Positions 1 through 41,566 of a stretch of 41,566 nt of DNA are shown here, in pieces; the first letter of the stretch is position 1, and each line of letters begins with the position of its first letter. Below the pieces are notes generated by a model that saw only the letters and a program-made list of their open reading frames with translations, did no database searches and was not told where the DNA came from. A program made the translations under genes and the position numbers. Source of the stretch: a bacterium BMS3Abin04. GTDB lineage: Bacteria > Bacteroidota > Ignavibacteria > Ignavibacteriales > Melioribacteraceae. The stretch lies in contig BDSW01000099.1 of NCBI GenBank assembly GCA_002898175.1, positions 1 to 41,566 on the forward strand. Direction: 5' to 3'.

Positions 1-1
1 A

Positions 2-439
2 GCAGATACTAAATTGCTCAGTTTTATCTGCTCCGACTTAAAAGACATTTCTCATTATGCTAAAGTTTCCAACTATGCTTACAAAGCAATGAAAAAACTT
101 ATTCCCGGACCGTATACATTTGTTTTGACTGCAGCTAAAGATGTACCTAAAAAATTATGGACAAAAAGAAAAACCGTAGGTATCAGAGTTCCTGATCATG
201 AAATTGCACGAACCTTGGCGGCTGAATTAGGGCACCCCATAATAAGCACAAGCGTTACGAATAGAAAAGGCGATATTTATTTTGACCCTTCTGAAATAAG
301 AACTGTTTTTGATCACCTGGTTGATCTGATGCTGGCGGACGGCGCTCTAAGCGGACAAACTTCCAGTATAGTTGATTTGAGCGGTGACGAACCGGAAATT
401 ATAAGAGAAGGCGCCGGAGATTTAAGCTATTTTATGTAA
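2..439 (+). CDS. YciO/YrdC-family (Sua5/YciO/YrdC domain, threonylcarbamoyl-AMP synthase-like) protein, C-terminal part; 5' end is outside the window
   Basis: The frame is open from base 2, with no stop before the track's ATG at 14. The translation (PGPYTFVL, KRKTVGIRVP, ISTSV, SSIVDL, IIREGAGD) is colinear with the C-terminal two thirds of E. coli YciO as I remember it. Confidence 0.85.
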   Translation, partial: ADTKLLSFICSDLKDISHYAKVSNYAYKAMKKLIPGPYTFVLTAAKDVPKKLWTKRKTVGIRVPDHEIARTLAAELGHPIISTSVTNRKGDIYFDPSEIRTVFDHLVDLMLADGALSGQTSSIVDLSGDEPEIIREGAGDLSYFM

Positions 440-638
440 GCCGGTTTTTATAAATTTTGACATGTTTTAGAATAAAAAGCAATTTGGCAGATTTGCTCAT
501 TTAGTTAAACGATGAACACATGATTTGTTGTAACTTTTAAAACTGATGTCTTTCAACTTATCGAATTTTAATTACCATTAAATCGCACATATTCATTCAG
601 TATTTGCACGCCAAAAACTATATGTGTTGGTGATAGAT

Positions 639-1397
639 TTATTTATTGTACCATTCATAAGCATTCTCAAAGAATATTTTTTTTTGTTCTGCTTCCGTAA
701 AATTTTCCTTGATTAGGTTAATATGGTTTTCTGAAAATGGAAATTCAGCTCTTGTAGAAGGTAAATCTGTTCCAAACATAAGTGAATTTGGATTTATTTC
801 ATTTATTTTCTTTAATATGGGAATAGGATTAAAGTCAATTCTACCGAAACCAGTTGCTTTAACTTTAATTCCTTTTTCTATCCAACGATAAAGTTCCGGC
901 AATCCTTCTTTTGAAAGACCGATATGATCAATTGAAAATCTTTTCAATCTACTTAATTTTTGATCTAAATATTTTAAATTCTTATTGTCAACATATAATT
1001 CGGTATGCCAACCAAATTTGTCGAATAATCTATTCGATAGTTTCTCTAAATTTTCTATTGTTTCAGAGCCGCCTCTATTTAAGTTAAATCGGACTGCAAT
1101 AATATTAGCGTTTTTCAGTATATTCAATTCAGAATCAGAAATATTATTCGGAATATTTGCGACACCAAAATAATTTTTCCCTAATTTGTTTAATGCATCT
1201 ATTAAATACTCTTGATTAAACGCTTGGAAAGAGGCTGAAACAATAGCGCCTCCAACTATATTAAACTCTTTTGTTTTTTCTTTGTAATCTTCAATTGTAA
1301 ATTTAGGTGGAAAATACCCATTGTTTTTAACCAATGGATATTTAGGGTTAATAATATGAAAATGTGAGTCAAATATTTTCATTAATCTTTTTATCAA
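639..1397 (-). CDS. Metal-dependent TIM-barrel amidohydrolase (amidohydrolase_2-like), substrate unknown
   Basis: 252-aa ORF. It has the N-terminal FDSHFHII (HxH metal-ligand motif), an internal SIDHIG and a C-terminal GTDLP, the layout I associate with the PF04909-type amidohydrolase family. Confidence 0.7.
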   Translation of the reverse strand: MIKRLMKIFDSHFHIINPKYPLVKNNGYFPPKFTIEDYKEKTKEFNIVGGAIVSASFQAFNQEYLIDALNKLGKNYFGVANIPNNISDSELNILKNANIIAVRFNLNRGGSETIENLEKLSNRLFDKFGWHTELYVDNKNLKYLDQKLSRLKRFSIDHIGLSKEGLPELYRWIEKGIKVKATGFGRIDFNPIPILKKINEINPNSLMFGTDLPSTRAEFPFSENHINLIKENFTEAEQKKIFFENAYEWYNK

Positions 1398-1476
1398 TTA
1401 CTATAAATATATCGCAGCAAAGCTGCAATTTAGAGTTTAAAATTTTAATCCGGCTTGTTCCGGATGACTTATAATA

Positions 1477-2253
1477 CTATAAGTTCTGTTGCTTCCTGGA
1501 TGTTACAAAGGTATTTGCCTGAACGCTCGGCATAATAATTATTTCATTTATATTTGCATGCGGAGGTCTTGTTGCACAGAATACAACGGCTTCTGCAATA
1601 TCTTTTCCCGTTAACGGGGTTAATCCTTTGTAGGTATTTTTAGCTCTTTCTTCATCGCCGTAAAACCGTACATTACTAAAATTAGTTTCTACCATTCCCG
1701 GATCTACTGTGGAGACTCTTATTCCCTTGTCCAACACATCCATTCTTAAGGATTTTGTAATAGCATTTACTGCATGTTTTGTGGCACAATAAACTCCGCC
1801 GCCAGGATAAGCTTCGTGCCCGGCTATTGATCCGATATTTATTACGTGTCCCTTTCCTCTATTAACCATTCCCGGTACGATTACCCGGGTTACATAGAGA
1901 AGCCCTTTAATGTTAGTGTTGATCATCTCTTCCCAGCCTTCAACATTGTCTTCATACAGTTTATTTAATCCTCTGCCAAGACCGGCGTTATTAATTAAGA
2001 TGTCTATACTTTTCCATTCTTCGGGCAGAGATTCAACTACCTTTTGTACCTCGTTATTATTTCTTACATCTAATTTTATTGTGAAGACTTTGGTTTTTTC
2101 TTTTAACTTTTCGGCTAATTCATCAATAAGATTTTTTCTACGGGCGCATAGAATTAAATTTGCTCTTTTTTCGGCAAATTCTTCTGCACAGGCTTTTCCT
2201 ATTCCCGATGAAGCGCCTGTAATAAAAACAGTTTTATTTTTTAGTGATACCAT
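1477..2253 (-). CDS. Short-chain dehydrogenase/reductase (YdfG-like NADP-dependent 3-hydroxy acid/serine dehydrogenase type)
   Basis: TGASSGIG Rossmann motif right after MVSLKNKTVFI, plus NNAG and the YCATKHA (YxxxK) catalytic motif. I start it at the ATG at 2253, which has a GAGGGA Shine-Dalgarno-like sequence upstream. The track's 2313 start adds 20 non-conserved residues. Confidence 0.9.
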   Translation of the reverse strand: MVSLKNKTVFITGASSGIGKACAEEFAEKRANLILCARRKNLIDELAEKLKEKTKVFTIKLDVRNNNEVQKVVESLPEEWKSIDILINNAGLGRGLNKLYEDNVEGWEEMINTNIKGLLYVTRVIVPGMVNRGKGHVINIGSIAGHEAYPGGGVYCATKHAVNAITKSLRMDVLDKGIRVSTVDPGMVETNFSNVRFYGDEERAKNTYKGLTPLTGKDIAEAVVFCATRPPHANINEIIIMPSVQANTFVTSRKQQNL

Positions 2254-2351
2254 TATTCGTTCCCTCAGTAAATTATTTTTAGAATCGAGCATCGAAAAAA
2301 TAAATAAAAACAAAGAATTATAAATCGGTGTGAAATTCTATCCCAACAGGT

Positions 2352-4109
2352 TTATTTACGACGCAAATTTAATTCCTTAGCAAAGTCACTTTCAAAATAT
2401 TCTTGCTCACCTCTTTTTTTATCATTTTTTAATGATTTGTCATATTGTCTAAGATCTTTTCTCATCACTTTTGCACTTATTGTTTTGGGAAACTCTTCAA
2501 GAAATTCAATCGATCGTGGTCGTTTATACGGCCCAATATGATCTCTAATAAAACGAAAAATTTCTAACGCCATTTGCTTCGAGGCTTGAAAATCCGGTTT
2601 GAGTACAATGAATGCTTTAGGAACTATCCGGTCTCTATCATCGACCGTTGGGATAACTCCAACTTCTAAAACTGCCGGATTTTCCATAATCTCACTTTCT
2701 ACTTCAAACGGACTAATCCTGTAATCCAGGCTTTTAAAAACATCATCTACGCGACCAATAAAATGTATGTAACCCTCTTCATCCATAAATGCAGTATCGC
2801 CTGTTAAGTACCATCCACCTTTGAATATTTCTTTATTCCTTTCAGGGTCATCGTAGCCGGTTAAAAGTCCTAAAGGTCTTATAGGATAAGTTGAAACAGC
2901 TATTTGTCCGTCTTCGTTGCGTTTAACTTCATCTAACGTGTTGTTTAATATTTTTACTTCATAGCCCGGCGCAACTTTACCTATTGCACTATCTTTCCTT
3001 TTCATTCCTTTGAAAGTTGCAACCAGTCCGGTAGTTTCTGTTTGACCGTATCCTTCTCTAAGTTCCAATCCGACAGCTTCTTTTGCTTTGTTAACTATTT
3101 CGGGGTTTAACGGTTCACCGGCGCTTACCATCTTTTTTAGCGAAAGATTATATTTACCGATATCTTCGAGCAAGAATAATTTCCAAACACTTAAAGGTGC
3201 ACACAGGCTTGTTACTTTATACTTTTCCATTTTTTCAAGAACACTTTTTGCATTGAATTGAGAATACTTAAAAGCTAAGATAGTTGCTTTCGCATTCCAC
3301 GGACTGAAAAAGCTGCTCCATGCAAACTTTGCCCATCCGGGAGCGCTAATGTTGTAATGGATATCACCTGGTTGAACATCCAACCAATACATTGTTGTAA
3401 GGTGACCAACAGGATAATAGTGCGGATGCATAACCAATTTTGGCTTTGCAGTAGTCCCGGATGTGAAGAACAAGAAAAGATCATCGGTAGAATAGGTAAT
3501 AAAAAAGGGTGAAAAATCATCATCATAATTATCCGTTTCGCTGTAATCAACCCAGTTCGGTTCAATGTTTTCATTATCGCATTTCTGTTTTTCTTGGCTG
3601 CTCCTTACGCATATTTTCGCTTTTAGTGTTTCAAGAATAACACCGGCTTCATTAACTCGTTTGCTGTAATCATGATGTGAAATAAAAAATTTGACATTTC
3701 CCCTTTCAATTCTATCTCTAATATCTTTTGGTGAAAGTAGAGTAGCAGCCGGAATGATTGCTCCGCCGGCTTTCATAATTCCTAATAAGATTTCAAATAT
3801 TTCTACAGAGGTATCCATCATTATCATAACGCGGTCACCTTTTTGCAGACCTAGATCGTTTAGTAAATTAGCTACCTTAGAAGAACGGCGGCTCATAATA
3901 TCAAAAGTTACTTTTCTTTCATTGTCATTTTCATCGCAGTAAATAAGAGCTGTATCATTATTCCCGCGCGCCATCGCATCAAAATAATCCAATGCCCAAT
4001 TAAATTTAGTTAAGTGAGGCCACTTAAAATTTTCAACTGCCTCATCGTAGTTTTGTACATTGAGTAAGAAATCTCTTAGTTCTAAAAATTTTTTGACATC
4101 ATAATTCAT
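2352..4109 (-). CDS. AMP-forming acyl-CoA synthetase / acyl-CoA ligase (ANL superfamily, medium-chain type)
   Basis: 585 aa with the AMP-binding signature FFTSGTTAKPKLVMH, plus EGYGQTET, YLTGDTAFMDEEGYIHFIGRVDD and the C-terminal catalytic-lysine region PKTISAKVMRKDLR. Confidence 0.9.
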   Translation of the reverse strand: MNYDVKKFLELRDFLLNVQNYDEAVENFKWPHLTKFNWALDYFDAMARGNNDTALIYCDENDNERKVTFDIMSRRSSKVANLLNDLGLQKGDRVMIMMDTSVEIFEILLGIMKAGGAIIPAATLLSPKDIRDRIERGNVKFFISHHDYSKRVNEAGVILETLKAKICVRSSQEKQKCDNENIEPNWVDYSETDNYDDDFSPFFITYSTDDLFLFFTSGTTAKPKLVMHPHYYPVGHLTTMYWLDVQPGDIHYNISAPGWAKFAWSSFFSPWNAKATILAFKYSQFNAKSVLEKMEKYKVTSLCAPLSVWKLFLLEDIGKYNLSLKKMVSAGEPLNPEIVNKAKEAVGLELREGYGQTETTGLVATFKGMKRKDSAIGKVAPGYEVKILNNTLDEVKRNEDGQIAVSTYPIRPLGLLTGYDDPERNKEIFKGGWYLTGDTAFMDEEGYIHFIGRVDDVFKSLDYRISPFEVESEIMENPAVLEVGVIPTVDDRDRIVPKAFIVLKPDFQASKQMALEIFRFIRDHIGPYKRPRSIEFLEEFPKTISAKVMRKDLRQYDKSLKNDKKRGEQEYFESDFAKELNLRRK

Positions 4110-4290
4110 TTTCGCCTCCGGGTTTTAGAGAAACAATAGTTGAAAACTAATAACAATATTTTTATATAAGGTTAAGCAAAATTTAATCTATTCCGGAAAA
4201 TATTTTATACTCTAAAATAATAAATACTTTTCAAGTTCAAAAATGATTGTTTATAATTCTAAATGAAAATTTGAATTTATATTGCCTAAA

Positions 4291-6723
4291 TTAACGTTCA
4301 ATCCAACTTGTTCTACCGGTTTTAAAATTAGGTGCGATAATATTATAAGGATATTGACCAAGAACAGCAGGTAATTTATTGTTATTCCCGTGGGAGCTGA
4401 CCAGCCAAGTCTCATCACTTAGTATTTTTAATATATTGTTACTTGTTATAATTTGAGCATCGATGTTTATTCCTGCATTTCCATTAGGACTAAAATTCTT
4501 GGCTTCAACAGTGATAATATTTTCGCCGTTTTTAAGGAATTTTGATATGTTAATCATTTTAATCCTTTTATATTCCACCAATAGAGAGCCGGTTCGTTTC
4601 GCGAGAACAGTATTTACATATTTCCCATTTATGTTAAGTTTGGCGTAGGTATCGGCAATAATCTGTAATTTAGCAGAATTGATTTTACCTTTAATATTAA
4701 ACCTTTTAGAGAATATAACGTCTTTTCCTTCCACAGAATCAGGTTTAGGATAGTAAATCCATTTACTTTTAATTAAAGGTGATTCTAACTTACCGTTTTC
4801 GAGTTGTTGTTTAGTCTCTTCAAAATAATCTATTAGTCTGTTGTACTTGTCCATTACCATAAGTAAATTGGCTTTTTTGTAATATCTTTTCCATAAAGTA
4901 GAGTGCTCCTTTTTTAGCATAAGCAATCTTTTGATGTTTTCATTTATTAAGTTAATGCTTTGAAGTGTATCTGTATCTTTATTCGTTAAAATATATTTTA
5001 ACTTCTCTGTTGTTTTAAGTTTTAGAGCATACCACTCATCAAACTTAATTTCAAATTCCAGAATATCCAAATGATCTTTGTTTTTAGTGACTTCTTTTTT
5101 ATAACGGATAATTTGATTTTTTAACGGAGTAAGATTTTGTTTAATCCAATCTGCTTTTGCTGCGGATGCTATTTTAATATCCCACCAAGCCTGGTATTTT
5201 CTCTTGGTAAGCGGATGCATCCAAACATTATTCCAAAATACCAGAGCGGAAACATCACTCAACTTTTCATAAAACTTAGAAAGGGCGGGATCCTCTAAAC
5301 CCCAAAAATCGTTGAAATAATCTGTGTTAAACTTTTTTATATCACTACCGGAGAAATTCCAGGAACACTGAGCCGACCATGCATAACCGTAAAGAACCAG
5401 TTCTTTAAGCGTTTCTGCTCCAAAGTCGCCCCAATTAGAATTTATCATACCAATAGCATTGTTTTTCAAGCCCGAGTAAGTTATATCCTTAATATTTGTA
5501 TTTGCATAAACATAGTTAGGAAACGTATTAACAAAATTCCAGACACTCGGAGAAACAATGTAATTTAAGTCTGCTTCCTTAAACGGATATACAGAAGGAT
5601 ATTCAAATCTTGGGTGGTATCTCCAATCAACAATTGTAATATCTTTTGGCAGTTTTTTAATGATTTCCGGATATCTCAAAAGGATATCTCCGTACATCAT
5701 TACCTTCTTCCCATGCTCTTTACAAATATTGTAAACACGTAAATAATGTTTTAGATGTGCTTCGGCTATTCCAATGCTATCAACCAGCGCTTTACTTTCA
5801 CCTAACCCTACATCATAACTTTCATCCGCACCCATGTGAAAATATTCGGATGGAAAAGCATCAAAGATTTCTTTTAATAACTTATCAAGAAATTTATATG
5901 TACTTTCGCTGGATACATTTAGTGATGCAGCTCCCGGAAATTCAGCATATTTAACAAATTTGCCTTGAGTTAAAATATTCTCATAATGTCCTAATGTTTG
6001 GAAAATTGGAATAACATCTACAAAATGCTCGTTAGCATATTGAACAATTTCTTTAACTTCGTTTTTGGATAACGCCCCCCTGTTTTTACCGATTGAAGGA
6101 AATGAACTAAATTGGAACATATCCTCCATGTAAGGCATGTAGGTATTCATTTTATAGCGTGAAATAAATTTTATTATTCTCTTAAAATTTTTTAAGGTAG
6201 AAACTTGTCCTCTACTAATATCATCTGAAATTCCTCTTATTTTCATATCCGGCCAATCAACGATTTTCAGACCAATAAGTCTTTTATTGTTCGCGTGTTC
6301 CAATAATTGTAACAAAGTCATTGAACCGTAATAAATACCTTTCGCAGTTGTTGCTTTTATTACTATGCCGTCTTTATCAATAGTTAAATAGTAGCTTTCA
6401 TTGAGATATTTCTCGGGTATTTTTACTGTTTCATGATAATTCTTTGTCAGTATAAACCGAATATCGGAAAACTCAGCTTGCGAACTTATTTTGGTTTTTA
6501 TATTAAATAAGTTTGATAAAGCTTCTTTGATTTCATTGGCGCTATACATTAATTCGGTATTCGAAATGCCATTTATTATTATAGTGTTTTGCAGTTGAAA
6601 AGAAGAAGCAGTATTTTTTTTTGCTATCTGCGGTTTAGGTATTACGTTTAATTCCATCTGTTGACCGAAGCTAATTGAAAAGAAAAATAAAAAAATGATA
6701 TTAAAAATACGAAGTAATTTCAT
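4291..6723 (-). CDS. Secreted glycoside hydrolase family 20-like protein (beta-N-acetylhexosaminidase-like) with C-terminal beta-sandwich domain
   Basis: Signal peptide MKLLRIFNIIFLFFFSISFG. Barrel start MKIRGISDDISRG, then NTYMPYMED and FHMGADE (the D-E acid/base pair region of GH20). The last ~150 aa resemble a galactose-binding-like domain. Specificity cannot be told from sequence alone. Confidence 0.7.
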   Translation of the reverse strand: MKLLRIFNIIFLFFFSISFGQQMELNVIPKPQIAKKNTASSFQLQNTIIINGISNTELMYSANEIKEALSNLFNIKTKISSQAEFSDIRFILTKNYHETVKIPEKYLNESYYLTIDKDGIVIKATTAKGIYYGSMTLLQLLEHANNKRLIGLKIVDWPDMKIRGISDDISRGQVSTLKNFKRIIKFISRYKMNTYMPYMEDMFQFSSFPSIGKNRGALSKNEVKEIVQYANEHFVDVIPIFQTLGHYENILTQGKFVKYAEFPGAASLNVSSESTYKFLDKLLKEIFDAFPSEYFHMGADESYDVGLGESKALVDSIGIAEAHLKHYLRVYNICKEHGKKVMMYGDILLRYPEIIKKLPKDITIVDWRYHPRFEYPSVYPFKEADLNYIVSPSVWNFVNTFPNYVYANTNIKDITYSGLKNNAIGMINSNWGDFGAETLKELVLYGYAWSAQCSWNFSGSDIKKFNTDYFNDFWGLEDPALSKFYEKLSDVSALVFWNNVWMHPLTKRKYQAWWDIKIASAAKADWIKQNLTPLKNQIIRYKKEVTKNKDHLDILEFEIKFDEWYALKLKTTEKLKYILTNKDTDTLQSINLINENIKRLLMLKKEHSTLWKRYYKKANLLMVMDKYNRLIDYFEETKQQLENGKLESPLIKSKWIYYPKPDSVEGKDVIFSKRFNIKGKINSAKLQIIADTYAKLNINGKYVNTVLAKRTGSLLVEYKRIKMINISKFLKNGENIITVEAKNFSPNGNAGINIDAQIITSNNILKILSDETWLVSSHGNNNKLPAVLGQYPYNIIAPNFKTGRTSWIER

Positions 6724-6980
6724 TCTAATTTCCTGGGTTGGATTTAAAAATAAACTTAAATTTACTATACTTACTTGTAAAATAAAAATAACTAACTCAA
6801 TTTAAGTCGGCTAACCATTATTTGCCGGTTATTAAAATTTTTAATTTAAATGTTTCATTATATTCAAAAAAATATTTTTCTTTTTTTTAATTTTTATCTT
6901 ATATTCTAAATAAGAATTTTTAATCTGTTATTCCTCGAATAATTATTTCATTTTTATAGCATTTATTAAACCAGAATAGA

Positions 6981-9395
6981 TTGATTAAAACGGATATTTA
7001 TACCCCAACTGCGCAAGAGCTGAAATGCTATCACTGTGGTGAAGACTGCTCAACAGCCGATATTCATATAAGCGATAAAGTATTTTGCTGCAATGGCTGC
7101 AAAACAGTCTATGAAATACTGAACCAAAATAATCTATGTGAATATTATAACATAGATGAAAATCCCGGAATTACAAAAACAAAAGATATAAAGCGCAACT
7201 ATGATTTTTTGGATGACCGGGAACTAATTGAAGAATTAATAGATTTTACCGACGGAAGAACCACTAAAGTTACTTTTAGTATACCTCAAATGCACTGTAG
7301 TTCTTGTATTTGGATTTTGGAAAACTTATACAAACTAAATCATGCCATTAAATACTCTAAAGCTGATTTTCTAAAGAAAATTGTTGTCGTGCAATTTGAT
7401 CAAGAAAAAATAACTTTGAAAGAAGTAGTTGAACTTCTTGATTCCATTGGATATGAGCCGGACTTAAATCTTGAAGGTAAACAGCAAAACAAATCAAATT
7501 CTGAAACAAAAAAACTTTATTATAAAATTGGAGTAGCCGGTTTTGCTTTCGGAAATATTATGCTGTTTAGCTTTCCTGAATATTTATCCTTTGACAGTTT
7601 TCATATTGATAATATTAGTCAAGTGTTTAGTTATTTAAATGTAATTTTTGCTTTGCCGGTATTTTTTTATAGCGCAAGCGAATATTTCATATCGGCATTT
7701 AAAGGGTTGCGCAAAAAAATTTTTAATATTGACGTGCCGGTGTCTTTGGGTATAACGGTTTTGTTCTCAAGAAGTTTGTACGAGATTTTAGCACAAACAG
7801 GACCCGGATACTTTGACTCAATGACTGCTCTGGTGTTTTTATTGTTAATAGGCAGAGTATTTCAGAACAAAACATACGATTCACTAAACTTTGAAAGAAA
7901 TTATAAATCCTATTTCCCAATATCCGTGACGATTAAAAAGGGAAATAAGGAATCGACTAAACCCGTAGGAAAACTTGAAGTCGGCGATAGAATTGTTATA
8001 AAGAATCAAGAACTAATACCTGCTGATTCTATCTTGATAAAAGGACACGGTTACATTGATTATAGCTTTGTAACGGGTGAGTCAAATCCGGTTGAAAAGG
8101 TAAACGGCGATATACTTTATGCAGGCGGCAAACAGATCGGCAGCGCTCTTGAAGTCGAGACAGTAAAAGAAGTCTCTCAAAGTTATTTAACCCAACTCTG
8201 GAACAATAGAGCATTCCATAAAGATTATGAAAACAGGCTAGATACTTTAGTGAATATTGTTAGTAAGTATTTTACATTCATAATATTATGTATTGCAGTA
8301 ATTGCCGCCATATTTTGGTGGCCAAATGCAAACTTGGCATTCAACGCTTTTACTGCCGTATTAATTATTGCATGCCCTTGTGCGCTTGCTTTATCAACAC
8401 CGTTTACTTTAGGGAATACTCTTAGGATTTTCGGTAGGAATAAATTTTATCTTAAGAACACAGGTATTGTAGAAAAATTAGCCGGTATTTCTAATATTGT
8501 TTTTGATAAAACCGGGACATTAACCGAAACAGGTAATTTAAAGGTGAAGTTTGAAGGTGAACCTCTTTCGGATTATGAAAAAAAAATAGTGAAAACGTTG
8601 GTATATAATTCGGGACATCCTTTAAGTAACGGGATTTACAACTTATTGCAGGTAGATAAGTTGGATAATATTACCGAATACAGGGAGTTGCCTGCGCAGG
8701 GTATTAAAGCTATTATTGACGGTCATAATATACAAATCGGCTCAAGAATGTTTGTTACAAACAACGATCCCAACGAAACAAATTTAAGCACTAAAGTTTA
8801 TTTATCGATTGATAATAAAATAAGGGGATTCTTTGCAGTAAAAAATATTTACAGAGTAAAGGTAGACCAGATTATTTCCTCTCTTAAAAACTTTTTCAAA
8901 CTATCTTTGCTTTCAGGTGATAATGACGGAGAAAAGGAAGAGTTGCAAGAAATGTTCGGCACTAATACGGAAATGATGTTTAAACAATCCCCGCAAGATA
9001 AACTTGATTATGTCAAGTCCTTACAAACCAAAGGGAATTCGGTATTAATGATAGGTGATGGATTAAACGATGCCGGTGCATTGATGCAAAGTGATGTTGG
9101 TATTTCTATCTCGGAAGATGCAAATAATTTTTCTCCCGCATGTGATGGAATTTTAGAATCAAAATCATTTTTGAAATTAGATGAATTTATCAAGTTTGCA
9201 AAAACGAGCAAGTACATTATAATTATTAGCTTTATACTTTCATTTGCCTATAATATAATCGGTATGTACTTTGCCGTTCAAGGGACTTTATCTCCTGTTA
9301 TTGCAGCTATTTTAATGCCTCTAAGTTCAATATCTGTTGTGATTTTCACAACTTTAAGCACAAACATACTTGCTAAAAAGAAAGGTTTAATTTAA
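6981..9395 (+). CDS. ccoI: Copper-translocating P1B-type ATPase of the cbb3 maturation pathway (CcoI/FixI)
   Basis: DKTGTLT phosphorylation site, IIACPCALAL (CPC) translocation motif and GDGLNDAGAL hinge. The Cys-rich N-terminus CYHCGEDC..CCNGCKTVYE is typical of FixI/CcoI, and the gene lies directly upstream of ccoS-ccoNO. TTG start as in the ORF track; the exact start is uncertain. Confidence 0.9.
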   Translation: MIKTDIYTPTAQELKCYHCGEDCSTADIHISDKVFCCNGCKTVYEILNQNNLCEYYNIDENPGITKTKDIKRNYDFLDDRELIEELIDFTDGRTTKVTFSIPQMHCSSCIWILENLYKLNHAIKYSKADFLKKIVVVQFDQEKITLKEVVELLDSIGYEPDLNLEGKQQNKSNSETKKLYYKIGVAGFAFGNIMLFSFPEYLSFDSFHIDNISQVFSYLNVIFALPVFFYSASEYFISAFKGLRKKIFNIDVPVSLGITVLFSRSLYEILAQTGPGYFDSMTALVFLLLIGRVFQNKTYDSLNFERNYKSYFPISVTIKKGNKESTKPVGKLEVGDRIVIKNQELIPADSILIKGHGYIDYSFVTGESNPVEKVNGDILYAGGKQIGSALEVETVKEVSQSYLTQLWNNRAFHKDYENRLDTLVNIVSKYFTFIILCIAVIAAIFWWPNANLAFNAFTAVLIIACPCALALSTPFTLGNTLRIFGRNKFYLKNTGIVEKLAGISNIVFDKTGTLTETGNLKVKFEGEPLSDYEKKIVKTLVYNSGHPLSNGIYNLLQVDKLDNITEYRELPAQGIKAIIDGHNIQIGSRMFVTNNDPNETNLSTKVYLSIDNKIRGFFAVKNIYRVKVDQIISSLKNFFKLSLLSGDNDGEKEELQEMFGTNTEMMFKQSPQDKLDYVKSLQTKGNSVLMIGDGLNDAGALMQSDVGISISEDANNFSPACDGILESKSFLKLDEFIKFAKTSKYIIIISFILSFAYNIIGMYFAVQGTLSPVIAAILMPLSSISVVIFTTLSTNILAKKKGLI

Positions 9396-9586
9396 TGTCC
9401 GTAATTTTAGTCTTAATTGGATTTAGTTTGTTTGTGGCGTTGATGTTCCTCGGAGCTTATTTTTGGGCTGTAAAAAGCGGTCAATATGACGACAAGTATA
9501 CACCATCGGTAAGGATATTATTCGACGATAAAAAGGAAATTGAAAAAGATGAAATTAAAGACAATAAACATAAACTATCAAAATAA
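9395..9586 (+). CDS. ccoS: cbb3-type cytochrome oxidase maturation protein CcoS/FixS
   Basis: 63 aa with one TM helix and the FLGAYFWAVKSGQYDD signature. The start overlaps the ccoI stop (TAATG). Confidence 0.9.
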   Translation: MSVILVLIGFSLFVALMFLGAYFWAVKSGQYDDKYTPSVRILFDDKKEIEKDEIKDNKHKLSK

Positions 9587-9611
9587 TCTATAATTAAATA
9601 GGAGTGATTAT

Positions 9612-11738
9612 ATGAGTGTAGAACGATTCAGTTATGATAATCAATCTCCCAAACTTTTTGCTTTGGCAACAATATTTTGGGGAGTTGTAGCAATGTTAGT
9701 GGGTTTAACAATTGCTATTCAACTGTATGTGCCTGCATTAAATCTTGGTATACCTTATACTACTTTTGGAAGATTGAGACCGCTTCATACAAATGCAGCT
9801 ATTTTTGCTTTTGTCGGGAATGCAATTTTTGCAGGAATTTATTATTCTCTTCAAAGAATATCGAAGGCAAGAATGTATAGTGATGTTCTAAGCAAAATTC
9901 ACTTTTGGGGATGGCAGTTAATAATTGTTGCCGCTGCTGTAACTTTAGTAAGCGGTATCACTACATCTAAAGAATATGCTGAATTAGAATGGCCTATTGA
10001 TATTGCTATTGCTGTTGTTTGGGTTGTGTTCGGCTGGAATATGATTGGAACATTAGTAAAGCGCCGCGAAAAACATATTTATGTCGCTGCCTGGTTTTAC
10101 ATTGCAACATTCGTAACGGTTGCGGTTTTACACATTGGTAATTCTATTGAGTTACCTGTTAGTTTTCTTAAAAGCTATCCTGTTTATGCCGGTGTACAAG
10201 ATGCGCTTGTTCAATGGTGGTACGGTCATAATGCAGTTGCTTTTTTCCTAACAACTCCGTTTTTAGGTTTAATGTATTATTTCCTGCCGAAAGCAGCTAA
10301 CAGACCTATATTCTCATATAAACTTTCTATTGTACATTTCTGGTCTTTAATATTTATTTATATATGGGCAGGCCCTCATCATTTACTATATACGGCTCTG
10401 CCTAATTGGGCACAATCTTTAGGAACGGCTTTTTCAATTATGCTCTGGATGCCTTCTTGGGGAGGTATGCTGAACGGTTTGCTAACTCTAAGAGGCGCTT
10501 GGGACAAAGTAAGAGACGATCCGGTTCTAAAATTTTTAGTAGTTAGTATTACGGCATACGGTATGGCCACTTTCGAAGGTCCAATGCTTGCACTTAAAAA
10601 TGTAAATGCCATTGCACACTATACCGACTGGATACCTGCTCATGTGCACGTCGGCACATTAGGATGGAATGGATTTATGACTTTCGGTGTGCTATACTGG
10701 ATGATACCCAAGCTCTTTAAAACAAAATTATATTCAAAAAAATTAGCAACCGCTCACTTTTGGATTGGAACATTAGGAATTATTACATGGGTCATTCCAA
10801 TGTGGTGGTCAGGAATTACTCAGTCATTAATGTGGAAAGAATTTACTCCACTTGGTTTATTAAAATACCCCAACTTTCTGGAAACAGTTTTACAAATAAT
10901 CCCGATGTATATCATCCGTTCAGTTGGCGGTACTTTATACTTTGTTGGAATGTTGATGTTGACTTACAATTTAATTAAAACAATGAAGCTTGGAAGCTTT
11001 GCTAAAAATGAAGATGCTGAAGCTCCTGCTTTAGTAATGGGAGAAAATAAACTTAGACGCGGTATGGCTCACAGATGGTTGGAAAGTAAACCTATTCTTT
11101 TTACAGTTGCTACATTTATTGTAATTTCCATTGGTGGTTTGGTAGAAATTGTTCCTACTTATTTAATTAAATCTAACATTCCAACAATTGCCAGTGTAAA
11201 ACCATATTCCCCTTTGGAACTTCAAGGTCGAGATGTTTACATCAGCGAAGGGTGTAATAATTGTCACTCACAACTTATACGTCCATTCCGCTCGGAAGTA
11301 GAACGGTACGGTGAATATTCAAAAGCAGGTGAATTTGTATATGATCACCCGTTTTTGTGGGGCTCAAAGAGAACCGGTCCTGATTTAGCGCGGATTGGAG
11401 GTAAATATTCGGATATGTGGCATTATTTGCACATGCAAAATCCCCGCCAGATGTCGCCGGGTTCTATAATGCCCGAATATCCTTGGCTCTTAGAAAACCG
11501 GTTGGACGTTGAATCAACTCCTGCTAAAATCTCGGTTATGAGAAAATTAGGTGTTCCTTATCCCGAAGGATATGAGGGAAAAGCAATAGCCGATTTAAAC
11601 AAACAGGCAAACAGTATTGCAGATGCACTGTTGGATAATGGAATTATTGTAGAGCCGGATGCCGAGATAATAGCACTAATTGCTTACTTGCAAAGATTAG
11701 GAACAGATATTAAAACTAAAGTTGCAGAAACGAAATAG
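9612..11738 (+). CDS. ccoNO: cbb3-type cytochrome c oxidase, fused subunits I and II (CcoN-CcoO)
   Basis: 708 aa. The N-terminal polytopic heme-copper oxidase part has WWYGHNAVAFF, AGPHHLLYT and HVHVGTLGW. The C-terminal part has one TM helix and a single CNNCH heme c site, as in CcoO. Fusion of N and O is the arrangement known from the FCB group. Confidence 0.95.
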   Translation: MSVERFSYDNQSPKLFALATIFWGVVAMLVGLTIAIQLYVPALNLGIPYTTFGRLRPLHTNAAIFAFVGNAIFAGIYYSLQRISKARMYSDVLSKIHFWGWQLIIVAAAVTLVSGITTSKEYAELEWPIDIAIAVVWVVFGWNMIGTLVKRREKHIYVAAWFYIATFVTVAVLHIGNSIELPVSFLKSYPVYAGVQDALVQWWYGHNAVAFFLTTPFLGLMYYFLPKAANRPIFSYKLSIVHFWSLIFIYIWAGPHHLLYTALPNWAQSLGTAFSIMLWMPSWGGMLNGLLTLRGAWDKVRDDPVLKFLVVSITAYGMATFEGPMLALKNVNAIAHYTDWIPAHVHVGTLGWNGFMTFGVLYWMIPKLFKTKLYSKKLATAHFWIGTLGIITWVIPMWWSGITQSLMWKEFTPLGLLKYPNFLETVLQIIPMYIIRSVGGTLYFVGMLMLTYNLIKTMKLGSFAKNEDAEAPALVMGENKLRRGMAHRWLESKPILFTVATFIVISIGGLVEIVPTYLIKSNIPTIASVKPYSPLELQGRDVYISEGCNNCHSQLIRPFRSEVERYGEYSKAGEFVYDHPFLWGSKRTGPDLARIGGKYSDMWHYLHMQNPRQMSPGSIMPEYPWLLENRLDVESTPAKISVMRKLGVPYPEGYEGKAIADLNKQANSIADALLDNGIIVEPDAEIIALIAYLQRLGTDIKTKVAETK

Positions 11739-11749
11739 GTGTTTAGAAA

Positions 11750-11938
11750 ATGTTTAAAAATATATTAAAATCTGTCGAGGGGACTGACACATTCTCTATT
11801 ATAGCAATGATAGTATTTTTCCTATTTTTTATTTATATAATTTACAGAACTTTTTATATGGATAAAAAAGTTATTGATAAAATGTCTCATCTTCCTCTTG
11901 AAGACGATGCTGAAGATTTAAAAACTAATAAAGAGTGA
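11750..11938 (+). CDS. ccoQ: Small single-TM CcoQ/FixQ-like cbb3 oxidase component
   Basis: 62 aa with one hydrophobic helix followed by an acidic tail. Its position between ccoNO and ccoP is the canonical CcoQ slot. The call rests mainly on context. Confidence 0.6.
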   Translation: MFKNILKSVEGTDTFSIIAMIVFFLFFIYIIYRTFYMDKKVIDKMSHLPLEDDAEDLKTNKE

Positions 11939-11941
11939 GAA

Positions 11942-12814
11942 ATGAAAAACATTAAAACTTATATTTGGGCTATATTAGGATTCTTTCTGCTATTCTTTAG
12001 TTCTCCAATATTTGCAGAAAGCAACTCCGGCGGAAATACTGCTGAAGCTATAATAGAAGTAATTGTTGCTGTCACAGTATTTTTTGTCGCTTTCATTTTA
12101 TGGCTTGCTTTGGTTTATTCGGAAAAAAATGATTTTGAAGGAAAAACATTTTTACAGCCTTTTAAAAACTTTATGCAGGCAATTAATAAATCAATACCGA
12201 TTGAAGAGGAAAATAAAATATTACTTGACCATGATTATGATGGAATTAAAGAATTAAACAATAAAATTCCACCATGGTATAATGCCATATTTGTAGGTAC
12301 AGTCATCTTCGCTGTTGTTTATATGATTAATTATCATGTTATCGGCAGCGGTAATGTACAAGAAGACGAATATGCCGAAGAAGTTCGATTAGCTGCCGTT
12401 CAACAAAAACTTTTAAGTGAGAGTGGAAAATTAATTGATGAAAGTACTGTTAAATTTGTCGATGACCCGGCAGCTCTTGCAAACGGTAAAGAAATATTTA
12501 TTAAACATTGTGCAGCTTGCCACGGACTAAAAGGTGAAGGCCTTGTTGGTCCTAATTTTGCCGATGACTATTGGATCCATGGAAATACAGCAAAAGACAT
12601 CTTCAAAACAATTAAGTATGGAGTTGTGGCTAAAGGAATGCCGACATGGAGTTCTCAGTTAAGTCCAAACGACATGCAAGATGTTGGGAGCTATATCATT
12701 ACTTTAAGGGGTACTAACCCGCCCAATCAGAAAGCGCCTCAGGGCAAGCTTTATAAATATGATGAAAATGCTCAAAAGGGAGCCGAAGACAAAGGGAAAA
12801 AGAAGAACATTTAA
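11942..12814 (+). CDS. ccoP: cbb3-type cytochrome c oxidase subunit III (CcoP/FixP), monoheme variant
   Basis: FixP N-terminal motif DHDYDGIKELNNKIPPWY followed by a TM helix, then one cytochrome c domain with a single CAACH. No second CxxCH is present in the 290 aa. Confidence 0.85.
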   Translation: MKNIKTYIWAILGFFLLFFSSPIFAESNSGGNTAEAIIEVIVAVTVFFVAFILWLALVYSEKNDFEGKTFLQPFKNFMQAINKSIPIEEENKILLDHDYDGIKELNNKIPPWYNAIFVGTVIFAVVYMINYHVIGSGNVQEDEYAEEVRLAAVQQKLLSESGKLIDESTVKFVDDPAALANGKEIFIKHCAACHGLKGEGLVGPNFADDYWIHGNTAKDIFKTIKYGVVAKGMPTWSSQLSPNDMQDVGSYIITLRGTNPPNQKAPQGKLYKYDENAQKGAEDKGKKKNI

Positions 12815-12870
12815 GTAACTTAAAATTCATTTTTAATGATATAAATTTTAGAGAAAATCATTATTATTCG

Positions 12871-12909
12871 AACCTCGGTTCAATTAATTTGGACTGAGGT
12901 TTTATTTAG
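12871..12909 (+). terminator. Rho-independent terminator-like hairpin after ccoP
   Basis: AACCTCGGTTCAA / TTGGACTGAGGTT forms a 13-bp stem (two G-U pairs) with loop TTAAT, followed by TTTATTTAG. It lies 57 nt after the ccoP stop. Confidence 0.55.
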
Positions 12910-12945
12910 TTTATTTATAATGATTCTTAAGAAAGTATTAGTAGT

Positions 12946-14361
12946 ATGGAAAACAACCGGAAAGATACGGAGGAATTTCGCGATCATTTATCGACTGTAA
13001 CAGAAGAGGGCAAGCGTGTTTGGGTATATCCTAAAAAGCCGAAGGGTAAATTTTATAATGCCCGGGAAATAGTTGCCGTTTTGCTGTTGGCAATATTGTT
13101 TGGAACACCTTTCATAAAAATTAACGGGCATCCGTTAATACTGCTCGATATTCTTGATAGGAAGTTTATTTTGTTCGGCGTTCCATTCGGTCCGCAAGAT
13201 TTTCATCTTTTTGTGCTTACTATAATTGGATTGGTAATATCTGTCTTTCTGTTTACGGTTGTTTATGGTAGAATTTGGTGCGGCTGGGCATGCCCGCAAA
13301 CAATTTTTATGGAAATGTTATTTAGAAAAATAGAATACTGGATTGAAGGTGATGCGAATAAACAGCGGGCATTAAACAAAGCTCCTTGGACGGGAGAAAA
13401 AATTTTCAAGAAGGGTTTTAAGCATATTATATTCGGTATCCTTGCCTTTCTTATTGGAAATGCTTTGCTGGCTTGGGTTATTGGAATAGACGGAGTTTAT
13501 GAAATAGCAAGTAAACCAATATCTTCCGTAATGGGTAAGTTTACTGCAATGATAATTTTCAGCGGGATTATATACTTTTTCTACGCATATTTTCGAGAGC
13601 AAGTATGCACGCTTATTTGTCCTTACGGTAGATTACAGGGTGTGATGCTCGATCAAAATTCGCTTGTAATTACATATGACTACAAACGAGGTGAACCGAG
13701 AGGCAGAATTAAAAAAGATGTTGAGCAAAACTTAGGGGATTGCATTGACTGCCGTCTGTGTGTGGATGTTTGTCCGACGGGAATTGATATACGAAACGGT
13801 ACGCAGCTGGAATGCGTTAACTGTACCGCCTGCATAGATGCTTGCGATGCTGTAATGACTAAAGTAAAACGTCCAGTCGGTTTAATTCGTTATGCTTCGA
13901 AAAATGAAATTGAAACCGGGAAGCGAAAAATCTTTACACCAAAAGCTATTGGTTACACGGTTATATTAGCATTGCTGTTCGGATTGATTTTCTTTTTACT
14001 TTCAACAAGATCTAATTTTGAGTTGTCAATCGTCAGAACAGCCGGATTATTGTCGCAGCAGCAGCCCGGTAATAAGATAAGCAATTTGTACGATTTTGAT
14101 ATTATTAATAAAACCTTTGATGATCTGCCGGCGGAATTGGAATTAGTCGGCAGAAAAGGTGAAATAAAAGTTGTAAGCGGAAACTTGAATGTTAAACCTC
14201 AAAGTATTGCTAAAGGAAAACTTTTAGTGATTTTACCCGAAGCAGAAGTTAAACAACTTAGTTCATCTATTCAGATAGCCGTTAAGACTAAGGGGAAAGT
14301 AATTGATATTATTAAAACAAACTTTCTTGGCAAAATAAAAAGGAATAAAAGGAAAAAATGA
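12946..14361 (+). CDS. ccoG: Cytochrome c oxidase accessory protein CcoG (membrane 4Fe-4S ferredoxin-type, cupric reductase family)
   Basis: WCGWACPQ and CTLICPYG membrane Cys motifs. Two ferredoxin motifs, CIDCRLCVDVCP and CVNCTACIDACD. C-terminal TM helix plus beta domain. 471 aa. Confidence 0.9.
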   Translation: MENNRKDTEEFRDHLSTVTEEGKRVWVYPKKPKGKFYNAREIVAVLLLAILFGTPFIKINGHPLILLDILDRKFILFGVPFGPQDFHLFVLTIIGLVISVFLFTVVYGRIWCGWACPQTIFMEMLFRKIEYWIEGDANKQRALNKAPWTGEKIFKKGFKHIIFGILAFLIGNALLAWVIGIDGVYEIASKPISSVMGKFTAMIIFSGIIYFFYAYFREQVCTLICPYGRLQGVMLDQNSLVITYDYKRGEPRGRIKKDVEQNLGDCIDCRLCVDVCPTGIDIRNGTQLECVNCTACIDACDAVMTKVKRPVGLIRYASKNEIETGKRKIFTPKAIGYTVILALLFGLIFFLLSTRSNFELSIVRTAGLLSQQQPGNKISNLYDFDIINKTFDDLPAELELVGRKGEIKVVSGNLNVKPQSIAKGKLLVILPEAEVKQLSSSIQIAVKTKGKVIDIIKTNFLGKIKRNKRKK

Positions 14362-14801
14362 AATTAAATTGGGGAACGGGAATACTTGTTTTTTATGTTT
14401 TATTTATGGCTGTATCTATTTGGTTTATTTCTTTTGCAATGTCGAAAGATGTAAATTTGGTTACGGATGATTATTACAGTAAAGAAATTAAGTATCAAGA
14501 ACAGATTGACCGGGTAAAAAGGACTAATAATTTACCTGAAAAATTAAAAGTAAAAGTTCTGGGTGAAAATATTGTATTCCGTTTCCCCTCAATTTTTAAA
14601 TCGGATAAAATTGAAGGAAATATTTTATTATACCGCCCGTCTAATAGGTATTACGACCATTCTTTATCTATTGAGTTGAATAAAAATAATGAGCAATCTT
14701 TCTCAAGTGAAAATTTGTTGAAAGGACTTTGGAAAATAAAAGTCGATTGGACAGTTGATTCTCTTACTTATTTTAACGAAGAAAATATTATGGTGAATTA
14801 A
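14358..14801 (+). CDS. FixH/CcoH-family protein
   Basis: 147 aa with one N-terminal TM helix and then DDYYSKEIKYQEQIDR, typical of FCB-group FixH-like proteins. 4-nt overlap (ATGA) with ccoG. Confidence 0.75.
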   Translation: MKLNWGTGILVFYVLFMAVSIWFISFAMSKDVNLVTDDYYSKEIKYQEQIDRVKRTNNLPEKLKVKVLGENIVFRFPSIFKSDKIEGNILLYRPSNRYYDHSLSIELNKNNEQSFSSENLLKGLWKIKVDWTVDSLTYFNEENIMVN

Positions 14802-15518
14802 ATGGAAATTTGGACCGGGTTTCTAATTGGTTTTTTAGGCAGTTTTCATTGTGTAGGGATGTGCGGACCAATTGCACTTGCGCTGCCCATAGGGAAAGCT
14901 AACAATACACAGTTGGTTATAAGTAGAATCCTTTATAATCTCGGTCGTGTAGTAACCTATTCATTCTTTGGTTTAGTCTTTGGTTTTTTCGGAGAAGGTT
15001 TTGCTTTTGCCGGAATTCAGAATTATGTTTCGATTATTGTCGGCGCTATAATTTTAATTTATTATTTAATGCCGAATAAATATAAAGGGAAATTAGCATT
15101 AACAGTACCTTATAAATTAGCAAGCGGATTTGTAAGAAAGTCTTTTGCCGGATTAACTAAAACCGGTTCTCCCCAAACGTTATTCCTTTTCGGAATAATA
15201 AACGGATTTCTGCCTTGCGGATTTGTTTATGTTGCATTAGCCGGCGCAATAACAACCGGCGGAGCATTATCCGGAGCTTTGTTTATGGCTTTGTTTGGAT
15301 TAGGAACTATACCAATTATGCTGACAACGTCATTAGTCGGTAAGTTTCTTAATGTCGGCGTAAAAAGAAGAATGAATAAATTAATCCCGGTCTTTGCAGT
15401 TATTCTTGCAACAATATTTATTCTAAGAGGTTTAAATTTAGGCATTCCATATTTAAGTCCGCCCGCTAAAATGCTAAAACCGCACAAAACGATGATGCTG
15501 CACCAAATGGATAATTAA
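14802..15518 (+). CDS. Polytopic membrane protein of the TauE/SafE / DsbD_2-like family that closes FCB-type cco clusters
   Basis: 238 aa with about 6-7 TM helices and the N-terminal GSFHCVGMCGPIAL Cys motif. It starts one base after the fixH stop. The functional name is inherited from the family only. Confidence 0.7.
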   Translation: MEIWTGFLIGFLGSFHCVGMCGPIALALPIGKANNTQLVISRILYNLGRVVTYSFFGLVFGFFGEGFAFAGIQNYVSIIVGAIILIYYLMPNKYKGKLALTVPYKLASGFVRKSFAGLTKTGSPQTLFLFGIINGFLPCGFVYVALAGAITTGGALSGALFMALFGLGTIPIMLTTSLVGKFLNVGVKRRMNKLIPVFAVILATIFILRGLNLGIPYLSPPAKMLKPHKTMMLHQMDN

Positions 15519-15620
15519 GAATTGAAGATTTTTTTATTAGTGATTTTTCTTATGTTGTTTCTTTAACTGAAAAAACAAAGTTGAGATAAATATAAAATAT
15601 TAAATTAAAATTATTATTTT

Positions 15621-15700
15621 ACGTCTTTACGTCTTTACGTCTTTACGTCTTTACGTCTTTACGTCTTTACGTCTTTACGTCTTTACGTCTTTACGTCTTA
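15621..15700. repeat. Perfect octanucleotide tandem repeat (ACGTCTTT) x10
   Basis: Read directly. Nine perfect copies of ACGTCTTT plus a tenth ending in A, followed by a degenerate ACGTTTCA. Intergenic, 103 nt after the tauE-like stop and 354 nt before the ATG at 16054. Confidence 0.98.
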
Positions 15701-15720
15701 CGTTTCAACTTTTCCTTTTG

Positions 15721-15760
15721 TGCTGCTTCGTGCTTCTTTATGCTGCTTTGTGCTATAGCT
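15721..15760. repeat. Degenerate decanucleotide tandem repeat (TGCTKCTTYR-like) x4
   Basis: The consecutive 10-mers TGCTGCTTCG, TGCTTCTTTA, TGCTGCTTTG and TGCTATAGCT each begin with TGCT. Confidence 0.8.
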
Positions 15761-16053
15761 CTATTTGTTCAAAGTAGAAAATTTCATAATTCGTGAAAAT
15801 CCTTGTTTTTATTGTTTTCTCTGTTCAATGCTTAACCGTTTTCGTGTTTAAAAGGGCTTATATTTCCCTCAAAAATTTATTAATTTATAAAACCAATTAA
15901 AAAACTATTTACTGGATTGTTCAATAGAACAAGATAAAGTATATTAAAGATAACAATTATAACAAGTCAAAAAGAGATATTTTAAACTTGACATAATCGT
16001 TTTTTTTACTTTAATGTCCGAATATACTATTTAAAATATTATAGGAGGACGAA

Positions 16054-16515
16054 ATGCAGAAAAGATATGTTTTTCTATTTATTGCTGCTATTTTATTAAC
16101 ATTATTCGTTTTATATTCATGTAATGAACCTAATGTTGTAGAGAATAAAAAGACGGTAAAAAATGAAAAACCGGTTCTTAAAAAAACAACAAATGACGAA
16201 AGTAAAGCAGGAAGTGATCTTAATAATCAATCTTCATCTGAAGTAAGTATTGGAGATATTGTTAAAAGAAAAGATATTAAAGGGAAAGAAATAGGTCCTA
16301 AAAAACCGGCTTGCGATTGGAAGACTGTGGAAGTATGGGAAATAGAAAATTATAAACCTAAACCGGGTAAATTTTTGGGTGTTTGGCCTTATTATCATTC
16401 AACATCGTATTTAAAAAATTTAAGAACTAAATGGGGTTATTCATACGTATATGCTATAAACCATACAGTGTATAGTTATGCAATATCAGCAGAGTTTGAT
16501 AACATAATATTATGA
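16054..16515 (+). CDS. Hypothetical lipoprotein; segment 1 of 3 of an apparently split ~400-codon gene
   Basis: AGGAGG Shine-Dalgarno 6 nt upstream. Signal peptide with lipobox-like LYSC. The stop overlaps the next ORF's ATG (ATGA). Confidence 0.7.
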   Translation: MQKRYVFLFIAAILLTLFVLYSCNEPNVVENKKTVKNEKPVLKKTTNDESKAGSDLNNQSSSEVSIGDIVKRKDIKGKEIGPKKPACDWKTVEVWEIENYKPKPGKFLGVWPYYHSTSYLKNLRTKWGYSYVYAINHTVYSYAISAEFDNIIL

Positions 16516-17045
16516 CGGATTGTTCTTTCCTTACAGGTCCTACAGGGACTTCAGTATATCAAGATAAAATTAATAATAGCAATGCAGGTTATTATTATGT
16601 TGGTGAGGCTGTAAATCATGGTTGTATCGGTAATAAAGGGAAAAGGATGTATTCACCGGATGAATTAAATTATGTAGCTTCTTATATTCACAGTAGAAGA
16701 CCGGGAGCAAAATTTGTAAGCGACGGTTATAAGAGATGCGGACATTTTGATGTTCTTGCGGGGATTGTGGATAAAATTATGTTCTCTTCCGATGAACATT
16801 GGTATAAAGTAAATTTACCTGGATGTTATACAAATATGGGTTGGGGCGAGGATTATGAAAATTATATGTGGTGGGCAGGGGACTATGATCAACGTCCGGA
16901 TTGGAGCGATATGAAAACGAGATATGGTAGTAGTAAATTCTCCATGACATGGATATATACATTTGAAATTACTGAGTTTGATAACTTATTCGGACATGCG
17001 AAGAATCTTGGGCTAAACGGAGTGTGGGTGTACGGGTTATACTGA
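16512..17045 (+). CDS. Hypothetical protein; segment 2 of 3 of the split gene
   Basis: 177 stop-free codons in an AT-rich genome, with a protein-like Trp/Tyr/Gly-rich composition (WGEDYENYMWWAGDYDQRPDW). No signal peptide of its own. Confidence 0.6.
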   Translation: MTDCSFLTGPTGTSVYQDKINNSNAGYYYVGEAVNHGCIGNKGKRMYSPDELNYVASYIHSRRPGAKFVSDGYKRCGHFDVLAGIVDKIMFSSDEHWYKVNLPGCYTNMGWGEDYENYMWWAGDYDQRPDWSDMKTRYGSSKFSMTWIYTFEITEFDNLFGHAKNLGLNGVWVYGLY

Positions 17046-17259
17046 TAATGGTGTTCCTGTTGCGCATTATGATGAAAAATGGGGTAATATTAGTTATGCC
17101 GCATGGAATCAAGGATTTTTAAGACAATTCAGAAGAAAGTATTACTATACTTATCATTGCTTAGAACCCGATCCTTGTAACAACTGTAATGACCCTGATG
17201 CGCAATGGGTATTGGATAGTGTTTATAAAACAAGTGAAATAAAGGAATTTTATCCGTAA
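17017..17259 (+). pseudogene. Start-less third segment of the split gene (frame of segment 1)
   Basis: 80 sense codons (TECGCTGYTDNGVPVAHYDEKW...HCLEPDPCNNCNDPDAQW...EFYP) plus a stop. There is no ATG, GTG or TTG until codon 65 of 80 (a TTG 16 codons before the stop), and the segment overlaps the end of segment 2 by 29 nt. It can only be expressed by a frame change. Confidence 0.6.
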
Positions 17260-17294
17260 ACAAAAATAATGTTTAGAAAAAATATGAGGTCTCT

Positions 17295-17858
17295 ATGAAA
17301 AAATTCGTGTTGTTATTTTTGTTTTTTCCAATACTAATCTCGGCACAGCATTTCAAACTCGGCTTCGATACGGAATTGAGTTACATTCGTGTTAATAATG
17401 CTAAGGGTGATAACTCTCACGGCGTAGGTTATGAATCTTTTATACCTATAACGTTTAATTTAATTACCGGGTATAATTTTAATAAAAAATTTTCCATGCA
17501 GGCGCATATCGGTAAAACTTTTATAGCTGTTGAATTCAGCGGTTTTGAGATCGGGTTAAATGGAGTTTACAATTTGGACAAATCATTTTATACTTCTGCA
17601 GGTGTTTTGCACCATTCAAATGAAGGAGGCAGCGTTTCCATGTCTCACGGAGTTACGTTCGCTTCACTTTTTATGCTAACAGCAGGAATTGGTTACAGAA
17701 CTTCTAAGCATTTTGCTCTGGAAATAAACTATTATCATCCAACCAACAAAAAGCTTTTATATTACTACAATCCTATGTATCTAACAGAGGGCGCTGATAC
17801 AAGATCTTTTTTCGATTATATGCTCAGGCTGAATTTTGTGTTTTCTTGGGATTTCTAG
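17295..17858 (+). CDS. Small outer-membrane beta-barrel protein, paralogue 1 of 3 (8-stranded OmpX/OmpW-size class)
   Basis: Signal peptide ending ISAQ. Alternating hydrophobic pattern. C-terminal beta-signal YMLRLNFVFSWDF ending in Phe. About 168 aa mature. Confidence 0.7.
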   Translation: MKKFVLLFLFFPILISAQHFKLGFDTELSYIRVNNAKGDNSHGVGYESFIPITFNLITGYNFNKKFSMQAHIGKTFIAVEFSGFEIGLNGVYNLDKSFYTSAGVLHHSNEGGSVSMSHGVTFASLFMLTAGIGYRTSKHFALEINYYHPTNKKLLYYYNPMYLTEGADTRSFFDYMLRLNFVFSWDF

Positions 17859-17938
17859 GTAAATGTTGATAATGTTAAACGGAAAACTTGCATCTATTTA
17901 GACAAGTATTTAAATAAGTATTAAATTATTTAGGTTTT

Positions 17939-17947
17939 CCCCCCCCC
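17939..17947. repeat. Poly-C homopolymer (C9) 66 nt upstream of paralogue 2
   Basis: Read directly: ggttttCCCCCCCCCggag. Confidence 0.95.
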
Positions 17948-18012
17948 GGAGTAGAGGCAATCAAAAAGGGGAATAACAAATATTTATTTATCAAAATATT
18001 TAGAGTAGATAA

Positions 18013-18570
18013 ATGAAAAAGATAATAATTATACTGCTGTTTATTCCAGTATTTATTTCAGCACAGCATTTTAAACTCGGCTTCGATACCGAATTAAGCT
18101 ATGTTAGGGTAGGAAGTAATGGCGAAACTTTCGGTATAACCTCGGATACTTTTATACCTGTAACTTTTAACATAATATTTTCTTATCAATTTAACAGATA
18201 TTTTTCATTACAAACTAAATTGGGAGAAACACAATTATGCACAACATTCAGTGGTTTTGAAGTTGGGTTTGACGGTTTATATCATTTCCAAAAGAAATTT
18301 TATGGTTCTCTTGGTTTGTTATTCCATTCTAATGAGGCGATGAACCCTTCTATGCCACATGGGGATATATTTACCAAACTATATTTAATTTCTTTAGGCT
18401 TAGGTTATATTGTCAGTAAACATTTTACTCTAGGAGTGAGTTCTTTCCTACCCCTATCTGAGAAAACTATTTACTATATAGAAAATTTTGACAGAAATAT
18501 CCCATACTCCACAAATGTCGTTATTAAATATATGCTCAGGCTGAATTTTGTGTTTTCATGGGATTTGTGA
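18013..18570 (+). CDS. Small outer-membrane beta-barrel protein, paralogue 2 of 3
   Basis: Same architecture as paralogue 1. It shares AQHFKLGFDTELSY with paralogue 1, the signal peptide with paralogue 3, and the C-terminal YMLRLNFVFSWDL. Confidence 0.7.
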   Translation: MKKIIIILLFIPVFISAQHFKLGFDTELSYVRVGSNGETFGITSDTFIPVTFNIIFSYQFNRYFSLQTKLGETQLCTTFSGFEVGFDGLYHFQKKFYGSLGLLFHSNEAMNPSMPHGDIFTKLYLISLGLGYIVSKHFTLGVSSFLPLSEKTIYYIENFDRNIPYSTNVVIKYMLRLNFVFSWDL

Positions 18571-18698
18571 GTAAATATTAAATATGGTTGGAAAAAAGGT
18601 TTATGTCTATGGAAATAGAGAGTTTTAAAATATCTTAACTTTATTGATCCACAAGTAAAGGGAGTTAACATTCTTTTTTTCAATATGAGTGTAGTAAA

Positions 18699-19259
18699 AT
18701 GAAAAAGATAATATTTATACTGCTGTTTATTCCGGTATTTATTTCAGCTCAAAATTTCAGCTATGGTTTTGATGCCGAAGTAAATTATATAAGAGTCAAT
18801 AACGGTAGCAATTCAAATGTTTTACCTTATGAAACTTTGCTGCCGGTTACACTTAATATAATTTTCAGTTATAATATGAATAATAGATTCTCTTTACGCA
18901 CACGAGCCGGGCAGACAATTTTTAGTTCTGAATTCACCGGATTTGAATTTGGGTTTGACGGGGTTTATAAATTAAATAAAGAATTTTATTTTTCTGCCGG
19001 TATTTTACACCATTCCAACATAGGAAACGGTGATAGTTCAATACATGACCGGGATACTTACACAGCGCTATATATGCTGAATGCAAGATTTGGTTACAAT
19101 ATTTTTAATAATTTTGCTTTGGAAGTCGGTTATTACTACCCTTTGAAAAAAACAACTATTGTTTCTTATAATAGTGATATTCCTTTAAAAGCATATTATC
19201 TCCTGTATAATTTTGCTTATATGCTTAGGCTGAATTTTGTGTTTAATTGGCCTATATAA
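18699..19259 (+). CDS. Small outer-membrane beta-barrel protein, paralogue 3 of 3
   Basis: Same architecture as paralogues 1 and 2. C-terminal YMLRLNFVFNWPI. Confidence 0.7.
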   Translation: MKKIIFILLFIPVFISAQNFSYGFDAEVNYIRVNNGSNSNVLPYETLLPVTLNIIFSYNMNNRFSLRTRAGQTIFSSEFTGFEFGFDGVYKLNKEFYFSAGILHHSNIGNGDSSIHDRDTYTALYMLNARFGYNIFNNFALEVGYYYPLKKTTIVSYNSDIPLKAYYLLYNFAYMLRLNFVFNWPI

Positions 19260-19540
19260 AAGAAATAAATGGGATAATATTGGTTTAAAACAAATAATTT
19301 AAAATTCTGATCCGACACGTGAAAGATGTTCATCTGCGATCTATATTTTTTCAACGTTTCAATATTTCCTTCTCCTTGTAATATAGCTTAACTTGTTTGC
19401 TTACAATCTGTGAAAATCAATGCCTTCAGTGTTTTCTGTGTTCTATTTCTTTGCTGTCGAATTAAGACAAAGTATTTATTCTATTTATTTACTATTTTAT
19501 AAACATGAATAGTAAGTGAATAAATTAGAGGAGCCGAAAT

Positions 19541-20578
19541 ATGCAAAAACCACAAAAACTTTTTATACCAGCCTTTGCCGCACTGCTATTAGCATTGACT
19601 GCATTTCAAACTTTTGCCCAAGTTGATAAACAATCAAAATGTGACTATCTGAACTTCAAAACTCCGGGAGATTATCAAGCGGGTGGTGTTCAGATGATAA
19701 AGTTAAAGGAAGGTTATAAAGTATGGACAAAACGTTTCGGTAAAAGTCCGATTAAAGTTTTGCTGCTGCACGGCGGACCTGCAATGACACACGAGTATAT
19801 GGAATGTTTCGAAAGTTTTTTCCCTAAAGCCGGAATTGAGTTTTACGAATATGATCAATTAGGTTCTTATTATTCGGATCAACCGGACAACGACAGTCTT
19901 TGGGTGCTCGATCGTTTTGTGGATGAAGTTGAACAAGTCCGGAAAGCATTAGGATTGAACAAAGATAATTTTTATTTGCTTGGTAATTCGTGGGGCGGTT
20001 TACTGGCAATGGAATATGCTGCAAAATATCAGCAGAATCTTAAAGGTTTAATTATTTGCAATATGGTTTCCAGTTTTGATAAGTATGTAGTTTATAATAC
20101 AAAACTGCGTAACCAATTACGTCCTTCGCTTCTTGATTCGTTTAAAGTGTTTGAAGAAAAAGGGGATTTCCAAAATCCGGTTTATCAAGAATTAGTATTT
20201 AAAGAATATTACCATCGGCATATTTGTCGTTTACCCGAATGGCCGGAACCGGTACTTCGAAGCTTTAAGCATATTAATCAGCATGTTTATGAATTTATGC
20301 AAGGGCCAAGCGAATTTGTACCCGGCGGAAATTTGGAAGGCTGGACAATTACCGATAGATTGAAAAATATAACTGTTCCTACTTTAGCTGTCGGAGCGAA
20401 GTATGATACAATGAATCCCGAAGACATGAAGGAGATTAGTCAGACTGTGCAGAACGGAAGATATTTGTATTGCCCTAATGGAAGTCATTTATCAATGTGG
20501 GACGACCAGGAAGTTTTTATGGACGGTGTAATTAAATTTATCACGGATGTTCAAAACGGAAAATTTCCCGGCAAGTAA
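19541..20578 (+). CDS. Secreted alpha/beta hydrolase, proline iminopeptidase-family
   Basis: Signal peptide. LLLHGGPAMTHEY oxyanion region and GNSWGG nucleophile elbow (GxSxG). C-terminal ..PNGSHLSMWDD with the catalytic His. Confidence 0.8.
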   Translation: MQKPQKLFIPAFAALLLALTAFQTFAQVDKQSKCDYLNFKTPGDYQAGGVQMIKLKEGYKVWTKRFGKSPIKVLLLHGGPAMTHEYMECFESFFPKAGIEFYEYDQLGSYYSDQPDNDSLWVLDRFVDEVEQVRKALGLNKDNFYLLGNSWGGLLAMEYAAKYQQNLKGLIICNMVSSFDKYVVYNTKLRNQLRPSLLDSFKVFEEKGDFQNPVYQELVFKEYYHRHICRLPEWPEPVLRSFKHINQHVYEFMQGPSEFVPGGNLEGWTITDRLKNITVPTLAVGAKYDTMNPEDMKEISQTVQNGRYLYCPNGSHLSMWDDQEVFMDGVIKFITDVQNGKFPGK

Positions 20579-20654
20579 TTTCCGGACTTTCTGTTCCACT
20601 TGTCGTCTAACTTTACAAATGTATTCTAATTAATCAAAAAGAAAGGAAGCGCAA

Positions 20655-21026
20655 ATGGCTAATGTTATAAATTGGTTCGAAATTCCCGTGGCGGATTTTG
20701 ACAGAGCAAAAGAATTTTACTCAAAAGTTATGAATGCAGAATTTCATCAAGTAGCAGAAATGCTTGGTGTAAAAATGGCGTTTTTCCCAATGGAAGGTGA
20801 CGGAGTGGGCGGTTCAATTTGTTCGGGCGAAGGTTATAAACCGTCTGCTGACGGAGCGCTTGTATATTTTAACGGCGGTGAAGATTTAAGCATTCCTTTG
20901 TCACGTGTTGAAGCTGCCGGAGGAAAGATTCTGATGCCGAAAACTAAAATATCCGACGATATTGGATTTATGGCAATATTCTTAGATTCTGAAGGCAATA
21001 AAGTAGCCTTTCATTCGCTAAAGTAA
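20655..21026 (+). CDS. VOC (glyoxalase/bleomycin resistance/dioxygenase) family protein
   Basis: 123 aa. VINWFEIPVADFDRAKEFYSKV at the N-terminus and GNKVAFHS at the C-terminus, a pattern typical of single-domain VOC proteins. Confidence 0.75.
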   Translation: MANVINWFEIPVADFDRAKEFYSKVMNAEFHQVAEMLGVKMAFFPMEGDGVGGSICSGEGYKPSADGALVYFNGGEDLSIPLSRVEAAGGKILMPKTKISDDIGFMAIFLDSEGNKVAFHSLK

Positions 21027-21086
21027 ACAATATTTATTAAGTCCTTTTGTATCAACTTAAAATATTTAATTATTAGGGGAAATGAT

Positions 21087-21758
21087 TTGTCATATTTTTC
21101 TCAGGATTTTATCGAATTTTTCAGCGAATTAGAAAAGAATAATAATCGAGACTGGTTCAATTCAAATAAAAAACGATATGAAAAATCTGTAAAAGAACCG
21201 TTTAATGATTTTATTCAAGATATGATTTTTAGGGTGTATGAAGATGACGACACAATTATGATATCACCTAAAGAAGCTGTTTTTAGAATTTACCGGGATT
21301 TACGATTCAGTAAAGATAAAACTCCGTACAAAACTTATGCATCGGCAGTAATTTCTCCTGGAGGAAGAAAGGATTATACAAATCCAGGTATTTACTTGGA
21401 ATTTGGCGCACAATACATAAGGTTTTACAGCGGGATTTATGAAATGTCAAAGGAGCAAATACAAAATGTAAGAAATCTTATTGCTTCGGATCTTGATGAA
21501 TTTAACATCCTTATAAATGATAAATCTTTCAAGAGAAATTTTGGAGAGATTAGAGGTGAGAAAAACAAAAGACTCCCGACCGAATTTAGAGAAGTGGTAA
21601 AGCTGCAGCCACTAATTGCCAACAAACAGTTTTACTACTATAAAGAAATGGAGCCTAAAAATATTTTGAATAAGGATTTACCTGACAAGTTGATGAAATT
21701 ATATTCCGTAGTAAAACCGTTAAATGAATTTCTAAAATATGCTTTGGTTAATATTTAG
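21087..21758 (+). CDS. DUF2461 (TIGR02453) family protein
   Basis: FFSELEKNNNRDWFNSNKKRYEKSVKEPF and RIYRDLRFSKDKTPYK match the family signature as I recall it. TTG start with AGGGGA 6 nt upstream. Confidence 0.75.
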   Translation: MSYFSQDFIEFFSELEKNNNRDWFNSNKKRYEKSVKEPFNDFIQDMIFRVYEDDDTIMISPKEAVFRIYRDLRFSKDKTPYKTYASAVISPGGRKDYTNPGIYLEFGAQYIRFYSGIYEMSKEQIQNVRNLIASDLDEFNILINDKSFKRNFGEIRGEKNKRLPTEFREVVKLQPLIANKQFYYYKEMEPKNILNKDLPDKLMKLYSVVKPLNEFLKYALVNI

Positions 21759-21897
21759 AATGTATAAGTTTTAATTATATTTTCTCTTTTATCCGTACCT
21801 TTTTACCAAGAGAAATACGGAAATTAATATCCGGTTCTCGGATTATAATCAAGCCAATTACGGCAGATGATACTTTTACCGAGGAACAAAGGATTGT

Positions 21898-23448
21898 CTA
21901 AAATATATTTAACAACAAACGACTAATAGTTTTCCAAAACTCTGCATGTAGAAATCTTACCGGGGAATCATCGGCGAATGTAAAATTATTATTATCCGGA
22001 TCTAAAAATAACGGGTCTTCAAACACGCTGTTTTTACCTTGCCCTGTAATACTTTGGTAAACTTCTACATTCTTAAACTCTCGGTTATTCCAACGAACAA
22101 TATTTCCACCCGATTTATTAAACCAAACATTATAGCCGGCTTTAACTTGATGATTCTTATCATCAACTACAAAAACATCATATTCGGAATCCGAGCGGAC
22201 GGCAATATTATTATATAATTCAATATTCTCAAAATATAATTTGCTTGGAATGTTTGAAGCTGCGGTAATTTGAATTGCATCGTGGAGAGGATTATAAATT
22301 ATGTTCCCGTAAATTTTTACAGTTTTTGACCAATTATAAACTGCTATAGCTACACCGCGCGGGTGTATAATTGTATTGTTGCAAATTTCAACATTTCTAA
22401 CATCACTTTTTATTTCTTCGTCTTCTCTTTCGGCTGTAACCTGAATTCCGTTGCATTCATAATCGTGATTGTCAAAAACGGTGTTGTTTTTAATTACAAT
22501 ATCCCGGATATAATTATCGGGTTGGAAATCGTTTTTAATATCGATATTTGTATGGTAACTGTTGTATACTTTATTAAATTGAATTGTATCTCTCTGTACA
22601 ATAAAATAGCCGTTTGCATGAACATGTATTCCGTGAATCCCGTTTTCGTAAATTTCGTTGTGCATAATCAATCCGTCGGAGCCGTCAAATTCAATTCCTT
22701 CTCCTAAAGACGGTGTGAGTGAATCGATTGGAATTTTCCTCGGCCATTCTCTTAATCCGTTATGATGCGATTTAATATTTTGAATTATCCAATGATGCGT
22801 CTGTCCGCGAACTCCACCCTCGAAGGCATGCCTGAATTCCAAATTTTTAATTTTTATATAACTGCATTCAGCGGAATCTCTTTCTCCGTCGTAAGCTCCC
22901 CATAAACAATACCAATTTATACCTACTCTAATTTCACATTCGGTATTCGGATTTGATTTCGAATAAACATATAATGTTAAACTATTTTTATCCCAGTAAA
23001 AATCGTTTGGTTCGGTTAAATATTTTATTGACGGTCGCCAATGTCCCCAAGATAGTTTATCCGCTTTTCTAATGAATACCGAAACACCTTCCGGATCGGC
23101 TTGCGGAATTTTATGCTTCCAGATTTTTGAATGCTTATTTAATTGTTTCCAATTTTCAGGAACAATTGCTCCGCTGATTACCGGTAATTTGCCTCTTCTG
23201 TAAGCACCGAATGTAATATAGTTGTTTGCAGTCCCGTGAGCCTTCACCATTATTCCGCCCCGGAATATTTCTCCACGTCTAAAAAGTATTTTATCACCCG
23301 GCTTGAAAATATTCATACTGCTATTTAATTCTTCAATTGAAGAAAAGGCTGCGGATGTATCGGTTGCAGAAACCTTGTAAATTTTTTGTGCAACTATATT
23401 TGATATGGAAAATCCGAGAAGTAAAAGGAGAGAAAGGAATTTATTCAT
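21898..23448 (-). CDS. Secreted right-handed parallel beta-helix repeat protein (pectate-lyase fold), function unknown
   Basis: Signal peptide, then repeated ~22-25-aa units rich in N/I/G/H (IHGIHVHANG, IVIKNNTVFDN, VEICNNTIIH, IELYNNIAV). Confidence 0.65.
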   Translation of the reverse strand: MNKFLSLLLLLGFSISNIVAQKIYKVSATDTSAAFSSIEELNSSMNIFKPGDKILFRRGEIFRGGIMVKAHGTANNYITFGAYRRGKLPVISGAIVPENWKQLNKHSKIWKHKIPQADPEGVSVFIRKADKLSWGHWRPSIKYLTEPNDFYWDKNSLTLYVYSKSNPNTECEIRVGINWYCLWGAYDGERDSAECSYIKIKNLEFRHAFEGGVRGQTHHWIIQNIKSHHNGLREWPRKIPIDSLTPSLGEGIEFDGSDGLIMHNEIYENGIHGIHVHANGYFIVQRDTIQFNKVYNSYHTNIDIKNDFQPDNYIRDIVIKNNTVFDNHDYECNGIQVTAEREDEEIKSDVRNVEICNNTIIHPRGVAIAVYNWSKTVKIYGNIIYNPLHDAIQITAASNIPSKLYFENIELYNNIAVRSDSEYDVFVVDDKNHQVKAGYNVWFNKSGGNIVRWNNREFKNVEVYQSITGQGKNSVFEDPLFLDPDNNNFTFADDSPVRFLHAEFWKTISRLLLNIF

Positions 23449-23537
23449 TGGTTAATAAAAATTATTTACAAATTAAGCCTCTGTAAATTACGGAAAAGTT
23501 CTTCTTAATGCACCGAAATGTCATTGCTCGGATTATA

Positions 23538-23568
23538 TAAACCAAGTTCCTTTGAGGAACTTGGTTTA
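23538..23568 (-). terminator. Terminator-like hairpin downstream of glnA
   Basis: TAAACCAAGTTCC / GGAACTTGGTTTA forms a 13-bp perfect stem with a 5-nt loop, 15 nt after the glnA stop. The trailing sequence on the minus strand is U/A-rich (UAUAUAAUC) rather than a clean U tract. Confidence 0.5.
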
Positions 23569-23582
23569 TTTGTAAATGCTAA

Positions 23583-25010
23583 TTAAACATCATAATAAAG
23601 GGAAAATTCGTATGGATGCGGACGCAGCGCCATCGGATTAATTTCCTTATCGATTTTATAGTTAATCCAAGTATTTATTACATCTTCAGTAAAAACATCA
23701 CCCTTAAGCAAGTATTCATGATCATCCGCTAATGCTTTTAATGCCTCGCTAAGAGAACCGGGTGTTGAAGGCACATCTTTTAACTCTTCGGGGTCCATAT
23801 CATATATGTTTTTATCCAACGGATCACCGGGATCAATTCTATTCATTATTCCGTCTAAACCGGCTAACATAATTGCAGAAAATGCTAAGTACGGATTGGC
23901 GGCCGGATCGGGGCATCTGAACTCGACTCTTTTAGCTTTAGGATTTGATGAGAACATTGGAATCCTTAATGCCGCACTTCTATTACTTTGAGAATATGCT
24001 AAGTTTACGGGAGCTTCAAAGCCCGGGACCAATCGTTTATAAGAATTTGTAATTGGATTGGTAAATGCCAATAACGAAGCAGCATGTTTTAAGATTCCGC
24101 CGATGTAATAAAGTGCGGTTTCACTAAGTCCGGCATAACCGCTGCCGGCAAATAAAGGTTTATTCTTTTTCCATAAACTTGAATGCACATGCATTCCGCT
24201 GCCGTTATCATTAAAAATTGGCTTCGGCATATATGTTACTGTCTTTCCGTTTTTCTTTGCCGTATTTTTAACAATATATTTGAACATTAAAAGCTGGTCG
24301 GCAGATTTTAGTAAAGGTTGGAATCTTAAATCGATTTCACATTGCCCGCCGCTTGCGACTTCGTGATGCTGAGCTTCAACCGGAATTCCTACGTCCATTA
24401 AATTCATAACCATTTCGTTTCTAAGATCGTTCAGAGAATCCGTTGGCGGAACAGGGAAATAGCCTTCTTTGTATCTTGGTTTATATCCTAAGTTCGGACC
24501 TTCTTCCGTGCCTGAGTTCCAGCGACCTTCTACCGAATCGACATGATAAAAAGTGCCGTTTGGAGCTGAATCAAATCTTACATCGTCAAAAATAAAAAAC
24601 TCGGCTTCAGGTCCGAAGAAAGCCGTATCGGCTAATCCGGTCGATTTCAAATATGCTTCGGCTTTTTGAGCAATACCTCTTGGGCAGCGGGAATATCTTT
24701 CTTTTGTTGCAGGTTCGTGCACATCGCAAATTAAACTAATTGTTGGTGCGGCAATAAAAGTATCAAAAAACATTGTCGCAGGATCCGGCATAATCAGCAT
24801 ATCGCTTTCGTCAATATTTTTCCATCCTCTAATTGAAGAACCGTCGAATCCGAATCCATCTTTAAAAGATTCTGCGGTTAGCTCGTTAACCGGAACAGTA
24901 AAATGCTGCCACTGACCCGGAAAATCCATGAACTTAAAATCAACAAATTTAATTTTTTTAGTTTTTACATAATTTAATACTTTTTCTACGTCGGATTTTA
25001 CTTTTGCCAT
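23583..25010 (-). CDS. glnA: Glutamine synthetase, type I
   Basis: 475 aa. [37 protein letters not shown] and [26 protein letters not shown] aligns with the adenylylation-site NLYDLP region of E. coli GlnA. Confidence 0.95.
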
Positions 25011-25025
25011 TTTTTACTCCATTAG

Positions 25026-25472
25026 TTATATGTTAATTTTTGTTGTTTCCTTAATTGTTGAGAGTACAAAACTTGATAAGGTTCTTCTAACTCCCGGCCA
25101 AGATTGTATTTTGCTTAATAATTTTTCCAAAGCCTCCGTGTTGCTTACCAATATTTTTAATATATGTGAACCTTCTCCAAGTACTGCATGACATTCTAGA
25201 ATTTCGGGTGTTTCTTTCACACGCTCGGAGAGGTCTTTATAATTAATCGATGATTCCATAATTACGGTAATAAAAGCCATTAAATCCAAACCGAAAGCTT
25301 TTCTATTTATTTTAGTGTAATATTTTTCTATTATTCCCCGTTCTTCTAACTTTTTTAATCGTTCACTTAAAGAGGGCAATGAAAGACCAACGGCTTCGGC
25401 AAGAACATTTCTTTTAGTCCGTCCGTTTTCTTGAAGCATATTTAGTATTTTTTTATCTATAGTATCGAGCAT
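25026..25472 (-). CDS. Lrp/AsnC-family transcriptional regulator
   Basis: 148 aa. LDTIDKKILNMLQENGR N-terminal HTH followed by a C-terminal RAM/AsnC_trans_reg domain. 15 nt upstream of glnA, so probably co-transcribed. Confidence 0.9.
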   Translation of the reverse strand: MLDTIDKKILNMLQENGRTKRNVLAEAVGLSLPSLSERLKKLEERGIIEKYYTKINRKAFGLDLMAFITVIMESSINYKDLSERVKETPEILECHAVLGEGSHILKILVSNTEALEKLLSKIQSWPGVRRTLSSFVLSTIKETTKINI

Positions 25473-25650
25473 GATGCCTTAAAAATTTAGTTATATATTA
25501 AAATTTAACTGCAAAAGTAAGGGAAAAATTTAATTATGTCAAATATATTTTTGATAAAATTCATTTTAAGTGATCTAAATCAATGTACGTTAGTTATTAA
25601 GGTGTAACAATTTTTAGACCAATTGTCGGATTAGTTTAGATAATTTTGAG

Positions 25651-25830
25651 AAATACGTAACGGGTAGCGGTTAGGAGTAGTAGCCCGTCGCAAGACCCGA
25701 AGGGTTTGCGAAAGGGATATTGCTTCTAACCAATGTTCGACGCAGTCGCGAAGCGACAAGGAGAACATTGGCGTTAGCCGCTGCCCGTTCGGGCGCAAGA
25801 GCGGAGCGATTGCGTCCGAACTAATCGATA
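25651..25830 (+). ncRNA. Candidate structured RNA of unknown class (three GC-rich hairpins); strand tentative
   Basis: By my count 93 of 160 bases in 25661-25820 are G+C, against 10 of 60 in 25501-25560. Hairpin 1 (25669-25731) has 28 bp capped by GAA. Hairpin 2 (25732-25769) is AATGTTC/GAACATT enclosing GTCGC-GAA-GCGAC. Hairpin 3 (25778-25804) is CCGCT/AGCGG enclosing GCCC-GTTC-GGGC. Three G-U pairs in hairpin 1 favour the + strand. Confidence 0.4.
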
Positions 25831-25862
25831 TACGAAATGACAATAAGATCAGTTGTAAAATC

Positions 25863-26672
25863 CTACTTTTTAATAATTCCAAATTTGGTGAAAGCATTTT
25901 TCTCTTGCTTAACCTTTTTGAAAAGGTCTAGATTTTCTTGCGGTCTGGGAAGAAGTTTATGATAAAGGTGATATTGAACAGCAATATTGTTTAAAGATTT
26001 AATTGTTACACCGTTAAGTTCAAGCCGGAATTGAACATCGGAATCTTCCCCGATTGAAGGAGCTTCGTAACGTTCATCAAACCCATTTATATCTAAGAAA
26101 TCCTTTTTATGTATCGAAAAGTTACAGCCTAACAAACCGCGTTTCTTTTTATTAACAATTTTTCTTAAATAATTGGATTTAAGATAGACTCCCTTTTCAA
26201 CATAAGATGTCTTGCCTAAAATTCCGTCAAGAGAAAGTTGCAGAAAATGATTGTCTAAGTATCCTTCTCTAATTTTATGAGGTGTTAGACGAGAAGTAAG
26301 CTTTAAAGATAAATTTACTCTTCTACCGGTTAATGTCGTTTCGCAGTTTTTATTTTCGAAATGTTCTTTCACAAAATGTTTATGCGGAACGCAGTCACCG
26401 TCGATAAAAATTAAGTAATCGCTGTTAGCAACTTTTATAGCTCTGTTTAATATTTTGTTTTTTCTAAAACCTTTATCTTCATGCCACACATGAATAATAT
26501 CAATAGAAAAATTTGATGCAAACTCTTCAATTTTTGTTACCGTTTCTTGTTTCGAACCGTCATCGGCAATTACGATTTCAAAATTCTGAAAACTCTGTCT
26601 TTCTAAACCTGCCAGTACAAGCTTGAGATACTCAAATTTTTCATAGAAAGATATTATAACCGTAGCTTTCAA
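25863..26672 (-). CDS. Family 2 glycosyltransferase
   Basis: VIISFYEKFEYLKLVLAGLERQSFQNFEIVIADDGS (GT-A N-terminal fold) and the FIDGDC DxD-type motif. 269 aa. Confidence 0.9.
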   Translation of the reverse strand: MKATVIISFYEKFEYLKLVLAGLERQSFQNFEIVIADDGSKQETVTKIEEFASNFSIDIIHVWHEDKGFRKNKILNRAIKVANSDYLIFIDGDCVPHKHFVKEHFENKNCETTLTGRRVNLSLKLTSRLTPHKIREGYLDNHFLQLSLDGILGKTSYVEKGVYLKSNYLRKIVNKKKRGLLGCNFSIHKKDFLDINGFDERYEAPSIGEDSDVQFRLELNGVTIKSLNNIAVQYHLYHKLLPRPQENLDLFKKVKQEKNAFTKFGIIKK

Positions 26673-26891
26673 TTGATGCCGTCATTTTTAAGTTTATAAG
26701 ATATTTAAGTCCACTGAGAATTAATAATAAATTATATCTGAAGTCAAAAATTAAATTACAAAAGAGTAAAAAGAAAGAACAACTAATTATTCTAAAAATA
26801 AAATATTTTTAAGTGTAAAATAATTTTACTTACTTCCGATAATTACTAATGATAACGAGCATAAACCAAATTTTAATTTATTTATAGGAAA

Positions 26892-27920
26892 ATGTTGTTA
26901 GAAGGAAATTTAACCTTTATAGTCGTTGTTTCAATAGCTTTTTTATTTTTTATTGGAATATTAACGTTCCTGATAAAGAAAAATATTTTTGAGTCGCAAA
27001 GTTCAGAACCTGCCGAAGAAAAGACTCCCGCAAAAAACGAGGTTAATTCGACAAAAGCGAACAATCTGCTTGAAGAATTGAAACTCGAGAACAGTCAACT
27101 CAGATCTAAACTAGCTTTCCTCGAAGTCAAGCTGGACAAGACAAACGAGAAAATGGAGGAATTAAAAACACATAATTCCGAATTGCAGGCTAAGACAGAT
27201 CAGTTAAACGAAAGCAAGAAAAAACTGGAGGACTTGCAAGAACAAAAAGACGAATTATTATCAATCATTGTTCACGATATTAAAAACCCGGCATCCGCAA
27301 TACGGAATTTTATAGAGCTATTGGAATCTTACGATTTGAATGCGCAAGAGCAGCAAGAAATTATGAGCGGATTGCTTGAGACTTCTACTCATATTCTAGC
27401 ACTCGCAGATGAAGTATCAAAAATTATGAACATAGAAAAAACTTCATTTAAACTTTATCTTAGTCTTAACAATATTAATAAAGCGGTAGATATAATTGCA
27501 AAAAGGAATCAGCCTATAGCTCAAAAGAAGAGTATAAAATTATCTGTAACCGAAGACGAATCAATTCCCGAAATAAGTATGGACTTTAACAAGATAGTAG
27601 AAGTTATAGACAACTTTGTAAATAACGCCATAAAGTTTGCTCCGGAGGGAATACGAATTGAAATAATAACGAAGATAGAAAATAATAATGTTGTAGTAAA
27701 AGTAGCAGATACGGGATACGGACTTTCGGAGACCGACGTACAAAAAGCATTTGAAAAAGGGACCAAGCTAAGCACCAAACCTACCGGAGGTGAAAGCAGT
27801 TCGGGATTAGGGCTCTGGATTACTAAAAAAATAATAGAAGCACACAAGGGAAGAGTATGGGTAAAAAGTCATAAGGGTTCAGGTTCAACGTTTGCATTTC
27901 AAATTCCAATAGTAGATTAA
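26892..27920 (+). CDS. Membrane-anchored sensor histidine kinase (no cognate response regulator adjacent)
   Basis: One N-terminal TM helix and a ~70-aa coiled coil. H-box IVHDIKNPASAI, N-box NFVNNAIKFAP, G1 DTGYG and G2 GLGLWI. Confidence 0.9.
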   Translation: MLLEGNLTFIVVVSIAFLFFIGILTFLIKKNIFESQSSEPAEEKTPAKNEVNSTKANNLLEELKLENSQLRSKLAFLEVKLDKTNEKMEELKTHNSELQAKTDQLNESKKKLEDLQEQKDELLSIIVHDIKNPASAIRNFIELLESYDLNAQEQQEIMSGLLETSTHILALADEVSKIMNIEKTSFKLYLSLNNINKAVDIIAKRNQPIAQKKSIKLSVTEDESIPEISMDFNKIVEVIDNFVNNAIKFAPEGIRIEIITKIENNNVVVKVADTGYGLSETDVQKAFEKGTKLSTKPTGGESSSGLGLWITKKIIEAHKGRVWVKSHKGSGSTFAFQIPIVD

Positions 27921-28270
27921 ACTGCTAAAAATCACAATTAACTATCACTATCTTTTTTACATCGAACAAATGACGCAGATATTTGTTTCTTGTGAACGAT
28001 TTCCACAGTCATTAAACTGTCGTCACTGCTTTAATACTGCATGCCTATTTTTTATTAAACAAATTATTAGTTCAAAGTATATAATGTGCAATTGGGTTTT
28101 CATATTTAAATTGTAATACAACATGTCGTCTATTAGTAATCATAGGATAGTTAAATCGGTAGTGCAGCTAAAAGAGTAAACTTAGAAAGTGACTTGCAAA
28201 TCCTAAGACCGGGCTAATTATTGTATATCTATTCAAATCAGACGTAAAATAATAAAATTAATTTGTGTTA

Positions 28271-28284
28271 TGAGCATATGCTCA
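28271..28284. promoter_or_regulatory. Perfect 14-bp palindrome TGAGCATATGCTCA, candidate operator upstream of the DUF134 operon
   Basis: Read directly and self-complementary. Centred about 40 nt upstream of the MPRPEKNR start at 28318. Confidence 0.4.
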
Positions 28285-28317
28285 TTATATTTAAATGTAA
28301 AAATTAGAGTACTAATT

Positions 28318-28761
28318 ATGCCCAGACCGGAAAAAAATAGAATTGTTTATACACCGCCGTTTTACACAAGGTTTAAGCCGGTGGGAGTTAAAAGTAAGTT
28401 ATTAAAACAAACCCATTTAACATTGGATGAATACGAAGCTTTTCGTTTGGCTGATTTTATTGGTTTATCTCATAACGAAGCAGCAGAAGAAATGGAAATA
28501 TCTCGCTCAACCTTTACAAGACTGATTGAAAAGGCAAGAAAGAAAATTGCCGACTTTGTAGTGCTCGGGAATTTATTAACAATAGACGGCGGAAAAATTC
28601 ATTTTAGAAATAATCTTATCAAGTGTTTGGATTGTGGACATATGTTTAAAATAGATATAGGAACCTCACTAATTAAATGTCCTCAGTGCAAATCTAAAAA
28701 CCTGCTTAATCTTGCCGGCGGGTTTGGTCATGGCGAGTGTTGTATTACAAACAATAATTAA
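28318..28761 (+). CDS. DUF134/UPF0251 DNA-binding protein with extra C-terminal zinc ribbon
   Basis: MPRPEKNRIVYTPPFYTRFKPVG is the family's N-terminal signature. Sigma-70 region-4-like HTH LSHNEAAEEMEISRSTFTRLIEKARKK. C-terminal CLDCGH..CPQCKS four-Cys ribbon. Started at the second ATG; the track's 28270 start adds 16 non-conserved residues and falls inside the palindrome. Confidence 0.8.
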   Translation: MPRPEKNRIVYTPPFYTRFKPVGVKSKLLKQTHLTLDEYEAFRLADFIGLSHNEAAEEMEISRSTFTRLIEKARKKIADFVVLGNLLTIDGGKIHFRNNLIKCLDCGHMFKIDIGTSLIKCPQCKSKNLLNLAGGFGHGECCITNNN

Positions 28762-28773
28762 AGGGAGGTAATT

Positions 28774-28992
28774 ATGTTTGGCAGAAACGAAAGTATTGGA
28801 ACGGGGCGAGGATTGGGAAGAGGTAGCGGACACGGTAGAAATAGCGGGGGGAACTTCGGAACAGGCGGTTATTGTATCTGCGCAAAATGCGGAGAAAAAA
28901 TTCCGCACCAAAGAGGTGTTAAATGTACCACTGTAAAATGTCCTAATTGCAGTCATACTATGGTTAGGGAGGAATTGTTAATTCGAAAATAA
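28774..28992 (+). CDS. DUF5320-family small Gly/Arg-rich Cys protein
   Basis: GRGLGRGSGHGRNSGGNFGTGGYCICAKCG...CPNC. This family is characteristically found beside DUF134 and NifX-like genes. Confidence 0.7.
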   Translation: MFGRNESIGTGRGLGRGSGHGRNSGGNFGTGGYCICAKCGEKIPHQRGVKCTTVKCPNCSHTMVREELLIRK

Positions 28993-29006
28993 ATTTTGAA
29001 GTAGTT

Positions 29007-29360
29007 ATGAAAATATTATTTGCAGCTGATGACGATAATCTCAAAGGAAAAATCGCAAAGCGATTTGGTCATGCTAAGTATTATCTTATCTACGATACGG
29101 AGACTGAAGAATTGAATAGACGAAAAAACTTAGGACACGACGATGAACATTCCGGATTAATAGATTTAGTAAACGAAGGTGTAAAATATTTCATTGTCGG
29201 TAACATTGGTCCAAATGCATTTAAAGTTCTTGACGATAAAAATGCTAAAATTTTTTTAGCGAGGAAATTAATTGTTGACGAAGCGCTTAACAAATTTTTA
29301 AATAATGAACTTGAACAATTAGAGAAACCTACTTTAAAAAAAAGCATCGAAGGACATTAG
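29007..29360 (+). CDS. NifB/NifX-family (dinitrogenase FeMo-cofactor-binding fold) protein
   Basis: KIAKRFGHAKYYLIYDTE at the N-terminus and KYFIVGNIGPNAFKVL in the core. 117 aa. Confidence 0.8.
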   Translation: MKILFAADDDNLKGKIAKRFGHAKYYLIYDTETEELNRRKNLGHDDEHSGLIDLVNEGVKYFIVGNIGPNAFKVLDDKNAKIFLARKLIVDEALNKFLNNELEQLEKPTLKKSIEGH

Positions 29361-29428
29361 GATTAAAGGATAGGTGACATGTACTGAACCGATTGATTTC
29401 TGCAATATTAAAAGTATAGGAGGATATT

Positions 29429-29746
29429 ATGGTAACTATCAAAAACATTTATGATGAATTGGGTTGGGAACCTGCAGACGGATACCCAAAGGGAACAAGA
29501 ATAAAAACATTACGGGACGAAAACGGAGCGCAGACTGTTCTCTTAAAATTGCCGAAAGGGTTTTATATGGAACCACATTCACATTTGTTTAATGAACAGC
29601 ATTTAATTTTAGAAGGAGAATATGAGAGCGAAGGAGAAACATACTCCTCCGGTGCTTTTCGTATTATTCATGCCGGTAAAAATCATGGACCATTTTCTTC
29701 AAAAAACGGAGCAACTGTTTTGGTAATTTGGGATCCTGTAAAATAA
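29429..29746 (+). CDS. Small cupin-domain protein (ChrR-like cupin_7 type)
   Basis: 105 aa. PKGFYMEPHSHLFNEQHLILEGEY ... IIHAGKNHGPF matches the two-motif cupin pattern. AGGAGG Shine-Dalgarno upstream. Confidence 0.65.
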   Translation: MVTIKNIYDELGWEPADGYPKGTRIKTLRDENGAQTVLLKLPKGFYMEPHSHLFNEQHLILEGEYESEGETYSSGAFRIIHAGKNHGPFSSKNGATVLVIWDPVK

Positions 29747-29785
29747 ATTTGGTAAATTGTAAATAACAACAAAAGATTGTGAGAT

Positions 29786-30430
29786 ATGGCTAAAATTGAA
29801 CCCTTTGAAAACCATTCCGAATTATATGAAAAATGGTTCGACAAAAACAAGTATGTCTATTATTCCGAGCTTAAAGCAATTAGGGAATTGTTGCCTAAAG
29901 AAGGAAAGGGGATTGAAATAGGTGTTGGCAGCGGAAGATTTGCATCGCCGCTTGGAATGATATTCGGTATTGAACCGTCAGGTAAAATGCGCCGGTTATC
30001 CGGTGAGAGAGAGCTAATTGTAATAGATGGAACAGCAGAAAATTTGCCGATCGGTTCGGCAACGTTCAATTATGTCCTTATGGTTACAACCGTATGTTTT
30101 CTTGATGATGTGATGAAAGCCTTTTTTGAAGTGAACAGAATATTAAAACTGCACGGAAAATTTATAATCGGATTTGTTGATAAAGAGCGCCCGGCAGGGA
30201 GTGAGTACGCACTTAACAAAGAGCAAAATCCGTTTTATAAACTTGCTACTTTTTATACTACCGAGGAATTACTTTCCTGTATGAAAAGGGCGGGCTTTTC
30301 TAATTTTGAGTTTAGGCAGACAATTTTTGACGATTTGGATAAAATCAAAACGGATGAACCTATTCTTAAAGGATTCGGCAAGGGCTCCTTCGTTGTGGTT
30401 AAAGGCGAAAAAATTAAAGGGATAAAATAA
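29786..30430 (+). CDS. Class I SAM-dependent methyltransferase (methyltransferase type 11-like)
   Basis: Motif I GIEIGVGSGRFA, post-I GIEPS and GTAENLPIGSATFNYVLM. 214 aa. Substrate not inferable. Confidence 0.8.
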   Translation: MAKIEPFENHSELYEKWFDKNKYVYYSELKAIRELLPKEGKGIEIGVGSGRFASPLGMIFGIEPSGKMRRLSGERELIVIDGTAENLPIGSATFNYVLMVTTVCFLDDVMKAFFEVNRILKLHGKFIIGFVDKERPAGSEYALNKEQNPFYKLATFYTTEELLSCMKRAGFSNFEFRQTIFDDLDKIKTDEPILKGFGKGSFVVVKGEKIKGIK

Positions 30431-31404
30431 TGTCGGTTGTTTTTGGCCCTGTACCGTCAAGAAGATTGGGAAAAAGTTTAGGTATTAACAATATCCCTCC
30501 TAAAGAATGCACATTTGCTTGTGTTTATTGCCAGTTGGGAAATACACTAAAGCTGGAAATTGAAAGGAAAGTTTTTTATTCAACAGAAAAAATTGTTGGT
30601 GAATGTGAAAAACATATTAAGCTCTTAAACAGGTCAAACAATAAAATTGATTTCCTAACTTTTGTCCCGGACGGTGAGCCGACGCTCGACCTTAACTTGG
30701 GAACAAGTATTTCCGCTCTTCATAAACTTGGAATAAAAATAGCCGTAATTACAAACTCTTCTTTAACCGGTAATGCCGAAGTTAGGGAGGATTTAAGTAA
30801 AGCCGATTGGGTATCGTTAAAAATTGATACGGTCAATGAAAATACTTGGCATAAAATTAATAGACCTCACGGAAGGGTGAATTTCAGTTCTGTTTTAGAA
30901 GGGGTAAAGATATTCTCAAATGTATTTAATAATTTTCTTGCGACCGAAACTATGCTGGTAAGGGGGTTTAACGATAACGATGATGAACTAAACGCTGCTG
31001 CAGACTTTATTGCAACTTTAAATCCAAATAAAGCTTACATATCGATTCCAACCAGGCCGCCGGCAGAAAATGGATGTGTGCCTCCGGATATAGAAGTGAT
31101 TCATAAAGCATATCAAATATTTAAGTCTAAAGGAATTGATGCCGAGTTAATAATCGGTTACGAAGGAAATGAATTTTCTTCTACCGGGAATTTTGTTGAG
31201 GACATTTTAAACATAACAGCAGTTCATCCGATGCGAAATGATGCGGTTGAAAGTTTGTTGGAAAAAGACGGCGGCATGTCAAGTGATCTGGATAGCCTGG
31301 TTAATTCCGGTGAATTGATCAAATTGAATTATAATCAAGAAGTTTTTTACTTGAGAAATTTAAAGAAATGGCGTAAACGAGAACAAGCGAATCCAAACCA
31401 ATAA
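30430..31404 (+). CDS. Radical SAM enzyme
   Basis: CTFACVYC (CxxxCxxC) 27 residues from the N-terminus, preceded by GPVPSRRLGKSLGIN. The start overlaps the methyltransferase stop (TAATG). 324 aa. Confidence 0.85.
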   Translation: MSVVFGPVPSRRLGKSLGINNIPPKECTFACVYCQLGNTLKLEIERKVFYSTEKIVGECEKHIKLLNRSNNKIDFLTFVPDGEPTLDLNLGTSISALHKLGIKIAVITNSSLTGNAEVREDLSKADWVSLKIDTVNENTWHKINRPHGRVNFSSVLEGVKIFSNVFNNFLATETMLVRGFNDNDDELNAAADFIATLNPNKAYISIPTRPPAENGCVPPDIEVIHKAYQIFKSKGIDAELIIGYEGNEFSSTGNFVEDILNITAVHPMRNDAVESLLEKDGGMSSDLDSLVNSGELIKLNYNQEVFYLRNLKKWRKREQANPNQ

Positions 31405-31449
31405 AAATTCATCTTACCGGTTGCTTTTTAGTAAGTCTTAATTAATTCT

Positions 31450-32478
31450 ATGAAAAGTTTTTCTCAAATAGTAAATCTGTCAATAATTATTACCAGCTTC
31501 GTCTTTACAATGATGATGCTGGTAGAATACTTAAACGTTATTACGCATGGTAAATGGCAGCATAAACTTAGAAAAAGCAAATTCGGTCAGATAGTTCTCG
31601 GTGTTATCTTGGGTACAGTACCGGGCTGCCTGGGCGCCTTTACAGTTGTATCGCTTTACTCGCACGGCGTAGTGAGTTTCGGCGCTTTAGTCGCTACAAT
31701 GATTGCCACCAGTGGTGACGAAGCTTATGTTATGCTCTCTCTCTTTCCTGTTAAAGCTGTATTACTGATGGCAATTATTTCCGTTATTGGGTTTATTGTG
31801 GGATATTTAACCGACCGTTTTTATAAAAAGGAAGTTTTACTTCTTGGGAGTGATGTTCACGGATTTGAATTGCATAGTGAAGATACATATCGTAGTCTAT
31901 CGCTTAATTTGATTAAGAAACAGCTTGTTAATATAACTTTCCCAAGAGCCTTATTAATTGGAATGCTTGTAGTATTTCTTGCATTACTTGCTACCAATTC
32001 AGTTTCTGCCGACGAAGAAAACTGGATAAGAATTTCTTTAGTTATTACAACCGTCTTCGGACTTTATGTTGTATCAACCGTACCCGATCATTTCCTTGAA
32101 AAGCACCTCTGGCAACACGTTTTAAAGAAACATTTATTAAGAATTTTTCTGTGGACTTTCGGAACTCTTCTATTTCTTTATTATCTGCAGTCTTTTCTTG
32201 ATATTGATGCTTGGATACATTCGAATTATTTTATTGTATTGTTAATTGCAGTATCGATTGGGATTATCCCGGAATCGGGTCCACATTTAATTTTTGTTAC
32301 TCTATTCGCTAGCGGAACAATTCCGTTTAGTATTTTATTAGCCAGTTCCATAGTTCAAGACGGGCACGGAACTTTGCCGCTGCTGGCAATTTCACAAAAA
32401 AGTTTTATAATATTAAAAGCAATAAATGTTGTAGTCGGTTTAGCAGCTGGAATAGCCGGGATTCTGTTACATTTTTAA
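31450..32478 (+). CDS. 10-TM putative metal/metalloid exporter (ArsP_2 / PF11449-like)
   Basis: 342 aa, polytopic. The motifs GTVPGCLGAF, ATSGDEAYV, IPESGPHLIF and VQDGHGTLPLL match my recollection of that family. The assignment is from memory only. Confidence 0.5.
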   Translation: MKSFSQIVNLSIIITSFVFTMMMLVEYLNVITHGKWQHKLRKSKFGQIVLGVILGTVPGCLGAFTVVSLYSHGVVSFGALVATMIATSGDEAYVMLSLFPVKAVLLMAIISVIGFIVGYLTDRFYKKEVLLLGSDVHGFELHSEDTYRSLSLNLIKKQLVNITFPRALLIGMLVVFLALLATNSVSADEENWIRISLVITTVFGLYVVSTVPDHFLEKHLWQHVLKKHLLRIFLWTFGTLLFLYYLQSFLDIDAWIHSNYFIVLLIAVSIGIIPESGPHLIFVTLFASGTIPFSILLASSIVQDGHGTLPLLAISQKSFIILKAINVVVGLAAGIAGILLHF

Positions 32479-32741
32479 TTATCAGGAGAAAAATAATGTC
32501 TGTAACTAAAGAAGAAGTTGTTAAGGAAATGGTCTCTGAAAGAATACGGAGTTAGATATCTTAAAACAGCAATGCGAACATTCCTGTCTATGAATTTGAA
32601 TAAAAAGTTAAGTTGTCTCAAAAGTTAAAAATGTTATACTGAATTTATTTCGGTATCTATAATTAATTTTCTAGATTCCGGATCAAACCCGGAATGAGAG
32701 TTATGATCGGCTTATAGCTTGCCGTTCACGATTTACGTTTT

Positions 32742-33002
32742 TTATTTATTAATAGCCTTGGCAGGTTTACCGTTTTTAATCTTTCCGCCTAAAAACTGAC
32801 CGAGAAAAAATGCCGTTACCAGAATAGGATAAGTATAGAGCTGAAAACCCATGCCGGAATATATTCTTAAAAATATAACAATTGGAATTGGTAAATGGAT
32901 TGCTAAAAACCACTTTGGAGATTTACTTACTTGTTTTGCTCTCCAAATGCCGAAAGGTATGTTTACAAGAAAAACCAATAATGCTACTATTGCTACTTTC
33001 AT
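32742..33002 (-). CDS. Small 3-TM membrane protein, unknown function
   Basis: 86-aa ORF with three clear hydrophobic helices and a basic tail. No family recognised. Confidence 0.45.
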   Translation of the reverse strand: MKVAIVALLVFLVNIPFGIWRAKQVSKSPKWFLAIHLPIPIVIFLRIYSGMGFQLYTYPILVTAFFLGQFLGGKIKNGKPAKAINK

Positions 33003-33541
33003 TGTTATCCCAAAAGTTAAAATTGATTAAGCAAAAATACATAATTAATCTGTTTCAACAATACGAAGTCTCGTAATAAATTGAATATAAAATAGATTTT
33101 ATTTAAGTTTTAAGAGGAATTAGAAGTGAATTTTATTATAATAAATAAAAGACGGTATGAACGAAAATAACGAAGTGCAATCGATTATTAAAAAAAGTGG
33201 GAATAGTTTTCATAGTGAAGTAATTACATATTTAAAGGAGCAAAACGGGAGAATTTATTTTTTGGGATAAAAAAAAGAAGATGGAAGCGATAAATTTGAA
33301 GTTAAAATTAAGGAGCAATTTTTTACTGAATTTGTTGAATCTTTTGCTAAGGAACTGATAAATAAAATGCAATTTTAAGGCATTAAATCCATTGACGAAT
33401 CAAATATTTTCCTTTAAAACCATCTCACATCTAACATTTATATAATTTTATTACCTTTGTAACCCTAAAAACATGATGTATTTTTAATAACCGGATTGTT
33501 TGTCTTAAAATAATTCAAAACAAAATAGAAAGTGAAGTAGA

Positions 33542-34789
33542 GTGTTAACGAATATAAATAAAATAGAAGTAATGGCGCCGGTAGGCTCTTACGAAGCTTT
33601 GAGAGCAGCAATAAAAACCGGAGCCGATTCGATTTATTTTGGAATTGAGCAATTAAACATGCGCGCACGCTCATCTATAAATTTTACACTCGATGATCTA
33701 CAAAAGATTTCAGATATATGTAAAGAGAAGAATGTAAAATCCTATATTACTCTCAATACAATTATGTACGATCACGATTTGCAGCTTATGCGTTCAATAG
33801 TTGATAAAGCTAAGGAGTGTGATATTTCAGCAGTAATAGCTTCCGATCATGCGGTTATGAATTATGCAGGAAAAGCCGGAGTGCCGGTTCATATTTCCAC
33901 TCAAGCAAACGTTTGCAATATTGAAACAGTTGAGTTTTATTCAACTTATGCTGATGTAATGGTTCTTGCAAGGGAATTGAGTCTAAAGCAGGTTGCAGAA
34001 ATTACAAGAGAAATTAAAAGAAGAGAAATAACCGGACCAAACGGTGATCTTGTAAAGATTGAAATTTTTGCTCATGGCGCGCTCTGCATGGCAATTTCCG
34101 GTAAATGTTATTTGAGTCTGCATGCTCATTATTCTTCTGCCAACAGGGGAGCTTGCGCACAAGACTGCAGAAAGGAGTATATGGTTACGGAAAAAGAAGA
34201 AGGTACGGAGTTTTTAATAGACAACGAATACATAATGAGCGCAAAGGATTTATGTACGATTGATTTTCTCGATAAAATAATTGACGCCGGAGTTGAGGTA
34301 ATCAAGATTGAAGGAAGAGGTCGTTCTGCCGATTACGTTTATACAACAACTAAATGCTACCGTGAAGCCGTTGACTCTATTGCCGGAGGAACTTACACAT
34401 CAGTAAAAATAGAAAAGTGGAAAGAAGAATTGGCAACCGTTTACAATCGCGGATTTTGGGACGGTTACTATCTTGGTAGAAAAATGGGAGAGTGGAGCGA
34501 TACATACGGTTCTAAAGCTACAAAAAGAAAAGTGTTTTTAGGTAAAGGTGTAAATTATTTTAAAAAGTTAAGTGTCGGTGAGTTTAAATTAGAGACCGAA
34601 ACCTTAAAAGTAGGAGATGAAGTTTTAATTGCAGGTCCAACTACAGGAGTAATTAAAACCCGCGTTAAAGAATTACGACTTGATGATAAACCGGTTGAGC
34701 TGGTGAAAAAAGGAGATAATTTTTCAATGCCGATCGAGGAAGTTATTCGTCCATCCGATAAATTATACAGAATGGAAGATGCCGTTTAA
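33542..34789 (+). CDS. Peptidase U32-family protein (family now known to include the RlhA/TrhP/UbiU-UbiV hydroxylases)
   Basis: KIEVMAPVGSYEALRAAIKTGADSIYFG N-terminus. Cys cluster GALCMAISGKCYLS...ANRGACAQDCR. IKIEGRGRS. GTG start retained because KIEVMAPVG aligns with the usual KPELLAPAG N-terminus. Confidence 0.85.
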   Translation: MLTNINKIEVMAPVGSYEALRAAIKTGADSIYFGIEQLNMRARSSINFTLDDLQKISDICKEKNVKSYITLNTIMYDHDLQLMRSIVDKAKECDISAVIASDHAVMNYAGKAGVPVHISTQANVCNIETVEFYSTYADVMVLARELSLKQVAEITREIKRREITGPNGDLVKIEIFAHGALCMAISGKCYLSLHAHYSSANRGACAQDCRKEYMVTEKEEGTEFLIDNEYIMSAKDLCTIDFLDKIIDAGVEVIKIEGRGRSADYVYTTTKCYREAVDSIAGGTYTSVKIEKWKEELATVYNRGFWDGYYLGRKMGEWSDTYGSKATKRKVFLGKGVNYFKKLSVGEFKLETETLKVGDEVLIAGPTTGVIKTRVKELRLDDKPVELVKKGDNFSMPIEEVIRPSDKLYRMEDAV

Positions 34790-35016
34790 TGTTCAGAATT
34801 ATTCATCACAGACAAAAGTGCATCGGTTGTAATGCCTGCGTAGAAGTGGCTCCGGGTCGTTGGCGGATTTCAAAAAAGGATGGGAAGAGTGTTCTTGTCG
34901 AAGGTAAAGAAAAAAAAAGGATTTATAATGCTCAAGTCAGTGATGACGAACTGGAAGAAAATTTAATTGCCTCACAAAACTGCCCGGTTAATATTATTAG
35001 GATAGAAAAAAGATAG
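34789..35016 (+). CDS. Small single-cluster ferredoxin
   Basis: 75 aa with CIGCNACVEVAP ... NCPVNII (CxxCxxC...CP). The start overlaps the U32 stop (TAATG). Confidence 0.75.
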   Translation: MFRIIHHRQKCIGCNACVEVAPGRWRISKKDGKSVLVEGKEKKRIYNAQVSDDELEENLIASQNCPVNIIRIEKR

Positions 35017-35103
35017 AACACGGACAACGCAGATTAAATGGATTTGCAGGGATTAGGTTAATAACTGTATAAATCATAATCTCCCGCGTCGTCCGTGTTC
35101 TAT
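35013..35103. terminator. Long imperfect palindrome between convergent genes (probable bidirectional terminator)
   Basis: The arms ATAGAACACGGACAACGC (35013-35030) and GCGTCGTCCGTGTTCTAT (35086-35103) are complementary at 17 of 18 positions. The ~55-nt interior has further partial pairing. Confidence 0.4.
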
Positions 35104-35108
35104 TAAAT

Positions 35109-36119
35109 TTACATTGTTAATGCCATTATAGCTTTTGCTGTATGTAATCTATTCTCTGCTTCGTCAAAGACTATTGAAATATCGGGATTATCAATTACTT
35201 CATCTGTTACTTCGTGATTACGGTCGGCTGGTAATGCGTGCATCAGCTTTACACCTTTATCTGCAAGTTTAATCCTACGGTTGTCGCATATCCACGAATG
35301 ATATTTTTCCAAATTAACAGACATTTCTTTTTTACATTCTTCTTCATTATCTAGATATTCTTGAACACCGTAAGCGCCAAATCCGCCCCAATTTTTTGGA
35401 ATAACAATGTGAGCGCCTTCAAATCCTTCGTCCATATCATTTGTAAAGCGGATGCTTCCGCCGCCTTTCTCGGCATTTTGTTTTGCTTTCTCAATTATGT
35501 TTTGACTTAACGGAAATTCTTTCGGATGAGCAATTGTTAAATTAATTCCGTAACGAGGAAAAAGCAACGCTTGTGTTTGCGGGACGGATAAAGGTTTTGA
35601 GTGCGTATCTGCGTAAGCCCAAGAAACGGTTACTTTCAGCCCTTTTGGATTTTTCCCGAAATATTCGAATATTGTCATCAAGTCAGCCATGCCTTGAAAC
35701 GGATGATAAACATCATCTTGGAGCGACATAACGGGTTTGCGCGAGTGTTCGGCCATTTCTGCAAGATAGTCTTTGCCAATTCCGTAAAAACAATTCCGCG
35801 AAGCAATTCCGTGTCCCATTCTCGAAAGTATAATTGCCGTGTCCTTTGCTGTTTCACCGTGCGAGAGTTGTATTTTATCGGGAGTTAAATCGTGTGCGTG
35901 TCCGCCGAGCTGCGTCATTCCCGCTTCCATTGAGTTCCTGGTTCGTGTCGATTGTTCGAAGAAGAGCATAAATAAAGTTTTATCTCTCAAATATCTGGTC
36001 GGTTCTTCGAGTGCGAATTTTTTCTTTAAATCAAATGCCACTTCAAAGGCAGTATCAAGTTCTTGTTTTGTCCAATAATCTGTGGAAAGAAAATGTTTCC
36101 CTTTTAAATTTGTATTCAT
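35109..36119 (-). CDS. YgeW-like knotted carbamoyltransferase (aspartate/ornithine carbamoyltransferase superfamily)
   Basis: STRTR carbamoyl-phosphate motif and the HPFQ motif. QLSHGETAKDTA, SWAYADTHSKPLSVPQ, LTIAHPKEF and AKQNAEKGGGSIRFTNDMDEGFEGAHIVIPKNW are colinear with E. coli YgeW as I remember it. HALPADR stands in place of the usual HCLP. Confidence 0.75.
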   Translation of the reverse strand: MNTNLKGKHFLSTDYWTKQELDTAFEVAFDLKKKFALEEPTRYLRDKTLFMLFFEQSTRTRNSMEAGMTQLGGHAHDLTPDKIQLSHGETAKDTAIILSRMGHGIASRNCFYGIGKDYLAEMAEHSRKPVMSLQDDVYHPFQGMADLMTIFEYFGKNPKGLKVTVSWAYADTHSKPLSVPQTQALLFPRYGINLTIAHPKEFPLSQNIIEKAKQNAEKGGGSIRFTNDMDEGFEGAHIVIPKNWGGFGAYGVQEYLDNEEECKKEMSVNLEKYHSWICDNRRIKLADKGVKLMHALPADRNHEVTDEVIDNPDISIVFDEAENRLHTAKAIMALTM

Positions 36120-36268
36120 AATATTTTTCCTATAATAAAATTCTGATAGAATACAGATTTACATAGCATGTTTTCTATCATTAGTAAAAATTTTTCTTTT
36201 TATTTCAGGTTTCTAACCGAAGTTTAAAAGTAAACCTAATTCTATATTTGTAGCTTTTAGATAATTTA

Positions 36269-37386
36269 TTAACCTGGCTTATATCATTTAGGATATAATT
36301 AAGCTGCATATTTTATACATTTGTGTTTGAAATATTTAATTACTCCATCTGGTTTTCTTTGCAAAAGTTTCATGTGTGATTGCACATTATTTTTAAGTTG
36401 CTCGTCATTTTGGGGCATCACTTTTTGAGACAAACCATATTTTGGGCCATAATTCAGATATTCATCGGATTTCTTTCCGGAGAATAGGACGGCAAGAAAA
36501 ACAGAGCTATTTTAGAAGTATTCTTTTCCATCCATCGTTTTACCGGATTGCTATGAAGCACCTTAAGATTATCGAGAATAAGATATATCTTTTTCTTTTT
36601 ACCTTTAGTTATTCCGGTAAGAAATTTTATTAACATCGCTGAGTTCATAGTTCCCTTATATGTCATAAATCTTACCTTGCCTTGATTGGTTATAGTTGAA
36701 ATTATATTTAGCGAAAGACGTTTTCCCATTTTAGTTCTTGTAGATGTTTTTCCTTTTGGTGCATAAGACCGTCCATCCTGGCATTCGTTTTTAACTCCGG
36801 TTTCATCTCCCCAATGTATCTCTGCTTTTTCTTGTTTTGCTTGCTCTTTTATTTTAGGATATTCTTCCTCAAACCATTTTTTTACTGCTTCATTATTTTT
36901 TTCATATGCTTTCTTCTTCGGCTTTTGCGCTGTAAATCCCCATCTGCCCAGGTAAATCCCCATAGTTCGTATTGCAATGGGTATTCCAAATTCTCTTTTA
37001 ATCAACTCTACTATTGCCCGTCTTGTCCATAAGGCAAAGGGTAATTTTAATTGATCAGGCATCTTATCTATTATCAATTCTTGTACTTGTTTTTCTTGTT
37101 CTTTTGTTAATAATCTACCAATACCTTCCTTATGTCCTTGTGGCTTCTCTTTGAGTCCTTGGTAGCCATATTTCTTGAAGTTTTTGTACCAAGTGTTAAC
37201 AGAATTTTTATTAACACATAACAATGAGGCTATTTCTTTTTGGGTTTTCCCTTCTTCAACTAGACCTATCGCTCTTAGACGTATTGCTTCTTTTGTTTCT
37301 TTGCTTGCTGTTCGTAAATCTAATTTTTCCATATGTAAGTATACAAAATATTAAACCGGTATCCTATTATCAATATGCCGAGTTAA
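36269..37386 (-). mobile_element. IS630-family insertion sequence (1118 bp) with imperfect terminal inverted repeats and TA target-site duplication
   Basis: Left end TTAACCTGGCTTATATCATTTAGGATA. The reverse complement of the right end is TTAACTCGGCATATTGATAATAGGATA. They agree at 18 of 28 positions, including the first 5 and the block TAGGATA. TA immediately flanks both ends (36267-68 and 37387-88). Confidence 0.65.
36299..37332 (-). pseudogene. IS630-family DDE transposase interrupted by a 1-nt frameshift near the last catalytic residue
   Basis: The 292-aa ORF (36454..37332) has an HTH N-terminus and a DDE_3 core but ends ...YSPERNPMNI*. Shifting one base at ~36463-36468 restores NPDEYLN... 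and 55 further residues ending ...KYFKHKCIKYAA*, the usual IS630 C-terminus. Confidence 0.8.
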
Positions 37387-37556
37387 TAGCATGGAATAAT
37401 TTATTTAACATATATGGAAATTGTTATTTCGATCACTTTTCAATTTAAATGCTGAATCTCAAAGACTCTAAAAATTGATTTACTTATATTTAATTAAATA
37501 GGCGTATTGTTTGGATTGAAAGTTAAAATGAGATTAGGTATTTTTACATAAATAAA

Positions 37557-37859
37557 ATGTTAATGTCTTATTTAATGAAAAGAGCAGCAAAAATATTATT
37601 GTTATTCGGAACCATAAGCTTTGCTGCGCTCTTTATTGCTTCTCCTCTGCTTCACAATCATCGTCCTGATCTTAAAGACCATTATAATTGTCCGGCTTAT
37701 ATTCTTAATATTACGCTTGTTTCTTTTACGTTTGCATTTTTTATTGTGTTTCAAGCTAAGTTTCCAAAGCCGAGAATAAAGCCAATTCCGAATAGAATTA
37801 CCAATTTACCGCACTATATTAAACTAAACCTCACTAACAAATCTCCACCTAATAAATAA
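37557..37859 (+). CDS. Small membrane protein with His/Cys motif (LLHNH..DHYNCPAY), unknown function
   Basis: 100-aa ORF with two hydrophobic helices. It sits at the head of the porin-ZnuA-ZnuB locus. No family recognised with confidence. Confidence 0.4.
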   Translation: MLMSYLMKRAAKILLLFGTISFAALFIASPLLHNHRPDLKDHYNCPAYILNITLVSFTFAFFIVFQAKFPKPRIKPIPNRITNLPHYIKLNLTNKSPPNK

Positions 37860-37928
37860 TTGTTTGTTTAAATAATAACCATATTTAACTAAATAAATTA
37901 TTTATTCTACAATATTATAGGTAAGAGT

Positions 37929-39197
37929 ATGAATAAGTGCATCAAAAGTATGCTTTTATTCGTCTTCCTTTTTAGCGGATTCACATTTGCACAAGATTCT
38001 TTAAATGTAGCGAAAAAGGATTCTGCTAAAATTGCAAATTTAGAGAAACGGATAAAAGCATTAGAAGAAAAACAGAATGAAAATGATTTGGAAAAACTTT
38101 TAAATGAGGCACAAACGGCTTCCAACGAAAAGAGCAAAGAGAAAAAAACAAAAGTATTTAAAAGCGGACAAAGAGCATTGCAGGCAATTAATCCCGAGAT
38201 TAGTGTTACCGGTGATGCGTACGGACAGTTTATATTGAATAAGGACGGTTTTAGAGAGGGCGCAAGAACCGGCGCTTATTTTAGAACTTTAGGCATACAT
38301 ATCCAAGGTAATTTAGACCCTTTCAGTTTAACCAAAGTGGCTGTGGAAGTTCACCCTGATGGAGTTGAATTGGGAGAAGCTTATGTAACTTGGTCAAATT
38401 TTCTTCCTAAAATTAGTTTGACCGCCGGAAAATTCCGTCAGCAATTCGGCGTTGTTAACCGGTGGCATGTACATTCTCTCGATCAGTTCGATTTTCCTCT
38501 TGCTCTAACAACAATTTTAGGAGAAGACGGGTTAAATCAAATAGGGCTTTCGTTTAATTGGCTTATGCCTTCAATTACAGCCGATGCAAACAATTTAATT
38601 GTAGAAATAACAAACGGACAAAACGATCAATTGTTTGGAGGAGAAATGTTTTCGTTTCCCTCAATACTTATGCACTTGAAAAATTATTATGATCTATCGC
38701 GGAATGCTTATTTAGAATTTGGTTTAACCGCAATGTACGGTCGAAACAATTTTAAGGGGTTTGATAATGGAATAAAAGTAGTTGAGGATACACGCAATAC
38801 TATTTTAGGCGGAGTGGATTTAACAATCTTTTGGGAACCTGTTAACCAAGCGCTTTACCATTCCTTTCTTTGGAGATCCGAACTATACTATGCAAATAAA
38901 GAAGTTGCACCAAACCAAAACATTAAAGCTTTGGGAGGATACTCATATATTGATTATAAATTGGCGGAACAATGGCAAATAGGAACAAGGTTCGATTATA
39001 CCCAGCCTTTTGAGGTTAATAATAGTTCGAAATATACCTATCAGGTAGTTCCCTATATTACTTGGTGGCAGAGTCATTGGGTAAGAATGCGTTTACAGTA
39101 TAGTTACATGAACGGGAATGTTTTACCCGAGTCTGCAAATACGTTAAGACTACAAATGGTGTGGGCTGTTGGTCCGCATAAACATGACAGATATTAA
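37929..39197 (+). CDS. Outer-membrane beta-barrel porin with N-terminal coiled coil (phosphate-selective porin O/P-like architecture)
   Basis: Signal peptide ending FTFAQ and coiled coil LEKRIKALEEKQNENDLEKLL. The following ~330 aa show alternating beta-strand patterns rich in aromatic girdle residues. Confidence 0.55.
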   Translation: MNKCIKSMLLFVFLFSGFTFAQDSLNVAKKDSAKIANLEKRIKALEEKQNENDLEKLLNEAQTASNEKSKEKKTKVFKSGQRALQAINPEISVTGDAYGQFILNKDGFREGARTGAYFRTLGIHIQGNLDPFSLTKVAVEVHPDGVELGEAYVTWSNFLPKISLTAGKFRQQFGVVNRWHVHSLDQFDFPLALTTILGEDGLNQIGLSFNWLMPSITADANNLIVEITNGQNDQLFGGEMFSFPSILMHLKNYYDLSRNAYLEFGLTAMYGRNNFKGFDNGIKVVEDTRNTILGGVDLTIFWEPVNQALYHSFLWRSELYYANKEVAPNQNIKALGGYSYIDYKLAEQWQIGTRFDYTQPFEVNNSSKYTYQVVPYITWWQSHWVRMRLQYSYMNGNVLPESANTLRLQMVWAVGPHKHDRY

Positions 39198-39208
39198 TGG
39201 AGATAAAA

Positions 39209-40249
39209 ATGAAAATTGTAAAAAATATATTTGGTATTATTTTATTATCATCAATTACTTTATACGCTGCCGGTAAACTTAATGTTGTAACTACGCTTTC
39301 AACTTATGCCGACATTGCAAAGTATATAGGCGGTGATAAAGTTGATGTTCATTATATAGTTCAAGGTGATGAAGATGCTCATTTTGTTCGACCTAAACCA
39401 AGCTTTGCGGTTATGCTAAGTAAAGCAGACGTATTTGTTTCCACGGGATTGGATTTGGAACTCTGGGTTCCTACGCTTGTTGATTTATCGAAAAATGAAA
39501 AAATCAGATCAGGTCAACCGGGATTTGTTGCTGCTTACGATGGTATTGACCTATTGGATAAACCCACTAATCTTTCAAGAAGTGAAGGGGGTCTGCATAT
39601 TTACGGAAATCCGCACATCACATCAAGTCCGTTGAATCTTAAAGTAATTGCGGAAAATATTGAAATCGGTCTTGAGAAAAACGATCCTGCAAATTCTGCA
39701 TTCTATCAAAAAAATCTAAAGAAATTTAAAGATGAAATTGACAAACATGTATTCGGAGAAAAACTTGTGAAACTAATGGGCGGCAAATTGTTAACCAAAC
39801 TTGCCGATTCCGGAAAACTGATAGATTTTCTTTCAAGTAAAGAGTATAAAGGTAAAAAGTTAATTGAGGATCTCGGAGGATGGTTAAAAAAAGGTATGAT
39901 TTTCAGAGGGAAAAAGATTGTAGCTTATCATAAAAATTGGATTTATTTTAAACAACTATTTGGAATTGAAGTAATAGGTCATGTTGAACCAAAACCCGGA
40001 ATCCCGCCATCGCCCAAACATGTTGAGGAACTTGTTCAAGATATGAGAAAGAATAAGGTAAAAGTTGTGTTGGCTGCAAATTATTTTGACGAATATAAAG
40101 TAAAGAAAATTTGTAATAAAGTAGGGGCAATTCCGGTAATTGTTCCTATGTATGTCAACGGCGCTCCGGGAACGGAGAATGTTTTTAAGTTAACGGATTA
40201 TTGGGTTGATCATTTAAGTGAAGCATTTAAAAAAGTAGAAGAACAGTAA
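39209..40249 (+). CDS. Metal ABC transporter substrate-binding protein (ZnuA/TroA cluster A-I type)
   Basis: Signal peptide MKIVKNIFGIILLSSITLYAAG. GDEDAHFVRPKPS and YHKNWIYF motifs. GGAG lies 6 nt upstream of the ATG at 39209. The track's 39197 start (TAATG overlap with the porin stop) is the alternative. Confidence 0.8.
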   Translation: MKIVKNIFGIILLSSITLYAAGKLNVVTTLSTYADIAKYIGGDKVDVHYIVQGDEDAHFVRPKPSFAVMLSKADVFVSTGLDLELWVPTLVDLSKNEKIRSGQPGFVAAYDGIDLLDKPTNLSRSEGGLHIYGNPHITSSPLNLKVIAENIEIGLEKNDPANSAFYQKNLKKFKDEIDKHVFGEKLVKLMGGKLLTKLADSGKLIDFLSSKEYKGKKLIEDLGGWLKKGMIFRGKKIVAYHKNWIYFKQLFGIEVIGHVEPKPGIPPSPKHVEELVQDMRKNKVKVVLAANYFDEYKVKKICNKVGAIPVIVPMYVNGAPGTENVFKLTDYWVDHLSEAFKKVEEQ

Positions 40250-40260
40250 ATAACAATTTA

Positions 40261-40300
40261 ACAAACTAAGTTCCTCAAAAGAACTTAGTTTGTTTTAATT
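40261..40300 (+). terminator. Rho-independent terminator between znuA-like and znuB-like genes
   Basis: ACAAACTAAGTTC / GAACTTAGTTTGT forms a perfect 13-bp stem with loop CTCAAAA, followed by TTTTAATT. It starts 12 nt after the stop. Confidence 0.7.
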
Positions 40301-40320
40301 ATGAATAATCAGGAAGTAAA

Positions 40321-41566
40321 ATGAACTTAAGTATTTGGGACATAATGGCTCCGGCATTCTTTGAATGTCTTATTCTTGTGGGAATACATTCATATTTAGG
40401 CTTACATGTATTGCGGCGCAAAGTAATATTTGTCGATCTCGCACTTGCGCAAATTGCAGCCTTAGGAACTACCGTAGGGTTTCTGTTTGGTGTAATGCCG
40501 GGGACAACCGGCGCTTATTGGTTTTCACTGGCGTTTGCTTTTATCGGTGCGGCGGTTTTTTCTATTTCACGTTATAGAAATGAAAAAATACCGCAGGAAG
40601 CAATTATCGGTCTAACGTATGCAATTGCAGCTTCAATTGCAATTTTGGTTATTGATAAAGCCCCGCACGGTGCCGAACATATTAAGGAAATTTTAACAGG
40701 AAGTATTTTGTGGGTTAAATGGTCAACAATTCTAAAAGCGGCAATAGTTTATTCAATAGTTGGAATTTTTCATTTTATCTATAGAGATAAATTTATTTTA
40801 ATCTCAGAACATCCCGAAGAAGCATACAAGCGCGGTATGTCGGTTCGCTTTTGGGATTTCCTTTTTTATGTTTCATTCGGAATTGTGATTACACATTCGG
40901 TTGGTACGGCTGGAGTTCTTTTGGTCTTTGTTTTTCTGGTGGTTCCCGCCGTTGCTTCCATGTTAATTACCGATGTTCTTTGGAAACAATTAATAATCGG
41001 TTGGACTCTTGGAGTTTTCGTTAGTGTAATTGGATTGTATATTTCCTACGTTGCAGATCTGCCGAGCGGACCTACGGTTGTTGCTTTTTACGGAGTAATG
41101 CTAATTGTAATTGCAATTATTCTCTATTTGGTAAGAGCGGAATCAAGAAGCAGGGCGATGATGAAAATTGCGTTGGGAATAGGAGCAACACTTGTGGTTA
41201 CTTTTGGATTATATTTAATGGGTCAAGCTTTCAAGACAAGTAACGAAAATCACCATCAAGAAGCCGGTTTGGTTAATACGGTTGATCCGGTTGTGAAAAG
41301 CGATGAGCTAAAATCTTTGTCGGATATGAGCGATAGCAAATTAGTTGATTACTTAAATTCTGTTACAGACATCAAACATTTGCAAAATCTATTTGATGCA
41401 CAGAACGACGGGTATGTAAAGATAAAAATTGCCGACCGTGTATTTGTGTTGAGTAAAAAGTCGGGCATAACTTTATATTATAAAATAATATCAAGCGGAG
41501 AATTACCATTTGTTAAAGAAGAAGTGGTCGAAAAAATGAGAAAAGTCAGCAATAAAAATTTTGGAT
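40321..41566 (+). CDS. Metal ABC transporter permease (ABC-3 / ZnuB-MntB family) with a C-terminal soluble extension; 3' end is outside the window
   Basis: Not in the ORF track because it has no stop. I translated 415 stop-free codons from the ATG at 40321 (AGGAAG upstream). They include HSYLGLHVLRRKVIFVDLALAQIAALG and SVGTAGVLLVFVFLVVPAVAS. Hydrophobic segments end near residue 300, and at least 115 hydrophilic residues follow. Confidence 0.8.
   Translation, partial: MNLSIWDIMAPAFFECLILVGIHSYLGLHVLRRKVIFVDLALAQIAALGTTVGFLFGVMPGTTGAYWFSLAFAFIGAAVFSISRYRNEKIPQEAIIGLTYAIAASIAILVIDKAPHGAEHIKEILTGSILWVKWSTILKAAIVYSIVGIFHFIYRDKFILISEHPEEAYKRGMSVRFWDFLFYVSFGIVITHSVGTAGVLLVFVFLVVPAVASMLITDVLWKQLIIGWTLGVFVSVIGLYISYVADLPSGPTVVAFYGVMLIVIAIILYLVRAESRSRAMMKIALGIGATLVVTFGLYLMGQAFKTSNENHHQEAGLVNTVDPVVKSDELKSLSDMSDSKLVDYLNSVTDIKHLQNLFDAQNDGYVKIKIADRVFVLSKKSGITLYYKIISSGELPFVKEEVVEKMRKVSNKNFG

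Follow-up and report, generated by a model that had tools for sequence, protein, structure and literature searches.

A GC-rich, hairpin-forming 160-nt block inserted between a GT2 gene and lrp-glnA in one lineage of Ignavibacteria

The spacer between a GT2 gene and the lrp-glnA genes of the Ignavibacteria bacterium BMS3Abin04 contains a GC-rich stretch with several hairpins, and the question arises whether this stretch is the gene of a new structured RNA, as proposed in an earlier note made from the sequence alone, or an element of another kind. The analysis was performed on 41,566 nt of contig BDSW01000099.1 (hereafter the window), in which the GT2 stop is located at 25863, the lrp start at 25472 and a minus-strand open reading frame at 25631..25897. 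The G+C counts, coordinates and outer-helix pair counts of the earlier note were all reproduced by direct count (93 of 160 for 25661-25820; 10 of 60 for 25501-25560). The element itself, delimited as described below to 25662..25821 on the + strand, has a G+C content of 58% (93/160) vs 22% (42/189) and 27% (11/41) in the adjacent spacer parts, and represents the highest G+C peak of the 41.6-kb window, which has 34% overall. It lies between GT2 and the lrp-glnA control region, beginning 41 nt past the GT2 stop codon and upstream of the motif AGACCAATTGTCGGATT (25616..25632), which lies between element and lrp, outside the insert. This motif is common to the related loci L009 and L010, occurs with one substitution in L011, is kept in relatives that do not carry the element, and probably belongs to the operator or promoter of lrp.

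For comparison, 80 glnA loci from GTDB species of the Ignavibacteria (737 kb of DNA) were used. The sister species represented by L009 is collinear with the window and has the same GT2-lrp-glnA arrangement (97% amino-acid identity for both GlnA and Lrp, 81-87% identity for the DNA), without exactly these 160 nt; the GT2-lrp gap measures 390 nt in the window vs approximately 233 nt in L009. L010 and L011, as well as approximately 45 further syntenic Ignavibacteria loci with gaps of mostly 82-250 nt, do not carry the element either. Judged from this alignment of loci, 25662-25821 is a 160-bp DNA insertion and a recent gain in the source lineage.

The junctions in the window read ..ACGTAAC|GGGTAG.. 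(left) and ..TCCGAAC|TAATCG.. (right), and the empty site of L009 reads ..GAGCAAC|TAATTA... The left flank ends in TAAC (25658..25661, + strand), where the empty site has CAAC; this oligonucleotide may be the motif that is targeted or cleaved, and AAC recurs as the last three bases of the element (GAAC). This repetition of AAC, of which the 3' copy belongs to helix P4, is a three-base match that may occur by chance; a 3-bp target duplication or the microhomology of an illegitimate recombination could explain it equally well. By direct reading, the 5' end GGGTAGCGGTTAGG was set against the reverse complement of the 3' end, GTTCGGACGCAATC; the ends are not complementary, and no classical MITE terminal inverted repeats were seen at the element ends.

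Folding of the + strand RNA (25651-25830) yielded -94.8 kcal/mol vs -55.8 ± 3.7 kcal/mol for dinucleotide shuffles (z = -10.55), with 0 of 200 shuffles folding as well, in agreement with the previous description as a structured, GC-rich multi-hairpin stretch. The minus strand reached -67.1 kcal/mol (z = -5.15), i.e. it folded approximately 28 kcal/mol more poorly, and only 1 G·U or G·T pair was counted on it vs 6 on the + strand; the earlier preference for the + strand was thereby supported. A sliding fold scan was carried out over the window, the 80 related loci and further source-contig stretches, amounting to about 800 kb of Ignavibacteria DNA, and among all 160-nt tiles with a G+C content of at least 42% the element was the top-folding one. 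In the + strand fold, 128 of the 160 bases are paired, and the first and last inserted bases coincide with the first and last paired bases, so insert and folded unit are the same. The apical loops on the + strand are of the C-GNA-G type in three cases out of three (CCGAAGG, GCGAAGC, GCGGAGC). Such mini-hairpin motifs are described as exceptionally stable in DNA and considerably less so in RNA (PMC13037366; PMC3201870).

The minimum-free-energy structure consists of four helices, all given here on the + strand. P1 is formed by GGGTAGCGG (25662..25670) and CCGCTGCCC (25778..25786) with a mean pair probability of 0.87, and closes a three-way junction over P2 and P3. P2 (25671..25731; mean pair probability 0.91) is a long imperfect hairpin, the outer helix of which comprises 14 Watson-Crick pairs, 3 G-U (G-T) pairs and 1 G/A mismatch; it contains the left near-terminal hairpin module TCGCAAGA-CCC-GAA-GGG-TTTGCGA (25688..25711) with the apex CCGAAGG at 25697-25703. 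P3 (25732..25769; mean pair probability 0.99) is tipped by the GCGAAGC mini-hairpin at 25748-25754 and followed by the mostly unpaired junction strand GGCGTTAG (25770..25777). In P4, the 3' terminal hairpin (25787..25821; mean pair probability 0.997), GTTCGG at 25787-25792 pairs with the terminal CCGAAC at 25816-25821; this helix encloses the right near-terminal hairpin module GCGCAAGA-GC-GGA-GC-GATTGCGT (25793..25815; apex GCGGAGC at 25801-25807), and its inner part carries a tandem GA/GA internal loop, which is a common RNA motif. P2 and P3 correspond to the first two hairpins of the three-hairpin layout drawn previously. The third one (CCGCT/AGCGG) is not part of the favoured structure: forcing it costs approximately 16 kcal/mol, and the P1 pairing together with P4 is favoured instead. 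The end hairpins are located 26 nt (left) and 6 nt (right) from the respective element end, and the two modules match in direct orientation at 17 of 22 positions; this direct-repeat score was reached by 32 of 500 shuffles and is only marginally above chance. GTAG tetranucleotides are found 5' of helices at 25664-25667, 25676-25679 and 25679-25682.

Neither a coding function nor membership in a known RNA family was indicated. The 88-aa minus-strand ORF had no Pfam match and no match in a word-indexed protein search, and exhaustive phmmer against 1.84 billion representatives returned no real homologue; the single marginal match (E = 9.8e-4) was to a 1477-aa protein and spread over seven separate stretches. 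The stretch can therefore be regarded as non-coding, as assumed before. A concatenated query of the other open frames gave no match in a search that is weak in this respect, as the same search missed a known 42-aa ORF on L095. With Rfam 15, no match was obtained over the whole window at the gathering score, and permissive searches at E<=10 (25450-25950; 25655-25828) matched only miRNA and snoRNA models, by chance and far below threshold. Rfam includes the IscB-associated HEARO family and the IS605-orfB motifs. No tRNA or tmRNA genes were detected in the window by ARAGORN, and the designation as unclassified stands. Terminator-like sites (hairpin plus U-run) numbered zero on either strand of 25400-26000. 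The promoter hint of the earlier note, the TAnnTTTG-like box TAATTTTG (25641..25648, + strand), carries no weight: it is a chance-level match (61 occurrences of TAnnTTTG in the window vs 66.8 expected) in the ancestral flank outside the insert, where L009 has TGGTTTTT. A second motif, TAGACC-18-GATAAT, is likewise at chance frequency, and the two lie 14-20 nt upstream of the element.

Homologues of the element were sought on several levels. In the 80 Ignavibacteria glnA loci, 0 matches were obtained by nhmmer or with the covariance model R1, the sole match of which was its own site (192.8 bits). A scan for G+C peaks, inspection of enlarged GT2-lrp gaps and the sliding fold scan uncovered no relative, only unrelated GC-rich repeats. 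A widespread GTCATTGCGAG...GAAGCAATC palindrome family occurs in other Ignavibacteria loci; kinship with this family was rejected, as GAA-tipped small hairpins are held in common and neither an alignment nor a covariance-model match was obtained. Blastn against phages, plasmids and E. coli genomes gave no match, the E. coli genomes having been included to detect a possible fragment of an rRNA or other housekeeping RNA. Five exact 21-22-mers of the element had no copy in IMG/VR; of two exact 20-mers used on JGI metagenomes, one had no match and the other three chance matches only (one unrelated contig and two coding sequences with tail-fibre-like repeats). The end-hairpin consensus matched IMG/VR at 69 single places, all within coding-looking sequence and at chance level, and with R1 these loci gave no significant match, the best one (E = 5.6) falling at positions other than those of the consensus. 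Through a GT2 homologue search and a cluster listing, a strain was retrieved whose GT2 is 94% identical and whose element portion equals that of the window. Since all available element copies are 100% identical, they contain no sequence variants from which a covariation signal could be read.

With a clean indel against L009 and no match in the 80 related glnA loci, the element lacks conservation in relatives, an outcome that the earlier note itself had named as speaking against its proposal; the earlier interpretation is supported in part. On the available sequence data a conserved new RNA class is not supported; what the evidence indicates is a lineage-specific insertion, whether or not an RNA is produced from it. 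As the insertion was found in one lineage of Ignavibacteria only, a mobile or captured element of the hairpin type is likelier than a conserved new RNA gene.

That the block might be an assembly or sequencing artefact, i.e. a chimeric join or a contaminant read, was considered, as numerous contigs of low coverage end within the element or at its border (25634-25792). This is extremely improbable. In independent assemblies from several samples (metaSPAdes, MEGAHIT, Logan), contigs enter the element from the lrp side and from the GT2 side with 100% identity, tiling the whole element except for approximately 32 nt in one sample, and one 86.5-kb contig spans it at 13.7x coverage. A more plausible cause of the breaks is that hairpins so GC-rich and stable are poorly covered, and mini-hairpins have been described to affect sequencing fidelity (PMC13037366). 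An empty-site polymorphism or a genomic repeat as cause of the breaks was rejected, because contigs enter from both sides and none skips the element. Many copies, which had been named as the sign of a repeat or MITE, were looked for as well: the element occurs once in the 41.6-kb window and once in the 57 kb of source contig that were read, a range that makes this a weak test. Among the genes in these 57 kb, no tnpA, tnpB or RAYT was found; the one transposase present, an IS630-type DDE enzyme at 36454-37332, is unrelated and occurs at a single locus. A link to this IS630 element was rejected, as no ends or repeats are held in common.

Several lines of evidence argue for a short non-autonomous element that is recognised by its hairpins and handled as a single strand, like the IS200/IS605-derived PATE or REP/REPIN: the clean lineage-specific indel against L009, L010, L011 and the approximately 45 syntenic loci; the sharp, foreign-looking composition; the coincidence of insert and folded unit; an end anatomy resembling that of IS605-type elements and PATEs (PMC3119063, PMC7290912); the one-strand signature of G·U pairs and C-GNA-G loops; and the precedent of unrelated GC-rich palindromic repeats at gene ends in other Ignavibacteria loci. 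This reading is preferred tentatively, at somewhat less than an even chance. Its mobility would depend on a tyrosine HUH transposase acting in trans, which would bind the two similar near-terminal hairpins on the + strand, cut 3' of a short oligonucleotide and paste the element, as a single-strand intermediate, at the 3' side of a like oligonucleotide at another site; neither inverted terminal repeats nor a target duplication would be involved. A guide/target relation may be present at the right end, where GTTCGG, 5' of the right hairpin foot, is complementary to the terminal CCGAAC; at the left end, no convincing case of guide-to-target complementarity is visible from the single insertion site. 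At its present site the element would probably be passive; at most it would form a structured barrier between GT2 and lrp-glnA or a 3' UTR structure there. In the case of an origin from a TnpB-type element, the transcript of its + strand could serve as a scaffold in the manner of a guide RNA. Counting against the single-strand element are the single copy found and the missing cognate enzyme in 57 kb, the fact that P1 and P3 have no role in the transposition model, and the G·U asymmetry, which fits a functional RNA equally well.

The resemblance is closest to the PATEs, which lack both terminal inverted repeats and a target duplication and carry near-terminal palindromes at either end (PMC3119063, PMC7290912). 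Like them, the element is too short for a protein and shows neither terminal inverted repeats nor an evident target duplication (AAC being ambiguous); it has two near-terminal palindromes of marginal similarity in direct orientation with the longer hairpin-to-end distance at the 5' end, lies immediately 3' of a short oligonucleotide, the candidate motif (T/C)AAC, while itself ending in GAAC, bears a one-strand (top-strand) signature, and is a strain-specific insertion whose neighbouring sequence is contiguous in the relative. It differs in that no second copy and no cognate tnpA/tnpB were found in 57 kb of source contig, that its hairpins sit within the much longer helices P2 and P4, the extended stem of the right one running to the very last base of the element, and that the closed three-way junction (P1, P2, P3) is foreign to the known end architecture; the similarity of its end hairpins is also statistically marginal.

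With REP/REPIN sequences, the extragenic position and the GC-rich imperfect palindromes at gene ends are shared. They have been proposed to move in single-stranded form with the help of an IS200-like tyrosine transposase (RAYT). GTAG 5' of the element helices may be a further likeness, given the GTAG rule for REPs. REPs are, however, units of 20-40 nt with copy numbers from the tens to the hundreds, and two inverted REPs form the single long hairpin of a REPIN, whereas the element is one copy of 160 nt with four helices and a three-way junction, and no RAYT was seen in the 57 kb. Rickettsia palindromic elements, Neisseria Correia elements and pneumococcal BOX/RUP are short (100-200 bp) structured or G+C-richer hairpin insertions at gene borders. 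The element is comparable to these MITE-like repeats as a short stable-hairpin insertion at a gene border, G+C-richer and more structured than its host; yet all of them are multi-copy families, and the terminal inverted repeats and TA duplications of Correia and RUP are missing in it.

As in the omega-RNA (reRNA) of TnpB/IscB, a structured top-strand RNA of approximately 100-200 nt would end at the right transposon boundary, and the favoured RNA strand is the one with the candidate target motif on its left, but no TnpB/IscB gene is nearby and no Rfam family matched. PATEs often encode omega-RNAs acting with TnpB in trans (PMC10055086). It is conceivable, though improbable, that the element is a self-contained mobile structured nucleic acid without a protein, either a minimal IS200/IS605-type element, the entire body of which serves as guide-RNA-like scaffold for a TnpB-like protein from another locus, or an element of a new kind that enters its target as the folded single strand; in that case it would be the first member of a family as yet undescribed in Ignavibacteria.

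Two explanations regard the block as functional RNA. An orphan + strand sRNA gene, i.e. a horizontally acquired, stable RNA of approximately 160 nt that is antisense to both neighbours and uses a promoter in the old flank, would account for the exceptional + strand fold (z = -10.55, 28 kcal/mol better than the minus strand), for all six G·U pairs lying on that strand and for the tandem GA/GA loop in P4. TAATTTTG and TAGACC-18-GATAAT are suitably placed for this, and the two bases differing there from L009 improve both promoter matches; both motifs, on the other hand, occur at chance frequency and outside the insert, which has no flanking expression signals of its own, and the element is not followed by a terminator-like hairpin plus U-run. 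It is furthermore unconserved in relatives and without a homologue anywhere searched, 80% of its bases are helical with almost no conserved-looking unpaired core, and the three GNA triloops stabilise DNA rather than RNA (PMC13037366). An sRNA gene is thus considered rather unlikely, at about one chance in a few. Transcription at the end of the GT2 mRNA would make of the minus strand a 3' UTR structure, terminator or insulator, which stops or stabilises the GT2 mRNA and shields the lrp-glnA promoter from read-through. The start 41 nt past the GT2 stop and upstream of the lrp motif suits such a role, REP-like elements typically occupy such sites, palindromic repeats directly follow genes in other Ignavibacteria, and the minus strand does fold well (z = -5.15). 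Compared with the + strand, however, its fold is far weaker and lacks the G·U pairs and GNA loops, no U-tract follows any hairpin, and relatives with the same gene order do without the element; this role is improbable, and it could also be a secondary use of the mobile element.

Capture of foreign single-strand DNA machinery is the remaining explanation, in which a primase-recognised initiation signal was pasted at an AAC microhomology by illegitimate recombination and is now inert. Single-strand initiation signals (G4, RSF1010 ssiA/ssiB) are one-strand hairpin clusters tipped by mini-hairpins of the GCGAAAGC/CCGAAGG type, the former reported from the complementary-strand origin of G4 and the latter from RSF1010 ssiA (PMC13037366), and the element offers three hairpins in approximately 150 nt, with GCGAAGC and CCGAAGG among the tips, a foreign-looking composition and a 3-nt junction microhomology. 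These signals reside in phage and plasmid replicons, whereas the element is located in a chromosomal housekeeping spacer; blastn gave no similarity to phage or plasmid records, exact words had no match in IMG/VR, and base-for-base agreement with the ends of a folded unit would be surprising for a random capture. A captured fragment is accordingly rated as quite improbable.

If the reading as a hairpin-recognised single-strand element is true, the block would offer a first glimpse of hairpin-type miniature elements in Ignavibacteria, with an unusual architecture that combines a closed three-way junction and a terminal hairpin and in which every tip is a DNA mini-hairpin. The strongest single-sequence fold in 800 kb being a lineage-specific insertion, z-score and G·U bias alone are insufficient to call a new RNA class. 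Low-coverage metagenome assemblies are also interrupted by the element, at one constant position immediately upstream of a nitrogen-regulation operon.

The stretch at 25651-25830 lies among genes carried on the minus strand, a family-2 glycosyltransferase (GT2; stop at 25863), an Lrp/AsnC regulator (lrp; start at 25472) and then glutamine synthetase (glnA), and was described in an earlier note as a candidate unclassified structured RNA of three hairpins, with the + strand favoured. Direct reading agreed with that description of the sequence and with the flanking genes: 93 G+C were counted in the 160 nt of 25661-25820 and 10 in the 60 nt of 25501-25560, and the outer helix of the first hairpin was recounted at 14 Watson-Crick pairs, 3 G-T pairs and one G/A mismatch. 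At 58% G+C, compared with 34% overall, the stretch formed the top G+C peak of the 41.6-kb window, with jumps at both borders of the element (22% and 27% in the flanks). The + strand of 25651-25830 folded at −94.8 kcal/mol, against −55.8 ± 3.7 kcal/mol for dinucleotide-preserving shuffles (z = −10.55), which exceeds chance by far; the minus strand gave −67.1 kcal/mol (z = −5.15). In a fold scan of 160-nt tiles with G+C ≥42%, drawn from the window and other parts of its source contig as well as from 80 related loci, the site was the clear top outlier.

For comparison, 80 glnA loci from GTDB species representatives, every one an Ignavibacteria genome, were used. The closest of these, L009 from a sister species (97% amino-acid identity for both GlnA and Lrp; DNA 81-87%), was collinear with the window across GT2-lrp-glnA, and in the BLAST alignment window 25655-25838 had no match, the corresponding unmatched part of L009 being just 24 nt. 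The window junctions read ..ACGTAAC/GGGTAGCGG...GCGTCCGAAC/TAATCGAT.. and the empty site of L009 ..GAGCAAC/TAATTATT..; since the rest of the spacer, up to the common TACTTTTTAA, is equal in length (42 vs 41 nt), the difference amounts to exactly the 160 nt of 25662-25821, apart from the ambiguity of the AAC common to both. Roughly 45 of the 80 loci were syntenic for GT2-lrp, mostly with gaps of 82-250 nt; the gap of the window measures 390 nt, or 230 nt minus the insert. The next relatives, L010 and L011, also lacked the element, nhmmer found no match to it in the 80 Ignavibacteria loci, and a covariance model built from it, combining sequence and structure, returned only the self-match (192.8 bits) in 737 kb. 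The element is a lineage-specific insertion. As none of these relatives carries it, the conservation on which the earlier proposal had been made to depend is lacking, and the reading as a new conserved structured RNA finds no support.

Between insert and lrp, the near-palindromic motif AGACCAATTGTCGGATT (25616-25632, about 145 nt upstream of lrp) is kept across species with or without the insert, being common to L009 and L010 and present with one substitution in L011; it probably serves the lrp-glnA operon as operator or promoter element. The same spacer holds other inserts in other lineages, namely a GC-rich segment in which CCTTCCCTGCAGC recurs as a motif (L052 3255-3531) and some 400-500 extra nt that may encode a small protein (L058 2880-3531 and L073 2883-3531), and seems to tolerate insertions.

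An assembly artefact can practically be dismissed, as independent assemblies exclude it: contigs of several samples and assembly programs, carrying lrp or GT2 genes identical to these, enter the element from either side, matching it at 100%, and no contig examined links GT2 to lrp without it. Many low-coverage contigs from several samples (L002-L008, L093-L095) end inside the element, at 25634-25792. Because contig ends from the two sides overlap or abut without divergence, these breaks likely reflect poor coverage of very stable GC-rich hairpins, and a repeat or a presence/absence polymorphism was rejected as their cause. One odd public-contig end (L007 1-122) proved to be Illumina adapter (AGATCGGAAGAGCGTCGTGTAGGGAAAGAGTGT...) fused to genomic DNA.

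The element occurs once within the window and within the 57 kb of source contig that were covered. Blastn found no match in phage, plasmid and E. coli collections, five exact 21-22-mers had none in IMG/VR, and of two 20-mers searched against JGI metagenomes the first had no match and the second three chance matches in unrelated sequence. All copies reached were free of sequence variants. In one strain, with a GT2 of just 94% identity, the 3' part of the element is identical, set in a patchwork of identical and diverged stretches; the contig concerned (L102, ERZ23498652), aligned to window 25767-28156 at 94.3% identity over its whole length, is identical at 25767-25967 and 26458-27424, alternating with substitution-full patches, which suggests recombination between co-occurring strains or a mixed-strain consensus.

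In the predicted + strand fold, helix P1 pairs GGGTAGCGG (25662-25670) with CCGCTGCCC (25778-25786) and closes a three-way junction over the long hairpin P2 (25671-25731) and the hairpin P3 (25732-25769), followed by a separate terminal hairpin, P4 (25787-25821). The third hairpin of the earlier note was not favoured, structures retaining it being about 16 kcal/mol worse. The insert coincides with the folded unit, in which P1 opens at the first inserted base and P4 closes at the last, with 128 of its 160 bases paired and six G·U pairs on the + strand against one on the minus. All three + strand apical loops are of the type C-GNA-G (CCGAAGG, GCGAAGC, GCGGAGC). These are 'mini-hairpin' sequences, extraordinarily stable as DNA and considerably less so as RNA (PMC13037366; PMC3201870).

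The element is neither a known RNA nor a gene. No Rfam 15 family matched the window at gathering score, hits over the element at E ≤ 10 being chance matches to miRNA and snoRNA hairpin models, and ARAGORN gave no tRNA or tmRNA. The minus-strand ORF (88 aa) had no Pfam domain and no match in a word-indexed protein search; exhaustive phmmer against 1.84 billion representatives returned a sole, marginal match (E = 9.8e-4), a 1477-aa protein aligned in seven separate stretches. The other frames gave no protein match, a weak negative since this search also missed the known ORF call overlapping the element.

Several readings of the insert were weighed. An orphan sRNA gene on the + strand is in keeping with the fold and the G·U bias but is rather unlikely, as the element is not conserved, no terminator-like site follows it and it has no promoter of its own; the promoter hint of the earlier note, TAnnTTTG, occurs at chance frequency in the window (61 vs 67 expected). 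Its position would suit a minus-strand 3' UTR, terminator or insulator between GT2 and lrp-glnA, yet the strand bias misfits and relatives manage without the element, making this role improbable. Capture of a single-strand initiation signal from a phage or plasmid, which the mini-hairpins would suit, lacks sequence support and is, if anything, slightly less probable still.

The features of the element resemble published descriptions of IS200/IS605-type ends and their protein-less derivatives, palindrome-associated transposable elements (PATEs). Such ends lack inverted terminal repeats and target duplications, carry mutually similar palindromes near both termini at a distance longer on the 5' side, insert 3' of a 4-6-nt targeting sequence that a guide at the hairpin 5' foot recognises, and are found as strain-specific insertions where a relative's neighbouring sequence is contiguous (PMC3119063; PMC7290912). 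Terminal inverted repeats are absent from the element, its left flank terminates in TAAC (the empty site has CAAC), and its own terminus is GAAC. Two + strand hairpin modules of the same design, TCGCAAGA-CCC-GAA-GGG-TTTGCGA (25688-25711, 26 nt from the left end) and GCGCAAGA-GC-GGA-GC-GATTGCGT (25793-25815, 6 nt from the right end), lie in direct orientation and match at 17 of 22 aligned positions, a likeness only marginally above chance (32 of 500 dinucleotide shuffles equalled the direct-repeat score); GTTCGG, the six bases immediately 5' of the right module, pairs with the terminal CCGAAC. A PATE/REP-like nature is put forward tentatively, with somewhat less than even confidence, and the element is not filed as a member of that family, because the hairpin likeness is marginal, there is one insertion site and one copy, and the 57 kb of source contig contain no tnpA, tnpB or RAYT (REP-mobilising transposase) gene. 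Two further cautions apply: the AAC seen at each junction may represent a target motif together with a motif of the element end, or else a 3-bp duplication or microhomology, and the transposon model assigns no role to P1 or P3. A two-hairpin consensus gave only chance matches in IMG/VR, in coding sequence.

The sequence matches no known family; the best-fitting kind already known is a small hairpin-type non-autonomous element, of which this architecture would be an unusual variant. PATEs are reported often to encode guide (omega) RNAs used by a TnpB that is provided in trans (PMC10055086), and one of that kind would reconcile a DNA-level mobile element with the RNA-like strand bias. It is a long shot that the element is a mobile, structured nucleic acid encoding no protein, perhaps a guide-RNA scaffold that stands alone.

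The sole transposase in the 57 kb, 10 kb from the element, is an IS630-family DDE_3 protein with HTH domains (36454-37332, minus strand), whose exact sequence turned up solely at this locus, in six assemblies; a link to the hairpin element was rejected, as it shows no relation. In several Ignavibacteria genomes a long palindromic repeat family, GTCATTGCGAG..GAAGCAATC-loop-GATTGCTTCGTCGC..CTCGCAATGAC, lies directly after glnA or other genes (L039 5540-5830, as a tandem pair of composite units, each about 135 nt long; L042 5440-5480; L050 5445-5522; L068 7548-7622), with a small variable hairpin that is sometimes GAA-tipped; it matched no Rfam family at gathering score, nor the element's covariance model. 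L009 carries about 1.5 kb extra between the glnA end and a beta-helix gene (5480-7000), where the window has only about 16 nt (23516-23532). Five consecutive + strand ORFs of 153-187 aa without Pfam match (window 16054-19259) could represent an unknown protein family arranged in tandem. Upstream of the window, the source contig carries a GlnD-type uridylyltransferase gene (L096 18634-21192), about 25-30 kb from the lrp-glnA operon, and nitrogen-regulation genes are therefore loosely clustered.
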